64,000 nucleotides of DNA, taken from positions 1,612,001 to 1,676,000 of the forward strand of contig JAYWIR010000026.1 of assembly GCA_036172245.1 (NCBI GenBank). Reading direction: 5' to 3'. The notes below the pieces were generated by a model that was not told the DNA's origin, did not search any database, and saw nothing but the letters and a program-made list of their open reading frames with translations. The stretch comes from Raillietiella orientalis. Taxonomy: Eukaryota. A program made the position numbers and the translations under genes. This document shows, piece after piece, positions 1 to 64,000 of this stretch. Numbering within the stretch: the stretch's first letter is position 1; every line of letters begins with the position of its first letter.

Positions 1-516
1 TAGGCTCTTCGCCTCCGCACTCGTGCAGTCCGACGGAGGCGGAAAAGGGTGGACGCCCCCCTTGCCCTACTCTTCCACTTCCTGGAATGGCATGAGTGAC
101 TTCCGGTCCCGGTCCATTCCGCCTGAGGGAAGGAAGGGGAACTGACGGTCTGAAAAGCCTCCAGGGTCTGCAGCCACAAGACCTAGGAGGATCCGGGCAC
201 CTGCGGGAGCGCGATGTTCTGATGGCGAGCACTCCAGAGAAGAGGCAGGAAAGACTCCAAAGCAGCTACAGCCGGAGTCTCGTCGACCTTGCCCCCCATC
301 CACCCCCTTCCTTCTCTTCTTCCAGAACGAGAGAGGAAAACAGGGAAGACCCCGGGAAAGACAGGGAAGGGTAGACTGCAGAAGGGAACCCCCAGCCATT
401 CGAAAGATCACTGAAAGAAAAGATGGAAGAAGAAAAGGAAAGGAAAACATTAACCTTCCTTCGAGCCTGCTAGATGAAAAGATTCCGTTCTTTCTTCCGC
501 TTTTTGTTTTTGTTTT

Positions 517-522
517 TTTATT
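517..522 (-). terminator. Putative polyadenylation signal (AATAAA) of gene A
   Basis: tttatt on + strand, ~215 nt downstream of the gene A stop. Confidence 0.4.
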
Positions 523-735
523 CTCGCTGAAACCAGGGCCTGCACGCTCGACAAGGGATAGTGCGGAAGGTCGCCGCCGCCGCCGCCGCCGCTGCCATCG
601 TTGCTCTTCCAGTGTTTCAAAGGCACGCTGCTTTCCGGAATCACCTTCTTCCCAAAAAGCTTCCCTACCCTGGAAGAAAGGAAGGAGTGCACGTTCCCGG
701 TGTTTCCCTGAGGACGACCACCCCCATCCTCCCCG

Positions 736-1613
736 TCACGCACCAAGCATCGGTATGCGGAAGCCCCTCAGCAGATTCTGGAGCTCAGCTAGCTGTGTGG
801 TAAAGATGGTGGTCAGGTCGCTCAAGGACGGAAACCCTGCGTTCCCCAGGTTCATCAGGACGGTGTTGTTGCCGATCCTCCTGGTGATGGGGAAGCTGCG
901 CTGCAGAGATTCCTGGTGGGAAGAACGAGAGGAACGGAAGGAGGGGCTCTTTTGATCGGAGTCGGGATCACGCAGACGTTCGAGACCGGGAGAGAACCGC
1001 TGCACGATTGGGTGCGCCGGTGGGGACGACCTGGCAGCGCGGTAGTCAGTTCATCGTCCTACCTTAGCTTCCGGTGGGTAGAGGTGAAGGAGGGAGGATC
1101 CAAATCCGATCCACGAGGAGCGCCCGTCATCGCGTGGGGTAAGTCACAAGGAGGAGGAATGAGAGAGGAACCGCATGCCCCCTCTCTTCTCTCGCTGGTT
1201 ATAGGGGAGGAGGGGACGAGGGGGAGGGAGGGAGTGGCTCTCCACAACGCATGCCGCGAGATCCATGGAGCTCTTGATGGGCTGCGGCGGGGGGTGGAAG
1301 CGGAGGAAAGAGGGAGAGCACACGAGCACGGACCCACCTTACCCTCGCCCTCCTTTGTGGAGGGCCCCTCATTCAGGAGTGCTTCCGGGGGAAGTTATTT
1401 TGGAAAGAGGGAACAAGCGGAAGCGGGAAGAGGTGAGGTAGTACATGCGCCTAGAGACGGGGGAAGAAATGGGCGTCTACTCCTTACCTCCTGATGCTGC
1501 TGCTGCTGCTGCTGCGGCCGCTCGCCAGAAGACTCGAGGACTCTTGCGGCGCTCAGGACCACGAGCGCCAGAAAGAGCAGCAGCGTCCGTCCAGCGGTGT
1601 TTCGGATAAGCAT
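736..1613 (-). CDS. Orphan secreted protein A (~100 aa); exons 1613-1488 and 912-736
   Basis: Signal-peptide exon MLIRNTAGRTLLLFLALVVLSAARVLESS...QE ends at a GAG|GTAAGG donor (phase 0). It joins a pyrimidine-rich ccaccag acceptor in frame to ESLQRSFPITRRIGNNTVLMNLGNAGFPSLSDLTTIFT...MLGA*. An optional phase-1 intron 743-670 would give ...MLG*. Upstream TATA, downstream AATAAA, and a paralogous motif in gene B. Confidence 0.65.
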
Positions 1614-1777
1614 CGTCGTCGTCGTCGTGTCGTTCGCTCGCCTTCGTAAAGAAGGACACGGTGGTGGTGCCGCAGGGGATGACGTAAGCAGCCGTCAGCG
1701 CGAGGTCGGTCGTCGGATCGCTCCTCTCTCTGAGCGTACGCTCGGACGCAGCCTGCCTCCTCTCTGCCGGAACGCCC

Positions 1778-1785
1778 TTTAAATA
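1778..1785 (-). promoter_or_regulatory. TATA box (TATTTAAA) of gene A
   Basis: Isolated AT-rich octamer in GC-rich context, ~165 nt upstream of ATG 1613. Confidence 0.45.
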
Positions 1786-2799
1786 CTTCGCAGGAGAGGC
1801 GGCGGCGGAGGCCTCCTGCAACAGCGCCGAAGGAAAGCTCGCGCGCGCGCGCGATCCGGCAGACTTCTTGGAGGCGCTCGAAGGCGCTCGTTCTTGCAAG
1901 GAGGAGGGGCGCGATGGGAGGGGGCAAGCAGCGACGGAGAACTTGGAGATGAGCGCCGAGAGAAAGGAGGAGAAGAGGAAGGGGGAGAGAGAAAGAAAAA
2001 AAAACGCGGGTTCTGGGTGGACCGTTACGACCGCCACCAAAAGCGCATCCGGCTAGCGAGTCGCTCCGTTCTGCACACGGACCGTTCCTCTCTGCTATGG
2101 AGGAGCGGCGCCCAGAGTCTGAGAAAAGCGCATGGAGGGAGGAACGGCATGAAGAAGGAAGAAGTGCTACGTCTTCCTGCCTCGACAAGAGATGCTGGAA
2201 GATCGTCTTGGAGATTCCGGCTGCTGGACACCTTCGAGGTCAGGGCAGAGAGACTGCGTGCCCTGAATAGCGTAGCCTCTAGGAGGCTAGGGAGCGAATC
2301 AGCATGACCGGAAAAAAGGGCGAAAGCGGAAGCGTCCTTTCCCTTGGGGCCCCAACAAGGGCAGGAAAGTGGCTCCTCAATGAGCGTTGTACTCCGGTTG
2401 GTGGAAATAGGGTTAGAGGATCCCCTTTGCGACCCTCGCTCCTAGCCAGAGGCGTCTCTAGGGCTCTCGAGTGCAACCGGGAATCCTTTCTCCCTTCTTG
2501 TAACAGGAAAAATCAGAATGTGATGAGAAATGAAGAGGCTCTCTCCATTTCCTGCTGTGCTCATTTTGCAGGCGTTCCCTGTTCGGAGGAGGAATGTGGT
2601 GGTCGTGCCCATGTCAAGGAGGAGCTCCGTCTTCATTTCCGGGAGCACTGATCTTCACCCCCCATCTAGCTACCCGAAAGCCCGTGATCACGGAGAACAG
2701 ACCTAGAGGAAGCCAGCAGGGTGGACCGCTGCAACGGCTGAAGCCCGGAGAGCAGCGGAACTGGGAGGAGTATTGCTGAGCAGGATGGTGCTGGTTAAG

Positions 2800-5100
2800 G
2801 GGTGAGGGGCAGGAGGAAACAAAACGGCTATGGTTGTCATGGTGATGATGGGATCGATTGTGATGTCATGCTCTGCACATACAGTAGAAAGCGACAGGTA
2901 TGGGGAGCTTTTCCAGCACCCATTTCTTCCTGCTCCTCGTCCAGAGACCACAGAGGCTCCATCCTCGCAGTGGCGGCACGCGGCTGCGTCTCCTCTTTCG
3001 GCCCCTGTATTCCAGCTCTGTTCCTCAAGGATCCTCTCCTGGATTTCCAGGGACCCCTTTCCTGACCCCAGCTTCCACTTACTGGATCTGAAAGACGTCC
3101 CTCCGTCCTCTGACTCCGTCACTGCAGAGAAAAGGTAAGGCAGTTGCGGCAGGGAGCCACTCGAAAAATCGAGCGTGAACAGAAAACGATTACCGTGCCC
3201 ACTTTCGAACCTTTTCGACCTCTCTCTTGAAGTTTCGGGTATTCTAGAGATCTCTCTCTTGGGGCTTCCGGGTCACCTAGGGATTGAAAGCTTGCCGATC
3301 CGATATGGGAAAGACCACCAGTGATGTACCCGTTCGCCAGGATGAATCTCATTCCATCTTTGCACCTGCCAACGGACTTTCAAGTAGAGGGATCTCCAAT
3401 CCTGCGGTGGATCCGGGAATCAGACCAGGCGGGTTTGTCCCAGGTTACTTCTTTCCTTCTCTTCTCTACCGTCCAACGGAAGGAGGATCCAACTTTCCAA
3501 TTGGCCTACAGCTATCCCGTTGAGGAAAAGGGACGAATCCTGGATACCGTCCCCTGACAGACTACCACCAGGCGCTTCTTCCGGGGAGCGGGAAAGAGCA
3601 AAAGGCAAAAATCAACAGACCACCCGCTTTAGAGACGGAGATAAGAAGAACTGCTTGTCCGGTAGCAGAAGGACCACCGTAGCTTCCCGGGGGCGACCAC
3701 GCATCCGACCCAGACCTTGTCCCCCCGGAGGTGGTCGGAAGGGGAGATAGGGGGGGGCGTAGAAGACTCTGTACGAACGTCTTGCGGAGGTCCACGAGCG
3801 TACGTGGACCGCTCAGCTGCACCAGCCGGTGGTCTGCCCGATGGCTACGCGTCCTCGAGGCAGTCGAGTTCCGATCACGCCCTCACGCTGCTCCTGGAGA
3901 CCCTTGGTGGTAACGGTTCTCTACTCTGGAGGTGATAATGGTCTGCATGAGGATGCCGGCAGTGGTACGAAGGCGTCAACATCAGGAGCCGTGCCGGAAG
4001 CGCTGACTCGAGGTGCCTTCTCGTGCAGAGAATGGGAGTTCGCTGTACCCCCGCGGAGGAGCGGTCAGCCGTCGGGAGCGAGGACGTCGTAATCGCACGC
4101 TGAGGTTGGCAGGAAAGGCCGCGCGCGCTCATCCTCAGCAAATCCGGGCGCACGTGCAGGAGGTCGACGTTCGGACCTGGGAAGGGTCACAGGCGCCTTT
4201 CCGCTCGACAGCATCGCCCGTGGGTTCCGGAAAGCGGAAAGATCGCACGCCCGCTAGATCTTTCGTTTGTCCATAGCCGCCTTTCATGCCCTCTACGACC
4301 CCCTGCCCTTCAGAGCTCTTCTCAACGTCCTCTCAGAGCACTCTTTTCCTCTCGGTATAGGGGGACCCTCCCCAAAGTCCACTTTCATGTTGTCCATACG
4401 GAGTTTTTCCACCCACCCACCCGCTGAAGCGATCTGGTCCGCCGCCCTCGTCAATGATCATCCAATGCTTTCCCCGGAGACTTTCCTTTGCTGCTTCCCC
4501 ATGGCGACTGTGCCTCTCTGGGTCCCTGGTTCGGAGCTCCTGCTCCTAACCCCGGAGTCCGGGAAGAAGTCGAACTCTCCTGGAGGAACCAACCCTCAAG
4601 GTTCCGCACATGGTTTCTTTGCTGTCCAGGATTCGAGAGAATCCCAGTCTGGAAAGGGAAACGGAGCGTTCCGGATGGACCGGATGGACCCCATCTTGAG
4701 GAATATGGACCATAACTCTGTTGAATTCTGATCGCTCCACATTCCATCTTGAAGGTCCATCCGCAGCATCTCCCTATGTGGGAGGAGCTCGGCTGACAGA
4801 GCTCGAGCTTCCGATCTACTCTGAGAGCTTCCGAGGATGCAGCTCTGGAAAAGAGTCGGCAGCTGCGGTGACAACCGACCCTTGAGGAAAGTCCCTGGAT
4901 GGACGGCGCCTCTTGGCAGGTCGGTGATCCAAGCAGCACCCCTGATGTCCTGAATAAAAATCCTCCCTCTTCCATGATGCTTTTCGTCCGAACGATTCCA
5001 GGTTTCCAGCTTCTTCCCGGAGACCCTCCATAAACATTCTCCATAGCACGTTTGAAATCGAGGATGTTCATTCGGTGCGCAGATGAAAGCATCTTTCAAG
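2800..5100 (-). mobile_element. Decayed L1/Tx1-like LINE, ORF1 and AP-endonuclease remnants
   Basis: Fragments across frames: ELWSIFLKMGSIRSIRNAPFP (ORF1-like), RFILANGY (~NVYAP), SLGDP (~GDFN), frameshifted SR-LDF, and KWKLG..IQERILEEQSW (~WKLN). Boundaries approximate. Confidence 0.3.
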
Positions 5101-5249
5101 AGGCTCTCCTCTCTAGAGCGCTCAGAGACACGGCCTTATTCCTGGCTGTTTCGCTTCCCATTCATGGGTTCCCGAAGAGAAACGACTCAAGGAAGACCTC
5201 AAGATATCTGAATCGAAGTGTTTGGATAGGTATGTCTCTTCGTGGTCTT

Positions 5250-6950
5250 CAGAATGCTACTGCCGCTGACCCCTCCTCCGTTTCGCATCTTCATAATGGG
5301 ACTCGTAAGACCCTCAGGAAGTTCCAGAATCTCTTTGTTTCCCGGAAAGCTTCCTGAAGTGCAACGCAAAGTTGCACTGAACTGCACGAGAGGCCGAGAA
5401 TTCTGCAGATTAGACCGGGTGACTCCCTGCCAGGACTTGTTTCCAGGACATCCCTCTGTTCCCACTACCCGGAGGACAAAGTATGCAGCATTGCGACCAT
5501 CCCACAAGATCTCTCATCCCGCAATGGGATCTGTCTTTCTTCCCCCAACAAAAGATTAGCAGTAGCAGCTCCTCCGGAAAGAAGCTTCTTGTGACATTCT
5601 GATGACCCCCGCGGTCCCGGTTCTTAGAGCAAGTTGATGCCGAAGCTCAAACACGAATTGGAGATGCGATTGGATTCCTCAAAGGAAACCTCAAGATTCA
5701 GACGCGATGAGGTGATGCAAGAGGAAGGAAGCTGATGAGAGATGATCATCTGAAGAAAGCTCTCTGCTCTCTTTGAAGAACTCGCACGGGCTGTGAAAGT
5801 GGGGTAGAACTCGGCGGAACTCGCAAAGTCGAGGAGAGCTCGGCCGCCGAGGAAACTGGAAATCCTTCAGAGAAGTTCCGCGTGAGGCCTCCTGACCCAC
5901 CTCGAGGAAAGCTGACCTCGAATAGCATGTGAGTTCCAGTCTTTCCGAATCCGATCATCGGGGGAGGGCAGTTCCGGCCTAACAGTTCCCTCACGTTCCC
6001 TACGCGCGCGCTGCGCCTCTTGGAACGAGGAAGAGACTCGCAGATCGGCAAATCACCTGAAATCAGGATGTCGGGACAGGGAGAATGAAGAGAGGACTCC
6101 CGTGCTCTCTCCCGAGGAAATTCACGAGAATATCTTCTCCCTTCACTATCGATCTCGATGTATCCGGAACCCTGAAGGAATTCGATTCCGTTTCCGTAGT
6201 GACAAACGCAGGATAAGCAAGCCCTTGGGTCGTCCCCCTCGCCAAGTCCTTGAAGATCCCGAGTGGATGACGGCAGCAGCCATGTTCCCAAAGTTTACCC
6301 ACCCTGGTCCAGGCAACCCTGTTGACCTTATTCCAAGCATAGAGGAAACTACTTGTCTCTTCAGGGAGATATTGTTCCAGCCGCTTCATACGGCTTCTGG
6401 TCCAGAAGGTGCGTTCAACAGGCGTTCAACTCCTCGACTGTGCCATGTGTCCCAACGCACCACCACTCCACGCGCCTCGCATACGTGTCTCGGGGAATCC
6501 CGACATCCCCCTGATGTTCTTTCTTCGGTCCCTCCTCCTGTTTCCTTCCATCGTACTTCCAAAAAGTAGAGGACATGGTGAATGGCGGTGGCTCGGTTCT
6601 CCCGCTAAGGAACCACGCCTGACCGAAGTCGCGAGGCGGCTTGGATTGGCTGACTGCCATGGTTTCCGCTCAGCCTCTCGATCTGGGACTAACCAGACCA
6701 CCATTTTTCCGGTATGACAACTGCAGAAACTGTTGAGCAGACACTGGATGGTGGTATCTCGCCCATCTCGTCCATCATCTCCACCCACGACTAGTGCCTT
6801 CTTTTTTGTGAGGGTTTCTTGCACGAGTGACCAACGAAGAATCTTCACTGGGAACCCCTGCGGAGGGCTACGAAATGGCTCCTGGAGGGACCGGCAGCCA
6901 CAGGAGCGATTTTTGGATCTCTCGCCTAATGGATGCGAGGAACGGACATG
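5250..6950 (-). mobile_element. Decayed L1/Tx1-like LINE ORF2 (RT to zf-RVT)
   Basis: Motifs in the expected order across frames: QGF; ALVVGGD..LL..GKMVVWL; SPCPLLFGSTMEG..NIRG; TYARRV (~YADD); YEAAG; TLGTWL (~YLGI); GEDILVNFL..LPVP..SLFL; GGL; KLLSGGAAT..SCG..LHTL; KRFWNFLR. Confidence 0.5.
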
Positions 6951-8899
6951 GAGTTCCTGGAACAGAATGGAGGAAGCCAAGGATCGCGTGTACTGCCGCC
7001 TCCCGGGCAGTCGGTCAAGTTTCTTGAAGGTGACAGCCGGAGGAGTTTTGCTTCCGTGACATCCTTTGAGGAAGCAACGGATTTCTTTTCTTTATTTTTT
7101 TTACAAATCACGGAGCACCCTAATGCTCGGTGTGAAGGGACAAACGGCCAGGGGCTACCCCTTTTTCCGTGGAATCCTCCGTCCCAGAAAAACCACCCAC
7201 CTTCAGATCCCCTGAAGCTCCTCTGATTCGTAAAAGAGTTCTTTTTCCCAGTCCCTCTCGTAAGAATTGTGGAGTTCCCCCACTGGGCGTGTGGCCTGAC
7301 GGAATCCCGTTTGCAGCTCTACGGCTTCCCCCCCTCCTTCCCTGAGTGGAACGGTGAAAAATCCCGCAGCGCAGCCAATCGAGGAAGACCAGCGCGAATG
7401 GCAAGTTCCCGCCTACCTCGGCCGGAGCGAGCACGAGAGGAGCAGCAGCTTCAGAGACGAGCCGATGAGATCGGGAAGAACGGGAAGGAGGGCCACTCGC
7501 GGGCGTTCGCAGGCAGGCGACTGCCGAGGGCCGCTCGCCTCTGAGCCCTTCAGGGAAGGAGCCCTGGACTCGAGGAGATTTCCCTCTGGCTTCCGATGAT
7601 TTCGGCGGGAGGAGAAGAAGGGAAGAGGAGAAGGGGATCAGGCTGCCGTTTCCTTGCACGGTCTACGGATCAAGGGGCGCCAAATAGGCAGACGGCGGCA
7701 TGCTTTTCCTCCCTTCTAGTCGTGGATGCTGTCTGCAGAGGAACAAACACGTAAGCGCTTTCGCCCGTGCTTCGGGGGTCACCATTGTATGAGTTGATTT
7801 AATGAACTCCGCAGGCACCGATCGGGTCCGAGAACAACAACTCTCCATCTGGCCTCGATGGGAGCAGGGATGGCGGCGGAGATTGAAAGTCTCTAGAGGG
7901 CAGCGCCGTCCGGCCGCGAAAGCCGGCAGTCCGGGAATAGCAAACATCGATAAGAACCACCTTGATTTCTCTTACCGAGGTGGCGCTTGACCTCGTGCGA
8001 GACGGGAGTGCTTTCCGAATAGAGGGTAGTCCAGTAGTCCCCTCTCGGCTCTCGCAACATCTCCGACTGCTGGAGCGATAGCGCTCATCTCCATCATTTG
8101 GAGATGGGGAAAGGAAAAGGCACAGAGAAAAGCACGAAGCCCTGGAACCTTCGAGGAGTCGGTGGGTCGCACCCCACGCACAGCTCCCTTTCAAGCTTTG
8201 TGACCAGAAGCTGGAATGTCCCCTTTCCTCCTTCTTCCACCTCCTCGGCCCGCCCTCCCTCTCTAGTACTCAGGCACCCGGCATTCCTCCAAAGGTGGAA
8301 ACGTCTAAGTCAGGGAATTTCGTTTGTTCAGCGCTCGCAGGCCGCAAGAGGAGCACTGCGGTCAGATTGTCAGGATCCGGCGATGCTGAGCGGAATTTAA
8401 GCTGGGTTGACGGCAGCAGACCGTATTTTTTTCCCTCGAAGTCTTTCCCGTTCCTTCCCGTCCACCTCCTTTCCTGTTTTCAATTCAAGGGAACAGCTGG
8501 TGTCGTTGAGTTCGAAAGTTCTCGAATCGACAGACCTCTTGTAGGTTTACCGACTATTAGGTCTTCTGGCTAAGGTCAAAGGTGTAGTAGATCAAGTAAG
8601 AGATTTCACGCTGTGCAGCAAGAAATCTCCCACCAATCCGGCTGGCTACTTTCAGCACGCTTTTAAACGGGGTGCAATACTGGGGCTAGGGGCGTGCCTA
8701 CTTCCTTGGTCGCAGTCGTATCTCATGCAAGGACACTGTTCCAGAACATTGCATAGGACGGGACAGTTGTGGCCCAGGTGAAAGATACTTCATCTTGCCC
8801 ACGCAGCCGCGACCTCTTGCTGCCACGAGATGCAGCTCAGCAGCGGACAGGTGATCCACGTGTTTTTGCTGCGGAGGAACATGTGGATCTCCTACCCGC

Positions 8900-9900
8900 T
8901 GCAGGGAGGCCAGGGCCTACTACCCGCTGCTCTTTCAGGGGACGAGGGATTCTGCAACTTCATTCCAGCAGACCACTCTCCAAATGATGTTACAGGCAGA
9001 GAGAGACCGCTTCTGGTTCCACTGATGAGCCAACAAAGACATCCTGAGAAAGTGGACCTGAACTTCCGGTTTTTCCAGAGCCGGTATGGCCCGAGTCCCG
9101 CGTCATCACGCAACGTTTTTGCTCTTGGGGGTGTAACGAATTACCCTCCTCTCTCCCTTCTGTTCTCTGCACCTTCCGCGCTTGTTCAGAATGCCGAGAT
9201 GGACGCGGATTTCTTCAGCATCTCAGATGGCAGGAGAGGACGTTATCGCCTACTTGTGTGGAGCCACCCCCAAACCTCGATCAAGAAAGGTTCCTCCAGA
9301 CGCGACTCTGTTGCGAGACTTCGAAGAACGCGATAATTCTTCAAGAAGAAGGAACCTCCCTCTCAGATCTTCTTGCGTAGGGTAGGATGGCGGCCGTGAT
9401 GAGTATAAGATCCAGATCTCTCCGGACCGGCTTTATCTTCAGCTGCACCGAGGAACGAACAGGTTTGATTCCAGATGTTCCCAAAATAGTTGGTATCTCT
9501 CCGCCGGAACCATTCACGTCACTTGCCACACTTGGGGTGGATCACGCGATGCTCGCCTGCCATTTCCGGCCAAGACCTTCCTTGATGGTAGTCTTTCTCC
9601 TGCCGTGGAAAAGACCACGAGGCATCAGCAACAGTTTGAGAGCACCGCGCCCCTTCGTCAGCAACTGTCGCCCTGCCGCTCTGCCCCGCATGCGAGGAGA
9701 CTCCCCGCAGAATTAGAACAAGAATTCCCACGAATCCACCTGCTTCGAAGGACAGCTCTTTCACGTCTTGGATTAATTCCTTCCTCCTTGAAGCACATCA
9801 TCATCCGATTTCACAGAGACCTTCTGGAGGATCAACCGGCTCAACGCTCCAACAGCATCCGAACTCAAAGCACCTTGACAGACCAGCCAAGTCTTACGGA
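8900..9900 (+). mobile_element. Possible decayed LINE RT fragment
   Basis: HSPND..LVPL (~KSPGPDG), NYPPLSLL (~NYRPISLL), IVGISPPEPF..GV (~NG..F..GVRQG); very eroded. Confidence 0.3.
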
Positions 9901-10559
9901 TCCGAAGGATGCTGGAGCAACCGAGGGAGCTTCTGGAGAGTGGGGAGGCGAGGATGGCATGGGTTTCATAGAAAAAAAGGGATGCTCCCCTGGAGACGCA
10001 GGATACAGCTTTCGAAGAGCAGACTCCGGGACGACTGCATCGGAAGAGAAAACTGGAAAGTGCTCGGTGAAGGGAGTGGGTGGATACGGAAAGGCGACCA
10101 ATGGGTTGAGGAGAATAGAGATGGGGAACGAGGGAGAGATGAGGCAGGAAGGGGATGACCCTGTAAAGCCGCAGCGATTCGCAAGGCTTTCTACCAGAAG
10201 AGATGCTCCGAAATTTTCACCAGCCTCAAGGCCACGCTCAAAGACAGCGCCACCTCTCATTCTTCAGCATCCAGTCCCTCCCTCCCTTCATCCCTACCAC
10301 GTCGTACTCGCGGGGAGACGAGAGTTCCGCTTGGCTTGCATGCCGCCATGTTCTTGTCTGAAAGAATATGGCTTTCTCATTGGACGGAGAGGCATCTTCG
10401 CGGTCGTTGCCGATGATGACGGTCATTCCAGAGAGAGGAGGAAGTGAGAGGGAAGAAAAGCGAATCACGAGCCTTCAGAACCGACTGGGTTCACTGCGGG
10501 AGTTACTGCGGCAGAGCATTTTATAGCGCTTCTCTTCGTCGCTTGCTGATTGAACAACC

Positions 10560-11560
10560 GGTCGCTTCCTTTCTTGAATGTTTGTTCATGTGCTGGGTCC
10601 TCTCCCGAGACCAAAACACCTCATAATTGGTAGCAGAGCGCTTCCTTTCTCATTAGCAGAGCGCTTTCCTGCGACACGATGATGGAGGCCATTGGTGGAA
10701 GTAAGAAGAAGGGAAAGAGAGTCCATGACGACTCCCCTGGTGATTGTGTTACGATTAGGATCCGGAGGAAGACAAGTGGGATAGCGGAAACAAACGTCGA
10801 CGAGGGATCCTCCGAAGATCCAGGATCGGATGGAATCGGGATGGATGAGAACGGTACCAGGAACGGTTTTGCTGCATTTTCCGGGAGTCTCCGTCAGGAA
10901 TAGCCGCGCTCCCCAGTAACCGTCCGCAGCAACAATTTCTCCGCCTTTCCCATTCCCTACTCCGTCTGTGGTCCAGCGTTGCTTGTCCATCGCGACAGCT
11001 ATGCGGAAGCATACGAAGATGACCAAGGTGGGAGCAGACGCGCAGTCTCCTCGGAAACAGCCTCCCCGAGTCTGGATCGCGTCGTTTGGCAAGTCTCCGA
11101 CACATCCCTGGAGTGGCGAATTCTTGCGGATGTCTACTCACCCGGACATCTTTGGCTCCTTGGATCCCGACTCCTCCACCAGCTGAGTCGCTTATACCCT
11201 TCCTCCTGCCCGCGCGGTTTTTCCGACTGCTTTATTTGAGGTAGCAAAGGCATGCTTTCAGTCCCTGGAGCACATTTTCTTACTCTTTCACATGATGACC
11301 CTACCTTCCGGCTTGATTTCAAGACTTCGGTAGGTTCCAGCCGCGAGAGCCATGAAAGCGCCACGGCTGACTTCCGCTTCAGTAGAAACAGCGAGGGAGC
11401 AAGAGGAAGGTTCTTGGCAGAAGCTCGGGATGAGTCTCTGCACCTCGCGCCTGAGGCACTTCACACGGATCCTCAAAGTCATGGGGCCGGAGGCAGTCCC
11501 GAGGAGAGAGAGGCATGTGAGAGTCGACTCATCTTCCTCGAGGGATGCCTTCTTGTGTCG
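10560..11560 (-). mobile_element. Decayed L1/Tx1-like RT fragment
   Basis: TASGPMT (~KAPGPDG), QEEGYKRLSW (~KAFDRV.W), TRGGCFRGDCASAPTLVIF (~RG.RQGD..SP.LF), IVAADG..LFL (~YADD..FL), in order. Confidence 0.45.
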
Positions 11561-12310
11561 TTCTTGGGAATGCCGGACAAAGTGCGCATCGTCCTTCCGA
11601 AGGCGAGCTGGGAAGGATGGCTCCGCTCCCGCTCGAGCGCCGGTATTCCAGACCCAAGAAGGAGAGAGGGAGGAGGAAGAAGGGAGGGTGGCGAGTTGCA
11701 GGTGTCCTAACCCGAAGTCGAGGGAATGAGTTTCCAGGCCTCTCGGAAAAGCCTCTGGCACAGCTGGTCCGATGACGACGATCCTGAACAGATGCGAAAG
11801 GGCGCTCCATCCGCGTGAGCAGCGACGTGGGCATGCGGGGTGGGGCACGCGCTGCCAGTACGTGGGCATCGCGCAACGTGCACTGCAAGAAGGCTCCTCT
11901 TGCACAAGGACAGAAGAGGTGCGGCCTTACCAACTGCTGCTATGCAGAGTCCTGCCGCAGCAGCCTTTGCAAACGTACGCTGCTGCAGGCGGGCGCATGC
12001 GCCCGCCTTCCTCTCCTGCGGAGCTGCAGCCGGGTCCCGCACCAGAGCGTACGCTCCCTGATTTCGAGTTTTCCAGCTGTTTGCGGACGTGGGCGTGGGT
12101 CAGTGACCGCTTCCGATTCGGGTTGGACTGAGGATGTCCTTCCGGAGCGGGCTTGGGCGCCGGAAATTCCGGGCTGTTGTCTCCTGGCTCCGTGCACGTC
12201 TCGGGGAAGGCATGTGTGAAAGCAATGCACGAAAAGGGGAGGGGGGAGAGGGGAGAGAGGAGGAGGAGTAGAAGAAGAAAGAAACAAAAGCGGAAACAAA
12301 AACAATTTTT

Positions 12311-12316
12311 TTTATT
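12311..12316 (-). terminator. Putative polyadenylation signal (AATAAA) of gene B
   Basis: tttatt on + strand, ~305 nt after the stop at 12622. Confidence 0.4.
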
Positions 12317-12621
12317 TTTCGGGTCTGCCGGGATGGTCGCTCGGGAATCTCTTCCGGGTCTCTCTGAGTGTCCATGGGAACGGGAGGGGCCACTCGTTCT
12401 TCCGGCTGGCGTCGAGGCGGCCCAAGCCGGTCTGGCGCAGCACCGGGTATTTCTGCCGCGCTGTGGAGGACAAGCAGGGCTGTGGGGCAGCGGGGGAGCA
12501 AATCCCCCGCCGCCGCCCTCCGGGCCGCCTCTTGCCGGGACGAGTGGAAGATTCCCTGGATTTTTTCGTTTTTCCGCGAAAGTTCCCTCCGGGTGTGTCT
12601 TCGGTCGGTGCAGGGGCCGCG

Positions 12622-14317
12622 TCAGAGCTTCAGCTTCCTCTGCATCGCCCCGTACCTCTCCACCGCCCTCAACATCACGGACGCGAAGTCCCGGACCGCG
12701 CCTTCGAATTCCTTCGCAGACCTCCCCAGAATGGGGTTGACGACCGGGAGATTGCCTGGGTCTGAGGAGACAGCCGAAAGTCAGGCGGGCCTGAAAACCG
12801 CTTCCGGCGGGGGAGGAGTACTCACTCTGCAGCACAGCGAGCGGGTTGAAGAGCCGGAAGAGGGGACTGAAGAGGCCCCCGGAGAGGGGCCTGAAGTTGA
12901 GGAAGAGGTTGTTGAAGATGGACGTGAAGGCAGAGATGGCCTCCTGGAGGCTGGGGAGTCCCGGGGTTCCGAAATTCATGGACACCGTACTGTTTCCGAC
13001 TTGCTTGGTGAGGGTGCCCAGAAGCCTCCCTCCCTCCTCGCGCACCTGAGAGAGACGTTGAGCGAACCTTCTCGGTGGATACCGACAGCTCGGCCGAGGA
13101 GCCGGTAGGCAGTGGGCGCGGGAAACCCCGGTGAGCACCCCACCCGTCGCTTCTTTCCCACATACTCCCTTCTCCCCGTGCTCTCACCTTCCAAGACAGA
13201 GACGCGACTGCCATGGCGCTTCCAGCACACATTCCCTCCCTCCCTTCCTCCCATCTCTCTTCCCCTTGCCCTTGCAGGTCGCCTCCAGAAGACGGTGGCG
13301 AGTTCCGCAGGAAGGTGGAATAAGATGATGATGATGAGAGAGAGAGAGAGAGATCCGAGATTCTGCAGCGAGCATCATCATCGGAGCCTCCACCCCGCGC
13401 GCGGCTTCCTCCTCAGTGATGTGCCCGCTCCGCGGTCACGCCCCTCCGTTCGCCTTCCGAGATTTCGCCCGCTCGTAACGCGCGCGAGCCGAGCACTTGC
13501 CCTCCGGCACCTCGGGATCCGCCTCCAGCCCGGAAGAGGAGCTTGTGACCTGGATTGCGGAGACTCAGGCGATCGCTGAGGAGGCACGTTGAACCGAGGC
13601 GTCCGCGGAGGACCGCGAACGTCTCGGTTCGTACTGCTGCACGGAAGCGCGCGCAGGGCGGTCGGACGACACCACGCGGGAGAGGCCCAGCTGCCCGTTG
13701 GGGAGCGTGCGGGGCTCCCTCGAGGCCTCTTTCGTCCCTTCTTTTGCTGCTGTGCGAACCGGAAAGCTCCTTTCGTCGCTCTCTCGCCTCTTCGCCTTGC
13801 CTCCGAGGACATGCGAGCGGAGGGGTTTTTCCCTCCTGCTCCCTCGAGGTCCAGTGCCCCTCGCGAGCGAGACCTCCCGCAAGCACTGGGTTTTTCTCCC
13901 CAAACGGGGTCCAGAAAACGTCGTCAGCCTCCCCTTTCACCCCTCCCTCCTTAGACCAGTGTGGATGGGGACGGTTGGCGAACAGGTCGCGAAGGCGCTG
14001 GCCCTGCACATGCGAACCCGGAAGAACCCCGAGGGACAGGGATCTTCCTGGAGGAATGAGACATTTTTCCCAGAGTACCTCAAGCAAAAACCACCGGGAA
14101 CTTGTCCGAGGAAGGAAGGGTTAGGTCAACGGACCCCTTTTCTCTCGACCCTCCTGACCGTCGCGCATCCCTCCGCGCACGCGGCCGGCGGCGCGGGGTT
14201 CCCCCTACGGGACGGAGCTGTCCGAACCTGTCTGCTGCGGAGCGCCAGCCGCTGGCTCCGGACGCCGGACGCTTGGGACACCACCAGCAGCACCAGAGCA
14301 CATAGAAACAGCCTCAT
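12622..14317 (-). CDS. Orphan secreted protein B (149 aa); coding exons 14317-14228, 13045-12826, 12761-12622
   Basis: Signal exon MRLFLCALVLLVVSQASGVRSQRLALRSRQ|GTTCGG (phase 0). Acceptor ctctctcag leads to VREEGGRLLGTLTKQVGNSTVSMNFGTPGLPSLQEAISAFT...VLQ. A|GTGAGT opens a phase-1, 64-nt intron. Last exon reads NPGNLPVVNPILGRSAKEFEGAVRDFASVMLRAVERYGAMQRKLKL*. Exon lengths sum to 450 nt, in frame. Confidence 0.7.
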
Positions 14318-16112
14318 CTTCCTGATTCCTGGAACGAGAGGGAACAGAATGGCGGCACCAGGTTGTCCTCCCGGCGCGCGACGCAGTCTAGATCGCGAGG
14401 AAGGAAGAGAGAACAGGAAAGCGGAGCGTCCGTTCTGGCTCTTTCTCGGAGTTAGGGGAGGGAGAAAAGGGACGAAGATTCCCTTAGGAAACGGGTCCTC
14501 GTTCGTCGCCCGCTTCTGAGCTCTTCGGCGGACGATGACGAGAGGTATTGCCCTACTCCGGAACCTCGCTTTCTTCCCCCTCTCCACCTCTTTCACTGCC
14601 TCAGAGAAGGTCTCTGGGCAGCCCTGCAAGTTTCCTCATCTCAGAAGAGCAGACGGAGGCCAGGGCCGTTCCTGAAGCCAGGAGAATTTTACCCCCACCC
14701 CTCTTCTTCCTGGGAATGTCCGAAGTCTTCCCCCTTCCCCCCTCCGAGTCCCTGGGGTGCCTGTCGGAACCATCGGGCCGGAGTCCTTTGGCTCAAGATT
14801 TCCTTCAGGAAAATCCCTCCCTCGAACGGGAAGTCGGTTCTCAGGAGCGCTTGTGGGAGAGAGGGTAGGGAATGGGACGTGCACGCGCCCTTTCCAGCCG
14901 CTTTCCCGTCCCGTTTTTTCCCTGTAGGGTCCGGAGTAAGACAGAGTCTTAAATCTGCGCAGGATGCGCGGAACACTCCGACCGCGCTCCTTGCGGGCGA
15001 AGGGAGTTCCCGGAGGTTCCGGGACACCGGCCTCACTCTTAGCGGAATGAGGGGGACGCGTGAAACGCGCACGTAGAAGGACTCTCCTTTACTCTCCCCA
15101 GGGATAAGCAGCTTCTCCTTCTTCCTCCTAAAGGGAAAGTCCAGATCCGGACCTTTGGCGTCCGTCCGAGTCGGGAACTTTCCGGAGAGCGTTCTCCCGA
15201 ACTGCGCGACAGCAACTTCCGGGAGTGAGGGACTCTGGTCGCAACCCGGAAGAGGTCATCTAGGGGTGAAAAGGAACCAGGAAGCAGGGACCATCCTTCT
15301 TCACCCCCCTTCCGATCCCCTCTTCCGGCGAAAGAGGCGGCGCTGCTTTTCGGAAGTCTTCCACGCCCGTGTCGCCATCGATTCGAAGAGACGCGGTTTC
15401 TGGGATCGGAGGGAAGGGAACGGGGAGGAGAGGAAACGCGCGGTCGGGCGGAGAAGGCTCTCGTGGAGGGATGTTCGAGGGGACGAGGATCACGAGCACT
15501 ACGCTTATCCTCCTCTTCCCCTGCCCGCTTGCCTCCTTCCTGCTTTTCGTTCGGCGAGACCTCCGCCTAGGACGACTCCCGATCTCCCCAGCAGCAGCTT
15601 CTCAGGAAGCCTCTTCGTCCCGGAGGAGGAGAGAGGTCAGGGGAAAGGGAGCTGCTGCCGCCGCGTTCTCCTCCTCTGGGCGGTGCCGTAGAGTTGATGT
15701 TGGCGCTGGAGAGGGGGAGAGGAAATGGGACGAAAACAGCAGCTGGGAGAGCGGAGGCGTCTCGCTTCGCCTCCTCCTCCTCCTCGCTGCCGCCTCCGCT
15801 GTTCCTGTTGTCTTGGCTGCCGTTGTTTTTTGTTGTTTGTTTTCGCTCGGTTGGTCTTCGTTGGGAGAGCTGGAGAGAAGGGAGGGAGAAGGAACAGTCC
15901 CGCGGAGGGAAGCGAGACGGGGAGGGGAGGGGGGCGAGGAGCGAGAACGAGCGTGGACAGAGGGGAGGGGAAGGGGTGGGATGGGGTGGGGCGGGGTGGG
16001 CATGGGGAGAAACGCGGCACCCGGTCATCCTGCGCGCACTCGTCAGCGACCAACAAGAAAAACCAAAACAAAAAAGGAAGAAAAAAAATTTCTTTTCTTC
16101 TCTCTTTTTTAC

Positions 16113-16199
16113 CTGCGAGGAAGAGCGCGTGCAACCGGCGGCGTCACTAGGCGACGGACACTCGTAACGGGTCGTGACACTTACGTTTTTTTTTATATA
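16113..16199 (-). promoter_or_regulatory. TATA box (TATATAAA, 16199-16192) and short non-coding first exon, probably of gene B
   Basis: Canonical TATA, then a CAG|GTAAAA donor at 16113/16112. Gene B has an acceptor (ctcgttccag, 14331-14329) 11 nt before its ATG. Linking the two is inference. Confidence 0.5.
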
Positions 16200-17274
16200 G
16201 CCGCCAGCGGCCCCCTCCCTCCCCCCTCCTCGGGACTGTGGACTGACCGGTGGAGCGGGCGGGTAGGCGAGAGAATGGGGAGGGACGCGGATCTCCTGGG
16301 CGAATTCCCCGCCTGGGACCACCTTCACCCGCGAGCGGGGGCTCGCCATTGGCTGCGGGGGGGGAGGTCAGCAGGAGTGGGAGGGGGAGGATTATGTACC
16401 AGTGGGTCACGGAGGCTGGATGTAGGCTTCTGGAACGAACCATCTAAAATTACGTGCTCGGCGTCTTCGTTTCTTGTTTTCTGGTCCTTCCTCCTCCGGG
16501 AGAAACCGTTAACTCTCTCTCAGAGCCGGGAGAGAGACAGTCGTTGTCACCTTGGCGACGCCTGCACGCGCCGCCCGCCCCCTCCGCAACGCCGCGTGCT
16601 GCCGATGCGCACGTGAGCAATGTCTACCTCGGGAAAGCGAGCTGGGGATGAGAGATTCCCTCTTCCAGGGACCCCACAACGTCCTCTGGAAGAGGAAAGA
16701 GGCGGGTGAAGGAGGAAGGAAAGAGGAAAAGAACGGGAGGCACACAAAATGGCCGCCAGTCTGGCATCTCCCACGGTCTCCTTTCCGCTTCCCTCGTCCT
16801 TCCTCGACTCTGCAACCTCCTTTGGAAGCTTTCCCGGAGCTCTGGGAGAGGAAGATTGGCCTCCTGCGGGTCCCTTTTCTCTCCTTTCCACTTCTCCTCG
16901 GCATCCCCCGAAAGAGGCTGAAGAGGGTAGCAGGCACCCGCAGGAGTTCAGTCTCTCCGCCTGACAGTGGAAGGAGTATTCGCCCGCTTCCGCAGGAGGG
17001 GCGGACGCTGAGGGAGGGGGACAGAAGGGACGCAGGGGTTCCTTCCCTGGGGCGAACGAAGATGGCATGAGGAGCTTTGGCAAGTAGTTCAGCCCCTGCC
17101 GACGATCCCATCCTCCGGATCCAGGAAAAGGGACGTCCTCCCTTCCTCCTACTCTCCCCCTTCCTTTCTCTACTTCCCACCTCACGCTGACGAAGCTGCG
17201 GAGGGAAGGATTGGTCTGAATGAAATGGGAGGGGGAAGGGGCGAGCTTCCTTCCCTCTCCATCGGTCGTTATGA

Positions 17275-17317
17275 CAGTCTGGAAGGCGGGACCGGGCCGG
17301 TCCCGCCTTCCAGACTG
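17275..17317. repeat. Perfect 43-bp palindrome (21-bp arms, 1-nt spacer)
   Basis: cagtctggaaggcgggaccgg-g-ccggtcccgccttccagactg. Confidence 0.95.
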
Positions 17318-18631
17318 CGACTCGAGGGGACCGTCTTCCGAAGCCAAGAAGGGTCTCGCGGAGGGAAGAGGCGAAACACCCCGGAGCTAGCAGCGAGTCC
17401 CTCGGGGATTTCCGGCAGTGGGCAGCCGTCACGCAGCCTGCCGGAAATCCGGCCGTGGGTGCGTCGTCCCTCGTGGAGAAGCTTCGGTGTCCGTCCGCAG
17501 GGCGCTTCGACGATCGGCTGACGACGCAGTGGAGATGGGGAACAGGGCACTCGCGAGGCGTCCACAGGAAGGACGGAACGTCCCCACTCCGGATGGATCC
17601 ACCGTTCCTGTGGGATTGGCGCGGGGCGCCTCAGGCGGAAGGAAGGCGGCGATTTCGGGAGCAGCCGATCGAGGCAGGCTACAGTTTCCCGGACGGGCTC
17701 AAAGATCCTCCCGTCGCTCCCTGGAACCGGGCCGTGTGAGCGGTTCCCGCACTAGCGCGCGAAGGGAGATTAGATGGGAAGGGGCAGGTGGAGAAGGCTG
17801 CGGGCCGGATGCCCTTGATGCGACGATGAGAATCGGGCGGCGAGCGCGCGCGCGTCACGCTCCGGCGCGAGGGCGCCCGCGCGCGTTTCCCGGTCTCGTG
17901 TGATCGGGCAGCGGTCAGTATGGGTAGGCAGATGGGGAGAGCCTCTCGAGTTGAGGACCGGCAGGGACCATCGGTTGGGAGACCCTGAGCAGGCACGGCG
18001 GACGAGGTCGAGGAGCTAGAAGGACGCGAGCCCTTCCTACGCCCACCTCCTGGGCGAGCAAGGACTGGGATGCCCCCGCCCCTGACTGGGCAGGGACACG
18101 AGTCCGCTCACACCCGGAGGAAGGTGGGGATGAAGGAGAGAGGGATGGCAAGAGATATGCCCACGTGCACCATTGCGCAAGAGGGCCCTTGTGCTGGATG
18201 ACCCCGGCTGGCGAAGAGGGGTCGCCCCTTTCGCTGCCTCGAGGGCACCGGGAAACTTCGAAAACGGAGCCGGGGATACTGGATGGGGGGAGTGTTTGGA
18301 TCCTGCATCTCTCAAAGGCTCGAGACTCCTGCCGAGGTGACCAAGGAGAACGCGAGTAAGACGTCACCCACAACATCCTCCCTCCGTCCCTTCCGGACTA
18401 TGGGGTCCCCCCCTCCGGTCTGCCCCCAGACCGTCACTCCCAGCGGGCCATCCGTCGACTCCGGGGCTGACAGCTCGCTTCTGGCGTCCTGTGTGTCGGA
18501 GTTTACTCCGCGGGAAGCGGACGCTCCCAGTCGGTGCCGCTTTGTCGGTAGGTCCTCCTCCTGCCTCGAGACGTCCTCTGGAGGCTTGGAAGTCCCAAAT
18601 GAGCTCCTGGAATGTGCAGACGGCGGCGTCT

Positions 18632-19560
18632 CTGCTCACTGTCCTCCCTTCCAGGTATGCAAGTTTAAGATGTGCCGGCTGCCTGACGCGTGTCTAGGGA
18701 CGCACTCTCCCCAAGCATAGAGAGCTCCTGGCTGCGGCAGCTGCATGACCAAGATTAGAGAGGGTGCTGTCCAGTCCTGCAGTGCCTAGTGTGTCCATGT
18801 GGCCGGAAACTTCAAGTAACGGCACATCACGCATCCCCTCCTGGAAGGTGAGAACGGAAGGCCTGAGGAGACCAAAAGTAGCCTCTCCCCCTGTCCCTTG
18901 TGACTTTCCTTCATCCATCTTGTCTCTTCCTTGGGAGAGCTCCAGAGAAAAGCCATCCTGGTCGCTTCAGGTTGTCCCATTACCCGTGAGGCATACGCAT
19001 CGTTATGAAGGCCTCTCGCTCATGGAGATACTGGAATCGAAGGGGTAAGTATGGGGAACCCCAAGGACTCGAGTGGCAGGAAGAACCTGGGGAAGGGGTG
19101 CCACGGAGCTGGAGGACATGGCGTACCTGGGAAGGGGAAGAGAGGGGAAAAAAGGAAACGTTGGTCCGCGGAATCCAGGTTGCCTGGGAAACCTGGCCTC
19201 TCGGGAGCCATTTCTGTCACACCTACTCGTATTTGACTCTCGATCGTCTCTGGACAGGGAAACTGTCTTCCCACGCACTACCCGCATTCCCGGGAGGCGT
19301 GGGGACAGCAGAAGAGCTACGGAGAGAAGTCGTTTCCCTGGAAACAGAGCTTCTTCCAGAAGGACCTGAGAGCAAACTTCTGATACGCCGAGGAGCGCGG
19401 CTCCACGATCCTTCCCGTTCTTCAGGGAGAGACACGAGGAAGACAGAAGAAGAAAAGACGATGGGGTGCAAGAAATCAGGATGTTTCCCACGTGCGGGAA
19501 GTGCCCTGGAACCTCCCGGTCTCCAGCTGACAACTGCTGGACGCTCCTTTCTTTTCCCCG
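18632..19560 (+). mobile_element. Decayed L1/Tx1-like RT to C-terminal fragment; the first 205 bp are duplicated at 21041-21245
   Basis: AA*RVSRDAL (~KAFDRVS), SLSPCPL..REAYA (~PLSP..AYADD), DRLWTGK..GGVG (~F.W.GK..GGLG), PTCGKC. Confidence 0.35.
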
Positions 19561-21040
19561 GGACTCCTCCTCCCTTCTCGGGATCGCCGGCTCATCCTGC
19601 CCCTCTCGGACAGCGGCTCCCTCGTTCCCAATGCCTCTCACGAAAATCCGCAGAGACGCCTACTCAGGATTCAGGAGATCCGAGAAGATCGGAGAGAAGG
19701 CAGCCGATCCCTGCCGCTTGGATGCGGATTGGCAGGAAGCGCGCGCGCTAAGGAGGCATCTAGGATGCCAAGCTTTTGCATCCAACATCCCCATGGGATT
19801 GTTCTTCGGAGGAGTGGGCTGCTACGTTTCCTTAAAGTCGAGGGAAGGGGGTCGTCTCTTTTGATCCGGGGTTCGAACAGCTCGATAGGCTTCCGCAGGT
19901 TGCCCTCCTCCTCCGGTTGACAAGGTCAAGGTCAACGCCCACCAGGCGCGCAGTTTCCTTCTGGGACGGAAGAACAGCCTGTTCCCTCCTGGGCGTTCAT
20001 ATCAGCTCCTTTCTGGATTGGGAGTGGGAAGGGTCGAGTCCTCCCTCTCACTCTCCATGGATCCACTCTTTCCTTCATGGTGCACCGTGTCATCCCGAAG
20101 CCCTCTTGTCACTTACTGCCCTCCAGAGAGGACTCGCCAGGTGCGACAGGACTCCCTGCGCTGCCGGAGAGAGGGGAATGGAACGCGATGTTTAGGATGC
20201 TTTCCAGAATGGGGATGTGCAGGAAGGCGGCGTTCACAGATAGGGGGTGGCGGTTCCACTGGGCATGGAGACGGCGAGAGAGGAACTTTGGGAATTTGAT
20301 GGGCGCGTTGCAGTGGAAAAGGAGCATCCAGAGACCGCCGCGCTGCTTCCCCAAGGCTCCAGGATTGCTCGAGGTGCTGCGCTCCGGTACGCTCCGCGTA
20401 GTTTCCATGGAGACGGGCTGAACGGGTGCTCAGAATTCTTCCCGTCTGGCCTCCCCTTCTTTGGGGTACGGGACACCTTTCTCAGACACGCAGTGTCTCT
20501 CTCCACCGTTCATGCCCGCTACTTCCGAGATCGACGAAATCCGGGCGCTGTGCATTCCGAAGATCTCTGTTCCTTCTCTGCTCCCTCTTCCTCGCGAGCA
20601 TTCTTCTTTCCCTCGAAGCGCGCCTCCGCTCCGTGCCCTCCAGATGCCTACAGGTGCATCTTCGGCACGGAAAAGAGATGGCGCGTCATTTCCTGGTGGC
20701 AGGGAGATCTACTTTGCCCGTTCTCCCTCGAGCATGGGCGGTGCAAATCTTTCCGGCAAGGTTCTAAGGATGCTGAGCCTAGAATCGTGTACCGACCTCC
20801 GTGTCAGCAGCTCAGCACAGCGCGTCCTCCATCATCCAGGACGTCTTCTCGCCGAAAGGAGGAGCGAGAGAGAGGTTAGCGAGCCACGGCCCACCCCAGG
20901 TATCGCCTCCTGGTTTTCCATGAACATCCACGGTCCTCGTTCCCGGAGCTACAACGACAGATCACCCATGCGTTGAGGAAGAGTGGCAGAAATAAGGAGC
21001 CTTTCTGCGGCGCTTAAAACCTGATCTGTTCTAGACGCTC

Positions 21041-21245
21041 CTGCCCACCGTCCTCCCTTCCAGGGATGCGAGTTTAGGATGAGCCGGCTGGCTGACGCGT
21101 ATTCAGGGACGCGCTCTTCCCAGGCATGGAGAGCTCCTGACTGCGTCAGGTGCAAGACCGAGATCAGAGAGGGTGCTGTCCAGTCTTTCAGTGTCTAGTG
21201 TGCCCACGTGACCTGAAACTTCAAGTCACGACACATCACACATCC
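21041..21245 (+). repeat. Diverged direct copy of 18632-18836
   Basis: Equal-length 205-bp alignment, ~80% identical by eye; e.g. agagagggtgctgtccagtc and gaaacttcaagt are shared. Confidence 0.85.
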
Positions 21246-24200
21246 ACTTCACAAGCGAGAGTCAGTCCCTGACCTCTCATCCGAGAGAGCAGGGATGGTC
21301 TCCACATGGGTAGGTAGCACAAAAACCCCATCCTTAGCGGAGCCTCATGTCAGATTCCAAGGCGGTACTCTCCTTGGAAATTTGGAGAGCCATGATGGGC
21401 TGATATGAACCTGTTTAGAAACCCTCTGGGAACCGACCTACTCTTGGCGTGATACTCTTGGTGATACCTTCGGCAGCCGCGTTTCCAGGGATGACTCCTC
21501 TCCTCCGGCATCTTCCAGAATTCTTAAAGAGATGCATTTTAATCAAGCCCTTTCGTTCGCTTTTTCTGCTCCTCCTTTTCCCGAAGATGCCTGGAGCACT
21601 CGCGCTGGATGGTCCTGGCCGCTCCTGATTCAAGGTCGTCGTTACCCAAAAGGATTTCATCGGACGTTTGAGGATGCGGCACGCACCGGCGCAATGAGAG
21701 ACGCGTCTCCTCGTTCCGGTCCACACAAGCGCTGCTAGCCGGAAGCCGAAGATCCCGGTTTCTAGGCAATGGAATCGAGGGATCTTTGCGTGCAGTATCG
21801 TCAACGTTCTGAGGCACGACTGCTTGATTTCTCAGCTTGGTCAGGGACCTCGCGACTGCGAGGTCTCATTCCCCCCCTCTTCCATGCTCGTTGTGGGTCT
21901 TCCTTAGGCTGATTCCTCCAAGGGCGACTTGACCGTACCTTCTCTTTCACGATGACCACTTGGGCGGGTGGGAGGAAAAGGGTCTTCCTTTTTCAGCCAC
22001 CCTCAGATCATCATCGGGTGCGGTTCACAAGGCTCATGGAACTGCCTTCACCAGCGTGTGAGGAAGGAAGTTCCTCTCTTTCACCCCACATAGTGGGATC
22101 GCCGGGAGAGTCTCAAGGAAAGTGTCGTTGGAACTTGTGTCCCTTTCGGAAGAGCACTACGCTCTTGGGAGGTCTGGAGGGAAGAGTACTCTCTCCTTGG
22201 GACGCTGCCGAACGGCAGCAACCAAAAGAAAACGGTCGCCTCCAAGAGGTCTTTCCGAGGTCGGCCAGTGACACTGACCTCCTCCCGTGTTCCCTATGAG
22301 GATTGCCCTTCGACCTAAGAAAGGACGTAATTGCCCTCCTGGTCAGCATGGGAAGGAACAACGTCTCGACGACCACCTCCTCCCCGCTTGCCGTCGAGGG
22401 AACTACCACGCCCCGGAGATCCCTTCACTTGTCCCTTCCTTCCTCTCCCTTTCTCGCCTTCCCCTTCTCCACGGGAAAACCCCGAAGGATAGTCTTTGCC
22501 TGGATCCTGTCAATTGTCGCCCGAAGTCCCTCTCAGTTTGGTCTGACGAGCTGCCTCGTCTCCCTGGGGAACGGCGTTCTCAAAGAGCGCACGGCGCCCT
22601 GTTTGCCCGCTTGTGGCGCCTGTGGGCGCGCATTCGGAGAGGTCAACCGTCGGCGGCGGCACTCAGTAGCGAGAACCGGGCGAAACGCTTCCATCCCCTT
22701 CTCGGAGATCCTCCGGTGGAGCTCCAGATGAGTTCAGGGCGTTTGAGGAATCGTCGGTCTCGTAGAGGGCGAATGCGAGAGCAAGGCGCCTCTCGAGGGA
22801 GCGCCCCAGAGCCAGAAAAGCGCGGGAAACTGGAATCAGGAGAGGCAGAGAAAAGGGATCTCCCTTTCCTCTCAGTGACCGGAGTCCCTGAGAATTCTCG
22901 AGGACGCAGGGAACCGCGATTCCTCGTAAGGAAGACTCAGCGAGATGTCCATCCTCGGGAAGCCGGGCGGAGGAAGAGGTCACCTGATCCTCTCCTCGGC
23001 TTCGGGCTCCTGCAACCTCTGTCACTGCTGCTGCTGACGAAGGAGCTCAGACGAATCGCCTCTAGCAGAGGAAGGAGGGGGCGCCGGTGGACTTCAGGTG
23101 CTGCCGCCACCGACCCGCTGCATATCCGTATGAATTTTTCTTGAGGCTTCCTCTGCCGCCTCCGCGGCTGCCGGAGTGCGCAGAGCAGCCGACGCACCCC
23201 AGGGGCTTGCCGGAGGCTCGCTCCGCGGGCCTCCGAGGCGGCGCTTACGCCTCTGCCCCTCGCTGACCCGGCAGGGCGCCTACGGCAGCAGCGCACTGGA
23301 CGGAGAGCCCGATTAATGGCGCAGCGAGAGAGACAGGAACGCCGACGGCACTGCCGCGGACCGGACCACCACATGCTCAGTCCTCCTCTTTCTGACCATC
23401 TCCCGACTCCTTTTGTCTTCCTCCTTTCCTCCCTATGAAGCTCCCGGTGCTATGAGGAGGGATTTTCCCTCGAGGTCAAGCTGTCAGCGCTTTTCGGGAG
23501 AAGGAAGGAGAGACCTAGAGATGCCTCTGGTCCTTCCTCTCCCCCTTTTTCTTGCAGGACGACTCAGGCAGCGCTAAGGAGGTGCGCGTGGTTGTTCGTC
23601 GCCTCTTGGAAGGCGGTCAGCGTGCGCCGCGGGGAGGCTGTGGCGCGCGCTGACCGTCTTCCCCTCGGGGCGGGACGGCCTGCTCATCGCCTCCTCCCCT
23701 CCTCCTCCCTCGTTCCGCCCCCGCCGGATGCCGGGAAGAAAGAAGGTTAAAAGGCCAGAAGAATTCCCTCTGGCCGCGCTCGCGCCCCACATATCCTCTA
23801 CCCGGAGCCCCTCAGAGGCTAGGGACTTTCCTCCCAAGTGTCCCAGAGGGAGTTTTCTTTTCTCTCGTAGGGCACAGACCATGAGGGCGGAGACACCCTG
23901 AGACAGGCAAATGCGCGCCCTCAGGCCTTTACCGGAACTCCTGGAGTCTCCCCGACACTTCTTCCACCGGCAGGACGCTCCTCAGGAAGAACAGCTTCAG
24001 GGATCACGTCATGATGATTTTTTCCTCATCATCATTATCAACTTCCTTTTCCTCCTCTCTTCTTCTTCCTCTTCCTCATTTGGGAATGACTCCCCGATGA
24101 TATTCACCGCCGCCGCCTCTTCCTCCCCCTTTTACGGAGTCTCAGTTTTCCTTCGCGTCTGAGCTTCCTCCCTGCCTTCAAGAGGGAGCAGCCTCTTTAG

Positions 24201-27200
24201 CCATAGGGAAGGGTCCTTCCCCTTCAAGAGACATCAGAAATCTCCCTACAATAGACCAGAATGAAAAGCGGGCCTCGAGGAGGTTTCAAAGAGAAAACGG
24301 GAAACGGGACACTCCCCGAGGGGATTTCAATGATTCCCTCAGGCGCCCCAGGATGTTCGCTTCTTCGCTCTCCCAAACGTCTGTCTCAGAAGCGTACCCA
24401 TCCTGAATGAATCCTCCTTGAGTCCTTGGCTAGTAAGAATGGCACAGTAAGAAAGAACGGAGAAGGCTTCGGCTAGAAGGGAACAGTTGCGCTGCCATCT
24501 TCCCTCGGTTCGGTCCCTAAAGAGCTCTGGGGATCCTGCGCTCCTCTGCCCTTTTCCCCGCTAACTTACCTTTCCCACTCCTAGGACATCAGAACCGCCT
24601 GATCTTCCGGAAGAAAGGACAGTAAACAAGTAATCTCTTCTCTCTAGGAGGGTGGGGGAGGAGGCGTCGTCTTCCCTCACCTGCCGGAAGGTTTCCTGAA
24701 GGCTCGGTCGTCCCCGACAGCTTCTGGTTCTCTCCTCTTTGCTTCTGCTTCCTTTTCCCTTTTGTGGATAGGACCAGGTCTCTCACCTTTCTGGAAATTC
24801 GCGGTAAAGATAATGCGGCCTTCTCCGCCTGACAAGGATATATCTTCATCCTAAGGGAGGAATAGCGGACTGTCTGGGAGCGGCAGGGAGAGCAAGGTAT
24901 CAGGATGGACTCTCCTCGTCGGAAAGAGACGTTCTCCATTCTTCTTCCCCATTTTTTCTGAGAATAAAGGAGAAGCCAATGTCGCCATTCGTCCCCTGGA
25001 TCCTCCGGGCTGCAGCTAGCCGAAGCCACGCGGACGGTGCTATTAGCTCGGGATCGACCTGCCCGCGCTCAAGGATCTTTTGCTGCCGAGACCACGTGGA
25101 CGTTCTTTCACCGCTCGTTGCCCACAAATTGGCCGGATCGATAAAGGTCTCGGAAATGGAAGACTCCAGTCATCCTGTGAGAGGTCTCCTACATCCCAAA
25201 GTCTGAGGGAGGCCAGTGGAGTAGCTCTCTACCTTCCCTGACTACCTCCAGCCTCAAGTGGTTCCCAGTCAGGTATGCCTTGGTCCCCGTGAAGTACCTA
25301 AAATCTGCGATGACCCCGAATTTCTCTTGAGAGAGGATAGAGCCTGGAGAAGGTTAGCTGCTGCAGCGCTCTCTGCGAACTACCACAACAGGCCTGAATG
25401 CCGCCGCTTCCCGAGTACCGCGGGGGACTTCTCCTGAGCTTTCTGATGAACAAGGGTACCCTGGCTGATGGATGGATGGGCTCACCTCAGCATCTCTCTT
25501 CTCCTCTTTTCTCCATCACCTTCTTCCACAGCCTCTTCGCCGCCTTCGTCTTCCAGAATCCCTGTGGCTAGCAGGTTTGACCGCAACGTCCAACTTAACC
25601 TTCGATGTCATCTCCATGTCCTCCCTCCCTAGGATTCACCGACCAGCATCCCATCGCGGTGGTGGGACGCCATATCGGCTACCCTGTCCTCATCCTCTTC
25701 AACCGTGTGGCCTTCTTGGGACAGAAGGAGAAGACCCGAAACTTCTTGTATCGGTCATTCCATTCTCCTCTGAAGTGAGGCAAGAGAGGACGATCGACGC
25801 CCTCATGCCGATGGCATGCCAGTCCGCTGCATCCTTTCCGGAACTCGCGGAGCTCCCTTGAAACCTCCCTCTACCCAGTAACGGATCAGCAAGAGGTCGG
25901 ATGAGCAACATAATCTCGTTCAGGAGATCCGGGACGGGAAAAAAAAGCGCATGAGAGGTGTGGTTGGGAGAGATGCATTTGAGACGAAGATAAAAAGGGC
26001 CGTCGGGAAGCAGCAAAACGAAAGGATCTGGAGGCAGCCTAAGGACCCGAAAGGGGACTGAAAGGTCTCTGCTCTAAGTCTCGTTCACTCATGCTCACAT
26101 GTGCGAGGAATAGGACTTCCGCGGGCCATGGGGGACGGAAGGGCACGTCCCCACATCGATGGCTCAAAGAGTACACCAGAGGTCTTTCAGGGAACCATCC
26201 CGCCTTCTGCACGGCACCCCCCCCCCCCCCAACCTGCATCGCGCCTCGAGACATCGTCCCACGGGCACGCTAGAATGACCTGCAGAGACGCCATGCCAGC
26301 ATCCCACGAGCGCCTCCGGGCAGAGCTTTTAGATGCGCGATGTACGGAGAATCCGTTTCCGTGACCCGGGCTGCTGACGACAATGGAGACCACCGCCCCA
26401 CTCTGTTAGGTTTCCGCTCGACTTCTGGATGGCGCTAGTCCCTTACTGGTTCTTGCTCTTTGTCCTCGAGGCAGCTTCGACCTCGGGAGGGAGACACCTG
26501 GCCAGCCACGCCGCTGTCTCCGACTCCGGAAACCGGGAAGACTCCCTAGTATCCCTGGAAATCGCGACTCCAGGAGGCCTGTTGGCCTCCGAGACCCCCC
26601 TGCGAGGATTCAAGAGCTCTTCGCCGCCTCCACAGTCCACGCTTGTGTTTCTCCAGGTCAAGCCACCTGCAAGTTCCCACATCAGAGAAGATTGTCTCCT
26701 GATTTTTCTTTCGTGCTGCCCTTCCCGATCTTCCTCCTCTTTCTTTTGGACCATTCCACTCTTCTTCTGTTTTGAATGCAGCAGGAGGACTTTGCTCTAG
26801 GAGATTGACCTCTGACTGACAGATCCCCAGGTTTCTTCCACTTTGCCTAATCTCAGTGGAGAGAAAGAGGGAGGAAGGACCGACCACAGGAAGCTTCGAG
26901 TCTTCTCTGCCTGTCCCAAGAAGGTCACACTATGCTAAAGAGGAGGAGGACAAGGTATCCGATCCGGCGTCCTACCACCGCGAAGGGATGCTGGTCGGTG
27001 AATCCTAGAAAGAAAGAGGACTCCGGTTGCCAAGAAGCATTCGAGTCCACGGAACTTCGCCTCTCCCTCTTCCTTCTTCTTCCCTTCCTCTTTCACCTCC
27101 TTTCCCTCCTCCCTAGTTCTTCTGCTTTTTGCATTCTCCTTGGCGCGGTCGTATGCGTGGGAGAAGCAAGAAGGCAGAAAGAATAAGGAAAACATGGTCC

Positions 27201-29259
27201 CGTCCGCGCGACCTTCGTTCCTTCCGGAATCCCCTTTCCATTGGTCCGAGGTGGACGACGCCCATCATAATAACTGTAACACGGGATGGTCCTTCCGAGA
27301 AGCCGTTATGCTCCGGACAGCTCTGGAATGCGGAGACAGCGCAGCGGGCGGGTCAGTCGAAAGCCCCCTGCGGAAGGCGGAGTGCGCGCGCGCGCGCTCC
27401 CACGTGCGCACTGGGGAGAGAAGCAATCGAGCATCGCGAGGTCGCGGGAAGGGGAGGGGAGCCGGCGGTGGATGAAGCCGGGCATGTCAGAAGTAGGCGC
27501 GGGCCGCGAGGAGGAACGTGTAAGCGGAGCTTCAAAAAGATTCCAATGCCCCTCTCTGCTCCCTTTTCCATCTCCCTCGGAACCTCCTCTTCCTTTGCCC
27601 CTCGCGCCGCCTCCGGCATCCTCTACAGGCCTCAGAATCCCGGAGGGAGCAGCCGGCCCTGTCCCACCCCCAACCCTTCGCAGCAGCCGCTGCCGCCGCG
27701 CTTACGAAATCGTGGAAATTTTCCCTCTAGGATCGTGGAAGTCGAGGTCTGCAGGCGATGAACCGGAAGTGGATGGGACCCCCACCCCATCGAATCTTTC
27801 CGAATTCGGATCTCTCGAACCTGTGAAGGTTCCCTTCTGAGGAGCAGGGAAAGACTTGAACAGCAGACGAGCTCTCAGGGTTCTCGTTGTCCCCCTCCTC
27901 CCGTTTCGTCCTCCCACGGAGACAAGGCCAGAGCCATTTTCTCGAGTCGTCTCCCACGTCCGCAACCTCTGCAGTTTCCGTGGCAACAGTCGTTCGCCGG
28001 TCACTCCGGACAGAATGAGGAATCGGAGCTTCCGGCTGTGGGACAGACCCGAGCAGGAAAGATCCGGCTGCGTGAGGCTGTTTCCTTGGCAACGGATGAG
28101 GCTGGGCAGAATGGCATTTGACGACGATGTCGAAGAAGGAATGGAGAAGAGAAGCTGAGCATCAGCAGACACTTAAGATACGGAAAAGGAAAAAAGAAGA
28201 AAAACATCGGGGAAAATGCTGCGCCGAGTAGATTGGGAGTCACGTGACGCCTCCTCAGCGTCTTCGCCCTCGCCCGCTTTCCCGCCGCCTTTGGCTGAAC
28301 CGACGCGGATGCAGAGAAACATTCGCGTGCATTTTCACTTTCGTTGGCGGTTCTCTCAAGCAAACTGTACGGAACATTGGTTCCTGATAGGGGTCACGTG
28401 TCCGGAGAAGAAATCGGTGAGGGTTTCTTTCCACGCGGAGGAACATCATCTTTCTCCGCGCTAGAAAAAAACGGAGAGGGGGACTCGGATCGGTGGCTAA
28501 GGAGCCGCAGAGCAGCGAGGACCCCTAGGCAGCTTTTTCCAAACGCGAAAAAGTGAAAAACGAAACGCGTTCCCGAGCTGCTCCACCTGGCGGTGCAGCA
28601 TCCCTATCCCCACTGCTACCCCACCCCCGCTCTCTGCGGCACGTTTCTGCGGAGGCGGGTCTCGCGTTTTGGGACGCTCGTCGCTCTATCTAGAGCGTCG
28701 GACCGGCACTGTCGGGTAGCCACGACCCGGCTGCAGGGTAGCGAGCTCAGCGTGGGCACTGGACCCCCAGGTGTGTGGCTCACACGCGTCACGCGCACTC
28801 TTGTGAACACATGCAAGCACGTGTGCAGCTACAGGCAAGGTTTTTTTCCATCAGTGTGCTTCTTGGATACGTGTCGCCAGCTGGTGCAACTGGGATGCAT
28901 TCCGCGTGGACGCATAAAGCGGGCCGCTGCGTGCCGTCGCACACGAGCCGGGAACGACCAAGGATCGTTGGTACGTGGGTGCCAAAGATCAGTGTGGGCA
29001 GGGAGGAGAGGAGGAGGAAAGGAAAGGTTTCGATCCCCACAGGGATCGACGAGACCTGCGCGAACGCTCCGAAAGAGGAGTCTTTCCCGTCTCCAGCGTG
29101 TGAGGAAGATGGGCAGAATGCGCCTCTGCATCCAGAGGCGAGCCCGGGGCTCGCGGGGAGGATCGCGTAAATGGGACCACCCGCGGATCCGACCTCAGCA
29201 AAGAGCCCCAGGGATCCACCACCACCACCACGCCTGAGCTGAGGAACTCATCCGTAACG

Positions 29260-29627
29260 AAGTGGAGGCTGCGGAATGAGGAGCAGAAGGTGGGTGACAG
29301 AGGGGTGCCGCTGAGGACCATACTGCGAGACTGCGGACCCCGGTCTGGCTCTCCAGACCCTCCCTGGTGTTGGGGGGGAGTAACCCCGCGCAGGCGCATA
29401 TTAGCGCATGCAACCTTCCTGCTCCCAGAGGACGTTCGGAGGTTGCGCAGCAACGAGAAGGCTGCACCGAACCTCTTGCCTTTCTTCTTCCGCTGCCGTT
29501 CAAGGTTCGTCAGTGGACGTTGCAAGGGTTCTGGGGATCCGGGCCGGGGTCCACAGTCCCGCAGGATGGTTCTCAGAGGGGCCCCTCCGTCACCCATCTC
29601 CTACTCCTCATTCCTCAGCCTCCACTT
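29260..29627. repeat. Diverged inverted repeat: arms 29260-29361 and 29526-29627
   Basis: 102-nt arms, 18 mismatches, no indels, 164-nt spacer. Both arms encode KWRLRNEE..GD.G.PLRTILRDCGPR.GSP. Confidence 0.9.
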
Positions 29628-32125
29628 TTTCTCAGAAGCGCCTGCGAATGATTTTCAACGGGAAGAAAAGGCTGTTCCTCTTTTTCTTTCATCTTCTCCA
29701 TTTTTCAGGAGAAGGCCGCATGTGATGAAGACTTCCGGAGGAAGAGCTGTTGGCTAACCTGGGAGGACGCGGATGAGGGAAACTGCGCAGCTCCGCATCC
29801 TGAAAAGCAAGCCGTGGCTCCTTCGACTCACCTGGCCCCTGAGGTCTGAGAAGCTGAAATTCGAGGTCCCTAGAAGGCCTCTGGATTGCATCTCGGAGGA
29901 AGGAACCACTCCGCGTCCTCGAGGAAGCTCCTTGAGCTCCGCGTGGTTTCTGGGTAAAGCTCCAGGGAACCAGAATGAAGGGAATCTCCCGGAAGTGAGG
30001 ACATCCATGAGATTCCCGAGATACTCTTCGAGGTTCTGAGGGAGTCCGTTCAAGTATGGTGGAAGGGAATTCCGTTCCTCAGATCTCCCGAACTCTGCTC
30101 TCGTTCCAGGAACGCCTCCGGAGAGGAAGGAAAGCCGGGATGCGTGCCGGATGTTTGGGAGCACTTCGGTGCCAGCGCCGTTCGGGATGAACCAAGAGAA
30201 CTCGGGTCTCTGAATGTGATGGAAGGACCCCGAACCAGGAGGCCCCATGGACCTGGCCTTACCGGATGAAATCCACGCGGAGCATCTGGCTGGACGGATC
30301 GGAAGGCAGAGATGGTTCTTCAGGATCCGAAGAAGCCCTGTGACCCTCGTTTCCACTGGACCGTTGAAGCTGAGAAGGCTCCGGGACTTCAGCGAAAGCC
30401 ATCCTTGGAGAGGAATTCGTATTTTTAGAAAAATGGGGAGCGATGCTGCGATCTGCTCCAAGGAAGCGAAGGCCTCGTGAAGATCGGTGATGTTCTGCAG
30501 GGACAGACGCAGCAGCTTGACAAAAGGCCGTATGAACGGCATTAGCACTGCGAGCGTCCCCACCGGTCGCACTCGCCACCGGACAGTCGGCGTTGTCCGG
30601 TACACACGTTGTCCCTGAGGGCAGGTTCCTTCCGCTCTTGAGCCCTTTGTGGATAATGGGCGGAAGGAGCTGTTGAGCAATGCAGCCCGAGAACCGGAGG
30701 GTCCCCGTGGGGCAGCGACGTCCACTGCGGCAGTCAGCCAAGCGAAGGTACTCTCCTTCTCCCGCTGAGGTCTCTGGCTCTTGGATTTTCTGACCACCAC
30801 GCCTGAGGAAATTCCCATCTTCCCCTCCAATCTCTGGCCAATGACTGCTCTTTTTCCTGGGCGCCATTGTGACGCTCCCGCCTCCCTACCGCTGGCTTCG
30901 CTTCACCGTGACAACGGGAGACTTCCGCTGTTTCTGGAAGGCGGGAACTTGGGGAGGCCAAGGGAAGGTCGGACGAGCAGGTCAGCGCAGCATCTTCTTC
31001 AGGCTGGCGGAGGAGAAGGTCCGATCCGCCTCCCAGCATCTGGACTTGTGAGCTGGAGGAGCGAAAGAGTGAGAGTTTCCGGGAGGCTGGGATGTGAATG
31101 AGGGAAATGAAAGGGTTTCCTTGGGATGGGCGTGCGCAGTTGCCGAAGCGCTTCTCTCCGAAGAGAGGGAGTCGGTGGGAAACGGGATGTTTAGGAGCTG
31201 CCTGTCCTCCTTTGGCCCACCAAATGTCGAGCGCCTCTCCCCAACCGATCCCGCACTCCTTGTGTCAAAGATCCTCTCCAGGGAAAGGGAAGGACAGACA
31301 ACAGTGCAAATTTCGGGAAGCCCTTGAGGGGAAGGGGTCCTCTCTTCCTTTCTCTGTCCTCGGGACCACGTCCTACCTTTCAGGTCCCTCGTTCCGAAGT
31401 CGATGCGCTCCTCCATACTGCCGGTTCCCTTCGACAGACGATCACCGACGAATTCGGGTACAGGGAGCAACCCTACTTTTTCCTGGAGCTTCCCGTCCCT
31501 CCCTGGATCCGGAAATTTCCCAGAAATTTCGCCTCCTTGGAGATAAAGCAGCGCGGCTTGAGTGCACTCGGCGTCCACTGAGATCGAGCCTCTGGGAATT
31601 GGTCACATGGTCCGGAACCCTCCCGCATCAACCTTAACAGCCACCTGTTATCTCCTTACCTGCCCTGGACGAAGCACTTCGGACACCCGGCGTTCCCGAA
31701 CTCGACGTTCGAGGATTAGAAAGGTCGCCCTGTCTGCCGACCGGGAAGGAATTTCCCTTAATGGGAGCAAAGCCGTCAGTGCGGGAACGTGGACCTTCCC
31801 CCGCTTGTCCGTAGACGCAGCGCGTTAGGAGGCACTGGAGGCAGGAGGCTGAGCGGGATTGCAAGTCAGCGAGAGCCCGAGAAAGCACAAGATCCCACAG
31901 CCCGACAAGGAACGCGTGAATCCGTTCCCCCTCTGGCCGGCCCATTTTGCGCAGAAGACGGAAGCGCTCCTGGTGACGAGTCCCGCCCACGACACGCTCC
32001 AGCATCTTTCGTCTGAGAGAGAAGTGCGCGGTTGTCGGGAAGAAGTCATCCTCTGCACCCGGCGCAAAAGGCCGTGCCTGAGTTGTGCGCCTGATTGCCG
32101 TCACATTCCACTCCGAGGTATTCAT
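29520..32125 (-). mobile_element. Decayed, internally deleted L1/Tx1-like ORF2 (APE endonuclease, RT, C-terminus)
   Basis: MNTSEWNVTAI (~SWNVRGL), CVYG..QGDLS (~NVYAP..GDFN), ERIDF (~SRID), PPIIHKGLKSGR, TDLHEAFASL (~D.EKAFD), SFNG, EEYLG (~KYLG), KWRLRN (~IW..RN), all in the correct order. Confidence 0.6.
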
Positions 32126-32794
32126 CCGCGATTGACCGCAACGCTCGTGACTAGCCGACTTCACCCGCGCGTGTCTTCAATGTCAGATCTTTTGTCCTGT
32201 GGTGCGTAGAAGAGGTAGCGATTCCTCTGTCTTCTATGCTTTCCTTCCAGCTTTTGTTTGTTGTTTTTTCTGGGGGGGGGGGGTTTCCTTTGGTTCACCC
32301 AGTGCCGAGGAACCGCTTGCCCTTTCATGGGGAGGATAGGGGTGGGAGTAACAAAGCTCTTTAACACTGTCCGCGCCATTCCCAAGGGTGCGCGTCACTC
32401 TTCAAGCTATAGGGAGTTACCCCGGGAGAGGATGACCCTATGAATCCAGGAAGGCTCCGGAGGAAGGAGTCCGTTGGGAGGCTCACGCTTGGGAGGGAAC
32501 CACCTCTTCCTTATTCTCTCCGGAGTCAACCCCCGATTTGTAGAGGCCGCTCCTCGTTTCTCCTTCCTCCGAGGGGAACCCGGAAAGGATCCCCTCCTGG
32601 AATTTTTCCTACGGAGGGAACCCGCAAGGGAGTTACTCCTTGTTTACTCCTCCCAAGAGAACCTGGAGGGAACCGGTGCTCCTTGATGTCCTGGAAGGAC
32701 ACCAAAGGGTCCACTTCCAGTCCCGGCAGGTCAATGGGGACATCCTGTTTCCTTATTGCACCAGAAGTCTATCGGCTAACCAGCGTCGTCCTGC

Positions 32795-32915
32795 AGGGGG
32801 GGATTCGAACCCACGACGCACCCATTTCGGGATGTCGATCCTCCTCCCTGGGCGGGATTCAAACCCTGGACGCCTGGTGCCTCCACACACGGGGGCCGCA
32901 GCCACGCGGCCGCCA
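32795..32915 (-). mobile_element. tRNA-derived SINE-like relic with two B-boxes
   Basis: GGGTTTGAATCCC and GGGTTCGAATCCC ~53 nt apart on the minus strand; no intact cloverleaf. Confidence 0.35.
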
Positions 32916-32935
32916 ACGGCGATCTTGCCTCTGAC

Positions 32936-33042
32936 CGTGAGTAACGGGTGACTGTTTTAATGAGTAACGATGACAGCGACGCTTCCGTGAGTAACGGCGT
33001 TCGTCGCTACTCACGGAAGTTACATTGCTACTCCCGTTACCG
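32936..33042. repeat. GAGTAACG-repeat fold-back, MITE-like remnant
   Basis: Three GAGTAACG units mirrored by imperfect complements; core hairpin cttccgtgagtaacggcg/cgtcgctactcacggaag at 32982-33019. Confidence 0.5.
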
Positions 33043-33199
33043 CCTTTGTGAGCAAGCCCGCCTTCCCCCCCCCCCCCCACACAGTTAGGAAGCGCAGACG
33101 AGATGCTCCTGACTCTCGGTGTTGATTGTGCCGAAGCTTCTAGCGCCACCGCTGATTCACTGATGGTTCTGAGGCAGGCACGTCGCGGTGACGACCTCC

Positions 33200-34120
33200 T
33201 ATGATGCGCTTCCCCCTCGTGAGCGAACCGCACGACGGATTCGGCTGCGGAGGCTGTTTCCAGGCTCGGTTCCCTCATCGGCATCCTGCGACCAGGCAAG
33301 GGGTCTCGGAAGCGAACGTGGATAGATCTCCAATCCCACACTCCTCCTCGGAAGCATCCGGCTGCTCCGACTGGTCCGATGACTGCAGAGATCTTGAACA
33401 GCTGAGCTGAGCTGAGCTGTTGCAGCGAGCCATGCGAAGGGAGGAAAAGGGATCGGAGAAGAGATAAAGACGGATGCTCATGCAAAGGATCGAACGAAGC
33501 CAACGCTCTGAGAGTTCAGCGAAGGGTAGAGGTCACTGGAAGCTGCTGGAGAGCAGCTTCCTGCTGTCCGAAGAGAAGAAGACGGTCCAGGAGCTGAGGA
33601 AGGATGAGGTGTCTCAGCTAAAGGCGGAGCTAGCCGAGGAGATTGCCGCAGGGAGGCACAAGATTTCGAAGCCTCGGATCTCCTCGACTGCTGGTCAAGA
33701 CGAAGGCAGCTGCGGGCACGTACTGTTGGCTGCTGATCACATCACAGGATGTGTTGCTTTTGATCACGTGGCTGAGCTCTGATCAGTTCGGTCTGCTGCT
33801 TCCCTTCCTCCTGCTTTTCGAAAAGAGAGCTGTTTCCTTCATCTCTGTTCCGTGGAAACTTCCCTCTTTCTCCCTTACTTCTTCCTTCGATTTCAGCTGC
33901 TGAGGATTTTTCGCAAAAACGTGAGGCAGGAAGAAACGGGGTTCCCTTGGAAAAGAAACCTTCTAGGCACTCTTGGCGCACTTCTGTGAGCCGACTTGGG
34001 TGCATTCTTCTAGCTCGGGAAATTCCCCTCTGCCTCCTCTCGCAAGCCTTCCTCAGGACAAGCCCCGACTCCCCAAGGAAGGCATGGAGAAATCTTGCAG
34101 TACATGAAGCGTTGTCCGGC
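33200..34120 (+). mobile_element. Decayed LINE ORF1 (PHD-like, coiled coil, Tnp22-like; CR1/L2 type)
   Basis: GCGGCF..H..GVSEA..W..DCR; VQELRKDEVSQLKAELAEE; SRLG..REIPL..LAVHEALS (~RLG..RP..I.EDL). Confidence 0.35.
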
Positions 34121-34949
34121 GTCGAAGGGAAAGTCTGTTTAGGGTCAAAGCACTGGCCTGTCAGTCCTCGTCTGCTTGGGGAAGAAGCACGTCTTTTGTG
34201 AGTAGTAAGAATCTTTGCATCCACACTGCTTCCAAGAAGACAGAAGAAAAAAGGCAACTTTTTGATGGGAGAGAAAGTTGCAATCTTTCTAGCTCACTTA
34301 AAGGTCAAGAAAGAATAGTGGTAATTAGAAGTGCTTCCTGAAAAAGACTTATAAAAGAGCGAAAGTGTTGAGGTGGATGTTTCTAACGAACCGCCCGTCC
34401 ATTCACTTTCTTCTTTCTGTTCCTTCCATCACTTTCTTCTTCTTCCTGTTCCTTCCATTCACTTCCTTCTTATTCCTGTCCTATGCGGTTTAATGGCAAC
34501 CGGAACGAGAAAACTGCCCCTCTCCTTTCTTCTCGAAAGAAAGGGAGAAGTCCTTTCTGCCCCTCTTTAGAGAAAGATATCATATCGTGAGACGTAGGAG
34601 GATGCCTTCTTGAGGACGTCGTCGGATACGCTCCATCTGCACATAGCTGGCGAGAACCGATGAACTTGTGCCCCCTTTAACCTGTGTTACGCAACAGTTC
34701 TCGTGACAACGGGATTTTGTCTCTTTTTTCAGACTATAGGTCCAGAGTCGTCTTCCTCACAGGTGCTGCCTGTCATCTCGGAAGCTCTCGGAGCTTCACT
34801 GGAAGAATCTTGTCCGAGATATTCCAACCAATCCCCTCTCTGACCCCGTAGGGACACAGAGGATCTGGATCAGAATGATCTCTCAGAGAGCGTTTGAACC
34901 TCAAGGGAAGATTGTAGGCAAAATAGGTTTCCGGGAAACCAGAGAACCC

Positions 34950-35650
34950 TTTCTTGTTTGAAAGTCCATCATGGATTCATACTGCGCAGAAATGGACAAA
35001 CCAGAAGCCAGAGGATGATTAGTGAATACAATAAGGAAGAAGAGATTTGGTTCTTCGGCTTCCAATTGGATTTCTTAAGAGAAAAAAAATACCACGGACG
35101 GAAGGGCGGTGCTTGATGAGATCGTCTTCAGTCCGTTCTTGGAGTGGCTTGCCAGACGAGCAAGTCGAGATGAGACCATGACTTCAGGAGAGCTGCACTC
35201 CGGAAGTCGAACCTTCCGGCTACAGAAGGTTTGTTTTAGTATGGGACGGCAGAGAAGGCAGAAGGGTGAGTCATGAGTCAATCCGATGTCACCATGAAGA
35301 GGGTATTGCTCTGGCCACGCACGCTTCAGGAATTGATGGCAACGTCTGCATTCGCTTTGGATGCATGCGGGAGGGAAGGAGGTGGGGAGCAGGAATGAGT
35401 GGTGTTCTTGAGTAAACCAAAAGTGGTCATTGGTTCATCCGAGGTCAGTTGCTTCTGGAGACGAGGGCTATGAGGCGAGAGATACTCGCCCCTCCTGCGG
35501 CTGAAACGCAGAGATGTCCATCTAAATCTCGGGTAGTCCGATGGTGCCGGTTCCACGGTCACCCCACCGCTGTCGGTGTCGAAGAAGGGGGCAAAAACTT
35601 GGTTTGTGGTGTTGTGCTCCTCGGAAAGCGGCATCTCTGTTGGTCATCCC
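34950..35650 (-). mobile_element. Decayed L1-like RT fragment
   Basis: RRRGEYLSP..EPM (~RQG.PLSP..EPL), KANADV (~YADD), SHSKNGLKTISSSTALPSVVF (~LS..GR.TLIKS..P..Y). Confidence 0.35.
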
Positions 35651-38600
35651 AAAAGGATGTAGGAAAGAAGATTAAGAGCTCAGGAAGAGCGTCCCTTGAG
35701 GAAAATGAACAAGGAATGAAGAAGCCATAGTAAGGGAGCAGGTGCGGAGATGCTCTTCACAGGTGGAGGGCGGATCTCCTGATCTGCCTCCACCGATCGG
35801 CGTAGGGTCTGCGGAGGAAACGGCGGAGGTTGACCCTCGTTTTATTCTGCCTCCAGTCTCCATTTCGTGCCTATTCTCCCAGCACTGTCGCCTCCACCCT
35901 TGGCGGAGGAAGTAGGAGGAGAGCCTGCCTGACTACACCGCTTCCTTCCCCTACCCCACATTCCCGTCCCGACCTCCCCCTTCCGCACCACCAGGGTGAA
36001 CCCGCTGGCCTGCGAGAATCCGGAAGCGCTGGAGGCTATACGGCGCAGCCGATTTTCCTCCGGCCAGGAAGGCAGACTCCCCGCCTGCATGCCTTAGGAA
36101 GGAACGGGAAACTCACGTTCCAGGCAAAAACCCGCAGGCGCTTCCACCCCGATGGCGGAGGGAAGGTCCGAGGCGGGCAACGACCACGGGCAAGGATCGA
36201 GACAAGAACACAAAGTGGAGAACGAAAAATGGGGCCACTGCTAATCACCCATGAAATCATCCTTCATCTGGATGAACAATGGGTTTCCTGGGTCTTCGAC
36301 ACAGGGTGATCACGAAAAGTTCTCCAGTAACGGAGACAGAGGTCAGGAAGGAAGAACCGGAGGTGATCTGATCACTGGAGCGCTGCACATAAAAGCCACG
36401 TTTCATCTGCTTGGAGAAATACTCTCTCGCAGAGTCCCAGAGAAGAGGGCGCGCCCACCCGCCTGTACACGACTCCGCGCCCCCGCTGCCGTCTGGTCTT
36501 CCCCCTCGATGCCTTTCTGGAAATGCCTTCCCGAGGGAAAACCTCCGATTTCAGGAAGGCGGCGTCCGCCTTCGTTCTGCGGGATATTCTTCCTCCTCGC
36601 AGCTTCCTCGCTCTTTCTCCCCTCGTTTCCTCAAGGCTCCTGAGTCGCTACCAGCCCCCGCCAAGACGGCAGCAAAGAAGCGGAGTTCCATTTTGCGGCT
36701 TCCGGATCCCGAGAACGCAGAGGGAGAAGTCCTCTCGCTCAGGGAACGGGTGGATTCCGGGATAATGAGGGTTGTCTCCACCGAAAATTCCAGAAGAGTC
36801 GCTCCGAGCCCGCCGAGTGGAGCATTCGGGACGACTGGGCGGGGGAGAAGGAGGAAGAAGAGGGAAGAAGAGCTAATTTGCCCCGCAGGAACGCGGTTCC
36901 CGTGTTCTGGCAGCTCCTATCGAACCCTTTCGGGTTTCTGAAAAACCTGGATGAGTACTACGCACCAGATGAAGGATGTTCTCCCAATCCTCTCTCTTCC
37001 CTCCTCTTCCACTTACAGTGACAAGGAGCCGGACGAATTCCGTCTCGGGCCGGAAATACGAACCCAACAGACCCGCCCCTAGGCCATTTACATGTCACGC
37101 CACGTGGTGTCCCCGGACAGCTGCCGGCGTCCTGGACAGGAACAACGAGAACGGACAGTGGAGGAGGGTAAGGAGAGCAAATAAAAGCATGAGAAGAGAT
37201 CTCCCGTGAGTTTCTGCCGTGATCCCGGAGGCATTCGAGTAGGAGAAGGGGGGGGGTAAGAAGGTGAGATGAAGAGAGAAAAGCAGGCGGGACAGGGGGC
37301 GAGGAACCACGGGAGGACAGAAGCCGAACACGATTCGTGCGGCAGTTTCCCACCCCTCCCACCTCCACGTCCCAGAAGAATTTTCCTCACTTCTCTTCCG
37401 AGGCTCAGGCACGCGCGCACTCCTGAAAACTTCCCTTTGCACCTTACCTTCTCCCTCTTCCCGTTCCTCTTGCTGGACTGAGGACGGCACCGAGGAGCGA
37501 AGGTGATCCCTCCAGGCGCGCAGGAGGCGGAGGCGGCATCTCCAAGGAAGTCGACTTTGGGAAGCAAGAAACGCGTTCCGGAGGGGAAGGGCAATCCAAA
37601 GACCCTCTCCTGGCGCTCCGCGGAAACCTCCAGCCTTAGAGCAATCGGCCCTTAAGGCGAAGCCTCCCGAAATGTACTCCCGACCGAATTGCGGATCAGC
37701 CGGAAGCTTTGGTCAATCGAGGAGACTCAGCAGGAGCAACCAAAGAGCCAAGGCATAGGGGCCTCCTTGTGTATTGGCTTTTGGATTTCACCGTTCCCAA
37801 GGGAACGTCCCTGGCCGGTCGTGCAGGAGCGAGCAGGAAGGACAGGAAGGTGAGCCCAGCGGCAAGCGGAACAAGAGCCGCGCTGCTGCCACTCCCCTCC
37901 GGAAGGTCAGTGAGTGGTTTTGGAGATGAAAACGGTGGTCAAGGAAGGCACCGTGCAAGAAGGATTGCCTTCCCGCGGCCTTTCTCCTTTTTTCCTTCTT
38001 TCCTCTTCTCTCTTCCCGCAACGGAGGCGGGGAGTTCCTGCTCCAGACCTCTGTCGGGAACGGATCTTTTCTGGGCCTTCGATCATCTGATGGGATGGGC
38101 CGCGCGCAGTGGCGCCAGCTGGAGCCATTGTCCTCCCTCTCCCTCGAAGGGAGCGTAGGGGCAAAGGTTCCCCTTTTACTCACGCGCACGCACACAGACC
38201 GCCTCTCTCTCCGGTCTCAGGCGCTCAGATCATTGGCGCATGTCCAGGCGGGAAGAAACTCGCGCCGTGTTCCTTGGTGTCTTCCCTCTCCGGCAGTTTG
38301 GCTCCGAGGCGGTGGCTGGCCGAATGCCCGCTGCCACGCCAGATTTTTTTTTTTTTTTTCCTCTCGGGATCGGCTTCGCCTAGCTTGAAAAGCTCACTTG
38401 CTGCCACATAACCCTTTCTATATGAGCTCAGCGAACGCCCGGTGACCTCGGAAACCTCCGTAGGACACGACCGGCCCAGGAGATCGAACGGAGAATTCTC
38501 TCGCGTCGGCTCGGAGCTTCCGCGCGATACCAGACGACGGGAGCCTTCCCGGCGAGCTCCTGGCCGGTGTCCTCCCTCGCAGCCCAAAGTGCCTCGGAAA

Positions 38601-39563
38601 GCGGAAGGAGCCCCTGGTACTTTCAGAAGAAAGCGTTCTCCCGCGTGCGGCCTTCGACATGGCGGAATATCCTTGCCCCGAGGGCCTCTGACAGAGCGAA
38701 GCTGGCGAGGAGCAGTCCGTTGCGCCGGTCATTTTCTTCGCGTCCTGGAAGATTCCCATTGCAGCCACCCAGGGTTCGCCGCAGCAGCAGTCCACCCCAC
38801 GCCCTTGTTGATCCTTTAGCCCTGATGAGTTCCGAGAAGAGGTGCTCACCGGTTTCGGCAGCATCCGGGGAAGAGCTCCAGGAAAGCTCCGGTCTGGCGT
38901 CATCCCTCTCTTCTTGAGCGCACGCGTGGAGGGGAAAGGGGGAGGAGAGCGAGCACGAGGAAGGATAACGAGCGTTCCGTGCGCCTTCCTATTCCCCGCT
39001 TCCGGCCGTCCTCGAAGACTGAAAATTCGAGAAAGCCTCCAGAGATGGAGTCCACCTCCGCCAGCTGCTGCTCGCCTCCCCGCAGTGGATCGAGGGGAGC
39101 CGCTGACTACGCTGACAAGCCGCTTTCTTTTCCATTCCTCTTAGACCGTTCCGGGAGAGCTGAAGAGCAAATCGCCTCTGACGACTTCAGCCGGAGAGAG
39201 AGTGGTGGTGGAAGACCAGCTCTGGCTGATGCCCCCCCGGACTCGCGCGCCTCTCCCAGACGCGCAGCAGTCCCGCATGACGTCTTCAGCGGGAACGTGA
39301 AATTTCCCTCTCCCCCTTTTTTTCCCGTCTTCCCCACTTCTCCTCCCGATGAGCTGCGCTTCAGCATCCACAAGTACACACGGGTTCTTTACACGCTCTT
39401 GCGTTCCCTGCCTTGTCTTTTGCGCGCACATCTGGTGAGTCCTCCGCACGAGGTCCGAGCGCTTGATTCACCGGGAGACCCTCTCGGACTGACCTCCTCC
39501 AGGGAGGTTCCTCCTAACTTCCGGTCCCATGCGTTCGCCGACTGGAACCTCCACGTTCATGAG

Positions 39564-42553
39564 CTACTGGCTCTCCTGCTGCTGCTGTTCCTCCTCCTCT
39601 TCTTCCTCCTCCCTCCTCGAGAAGAGGATCAGCTTAGAAGGTCTGCGGGCGGCGGTGGTCGTCGTCATCTCCGCCGCATGGCCGCCAGCGTTGAAGGGGG
39701 AGGCAGAATCGGAGCCCTCACGGGGGGTCGAAGGCGCGGTCGTGGTCCAGAAGGTGGGCTTCTCAGAGGCGGCGGTGGCTCCCTCCTGCAGTTTCCTCAG
39801 CCGCAGCTGGCGAAACTCCGCTCGCTCCCTCCGGTCGGATCCGAAGGCCGCCGAACCACGGGGGAGGTAGGGCTGGGCCGGGGCTCCGGAGGATCCCGGG
39901 GCGCGCCTCACCGAGGAGGAGGGAGTCCCGTAATACGCGCCCCCTCCTCCCCCTCCGCCGTCTCCCTCTGTGGGACTATAGTAGCCCGAAGAGGAGCTGT
40001 ACTGCTGCGGCGGCGGGTAGTAGGCCGGGGCCTGACTAGGGGGCGCGGCGCCATCGTACTGCTGGTAGCTGTAGCCTCCGGGATAGGCGCCGTCCTTCAT
40101 TGCCAAGGGGTACTCATAGCGATACTCGTCGTACCAGCCCGTGGGTGGCAGGTACCAGTACACTGGTCTCCTGCGCTTCTCCTTCTTGTCCTCCAGTTTC
40201 TTGCCGCTGCCCAGGAGCTCTGGGGAGAGACAACCCCGGGAGTCGCCCCGAACGTCCCTCCAGAGGCGCCATCTCACTCGTGACCGTGTAGTACACGCCG
40301 GCGGCAGCAAAGGCCGTCTGTAGAGCCTGGGGAGCCACCGACGCCAGCATCCCCCCCAGGGTCTTCAGACCGAGAGGCACCAGCTGCCTCTCCTCCGGGG
40401 ACAGACGCGTCCAGGATTCCTCCAGCTCCACCTGCAAGGGTAAGTCAGTCGTGGGGATACGTGCGAGAGAGGAGGGGCATGAGGAGGAGGAAGGTGTTGA
40501 CTATCGAGGCGCTCCGGAGGTGGGCGGGCGGGAGTGCCCGGGAAACGGCGGGGAGGAGGGCAGGCAAAATGATGACCGACCCCTTCGTCTCCTCCTACTC
40601 TTGACGAGGTCTCTTTGGCTCCACGGGGCCTTCCGAGCGAGCCCCGCTTTTCACGCGCCTACCCATTCACCCCCTCCCAAGACTTTCCCCTCGCAGCGTG
40701 CCGATTCGCAGGTCACCTTGACTTCGTGGGAGATTCTCGTACAGGCCCTTCAGGGGAGGAGACGGCTCAGGGAGAACGGAAATTCCGGTTACCTGAGCTC
40801 CCCTATTTCCCATTTCTCTTGGGCACCTTCCCCAGCGGTCTCGAAGAAGGAGAGGAACCCCTGATGCAGCGCGGTCCTTAGAGAGAACTCCCTGGGGGTT
40901 GGTGGGCAGGGACCTCGTTCAGGAGACCCGCGAAAGCCTTTCCATATCCACCCGAGGCGAGGAGGTGGAGCTGCGCGCCCTCCGGATGACCCAATGGAGG
41001 CGCCTCCGCGGACCGCGTGGGCTCCGGTGGGTCTGTCTGGGACAGACTGCAGTGGCGTGCGCGCGTTTCCCCCCCCCCCCTCCTCCCTTCCTTTCCATAG
41101 AGGAATAGCGGGGGAAGAGCAAGATCCGCTAGCGCATCTGTGAGAAGGAAGGAGAGTTCGACTCCCTTCTTCCAGGTCGGGCATTTGGATGTTCAGTAGC
41201 ATCGCCAATGATCCTGAAGGACGCGGTCAAAGTGGAGGAGCGACCTCTCGCAGTTCCTCCCGCAGCGCGGGCAGCGTCTTCCTGGAGAACACTTTTGACG
41301 TTCCTTTTACGCCCACCCTTCCGCATCCGAGGGGAGGGCTGGGACTACCCCTTTTCCAAGGTCCTCCATCTTGAGGGACGGGCTCCGCGGCCGCATGGCC
41401 CTGCACTTTCCTGGGAGACGAGCGCTCAGAGCGTGAGTGGCCAGAGTCTTGCTGTCCCCTGCTAAAAGAGGTGCAGCCACCCCCTCTTCTTGGACTCCTT
41501 CCCCCTTCCCCGTGAAGGACGAGGAGGCGCGATTCTGCGGACCGTCCCTTCCTGGAGCTCCCTCGAACAGGGAGTTCGTCATGACGACCGAGTCGGGGGT
41601 CCCGACAGGCTGCTCCGCGTTCTCTTCAGGAGCGCCTCGAGGGGACTTTCCCAATCCTGGGGTATGGCGAGAGCTGCTACGAAAGTGCTTTCTCAGGAAA
41701 GGAGGGGGGAATGGATTAGCCTCTGATCTCGTCACTCTCCGCGTCGCAGTCTTTCTGAAGGCGCGTCTCTCCCACACTCCTTCCCGAGATGAAGAGCAAG
41801 GAGTGGGAAAGGGTGAAGATGGAGAGCGACTCCCTCCTCTCGGTAGGGACTCCGCATGCTAAGCGAGGCGGGGTGACTCCAAAACGTGGTTCTCCCTGGC
41901 AGCGACTCCACTTCCAAGGGAACGACGCCGAGCTCTCCCTCCCCGTGAGCTTTCGAGAGGGGAATTTCTGAAAGGGGAGGTTTACCTTCCTCCCCTTTCA
42001 GAAGACAACGGAGCGGACGCATCCCGGAGTCGTCTCTCCTCGTCGAGACGCAGCCTCCGGACCAAAGAGGAATGCGCTCGCGGGCGAGCGCGTCGGAGCC
42101 TTGGAGCTGCCCGCGTTTTTCAGAGGATCGCAGGGGTGGGTCACCTTCTCTCCCTCCACCACCCCCTCTACCCATCCATCTCGAAAGGGGGTTCCGCGGG
42201 GCCTCCTTCTCTCGCTCCACCCCTACCCTACCCGTTCATCCCAAAAGAGGATTCCATCTCTTTTTAGAGAAGGTCTGGGAAAAGAGGTCACGGGTGGCAG
42301 TGTCCTTCGCATTCGCTTCCCCCTCCCCTCGCATCTCCGTTCGGCGCACAAAGCAGCGGGAAGGGACAGAGGAGGGGGGATCAAGCGAGGGGGCATTCCC
42401 GGTCACCTCTTCCAGCCTGCTTCCGGCGTCCAGCCGGGATCCGTTACCGCCTCCAGTCTCCAGGACCTCCGCCGCGCCGAGGAGCGGGCGCGGCGCCAGG
42501 TCAGCCGTCGCCAGGACCACCAGCACCTCCAGAAGCACGCGCCGGGTCTGCAT
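39564..42553 (-). CDS. Orphan secreted or membrane protein C (318 aa, Tyr/Gly/Pro-rich); exons 42553-42407, 40431-40278, 40219-39564
   Basis: Signal-like exon MQTRRVLLEVLVVLATADLA...LEE|GTGACC (phase 0). A ctgac branch point and ttgcag acceptor lead to VELEESWTRLSPEERQLVPLGLKTLGGMLASVAPQALQTAFAAAGVYYTVT. A|GTGAGA opens a phase-1, 58-nt intron. The last exon begins KLLGSGKKLEDKKEKRRRPVYWY and runs to an acidic end. Total 957 nt in frame, with G/C-ending codons and a TATA-like TATAT at 42644-42640. Confidence 0.7.
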
Positions 42554-45500
42554 CGAGGTGCGCGACACTTAGGACAGGACGAAGGGACACGGGGCGTGCA
42601 CGTTCGCCTTGAGAGGGAGCTCTCGAACGGACGCGGCTGATATACGCGCCCCGCGCCCGGTCCTTTCCCGGAACCGCCGCGCTTCCGCCCCGCACAGATG
42701 CGGATAAGAGCGCTCCCTGGAGAAAGTGCAGCCGCCGCTCTCGCTCGCGAGCTTCCGTTCCCGGTCTCAGGAGCGAGGGAAGGAGGAAGGCGGCGGCCGC
42801 CGCAGCAGCACGGTCCCCCTCCACCGCCGGAATTCGCGCGGAGAGCGCCCTCTGCCAGCAGGCGGACCCATCGGCAGAAAAGAATCGCTGGGAACGACTG
42901 GACATGGCCTGGCACTGTCGACAATATCGGCGCCCCAGGGAATCTCCCCCTTATCCCCTTTTTCGATTCCTCCTGTCCTCCCTCCCCTTTCCGAGCGAAG
43001 CGACCGCCGTCGGTTTTCGTTTCGTGACCCCCGAGGTGCCCCGGAAGTCTCTAACAGAAAAACGACCCGTTGGGCTCTCTTCCTGCTCGCCTCAGCCAGC
43101 TCTGTCTTTCTTTACTATGGGCGTGGCCGACGGCATCCTCCTCTCTGGTCTCTCTCGCTCTCCGTCTGAGAAGGGGCGCATGAGGTGGGTAGGGTGTCCT
43201 CGGCCACAGGGAAGCCGCAGCGTGGGGGCAAGCGTGCCTTCCGCGGGTTACTAAATAGTACCGCTCTGACCGGTAGTCTCCTGGCAATAGACGCTTTTCG
43301 GGGACCTTGTTTGGAGTGGCGCTACTCCTCCCCGAACGTGACTCCTCCTGGAAGGGTCTCTAAGGAAACACTTCCGAAGCGCTCCTTCGCAGAGGGCGCT
43401 CCCTGATCCGGGATCCCTCGCAAATTTACTCCCGGAATAGAAGAGGCGACCTACGGGCCGGTCTCAGTACCCTTGCTCCCCTCTCCCTCCTCCCCCCGCG
43501 CAGTGCCCTCGAAGGAGTCAGGGGAGGGGACGGAAGGGAATCCACGGCTACCCATTCCCTCCTGGGAAAGAGTCTTTAACCTCCCTGCAATGGGGCGCTA
43601 GAGCCGGAGAAGGGATGTTGGGAGAGTCGCTTTAGTCCCGAAACGAACGGCTGCCGAGGGAGAGGAATCGAGGAGGTCGGCGGAGCCCCTGAGGGGCTGT
43701 CCACCTCTTGATGAATCGACAGAGGTATCGAACGCGCTGGAACGCGCGGAGGTATTCAGGAAGCTTCCTTGATGTTCCTGCCCTCAATTCCTCCTCTACC
43801 TTCTTCCATCGAATCTCTCCTGGCTCGCCTCTCGGGGAACAGGAAAAGAGACGCCTCCTCAAGAACCAGGAAAGCCAGCTGTCCGTTCATGCAGAGCCCG
43901 CAGCAAGCAAGCTACCGGTGCAGAGCCCTTCTGGTTACCAGGGAAGACGGGGACAAAGGAGTGCGGTCTCCGAGCTGGGTCGGGGAAAGGGAGCCTTGGG
44001 TGAAGAGGCCGTCTCAGTGGCGGACGTGAGGGAAGTCCAAAGGCAAAGGAAAGCGGAGAGGGAGCCGAGGTTGTGGAGCATGCAGAAAGGTCCTGGTTTC
44101 CCTCCTTCCCTCTTGAGACTCTCAGAAGAAGGGAGGGGACTCGCATTCCGCTTTGGAGATCCTCTCTACTCTCTCCCTACACAAACGCATCTGCCCCGGC
44201 GTTCTGCCGCCCTCGCAGGAGCAGCGAGAGGGGAAAACCAGAAGCCAGGGGACCTCCCTTTGCTGAGAGGAGCAGGGAAGCCATGAAGATGTGGCGACGG
44301 CAAAACTTCCTCCCCTTCACTTTCCTCTTTTTCGTTGTCCTCCTACTCTTCTTCCTCTTCTTTTTCTTCTTAGTTCTCCTCCCTTTCTCCCTTCTTCCTC
44401 CTCCTCCTCCATCCATCTGTCCGATTCCCTGGATGTGTTGGAGCCGCTCTTCGAGGTCAACACCTGCCGACTGGCGCTCTCAGACTCCGTCATCTGCGAT
44501 TTGCAGGGCAGATGTGGACCGCGACCAACCCTATCTCTGCAGTCGCGTCCCACATTCAGAAGGCCCCACTTCCGACCGCTTTCACTGCCCCACAGCCATT
44601 TTTTTTTTCTGGCTGCCACCTTTCTCCCCGCTGGTCGGCCGAGGCGGGATGAGCCTGTCGGCTGCTTGGATACGGCGGATCTCTTCCGTGGGCGCGCGCG
44701 AGCGTGAGGGCTAGACTGTTTCGATCCGCAAGAATATGGGGGAAACTCCTGGTTGCTCAGTTCCCAGCGGGAGGGTACAAGACGGTTCCGAGTTGAAGCT
44801 CATCTATCCCGGGAGAAGCGGCTGCCCAGAAGTGCACATCCTGAGCTTCGGGCCGTGTTTTTTTTTTTTCTCTCTCTCTCTCTCTTTCACTCGCGACCCT
44901 TCCGAACCCGACCCCATCGTCGTTGATCCGCTCTGCCATTTCCGGTGGGCTGCCTTGCTGTGCCGCCTTCCAGGTCGAGGGAGGGAGGTCCGGGACGCTC
45001 CTCCGACGGAGAATTCCCGGTTGTCCTGGTTCCCTCGCTGCACAAGCGAGAGATTAGAGCACAGCAGCGTTCCGGAATTTCGGGGAACGATTCAGAGGGC
45101 GATGGTTCTCTCCCACCTCTCCCCTTCCCCCTAGTTTCTTCGCCCCCTTCCCCTTCGGTTAAGACCCCTTTCCAATCCATTCCATTTACCTTCACGGAAG
45201 GTGCGCCCCCTTTGGGGAGGGAGGGGCTCACTCTTGTGGCCGTTAGCGTCGCCTGCAGCTACTCCCACCCAGCAGTGAGCGTCCAGGACGGCACACCCCT
45301 GCCCCAAGCTCTGCGGCTAGCATGGCAGTGCATACAGGGATACCAGCTCTTCCGGTAGCCTTGAGAAGGGGAGGACCTCCTCACCCTTCCCCCGTCACCC
45401 ACCTCTCTTCACTTTGGAGACACCTGGCCGACCGCGAGCTGGTCTCTGCGTCGGGGAACGCGCCCACAGGCTGAAAAGGGCACGGCTGCCACAGACCCAG

Positions 45501-48500
45501 AAAGGCAACGGCGAAGGAGAACGCGGCCAGGAGTCGCGGAGAGCTCCGAGAGGCGCGCCGGGACGTGCAAGGAGTCCCTCGTGACGTCACTGCCGACCGC
45601 TCTCACCTGCCTGACTCGCTTCCGGTCAGATGGCGAGGCGCGAGACTACACACACACGTCTCGTAGGGCCTTCCGCGATTGGTAGCGCTTTGGCTGCTCG
45701 TGGCAAGACGCTGTCCGAGAGAGACACCCTCTTGCAGTGAAAGAAACTCCTTGGAGGGGTCTGAGCAGGAGGCGCTTCTCCGCTCCTTGTGGGCTGAGAG
45801 CCTCCGAACCAAGGATTTCAGGAATCTCCCCTTTCTTTCCCACCCCGAGGAGGAGCGGTTGGCCAGATCCTTGCATGTCCTCGAAGTCTCCCGAAACTCG
45901 GAGCACTCCTGCTCCCGACTTCCCTAGGGAGGGGAGTGAGAGAAGAAGGGACTTAGAAATAGCAGAGGAATCCTCCGGGGACGAACTGGAAAGGAGGATG
46001 CGGGAGATGTTTCCCCATCCTTGCGTTCCCCAAAAGCTCCTGAAAAGCCAGAGGACTTGTTCCCTGCTCTGGACAAGCGGCAAATTCCTACTGGGATGAA
46101 GGGATGGGCGAAGTCAAGGTAAACCCAGAGCATGCTCGAAGCGGGTCCGTGTCCGTTCCCGAAAAGAAAACCTGGAAGCGAGCGAAAGCCCAGCGAGGGT
46201 CCTGCCGAAGTGGCCAAGTCGAGGAGGGTCGGAGAGCGGGCGGGAGAGCCTTCACGCAAGGAAGTACGGGAATCTTCCAGGAAGGAGAGAGAGGAGGAAG
46301 TGAGAGGGAGGGACCGGTGAGAATTCAGCCGGCCCTTTCGAGCGAGGCCCAGAGTTCTCCGGACTGGGGCTGAAAGTCGAACGTCTTCTCTGAACCGGAA
46401 CGCTCACAGGTCCTCGAAAGTGCCTCGAGGGGGTGGGAGGTGCAGGGAACACTCCAGAAAATCAGGGACTCTATGGAACGCTGCCCGGAAGCCCCTATCC
46501 CTTCTCCCGTCAAGACGTTGGCACCAAACATCCTGGGGTGCCTCCTACAAGGGCGCGCAGGCATCGCTGAGGCAAGATATGGAGAAAGAGAGAAGGGAGA
46601 ACAGGGGTGATCTGGACCCTGGATAGGTAGGCTTCTTCCTCTCTGCCAGAGCGGGAGGTCGACTCTCCCGTTCGTTCGAAGTCGGCGAGTGCGCGAGCTG
46701 CCGGGAGCATCTCTCGGGAAGAAGAAAGTACAGATACGCATGACCGAGGGGAAGGGGAGGAAGGACTTCTCTCTCTTTTTGGAAAGGCCTCCGTGGAAGC
46801 GCTGGCAGCACACCATAGGCACCCAATCCCGCGTCCCGGAACACCTTCTTCCTGGGAGCGAAGTGAGGCAGAGAAAGAAGGAAGCGCCTTCCGACTCTGT
46901 TCTATGGAAGCTCTGGGAACCCCCACGAGGGTCGTTCGCAACTTCCGCAGAGAGGAACGGGCGGTGACAGCTGGTCGACCACGGAAGGCGCCCACCCGCG
47001 GTTTTCTCACGCTCACCCGCCCCCTCCCCTCCCCGCTGGAGGAAGCAGCCGATCTTCCCGGGTCCTCACGAGACAAGGGAGGAGGGATCTGAGGACTCCC
47101 AGGGTTAGGCCCTTTTTCCTCCAAATTGCTTCCGTCCCGGCGGCAGCGGAGACAGCGACCCGACCCGATGTCTCCAGTTTCTTGCCGGCGCAACCCCGCG
47201 GCATCCCGGGGAGAGGGATGGGGAATCACCGAGTTTCTTCTCGGTTCTGGGATGTCCTTAGTAACGGCTCTTAACGTCCCGCGTTGCCTCATCTCGAAAC
47301 GGAAGAAAGGCGAAGGATCCTCCCCCCTTCGGATGGGGGATTTGACCGTAGCACCTCCTTTCTTCAGCCTCTCCTCCTCCTTTCCACTTCTCCTCTTTCC
47401 TAGAGACGGTGGGGTCGCTCGTGCTGTTCCTGGGGGCAGCAGTCGTCTTCCTTGTTCCCCTCCCCCTTCCCTTTCCCTCAAAAAAAGAGGTAAGTGGAGA
47501 TGCCACAGAGTGCCTGAGAAGCACCTGACCTCCTCTTCCCTCTATGGCTAGGGTGAAACTGGCGTGTTGAGGATGTTCAAGCTCCGGAGGTGCTCTGCAA
47601 GAGCAGGACAGCATGGCATTGGTCGCCCGATCCCCGCCGAGCTCACCTGCGCCTCCTTTCTCCACTGGACTCCTGGAACGCCTGGCCAGCTCTCCTGGCA
47701 ATAAAGAGACCGCGATCCCCTCCTTCCAGGCTGCTGACCGGAACGTGGGAGCGAGAGTAAAGGAGGAGGAGCCTCCTCCGCACCGATCCCTCAGGAAGGT
47801 ACTCCCTGGCATCCCTCGTTTGAGGGGAACGCCGTCACCAGGCGACGCACATCTCGCAGCTGTCATTGCAAGCAAGTGGGGAAAACCGGGATCTTTCTCG
47901 CCTTTGCCTGTGCTCCCCCAGGCGCTCTCCTGGAAGAAATTCCGTTCTGAGGTCTCGAGGGGCTGAGAGAGTCCCCCATAGTCTGACCGATCGCCGTGCC
48001 AATGGCTGCGCCAAAGCGGCCCCGAGGCGTCGCTTGGGCAAAGAGAGCACCCTCGAAGCAGATCTCCCCCCACGCAATGGCCAGATCGTCCGGAAGGAAA
48101 GGGCTCTCTCTCCTGGCAATAGGAAGCCCCCACCATCCTCCTGCATCTTCAGCGCCCCGCGATCCGCGCGCCCACCCCCACTCTGATCGAGATGCGCGCT
48201 CAACGCACTGAAGCGCGTTCCCGCCATCTCCCACGCCTTCGGAAGCGCACCCCACGCCCCAGACGAGGATCGGAGGGAGAATCTTATGGGGTAATCACCG
48301 AGGAAGGACACTTCGTCGGTTATACTCACGCCGCCTAAGTCGCGCGCGCACTCGCGCGAACGAAGCGGCAGCAGCGGCCGAAGGGCGTTGCTAAGCGACT
48401 CCTCCCCTTCCCTTTCCCACAGCTCTGATCTCCCGTGACCGCGACGGCCCGCGTTCCCCGTGCGCTTGGCCGACGAGCAGAGGACACTCACACGCGAAAG

Positions 48501-49155
48501 CTGGGGTGGGAACTGTCGGACGGGAGGCTGCTGCTCTGTTCTCTCCCACGCCACCCTCAGGGCACGGGACGAAGCTGCCGGGGGCGCAAGCAAAACCCAT
48601 AGGGACGAGCCGCTGCTCCTTCCGGGTGGAACTGCATCCGCAAGAGAACAGAGCACGGATGCAGCCCCCACGCGGGGGAAAAAAAAAAAAACCGGACCTA
48701 GCAGGTGGAGTGGGATCACCCCAGAAGCTCGGACGCGGGCGCACCCTGTCGACATAGAGAGAGGTGAATGCCTACGAGGCACTGCACCATTGCGCGGGAG
48801 CACCGACCGGCTGCGGCGCACGGAAGGCGGGAGGACGCCAGCACAGACCTCGCAGTTTCCTGCCGCCGTGCGTGCAGGACGTTCCAAAGCCGAGTGGACC
48901 AGCAGGCCACTTTGAAGCAGCCCGGAGCTTCCTCTGCCGGCCCGACGGGGGCGCAGCGCGGCGTGCCACCGAATGGCCACTGCTGCGATTTCCACAGCCT
49001 TGGAGACTCGCGTAGCATTGCGGCACCGGAACGTCTTTTGAGCGCCGTGTCTTGGCACCTTGGAGTCATTCCAGCAGCGTCCACTAAGCGTCATCGAGAC
49101 ACGAGAGTCCTTGTACTGTCACGGAACCACCTGAGCGTCACTCGAGCGGCACGAA

Positions 49156-49240
49156 GACACTTGAGTGTCAGTTGAATGACACTGATAAGCCATTGTCGGT
49201 TGAATGGCTTATCAATCATGGATTAATGGGTCCATTATGA
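49156..49240. repeat. Cluster of adjacent stem-loops
   Basis: agtgtca/tgacact (49164-49183), perfect tgataagccatt/aatggcttatca (49183-49214), taatgg/ccatta (49224-49237). Confidence 0.8.
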
Positions 49241-49752
49241 GGGGACGACTCTGGCTAGGATTCAGGAGGAAATGATGCTTGGGAGAGGAAGCGGAGTGGA
49301 ATCCCGTCAGGTGAAGAGGGTGATTGGCTGCTGATGAGTTCCTGACGACCTTTGCGATCAGCGTCCGTAAACCAGGGAGTGTAATTTTCAGGGGTCCCTG
49401 CGCACTGGGAAAACCTGGAGGGGGGGGGGGATACGAAATGGAAAAAAGAGAGAGAGAGAGAGAGAAAAGCGGATCGAGCGCTCCTGGGGGGGGTCAAGTT
49501 TGGCTCTGTCCTTGTTTGCTCTCTTTCGTGCAAACGGAGATCCGACGCGATGAAGTCACGCGCGAAGCTCTCCTCGGGAGGAAGGCGAGCGGCAAGCGGA
49601 CGACTCTTCAGGTGTCCCTGCAAGGTGCGTGCAAAACGCCCAGCAGCAGCAGCAGCAGTCCCAGCAGGACACGCAGGCGGTGAGCGAAGCCGCCGCTGGA
49701 CGCCGCAAGGGAGACCACACCTCCTGGAACGAGGGAGTCCCCGCTTGGGGTT

Positions 49753-50178
49753 TCACGCCTGCAGCTTTATTGCGTATTTCTGGAGGAAGTTCCTCAGCAG
49801 GCAGGAGAACACGGATTCCTCCGCGCGGTCGCGTCCGACCTTCAGCGAAGAGTACGCGTCCTGCTGGTCTTGCGGGTCCGCCGCCATCTTGGATAGGTGC
49901 GCGAGTTTCCGGTTGATCCTCTCCTCCAGCTCTTCGTTCCTGTTCTCGATGTAATCCACCCGCATCTTCAGCATCCGCATGAACCTCTGGAGCTTCTCGT
50001 ACTGCCTGCACATCACCTCGTTGCTGGCTTGCAGCTTGCGCGCCTTCTCCACCGCCTCCACGTGCTCTTGCAAGAAGTAGTGGTGTTCGATAGTCAGGGC
50101 GACCAGCTGCGCGTTCGCGTGGATGACTTCGTCCACGGGGACGAGCGGCGGAAGAGTCCTTTCCATCGTCCTTTCCAT
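49753..50178 (-). CDS. Orphan coiled-coil protein (141-aa ORF; may be one exon of a larger gene)
   Basis: Heptad-like helix EAVEKARKLQASNEVMCRQYEKLQRFMRMLKMRVDYIENRNEELEERINRKL. Strong G/C third-position bias and normal composition, unlike the R/P/S/G-rich noise ORFs nearby. Confidence 0.55.
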   Translation of the reverse strand: MERTMERTLPPLVPVDEVIHANAQLVALTIEHHYFLQEHVEAVEKARKLQASNEVMCRQYEKLQRFMRMLKMRVDYIENRNEELEERINRKLAHLSKMAADPQDQQDAYSSLKVGRDRAEESVFSCLLRNFLQKYAIKLQA

Positions 50179-52703
50179 TCACGCAGACGCGGCACGGTCG
50201 CAGTTGTCGAAGGAGCGCTCCTGGAAATTCGCTTACCAGGAGACCTGAATGATTTTCCTGAGTTTCTTTTCTTTGGATGAAGGGAGGGGGAAAAATGGAC
50301 AGAATCGATATCCGAGCCCAGACACCCGCAATAATGAAGCAGTGCCTAGTAATGGCGTGGGCGGCATTGTTGGCACGCAAGAAAGCAATCCGAGCGGAAG
50401 GGACGGCCGCGCGGAACAAAAGGAGGACACCGGGTGGTGGTCCTCACACCGCCTCCCTCCCGAGCTGCTGCTGCGGAAGATTACTGAAGATCCCACCTAC
50501 CCACTTCCCTTTTTTTTTTCTTTTTTTTTTTTTTGGGGGGGGGGGGGTCTTTTGGCTTTGAAACCAAATGAGTTGTCCCCCTGAAATTCGCCGACGGCTT
50601 CTTTCTTGCAGAGACCAGTCCCAGTCTGCCGCTGTCTTTCGGTCTGTGCCGCACGCTTGAGGGAGCCGCTCCTCCGCACGGCCGTTCCGGGAAAGCAAGC
50701 TGCCTCTCGACTTGGCAGGGAAAGACCATCATCCGTCGACACAGCAGAAGACCCGTGGCCACGGCGGTCCGGAAGGGAACCACATTCTGCTCCGAGGTAG
50801 GGCACTCAGGAGAAGGGCGAATCGAGTTTGCCGGGACTACGGGGGAAGCAGCACAGAAGATTCTGCAGCGCTGCCTCACCTCATGACTGCTGAAAAGGTG
50901 CGCTCCTGCGCCAAAGACCGGCTTCGAAGATTCGAGAACTTCCGCCCCTTTTTGAAAGCGTCGCTTATGGAACGGCAGGGCCATCGAAAGTTCCGGATTC
51001 CAAGAACGGACGAGGCTGACATAACTGAAATCCTGATCACGGCGTCCCGTTAAAGAATTCCCGTTTGCCGAAGCACACGGAAGCAACCGCCTTCGTGGAA
51101 ACCCGACGTTTCTGTGGAGATCTCCATCGCAGAATCCATGTAACTGGGATCACTTGCTAATCTCTTGTTCCCAAAAGCCATGCAGGAGCATCGGGGTGAG
51201 ACGCGCCTGGCTGGCACGTCTTGGCGTCGCGTCAACTTGTAAACTACATGAGGGGAAGCCCTCTTACAGCCCTCTTTTGCAAGCTCCAGGGAACCAACAT
51301 TCCCGTGACGTATCGCTTCACTTCGAGAGAGGATGCGCGCGAAGGCCCCGTTGATCCGACCAAACACGCCCAGGGAACGGACGAGTCTCAGCCGCCACGG
51401 ATGCGATTTTCTCGAGAGCGCGCGATGGAAGGACTCTCGCCGCCACTCATAAATTTCAGCGTGTCCAGACTGGTGAACTGCGGAGCTCTTGTTCGATTCG
51501 GGGACTTCGACCGCTGCGTGTCTTCCCACGATGCCCAAGTCGTCGTGGCTCATCGACCTCGGCATGGGGGCTGGCTGCATGCACCCAGTTTTCCCCACAC
51601 GCCCGTCAAGGGTGGTCCCGAACAAGGGTGGGTCGTTTGGAAGAAGAACCTTCGACCTCGTTTCGCGCTCAGATTGCTTCGTGAAGCTGCCCTCCGCGGA
51701 GCCACTGTAAATTCCAAGCGCTTTTTGTTGTTGTTGTTGTTTGTTTTCGCTTTTCCGAGCACGCTGAACCTCGAAGTGCTCCCGCCCGCGCGACAGCGAA
51801 GCACACTGCTTCTGCTCGGAACTTTTGCTAACTTTCGTTTTGCGAATTCCGTAATTTGAGGTCGTCGACGCGGCAGATCATCTTTGGGGATGGCAGTGGA
51901 TCTTCCATCAAGACGTAGGCAGTAGAAGAGTTAAGCAGCAGCACGGTTGTGGAAACTTTGCTAACCTCCATCGCCTACGCGGGACGCAAGCCTGGGGTAC
52001 CACATCCAAGCACCGCAGATTCCATGCTTGCCATCCGCCACTTGGAACGGTGGGTATCATCCCCTCATGTGCGTCTAGCCTCTGGGAACCCCTGCCAGCT
52101 TGTCAAGCTCAGTTTGCTGGTCACACGGCGATGACCACACGACAAGTTAGCATCCACTTCCCAACTGAACGTGACTGCATCTGCATCCATTTGCATCCGC
52201 TTCCCAACGTGGAAAGCTGTATTCGCAAGAGAATGCGACTGCCTAAACCTCCCGTGAACCCGGCCACGGCGAAACGACCGGTGCTGCGGAGGGAGTCACG
52301 AAATTCTGTCGGCACACGATGAGCACCGAGGCCAGTCTTTGGACTTCCACTCGAAATTCACTTCCCGTTTCCAGGAAGCTTTTCTGGCCGACCTTCACTT
52401 TCGGAAATCACGCAGGTTTACGAGTTCACGAACATGAAATGAAGAAATCACGAAAAAGACATAAAATCAGTGCATCGGTCCCGAAACTCGCGCGCCCCAT
52501 CGTAGGGCAGGCAGCTGTACTTCCTCACTGAAACACCACATCATTGCTGACAGGTCGGTCCACTAGGGCGAGAGACTTCAACGTGACTACATTTGCATAC
52601 GTGGGACTGATGGCAAATGCAAGGCATGTGGCCGCACCGTCATTAAAGATCAGAAGGTTGTGAACACGTACCTCCTGACTTTGAATACATTTAAAAAGCA
52701 TGC

Positions 52704-52709
52704 TTTATT
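52704..52709 (-). terminator. Putative polyadenylation signal of the SDR gene
   Basis: tttatt on + strand, ~195 nt after the stop. Confidence 0.5.
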
Positions 52710-52902
52710 GAATAGGGAATGAATGAAGTCGCACTGTTTGCGTTTCCACCAACGAAACTGACTCCACTCTCTGCTCGATACCGTTCGACGAGCTTGCAGA
52801 GAAAAAGGAACTTCTGCACTTCTATTCACTCTTTAGCACTTGGCTTTTTTTTTTCTTTCTTTTCCCAAACATCCAAACGGAACGATCCCCTCGACCTGAG
52901 CT

Positions 52903-55325
52903 TCACCACGGCAGCAGCTTCCCATCATACTGAACAAAAGCTCCGTGGGACCTCTCGTCGAGAGACTGCAAAGTAGCCAGCAAAAGAGAAACGGAAGCAG
53001 GAACTTCCAAGGGGGCGGCACCCCCTCCTATGTCAGTTTTCACCCATCCCGGGTGCACGCTGACTACTAACACTTTCGCAGGCTTCAGGTCGATGCTCAT
53101 TGATTTCGTGATGGCATTCAACGCGGCCTGAGAAGCTTACATGGCAGAACGTGGTGATCCGAAATGGCTTACTTTGCTGCAACGGTAGGGATACATGCCA
53201 CCATGCACGTTCCGACTAATGGAGGCCGCAATGCCACTGTTGTTGATGACAGCTGCATTTTGTATGGAGAAAGCACCCGAAGATCTTTTGGCTGCTGTTT
53301 TCAGAAGCGGCAACAACGCCTGGGAAAACCTCATGCACTCGATTTGGATGGCATACTAACTTTCGTCAACATTAGCGGACCAACGGCGTTTGCTTCGAAA
53401 CTGGCCATCATTTCTTCGTGATGAACTGAAAACAAGCTACTTTTGGAGGCGACCCCGGCATTATTGATGAGAATATTGAGACCATCATCCTTCACCACAT
53501 CCTCTACCTTTTGCCTTACGCATGCATGATGCTCTTGCCTACACACATCTGGCAGTGGAAAAACATGATCTCGCAATTTTTTTGTGCACTGTCCTCGCAT
53601 GTCTCTGTAATATACAATTACAGTTCCTGCGCATCTTTCAAACGTTTTCCATGAAAAGCTCGTTTTTTGTGAACTGAGATGACACAAATTTCATGAAACA
53701 ATTTCTTATTGGACATTCGGGTGACTGGAGGAAATGAAAAAACCACTCATTGTAAGAAATGTCTTCATAACAAGCTGACAGAGCAACTGAAATCACTTTG
53801 TCCACAGCATGGAGTGGCTGCTAAGATTTCTTCCGAAAGCCGTAAATCCAATAGAGAATTGTGGGGGGAAAATTTGGATTTTTTGAACCAATTCCTCGAC
53901 ACCAAAAACAGATATCTTCCAGCATCCCTGTGTAGTGACCGACTCTGAACTGTTTACTCATAAAATTGGGCAGTACAACTGCAGGTAACCTGAAGTTCCT
54001 TTCCTACAACTTGTCCAACGTGAAAATCGAAATAACTAGTCACATAACACACACGAAACCCCGTGCACTAACTACACTGCTTAATTTACCTTAAGGAATC
54101 TCAGGTGTTTTTGATCCATGTGCCAATGCATGGAACAAATCTACACAAATGGAGAACACAGAACACTGGGGTGCCAAATAGGATTAAAAAAAAAAAAAAG
54201 TGATCATATGATTGACAAAATTTCAAAACCACTAAGATTTCCATTCACGAAATAACTGATGCTCACTTTTAATCTTCCAAGTGGTTGGATCAAATTCAAA
54301 TATAGGTCTAACGGAAACAGAGAAGGTGGAATACAAACATAATCTAAACAGATGTTTTGACGAATCTTATTTCCACGTTGTACAGAATATAAGGTTAGGT
54401 TTTTAAAATAAATAAATGAAATGACAATCCTTTAATTTACGGACAAAATGAATGTCAAGCAAGCATGAAATCTGGAAAGTTTCAACACATGAATCTGCGG
54501 GTATAGTTCAGACATAGACCTACTTTGAATTCAAAATTAAATTCAAATATAGAAAGTAAAAAAATCGAGGAAGCACTTCCTCTAAAATTGTGCATTAAAG
54601 ACGAACAACATAATGAAAAACTATGCATAAAAATAGGTATCCTATTCACACATAAGCAGCTTAAACGAGAATTCAAGAATAAAAGCAAATAAGGGAAATA
54701 TCCCATGCACACCTCAACTAATGATGCAAAAAAAAATGGAATAAGCAGCTCTATATGAAATATGTCCATTTTATAATGCGATATATCGGTATAACAAATT
54801 AGAAAGTGAATGCGCTTTACTCAAATTCTAATTTCATGGAAGGCTGTTGTATTCATGCTGCATCACATAAGTTACTTGAATTGTACAGAATGTAAATTGA
54901 AGCCTTACCTAGTTGTAGGATGTGTAAATTCGAATGTAAAGCAGCCAGCTTCTGCAATTCCTACAAGCACGGTAAATTACCAACATGCACAATGCAAACA
55001 AGCAGCATCAAACATACAATCATGATGAGAAGACACAAGTTTAAAATCACTCAAAAACTTTCCTTTCTATTCTGTATCAATAATAGACATAGAAAATACT
55101 GATACTTCCTACTTTCAATTGAATACATAACTTATTGCATAAACAGAATGGGCTTTAAATGACAAATACTGATATTCTGAATTTTATTACCACTGCTGAC
55201 TGTGGATTCCGACAAGTTGCAAATATGTGATTTGGTGGAATAGGCCATTTGGCAAGCTGTTTTGCCAGCTCCAAACCAATTCCTTTACTACAACCTGTGA
55301 TAAGAATTGCTTTTCCGAAACTCAT
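52903..55325 (-). CDS. C-factor/sniffer-like short-chain dehydrogenase/reductase (248 aa); exons 55325-55191, 54960-54909, 53548-53361, 53319-53173, 53127-52903
   Basis: ILITGCSKGIGLEL (TGxxxGxG), IFATCRNP, LHILQLDV, LINNAG, YRCSK (YxxxK), HPGWVKTD, C-terminal YDGKLLPW. All introns are GT-AG and phase-consistent; 747 nt. Confidence 0.92.
54303..54371 (-). pseudogene. Partial duplicate of the ZMAT5 last exon, inside SDR intron 2
   Basis: 69 nt, ungapped, 11 mismatches to 55516-55584: NKIRQNICLDYVCIPPSLFPLD vs DKIHQKICLEYVCIPPSLFPPD. Confidence 0.8.
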
Positions 55326-55476
55326 CTATGCTGAATACATTTTCATCTCTCAGTTTTCTTGCACAGCTCTGAAAGAATGCAACCACATTCATGAACCAAT
55401 GAGTAAAACGATATGTTCGTCTTAATATTATTGCCACACGACATAGTAACGAAAATTCGATGCCATTCCACACATC

Positions 55477-57567
55477 TCATCCCCAGGATTCAAAAGACAC
55501 ACTGGCAACTGAATCTGGGTCTGGAGGAAACAGAGAAGGAGGGATACAAACATACTCCAAACAGATTTTTTGATGAATCTTATCAGGTAAAGTCCAGTTC
55601 AAAAGTTTGGTCACATCCAATGAAGGAGCTTTTTCTTTGTTCAAATACCTTTTCAACCAGTTAGCTACTGTGACACTTTCACCTGACAAGAGCTGACTAG
55701 GCCATGCATGCTGCTTTAAAGACGTTTCTTCCATGGCTAAAATGAGATAATTAGTGCGCATTAAGATCACAATTTTTACAGTCAACATGGATCCATAATT
55801 TTAATGAAGTCATGTTTAAAAATGAATAGAAAAAAGTAACCTTTCATTTTAAGAACATGTAGTTCTTGAGGATTCATATGACTGTATTTACATGTCTCAC
55901 CAAACTGACAAAAACCTCTGTTCAGAAACTGATGGCAAAGTTTTTTTGCAATTTCTTCATTGTAAAGTTCTTGATAACCTATGAACAAACAAAGTTCAAA
56001 ATACTCACAAAACTTGAATTTTTCTCATGCATGAATATTTAAAATCATGAAAAATGAACCCCAAAACAAAACTTAATTTACTTAATTTTGAAGCATGGCA
56101 CCCACATACTCAAAGCGTTATCAAATACCTAACTGCTGCAATAATTTCCAAAAAACATGTCTAAGTAGTTAGACTAAGAATTATAAATATGCTTGGAAAA
56201 TTTATACAACTTTAACTTATGGAAAATTTATGACCTTAAAGTAACATTAAACCTAAACAATGGTCCATGACAACAGCAACACAGCTGATTGGTTCTCCCA
56301 CAACTCGAAAATTGTATTCTATTCTAACATTATTGCACTTAAACTACTTTTCAGAAATAAACTTTCTATCAAAAGAATCTATAAATACTATGCTTCAATT
56401 TACAATTCATTGCTTTAATACATAACAATGCACCAGAGAATTAGATAAAATTTACACATAATTATGTGCACAGGTCAGAAACTGAATACAGAATAAAAAA
56501 AAAGCACACTGCAACACAAACACAGTTTGGCTAACTACTTTGCTTTTCTGTAAAAACTCCATCATCCTGGTTTAAGTAAAGCAAAGTAAGAAACAAATCT
56601 TTAGCAGGGCAAGTCATGATGCTTTTTGGGGAGGAGTTATTGGGCTTGGTTCGTTTCTGGCTTCCTGGCAAATTTTACACCATACAATTACTTGACAGAA
56701 ATATTTCAAACCACATACAAACACAGTGAGGTTGTTTAAAAGGAAAACAATGCACACACGAATCAATTACTGCACACTGATTTACTATTTGAGTTAGATC
56801 TTCTTAAGAAACCTGCTGATAATAATTTTAATAACTAATAAATAAAAAACAAATAAACTTAAAAACTTCACCTTGCAAAAGATATGAACAGAATGACAGA
56901 ATATTCATAAGTTTGCATTTTACCATTCACAAAACTCCATTTTAAAAGAGAATTTGTAAAATTGCATTATTTGCTATGCATTCTGGGACTTTCTTGGAAT
57001 TGCAATTAAGAGATAAACTGATTATCCTACCATACACTCACAATAAAGGGAATTTTGAATATTCTCACAAAACAAAAATGCTAATCAGCACACTATGAGA
57101 ACTAGAAAACAATTCTCACTATGAAATGACTTCTGAAAAATCAGAATTCTCATGTAATGGGCAAAATGATGATTCACATAGAGGAAAATAACTTTTCTTT
57201 CTGTGGCTTTTGCAGATAGTGCTCCAGAATTTCACACATAAAAACTGTTTATATCGACATGAAACAGCTGACTATAGTGGGAGTTCATTTTCTCTTTCTG
57301 CATATTGGATAAAATAAGATTAAACTGGACTTAAATTTAAAAAACACATTCGGTATTTAAACTGAAGAATCTATTGGTCTATTTAAATAAGAATGATAAC
57401 ATATTATACTGGGTAAAATCTGTCAAAAGTGATCACATGCCTTTGAACGACTGATAGTGCAATTTTTTCCTCTGCTGATGATGTATACCATTTTCATGTT
57501 TTTGTCTGCCTTCTTTGCTATCAGGAAAAGACTTGTCGCAGTAGTGGCAATAATATCTCTTACTCAT
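55477..57567 (-). CDS. ZMAT5: Zinc finger matrin-type protein 5 (U11/U12 snRNP 20K), 174 aa; exons 57567-57441, 55978-55841, 55736-55477
   Basis: MSKRYYCHYCDKSFPD..KHENGIHH (U1C/matrin finger), CHQFLNRGFCQFGETCKYSH (CCCH finger), IPPSL..SWG* end. 525 nt in frame when a GC donor is used. Confidence 0.92.
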
Positions 57568-58169
57568 GTTACTATAGGACCCTGAAAAACATTCAATTTA
57601 CTTCGAAAAATTCACGCATCCATGACATACACAAAAAACTGTTACTGCAAGACAGCAGCTCTTATGTTAGCTGGCTCAACTTAACTTATTAAATGAAATA
57701 ACTAAATAACGGATTAATAGCTAATCATAAATTAAATAAACAGAATAAAAACAATCACTTTATTACATTAAATACTGTGACATCAAGTGCTAATGGGAAT
57801 GGTAAAACTAACTAAAGACTTCAATCGTATTTCTATTGCATTATCCTTCATTTCTGAAAAAAGCTTCAACCTACATATCACGGTCCTGAAGAAAGCAAAT
57901 AATGCTTGAGTGGCAACCTTTTAACATAGATTGAAAAACATAGTTTGAAAAAGTACAAAACAAACACCTACTTAAAAGACATCCCTGCAACCTTCCATCG
58001 AGCTATTTTCTTCAGCGTACTGAGGAACAATCCCCCTCCCACCCTGAACCCAAACTTGAAAGGATGCCCAAATGTGAAAGTGAAGTGAAATTAACAGTGC
58101 AGTTATTGGGGAAAACGGAAAAGACTTAAAGCTGTTTGTTAAAAGTTTGCTTTAATCAATTCACCTCAC

Positions 58170-59580
58170 CGCTTGTCGGACCTGGGGTCAGTGGAGAACA
58201 GCGCACTGCTTCCCAGGGCTTTCTTCTGGGTGACCTATTTTCTGAAACCGAAACAAAAACAGTTGGAAAGGACCCAACGCCACTTGTTATGGAACAATTA
58301 CAGGCCTCGGGTGAAGCTGAAACACGTGTCGACTGAGGGATGGAGGGTGAAGCCGATCGGCTGAGCAATCCAGCTCACATGTGTTCGGCAAATCCTGGAG
58401 CAGCGACGAAATATGATGGGTGACCTTACACAAAGAGTCTACGGCAAGCTGCTTTATGAATCCGGTGGAATGGTGGCCAAGGACAGCCAGTGGGATTCGG
58501 TCGACCCTAAGTGGTCGCGAAAGAGGCAGTTGGCAAACACCCAACGGCGGAAAACAGTGTCCACAGGCAAGGAGATCTGGGGCGAAGAATTGGCTCTGGT
58601 AATTCCAAGCATCACACTGCCTCGGGACACGGTGCAGTGGATTCATTGGACACCGCATCTAAAGACTGGATGCTGCGAACAGTTCAACACGAGTTGAAGT
58701 CATCGTGTGATGCCGCTGTTCTAGTGCATGACGAAAATGAGAAGCAGAGTGATCCACTTGGCCAAGAAACTCTGGAAAGGAAACGAGACGGCTGGCATAA
58801 GGTCCAGGAAGTCAACTGGAAAGACGGCTCACCAGACCGAACACGGCAGAGGAATCCTTTACAACGGCAGCCCACCGTTTCCGCACAAAGCAGATCAACT
58901 GCTGAGCGACAGGCTCAGTGATCTGGAGGACGGATTTTTCTCCTGACACACTAGATGACCTCCTGCTTTCCTTCCGCGGAGGTCTCTGGTGCGATGCCCG
59001 ACTCCGAGAACTCACAGGGATAAGTCAGGACGAAGCTCGCAAAGCGTATGGAAAGAGTGACACCCAGCACTACATGCTCACCTGCTGGACGCTGACGAAC
59101 GACTAAAAAACACTTTGACGTGGGGCAGACTTGCAGAAGATATTACCAACAGAGATCCTGTGTGGGCCCTTCCACGGGAATGGAGTGGTTCCAACTTACA
59201 ACGCCACTGAAAAAGGTGACCTTAGTCTTCATTACCAGCTTCGTAGCGAGAAGGTGGAAACTCATCCAGGGGATAAATGTGCCGGCAAAGGTGATCATGG
59301 ACTGTTGATGAAGATCGACATCCGCAATTGAGAAGCGGTGTCAGCGTGGACACTCAGCGACATCGAGTAAACTGCAGATGGCCTGATGAGTGAAAGCAAC
59401 ACCGATAGGCTCTCCCCTATCCTCGCGCTAAAGTGACTATCCAGAGAGAACAGCGTTAGGGAGGAACACTGGACTGCGATCATTCAAGGCAGACTTCTAC
59501 TCAAAAGTCAGTGTTATTCAAGTGTTGTTCAAACACAGTTAAAAGGTTGCTCAAACATCCATTGAGTTTTTTTTTGTTAA
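58170..59580 (+). mobile_element. 5'-truncated, decayed Tx1/L1-like LINE (ORF2 C-terminus and 3' end)
   Basis: More GC-rich island in AT-rich DNA. NSALLPRAFF..LERTQRHLLWNNYRPRVKL; IWRTDFSP..FRGGLWCDARLRELTG..DTQHYMLTC (zf-RVT-like); FVARRWK; many stops and frameshifts. Confidence 0.6.
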
Positions 59581-60897
59581 AAAGTGTCGACAGTAAAACA
59601 TTCCGCCTCTTTTAAGACCTGGGGAAAATCGTGTTAAATCAGCCTTGGATGCAGGTTATGGTAATTAGTGTCTGATCATTACCGTGTGCCTCATACCTCA
59701 TCGAAAATTCATTTAAATATAGCTACTGAAAACATAATTTCTGAAACAATAAAAGATCTACTGAAAGAAACACAAAATTCGTAAGAATATTTGGTATAAT
59801 CCAGCTTTAAGAGTTAATCAAAGTATTTTTAGTTCGGAACTAACTGGAATAGAAGAGCTAATTACAAAATTAAGAAAGTCGACTATGAAGAATTAGAATG
59901 AACTGTGAATTCTGTGGACGAAATCCTCCCCACATTATGATGACATGGAAAACATGATGTAAACGAAACTTGGCTGTTGAATTTATCTAAAATCATTGAA
60001 CCACGCTTTATAAATGTTTGCATTAGTTTGTTTCGAATCATATAACTAGAATGCAATAGCATTTCAATTTTTTTATGAAGTTTGATCACTTTATTCTACA
60101 GATACTCAATACCGTAGTCTCGTACCTTGATTTGTAACCTTTTAATAAATGAATCCCTTCTTTTATCAAAATTAAATATATAAGGATATGTGCAGATTAT
60201 TCATGATACAAGAAATGTTAAAAGCTTGAAATTTCATCGATAAACAAGTTTCCGATTTTTTCCAAAATACTCTTATTTCAGATGCTCGTGTTTCTCGAAT
60301 GCTGATGAAACTCGAGCATTCTAGACCAAAATTCCCCGAATTTTTAATTGGAACCATTTCATGGTTACTCTCTTGCATACGTTGCGCAACCGAATACTGA
60401 AACAAAAAGTTTATAATCTCTGGATAAGATGACAGCGGCTCGTTGGGGAAAAAAACAAAAGGGCCCGCTATGCTGCGAAGTTTGAATTTCACTTTCAGAG
60501 AAGATCACTGGCGAACTTGTACTTGAAAATTGTAGTCTCCCATAACGCTGAGAGAGCGTGGAGAATCAGGGAATCTTTTGCCACTGCGAGAGTGGTACAG
60601 GGTGTGGTGGTTTCTTTTACTTGTGAGCAGCAATCGGAAGTTTGCAAACGGAAGCCGACGGAAAGTGGGAAATTCACAGCAGTCCGTTGCATCACAAGGA
60701 AATGTGGCAGTTGCTAAAATGCCCTTAAAAGGATTACGAATTTGATTTTAAAAGGATTTTCTTCCCTTTTTTTTCTCAACTGTCACCAACTAACGAGTCC
60801 AGTGTAGGAATGACAAAGTTTCTTCCATGAATGAAGGAAGCCAGTTGTATTGTGCTGACCACGTTTTAATAAAAGCGTGGTAAATTCATTCATAATG

Positions 60898-61274
60898 ACT
60901 CACCCGAGTCGTTTGAACGTGTACTTCTCGCAGCCATGCCCCTTTTCTGCTTCTTGAATGATTGCTTGTCAATCTGCTTAATCTCAGGATGTGAAACTGG
61001 AAGTCCATCGAAAACATCTGATGTAACTCTGTTCCAGCGTTATGCAGATAATTAATGAAACGTCTGCACCCGAATGTAGGCGAATGAAGCTGTGGACACC
61101 CTGTCAGGAAGATTTCTGTCATTTCGTACCTCAGAGTGCTGATCTCGAAGGATGTGGCATCGAGTTGTTGCACCGGAATTCCAATGTGCTGAGTAAGGGA
61201 CGTGAGTCTCATGTGGCCACGAGCTGATTTTATGCCGCTTTGTGCCTCTCGTGGTTTGGTGGTATATTCGAAGG
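60898..61274. promoter_or_regulatory. Probable divergent promoter region (PREB / ZMAT5 leader exon) with a strong minus-strand donor at 60904|60903
   Basis: CGG|GTGAGT donor. ZMAT5 has an unpaired acceptor (57584-57582) before its ATG, and the PREB ATG is at 61275. Confidence 0.35.
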
Positions 61275-62785
61275 ATGACTGGTACACGAAAGTCCAATGT
61301 GCTATGCAGCGTTTCCTTTCCTGCCTACTCGATTAGGATGATTTCTGATTTCCAGTTCATTGTGAGCGGAGGTGGTGGAGCAGCTAATACTGGTGTGTGC
61401 AATAAGTTTGTAAGTAATCGAGCCGATTGAGTAGTGATTGGATTCATTTATCTTGAAATTTCCAAAAGGAATTGTTCGAGATTGGGTATGACGGTAGCTC
61501 GTGTGCAGCACAATTATTGCTAAGTTTCGATACTGGAAAGTATGCCATAATGGATATGGAAGCAATTATTGATCAAAATGAAGTGTTTATTGCTGCAGGA
61601 AATGGTCCGGAGTGTTGTATCTTCGGTGTCGATATTTCGGCCAATGAGCCCACACAGAGTGCAAGTGCCGTAGATCTGGGTATGCTACTTTTCCCCACTA
61701 AAACAGATATATTACTTTGAATTTTAGACAACTACGCACATAGAAATCCATCGCAAAACGCTTCAGTTCAGGAATTAAGTCTCTTAAAATACAAATGCCA
61801 AATCCTGGAATCATTCCAAACAGATTTCAGGTACCTGGTTTCTTATTGAAATATGTGCCAAAATATCTTAAAAAAAAAAAATCTGCGTAGAAATGAAGAA
61901 ACATTTCAGAATGTTGTGAGAAAAAATGGCTCTCAGAATATGTTGGTAACTGGAGGAACAGATGGAACCATTAGAGTTTGGAAGTACCCTCAGTGCCAGT
62001 TAATAACTGAAATCTATACTGGGACTGCAGAAATTAAAGATTTGGAATTTGATGTGTCTGCAACAAAAGTAAGCTCATTAATACTTCAGAAGTAATCATT
62101 AGTTATTCAAGTTGGCAAGTGTTACTAGTGATGGCACTTGTGCAATTTGGATGGTGCACAGTGGTGACAAGCAGTGTGAACTGGAGTGGACAAGCCAGAA
62201 AGGAGTAGTTTTGCCAGCCAAAAAATGCCGCTTCACATCAAGTCGCCATTTGTTAACAATACACAATTCCAAGTCCACTAAGGAGCTGTCATTTCTTGTG
62301 CTGTGGGATATTGAAAAACATGTACCATATCACTCATGTACATATACAGAATGTCTGTCTGCATTAGCAGTAAGCAACAATGGAATGTTTGTGGCAGTTG
62401 GAACTATGTTTTCTGGCAGTGTTGAAGTTAGATCGCTCCCACACTTGCAAGTGAGAAGTTAATAGTTTTCAGTTTGCACTCCCACTGTAGCAAGTGCTAC
62501 GCACTACTGCTGCTCATCGGACATTTGTTACAGGTCTTGCATTCCTCCCTGATACTTTAGCTGCTAGTCATGCAACAGGATGTGCACACCTATCTCTAGT
62601 GAGCATTTCTGTGGATAATCGTGTTTGCATTCATCAGATTGTTAACAGATGTAAGTAGAACAAACTTTCAGTAAGTTGGATCATGTTGCTGTTTTTTAGG
62701 TAGACCATCTATCTACAGAGCATTGTTGGTGTTAAATGCTAGTATACTGTTAACTTATGTTATAGGAAACTTCTTGAGCATATAA
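61275..62785 (+). CDS. PREB: Prolactin regulatory element-binding protein / Sec12 (Sar1 GEF), 403 aa; exons 61275-61409, 61469-61679, 61728-61830, 61891-62068, 62112-62450, 62491-62650, 62700-62785
   Basis: FPAY..GGGGAANTGVCN K-loop, QTDF, TGGTDGTIRVW (WD40), SALAVS..VAVGT, AHRTFVTGLAF, SISVDN, C-terminal TM helix; 1212 nt in frame. Confidence 0.93.
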
Positions 62786-62836
62786 GCAATATATTTATTA
62801 ATTGTCTATACAAAAAGGTATCCACAACTGTCTTAT

Positions 62837-63816
62837 TCACTTTCTTCCTTCCATGGGGCATGGGATGTTTGATTTGTGACTCGTGTGCCCTTGGTTAGCA
62901 TGCTTATTCAATAAACAGAGTTATGCTTTTGGAGGATTAATCTACTCACATGTTTTTTGACATTTTCCACACATTCTTGTAATTTATCCTCACGATTTCT
63001 AAATGCTTGTTCTAATTTTTGTGCAACTTCATCCAATTTATTGCACTCATGCAGATGAGCTTCCCGGTCTTGTTGAATCTGCCCTTCCTAGATATAATTC
63101 GTAATAACTAAAATATATATATTTGTATATGTATATATACATGATGTTTTAGTTTCTGAAGCATATTTGGGATTTTCACAAAATCGCGATCGGAAGCTTG
63201 TTCCTGTTTCCCTTTTATGGAATCCCTCAACTCACTTATTTGCTGTTCTGGTGTGCCACGAACCTTTTCAACACTGGTTATCTAAAAATGATGATAACGT
63301 TTTACAAATAAAAAAGAGGCTGTTACGTGTTCTTGTATTTTTTTTCTGAGATTACGGTAAAAGACTTCTCGATTGTGATCACTCTGCTCCATTTTTTGCT
63401 CAAGAGCATCTTTTGTTTGTTGAATGAATTCTGCATTTAAAATATCGCGCTTCTTAATTGCACTATCTATTCTAGAGAGCTGTTTTTCCAATTCCATGTG
63501 CCGTGAATCTGTTAAAGACTGAAACATTATAAATTCATAAATAAGAAATATGAAAATCGATACTTTTCGTCTTTCTTGTGCTGCCTCCAATTTTTTTCTT
63601 ATATCATCAACTGAGATGTTCCTTTCAGCTGTTGGTAGATGGAACGGTGAAGAAATTTTTGCTTCTCTGATAATAGCATTGTATTTTATGCCGCCAGGTG
63701 AATTAGTTTCATCCTTTACTTTCAAGACTAAAAGCAACAAACATGCATGCCTTGCAATCGTGTAATTCACGTTTACTTGTTTTTTCGAGAATATTCGAAT
63801 CCACACCAACAGACAT
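62837..63816 (-). CDS. stai: Arthropod-type multi-repeat stathmin (~246 aa); exons 63816-63777, 63727-63564, 63518-63327, 63281-63141, 63087-62950, 62902-62837
   Basis: GGIKYNAII..ISVDDIRKKLEAAQERRKSL..FIQQTKDALEQKME..MLQKLKHH; phase-consistent 45-53 nt introns. First and last exons are less certain. Confidence 0.85.
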
Positions 63817-64000
63817 CTTGCACCTCTGCTCAAACTTCTCGAGTTATCGATTGCTATTTGGAGAAATATTAAAATTTTGCCCAGCTTACGGAATAACCTG
63901 GAAAAACAAATACATTTCACAAGCACGTATTACTTGACGGGTGGATGAATCAGTACACCAGGAGTGTACGTGTATGGCATGCTCTCAGTTAAAACTTGAC

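Follow-up and report, generated by a model that had tools for sequence, protein, structure and literature searches.

A putative tandem gene pair in Raillietiella orientalis encoding small secreted proteins that lack cysteine and share a unit

The locus raises the question of whether two short, interrupted reading frames form a pair of related genes and, if so, what kind of protein they encode. The window comprised 64,000 nucleotides of Raillietiella orientalis contig JAYWIR010000026.1 (positions 1,612,001 to 1,676,000). Genes A and B were found as head-to-tail neighbours, and all features given below lie on the minus strand. The exon models of both genes were translated without internal stops and were separated by GT-AG introns. 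Gene A was modelled as 100 amino acids in two coding exons. A TATA-like box (TATTTAAA; 1778..1785) was present 172 nt 5′ of the ATG, with a leader free of upstream ATG, followed by coding exon 1 (1488..1613; 42 codons), which contained a signal-peptide-like start, a Gln-rich spacer and a consensus phase-0 donor. The putative intron (1487-913; 575 nt, GT-AG, phase 0, pyrimidine-rich acceptor) was followed by coding exon 2 (736..912; 58 codons and the stop), with a predicted hairpin, linker and helix, and by an AATAAA (517..522) about 215 nt past the stop.

Gene B was modelled as 149 amino acids in three coding exons. The first coding exon (14228..14328) was found to contain, behind an acceptor at 14329, a leader of 11 nt, the ATG (14317) and a signal-peptide-like start. 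The putative intron 1 (14227-13046; 1182 nt, GT-AG, phase 0) was followed by coding exon 2 (12826..13045), with a predicted hairpin, linker and helix and then a Leu/Phe/Pro-rich stretch. The putative intron 2 (12762..12825; 64 nt, GT-AG, phase 1) was followed by coding exon 3 (12622..12761), with a second predicted helix that was strongly amphipathic and absent from A, and by an AATAAA (12311..12316) about 305 nt past the stop. The first-pass annotation had assigned a minus-strand location, a signal-peptide exon, a phase-0 intron, an AATAAA and a TATA box to both genes; these held for both apart from the TATA box, which was found for A and was missing near the ATG of B.

The shared core of 30 codons was located at 799..888 in A (sequon at Asn57) and at 12923..13012 in B (sequon at Asn48), and contained 14 identities of 30 without gaps, as first annotated. 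The motif is thus present, but its extent had been set too short, the homology reaching over about 45 residues. The local alignment score of A and B was 109; the scores of 5000 shuffles averaged 29 and peaked at 56, none reaching 109. The best ungapped 30-mer identity in 3000 shuffles of exon 2 was 12 or less. When the core of A was compared with 552,357 six-frame windows of 30 residues from 544 kb, one window besides itself was found at 14 identities, which was gene B, and the next best (3 windows) were at 10 of 30. Searches of the 210-Mb genome with either exon 2 retrieved only itself and the other at E 0.003 (both of the two candidates scored), with mutual matches of 25.4 and 25.9 bits. A phase-0 intron precedes exon 2 in both genes, and the acceptors were found three codons apart in the alignment.

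Of the 14 identical core residues, 3 were found to use the same codon, one of them Met, so the protein is conserved while the silent sites are saturated. The core contained pS of 0.85 (saturated) against pN of 0.35, the latter lowered by the choice of a window picked for protein similarity, and this agrees with the old duplication under purifying selection that had been proposed. GC3 was 0.77 and 0.84 against 0.61-0.64 in introns. The pair might instead not be expressed as modelled, consisting of decayed duplicates or being conserved in a plus-strand shadow frame. Such a reading draws on the splicing of A and B having been derived from sequence and on a plus-strand frame with common wobble positions, which is open at both places and contains 13 identities in 29 residues. 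However, the shadow frame scored lower than the minus-strand frame (BLOSUM 59 vs 76, radical changes 9 vs 5, local score 64 vs 87) and contained only 84 codons in B; the five coding exons were stop-free despite saturated silent sites, with GT-AG introns in frame and an AATAAA past each stop, and both exon-2 regions were single-copy DNA. This reading is considered very improbable. To judge from the DNA, A and B are very probably two intact genes in tandem, products of an ancient duplication, which encode small proteins without cysteine and whose splicing and secretion are predicted.

Each exon-2 region matched the genome DNA once, at itself, which indicates that the motif does not belong to a transposon, and no element domains marking a transposable element fragment were found at these regions. 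Within 544 kb, no non-self DNA match was found for positions 1-17000 of the window. Genome protein searches with A exon 2, B exon 2 and B exon 3 found no further copies. When 544 kb plus 200 kb of the contig were searched by profile without filtering, a third copy was likewise missing, the best remaining matches being at E 2.7 and 0.55. Two degenerate patterns gave 10 and 13 matches, with 2 and 7 for the controls; once translated, none of the 8 and 11 that lay elsewhere than in A and B contained the rest of the core, and all were set aside (best profile E 0.03, 2,372 fragments). A secreted gene 140 kb away contained a hairpin-like stretch with a sequon that resembled the core by eye; it gave no match when scored and was not retained. 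The family thus appears to have two members so far.

The first-pass annotation had recognised no named family, and a Pfam scan of the five coding exons, taken singly, likewise gave no match on any of them, including PF00379 (Rebers-Riddiford, CPR) and PF11018, the entry for CPF/CPFL with their 44-residue or C-terminal motif. PDB sequences gave 0 matches, and a word-index protein search gave no relative of B exon 2 among 7 candidates and none of B exon 3 among 16. The only hit from a profile search across 1.84 billion proteins was a bacterial-type LRR/FN3 repeat protein, rejected because its score was summed from three pieces of 8-11 bits. The ESM Atlas contained no usable match for either exon, with low recognition, and none of 14 candidates from viral contigs was a relative. 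The one match of 57 in prokaryote genomes (a short linker match in an apparent multiheme protein) and the one of 31 in metagenomes (the antisense strand of an apparent bacterial gene) were discarded. A resemblance of the tail of B exon 3 to a common crustacean C-terminal motif was considered, and the searches gave it no support. A keyword search of the literature found no description of such a family, which does not exclude that one exists.

The lack of recognised relatives says little, because these searches could not detect a relative at the distance that separates A from B: an E of 0.001 in the library of 1.84 billion needs about 35 bits. The neighbours of the pair include SDR, stathmin-like and Dof-like genes. 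For the SDR exon, the best hit was 68% identical and the best named hits were 62-65% identical, in insects and Penaeus alike. As no hit exceeded 68%, a close relative of the source animal is seemingly missing from the protein collections, a calibration of database coverage that rests on this one gene. The pair may be fast-evolving members of an arthropod family already in databases that diverged past detection, a reading that concerns how new the pair is and is compatible with any function considered here. The A-B match below the required bits and the SDR result are in its favour, and detection failure accounts for many lineage-specific genes (PMC7660931). Against it stand the empty results from Pfam, PDB sequences, the word index, the full profile search and the ESM Atlas, and the absence of the defining motifs of the tested cuticle families; we regard it as unlikely.

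Arthropod orphan secreted-protein genes, as described in PMC1940262 and, for the general model, PMC7660931, resemble A and B in being short, with a signal peptide, tandem duplication and no detectable relatives; in Daphnia, 39% of 787 sequences were without an insect match (PMC1940262). They form a class of gene and not a family, and A and B differ from them in that the pair is deeply split and keeps its core under constraint, by which the gene would be old despite the lack of a visible outside homolog.

Of the 13,320 ATGs in 544 kb, 11 passed a signal-peptide-like filter, and those of A and B were among them; the filter is a hydropathy heuristic with a threshold chosen with A and B known. The best 11-residue hydropathy of the start exon was 3.19 in A and 3.52 in B, and by the same heuristic both N-termini contained a basic residue followed by an uncharged hydrophobic stretch and small residues at the cleavage site, so that secretion signals may be retained for both genes. 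Past residue 30, the best 19-residue hydropathy was 0.76 and 1.24, and no transmembrane-like stretch was found. Cys, Trp and His-rich sites were absent from the mature parts, and the proteins were nearly devoid of Tyr (0 and 1) and of His (1 and 0). One N-x-[ST] was found per protein, in the same alignment column, so the N-x-T sequon is kept in both as annotated. Its Asn lies in the predicted hairpin turn of both models, and its conservation is therefore explicable without glycosylation.

Proteolytic processing at LRSR and TRR, also suggested at first pass, was not borne out, as the Arg-Arg of A stood opposite Lys-Gln in B and LRSR differs from R-X-[K/R]-R. Neuropeptide and peptide-hormone precursors contain a signal peptide, a variable spacer and a short conserved core, with basic cleavage sites flanking the core and an amidation signal. 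A and B share the first three of these, which would suit precursors that are cleaved at basic residues to give secreted signalling peptides, the conserved core serving as a receptor ligand, and minimal R-x-x-R patterns were found at B20, B29 and A91. Unlike such precursors, neither protein contained a conserved paired-basic or furin-type site around the core; R-X-[K/R]-R sites, Gly-basic amidation signals and basic sites common to both were all absent, and dibasic pairs were confined to A53, within the core, and B145. The reading is accordingly held to be improbable.

Separate AlphaFold runs for the two proteins gave the same topology in register, a hairpin, a linker and a capped helix, as weak models (mean pLDDT 62 and 65, pTM 0.26 and 0.32) that shared the same two-sequence alignment. 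The model of B contained strands 10-16 and 19-25 followed by helix 33-50, and that of A contained strands 8-13 and 16-21 followed by helix 30-50. Fold searches with these low-confidence models gave nothing above background; the best Z was 2.5 and 3.0, and no Foldseek match had an E below 0.001. Hydrophobic residues were found to recur with helical spacing. The continuation of the core into an amphipathic helix, claimed for both, was upheld by a shuffle test for B (p 0.011) and not for A (p 0.12), and the helix of B exon 3 was also amphipathic (moment p 0.008).

The amphipathic helices of B would suit secreted interface or lipid-binding proteins, in which the helices fold on epicuticle lipids, in a surfactant-like gland secretion or, as defence peptides, on microbial membranes, with the hairpin as an accessory cap. 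Mature B, at a net charge near +10 and with 35% Leu/Phe/Ile/Val/Met, is in agreement with this, and crustacean defence peptides are cationic and amphipathic according to PMC9409781. Penaeidins, crustins, anti-lipopolysaccharide factors (ALFs) and linear helical peptides, as portrayed there, resemble A and B in being secreted and small with an amphipathic helix, the ALFs also in containing a hairpin as in the A and B models, and B is cationic like them. By sequence, B was cationic and amphipathic as in linear defence peptides and A was neither, mature A being nearly neutral (+1). Compared with these peptides, A and B further lack disulfides, with the cysteines of penaeidins, crustins and ALFs missing, lack a WAP or Pro/Arg-rich domain and contain a conserved N-glycosylation sequon. 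The best-conserved residues were found in the hairpin and linker and not on the helix face, and two copies only, with no local expansion, were found by the genome-wide searches and the 744 kb profile search. Lipid binding is thus given a modest chance.

The reading to which we lean, at a little under an even chance, is that A and B are a pair of self-associating extracellular-matrix glycoproteins of the cuticle type. Once the signal is cleaved, the shared unit, some 45 residues long, would most likely fold, by low-confidence prediction, into a hairpin of two strands that turns at Gly-Asn, followed by a Gly/Pro linker and by a helix that begins at a Ser-x-x-Asp/Glu capping box. As the unit is small and without a disulfide or metal site, its exposed Leu/Phe/Ile face would probably not be buried by the unit alone. 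It may pack on its own copies or on those of the paralog, which would lead to assembly in an extracellular matrix such as the cuticle, an egg envelope or a gland secretion. Any glycan would be placed at the hairpin tip, toward the solvent, and B would contribute a second amphipathic helix. A secreted amphipathic helix would be just as consistent with binding to lipid or to a receptor. A bolder version, which we consider a long shot, would make the hairpin-linker-helix an undescribed cysteine-free assembly module, in which hairpins and helix faces join A to B, giving a hetero-oligomer or fibre with glycan tips that builds a chitin-independent matrix layer in arthropods; the family would be old and distributed over pancrustacean lineages with poor sampling, its short length, splicing and fast evolution explaining why it was missed.

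The arthropod cuticular families compared (PMC12426002) are CPR (PF00379), CPF/CPFL (PF11018), CPAP, CPCFC, Tweedle, CPG, CPH and apidermin. As described there, cuticular proteins are, like A and B, small and secreted with a signal peptide. A chitin-binding domain is also missing from CPF/CPFL and apidermins, and apidermins are hydrophobic. Unlike these families, A and B were without a Pfam match or cysteines and contained almost no Tyr or His. For CPAP/peritrophin, with the conserved cysteines of a chitin-binding domain, and CPCFC, with C-X5-C, 0 Cys and no C-X5-C were found in either mature protein, and 0 of 3 patterns of the Tweedle consensus blocks, as given in PMC12426002, were found in either protein. 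The low complexity of CPG, CPH and apidermin was not found, with no AAP(A/V) or GGX repeats, one GGL in B and none in A, and Ala at 4-6%. The absence of every cuticle signature tested, together with the scarcity of Tyr and His, speaks against the matrix reading, as do the weak models, the helix moment of A and the first coding donor and promoter of B.

Lineage-restricted secreted genes are common in animals, and the pair is a real but ordinary find. As it stands it would not surprise a specialist, arthropod genomes and especially those of poorly sampled lineages being rich in secreted orphans, and it makes no open question directly testable. If confirmed, it would extend the extracellular toolkit of arthropods by a new small secreted module and would provide a two-sequence seed for finding the module in unannotated genomes and transcriptomes. 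It would be more important if the module were widespread or self-assembling, as a new matrix or biomaterial unit.

At the 5′ end of gene B, the ATG was found 11 nt behind a strong acceptor and the nearest TATA was at 16199, 1.9 kb upstream. This candidate promoter (TATATAAA; 16192..16199) is uncertain and requires a non-coding leader exon, for which a candidate was found at 16113..16170, followed by a donor at 16112; alternatively, this stretch may be the end of a short intron. The first coding donor (14227) was weak and non-consensus, and other phase-0 GT sites were present at 14158, 14149 and 14134. Other secreted-type genes were also found nearby.

The minus-strand genes A and B form a genuine, old pair of orphan genes for secreted proteins, whose shared core is small and predicted to combine a hairpin with a helix. 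The first-pass annotation, confirmed in its observation and upheld in part in its interpretation, had described a shared motif of 30 residues, and the two 30-mers, encoded at 888-799 in exon 2 of gene A and at 13012-12923 in exon 2 of gene B, were found to align without gaps at 14 of 30 identities; the homology was longer than this motif, extending over about 45 residues to the end of the helix, with 21 of the 77 alignment columns invariant. The alignment of spliced A and B scored 109, a value reached by none of 5000 shuffles (mean 29, maximum 56), and 3000 shuffles of exon 2 produced no ungapped 30-mer match with more than 12 identities. In 544 kb of the same contig, 552,357 six-frame windows were compared with the A core; only gene B reached 14 identities and the runner-up reached 10. 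A phmmer search over this 544 kb stretch found B from A at E 1.2e-4 and A from B at E 1e-5, followed by next matches at 3.6 and 0.88. When the genome (210 Mb, 491 contigs) was searched at the protein level with each exon 2, only the query itself and the other paralog were returned (E 0.003), the sole non-self match lying 12 kb off.

Gene A contained coding exons at 1613-1488 and 912-736 (protein of 100 aa) separated by a predicted phase-0 GT-AG intron of 575 nt, and gene B contained coding exons at 14317-14228, 13045-12826 and 12761-12622 (149 aa) separated by two predicted introns, the first 1182 nt long in phase 0 and the second 64 nt long in phase 1, so that the phase-0 intron proposed after the first coding exon was recovered in both gene models. 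The first coding donor of gene B was weak, and further phase-0 sites were present at 14158, 14149 and 14134. The AATAAA signals were located at 522 for A and 12316 for B, as had been described. The TATA box claimed for both genes held for A (TATTTAAA at 1785) and failed for B, where a strong acceptor (14329) precedes the ATG by 11 nt and the closest TATA is at 16199; a non-coding leader exon would therefore be required. At 16185-16113 (minus strand), the TATA-like run passed straight into a consensus donor with a pyrimidine-rich CAG 73 nt beyond it, and these could make a short intron and place the gene B promoter further upstream. The two genes were arranged head to tail, the AATAAA of B and the TATA-like box of A standing about 10.5 kb apart, and no retroelement pieces were detected between them.

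A and B are homologous, and their open reading frames are constrained at the protein level. Only 3 of the 14 identical residues, one of them Met, were encoded by the same codon. In the codon comparison, pS was 0.85, a saturated value from which no dS can be derived, and pN was 0.35 (dN about 0.48); the segment compared was picked for protein similarity, which lowers pN, and the silent changes at identical residues are independent of that choice. The proposal of an old duplication was thus borne out, with silent sites saturated and the protein kept. GC3 reached 0.77 and 0.84, compared with intron values of 0.61-0.64. That the frames are unexpressed or misread is very improbable: the plus-strand frame sharing the wobble positions also gave 13 of 29 identities, as expected for a shadow frame, but it scored below the minus-strand frame (BLOSUM 59 vs 76, local 64 vs 87) and spanned only 84 codons in B. 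A transposon origin of the pair was rejected because both exon-2 regions are single-copy DNA in the genome.

Both ATGs were followed by a basic residue and then by an uncharged hydrophobic stretch, with 11-residue hydropathy of 3.19 and 3.52, and the hydropathy scan found no later transmembrane-like stretch in A or B, in agreement with the signal-peptide-like exon proposed for both. Of the 13,320 ATGs in the 544 kb, 11 including A and B passed a signal-peptide-like filter whose threshold was chosen with the A and B values known. From such sequence features we infer that both genes are spliced and their products secreted. The suggested proteolytic processing was not upheld, since both proteins lacked R-X-[K/R]-R sites and amidation signals, the Arg-Arg of A stood opposite Lys-Gln in B, and no basic site was common to both. 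The same absences count against A and B as signalling precursors, which is an improbable reading.

AlphaFold models of A and B built from the two-row alignment agreed in topology and register, at low confidence (mean pLDDT 62 and 65, pTM 0.26 and 0.32, the A helix about 80). In each, two strands formed a hairpin, joined by a Gly/Pro linker to a helix (18-21 residues) that is predicted to be capped. Hydrophobic residues were found at helical spacing in both; the amphipathic helix described for both was significant in B (p 0.011, and p 0.008 for its exon-3 helix) and not in A (p 0.12). The invariant residues are read as structural in these models. Gly-Asn-type pairs favour tight hairpin turns, and the Gly-Asn of the core was located in the hairpin turn of the low-confidence models. 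The sequon Asn is this predicted turn Asn, so its conservation fits glycosylation without requiring it. Fold searches with the low-confidence models stayed at background level, with top Z values of 2.5 and 3.0 and no Foldseek match under E 0.001.

The A/B unit contained no Cys. A 45-residue unit that lacks disulfides and metal ligands and exposes a Leu/Phe/Ile face would need a partner, in the simplest case a second copy of itself or the paralog, and such pairing would form oligomers in an extracellular matrix, for example cuticle, egg envelope or gland secretion. This self- or paralog-associating unit is put forward tentatively, at somewhat less than an even chance; that A and B instead encode lipid- or membrane-binding secreted proteins is a doubtful but appreciable alternative. 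A and B are outside every named family tested: the defining features of CPR, CPF/CPFL, CPAP, CPCFC, Tweedle, CPG, CPH and apidermin, as set out in PMC12426002, and of the disulfide-bearing crustacean defence peptides in PMC9409781, were absent from both. The pair may act like a chitin-independent cuticle protein.

Searches of Pfam (one exon at a time), PDB sequences, the ESM Atlas and, for B exons 2 and 3, a word index gave no relative of A or B, and no description of such a family was listed by literature keyword searches, consistent with the motif belonging to no recognised family. Viral, prokaryote and metagenome contigs gave no relative either, two short chance matches there being rejected, as was the single match that a profile search returned from 1.84 billion proteins, a repeat protein with a score added up from weak pieces. 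The power of these null searches is low: the two paralogs match each other at about 25 bits, whereas E 0.001 in the 1.84-billion library requires about 35, so any relative that had diverged as far as A has from B would go unseen. Such a blind spot favours the separate view that A and B are remote members of a known family, which is nevertheless rather unlikely. Homolog detection failure accounts for many lineage-specific genes (PMC7660931), and 39% of 787 Daphnia sequences were without insect match (PMC1940262). As a gauge of distance to named relatives, the last exon of a multi-exon SDR gene of sniffer/C-factor type (55328-52903, minus strand) matched insects and Penaeus alike at 62-65%, the best match being an unnamed protein at 68% (106 matches, 644 candidates); judged by this one gene, the animal is an arthropod, probably a pancrustacean, and the protein collections probably hold no close relative of it. 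Genome-wide protein searches, in which only filtered candidates were scored and distant copies could escape, gave no third copy, and neither did an unfiltered profile scan covering 744 kb of the contig; two degenerate patterns matched at 8 and 11 other places genome-wide, each of which was read and discarded. A and B make up a new sequence family of a familiar kind, and the test of their orphan status is a weak one.

At 42553-39564 (minus strand, exon borders approximate) lay a third gene whose product is probably secreted. Its start was hydrophobic, as was a further exon near 40431-40280, and its last exon was Tyr/Gly/Pro-rich with Glu/Gln runs at the end; the middle exon was single-copy in the genome, the gene gave no Pfam match and no likeness to A or B was seen. 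A coiled-coil-like open frame of 137 codons at 50166-49756 (minus strand) had the strongest coding-like bias in the window, with weak Pfam matches all under curated cut-offs. Outside the window, in stretches with their own numbering, a large probable secreted gene ran from L048 8840 to L049 5406 (plus strand); the cysteine spacing near its end resembled DM4/DM12 by eye, a label that Pfam did not confirm, and its hairpin-like stretch with a sequon gave no score against A or B. Short frames at L048 2960-3726, L050 4895-5104 and L007 3507-5604 resembled decayed non-LTR retroelement pieces by eye, and no Pfam match was found among the at most five pieces scanned. In flies, Dof acts downstream of FGF receptors; a Dof/BCAP-like gene with a DBB motif and an ankyrin-like stretch was found about 70 kb from an FGF-family gene (L010 1245-3991 and L063 1997-4102, both plus strand), a neighbourhood that may be due to chance. 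A stathmin-family gene with short introns (PF00836, E 2e-15) was located at about 63700-62800 (minus strand), in the AT-rich end of the window. The 544 kb stretch (G000:C26:1352001-1896000), of which the window occupies 1612001-1676000, contained sharp compositional domains, with GC per 10 kb of 0.30-0.67; AT-rich blocks housed the SDR and stathmin-like genes, and GC-rich blocks the secreted ones.
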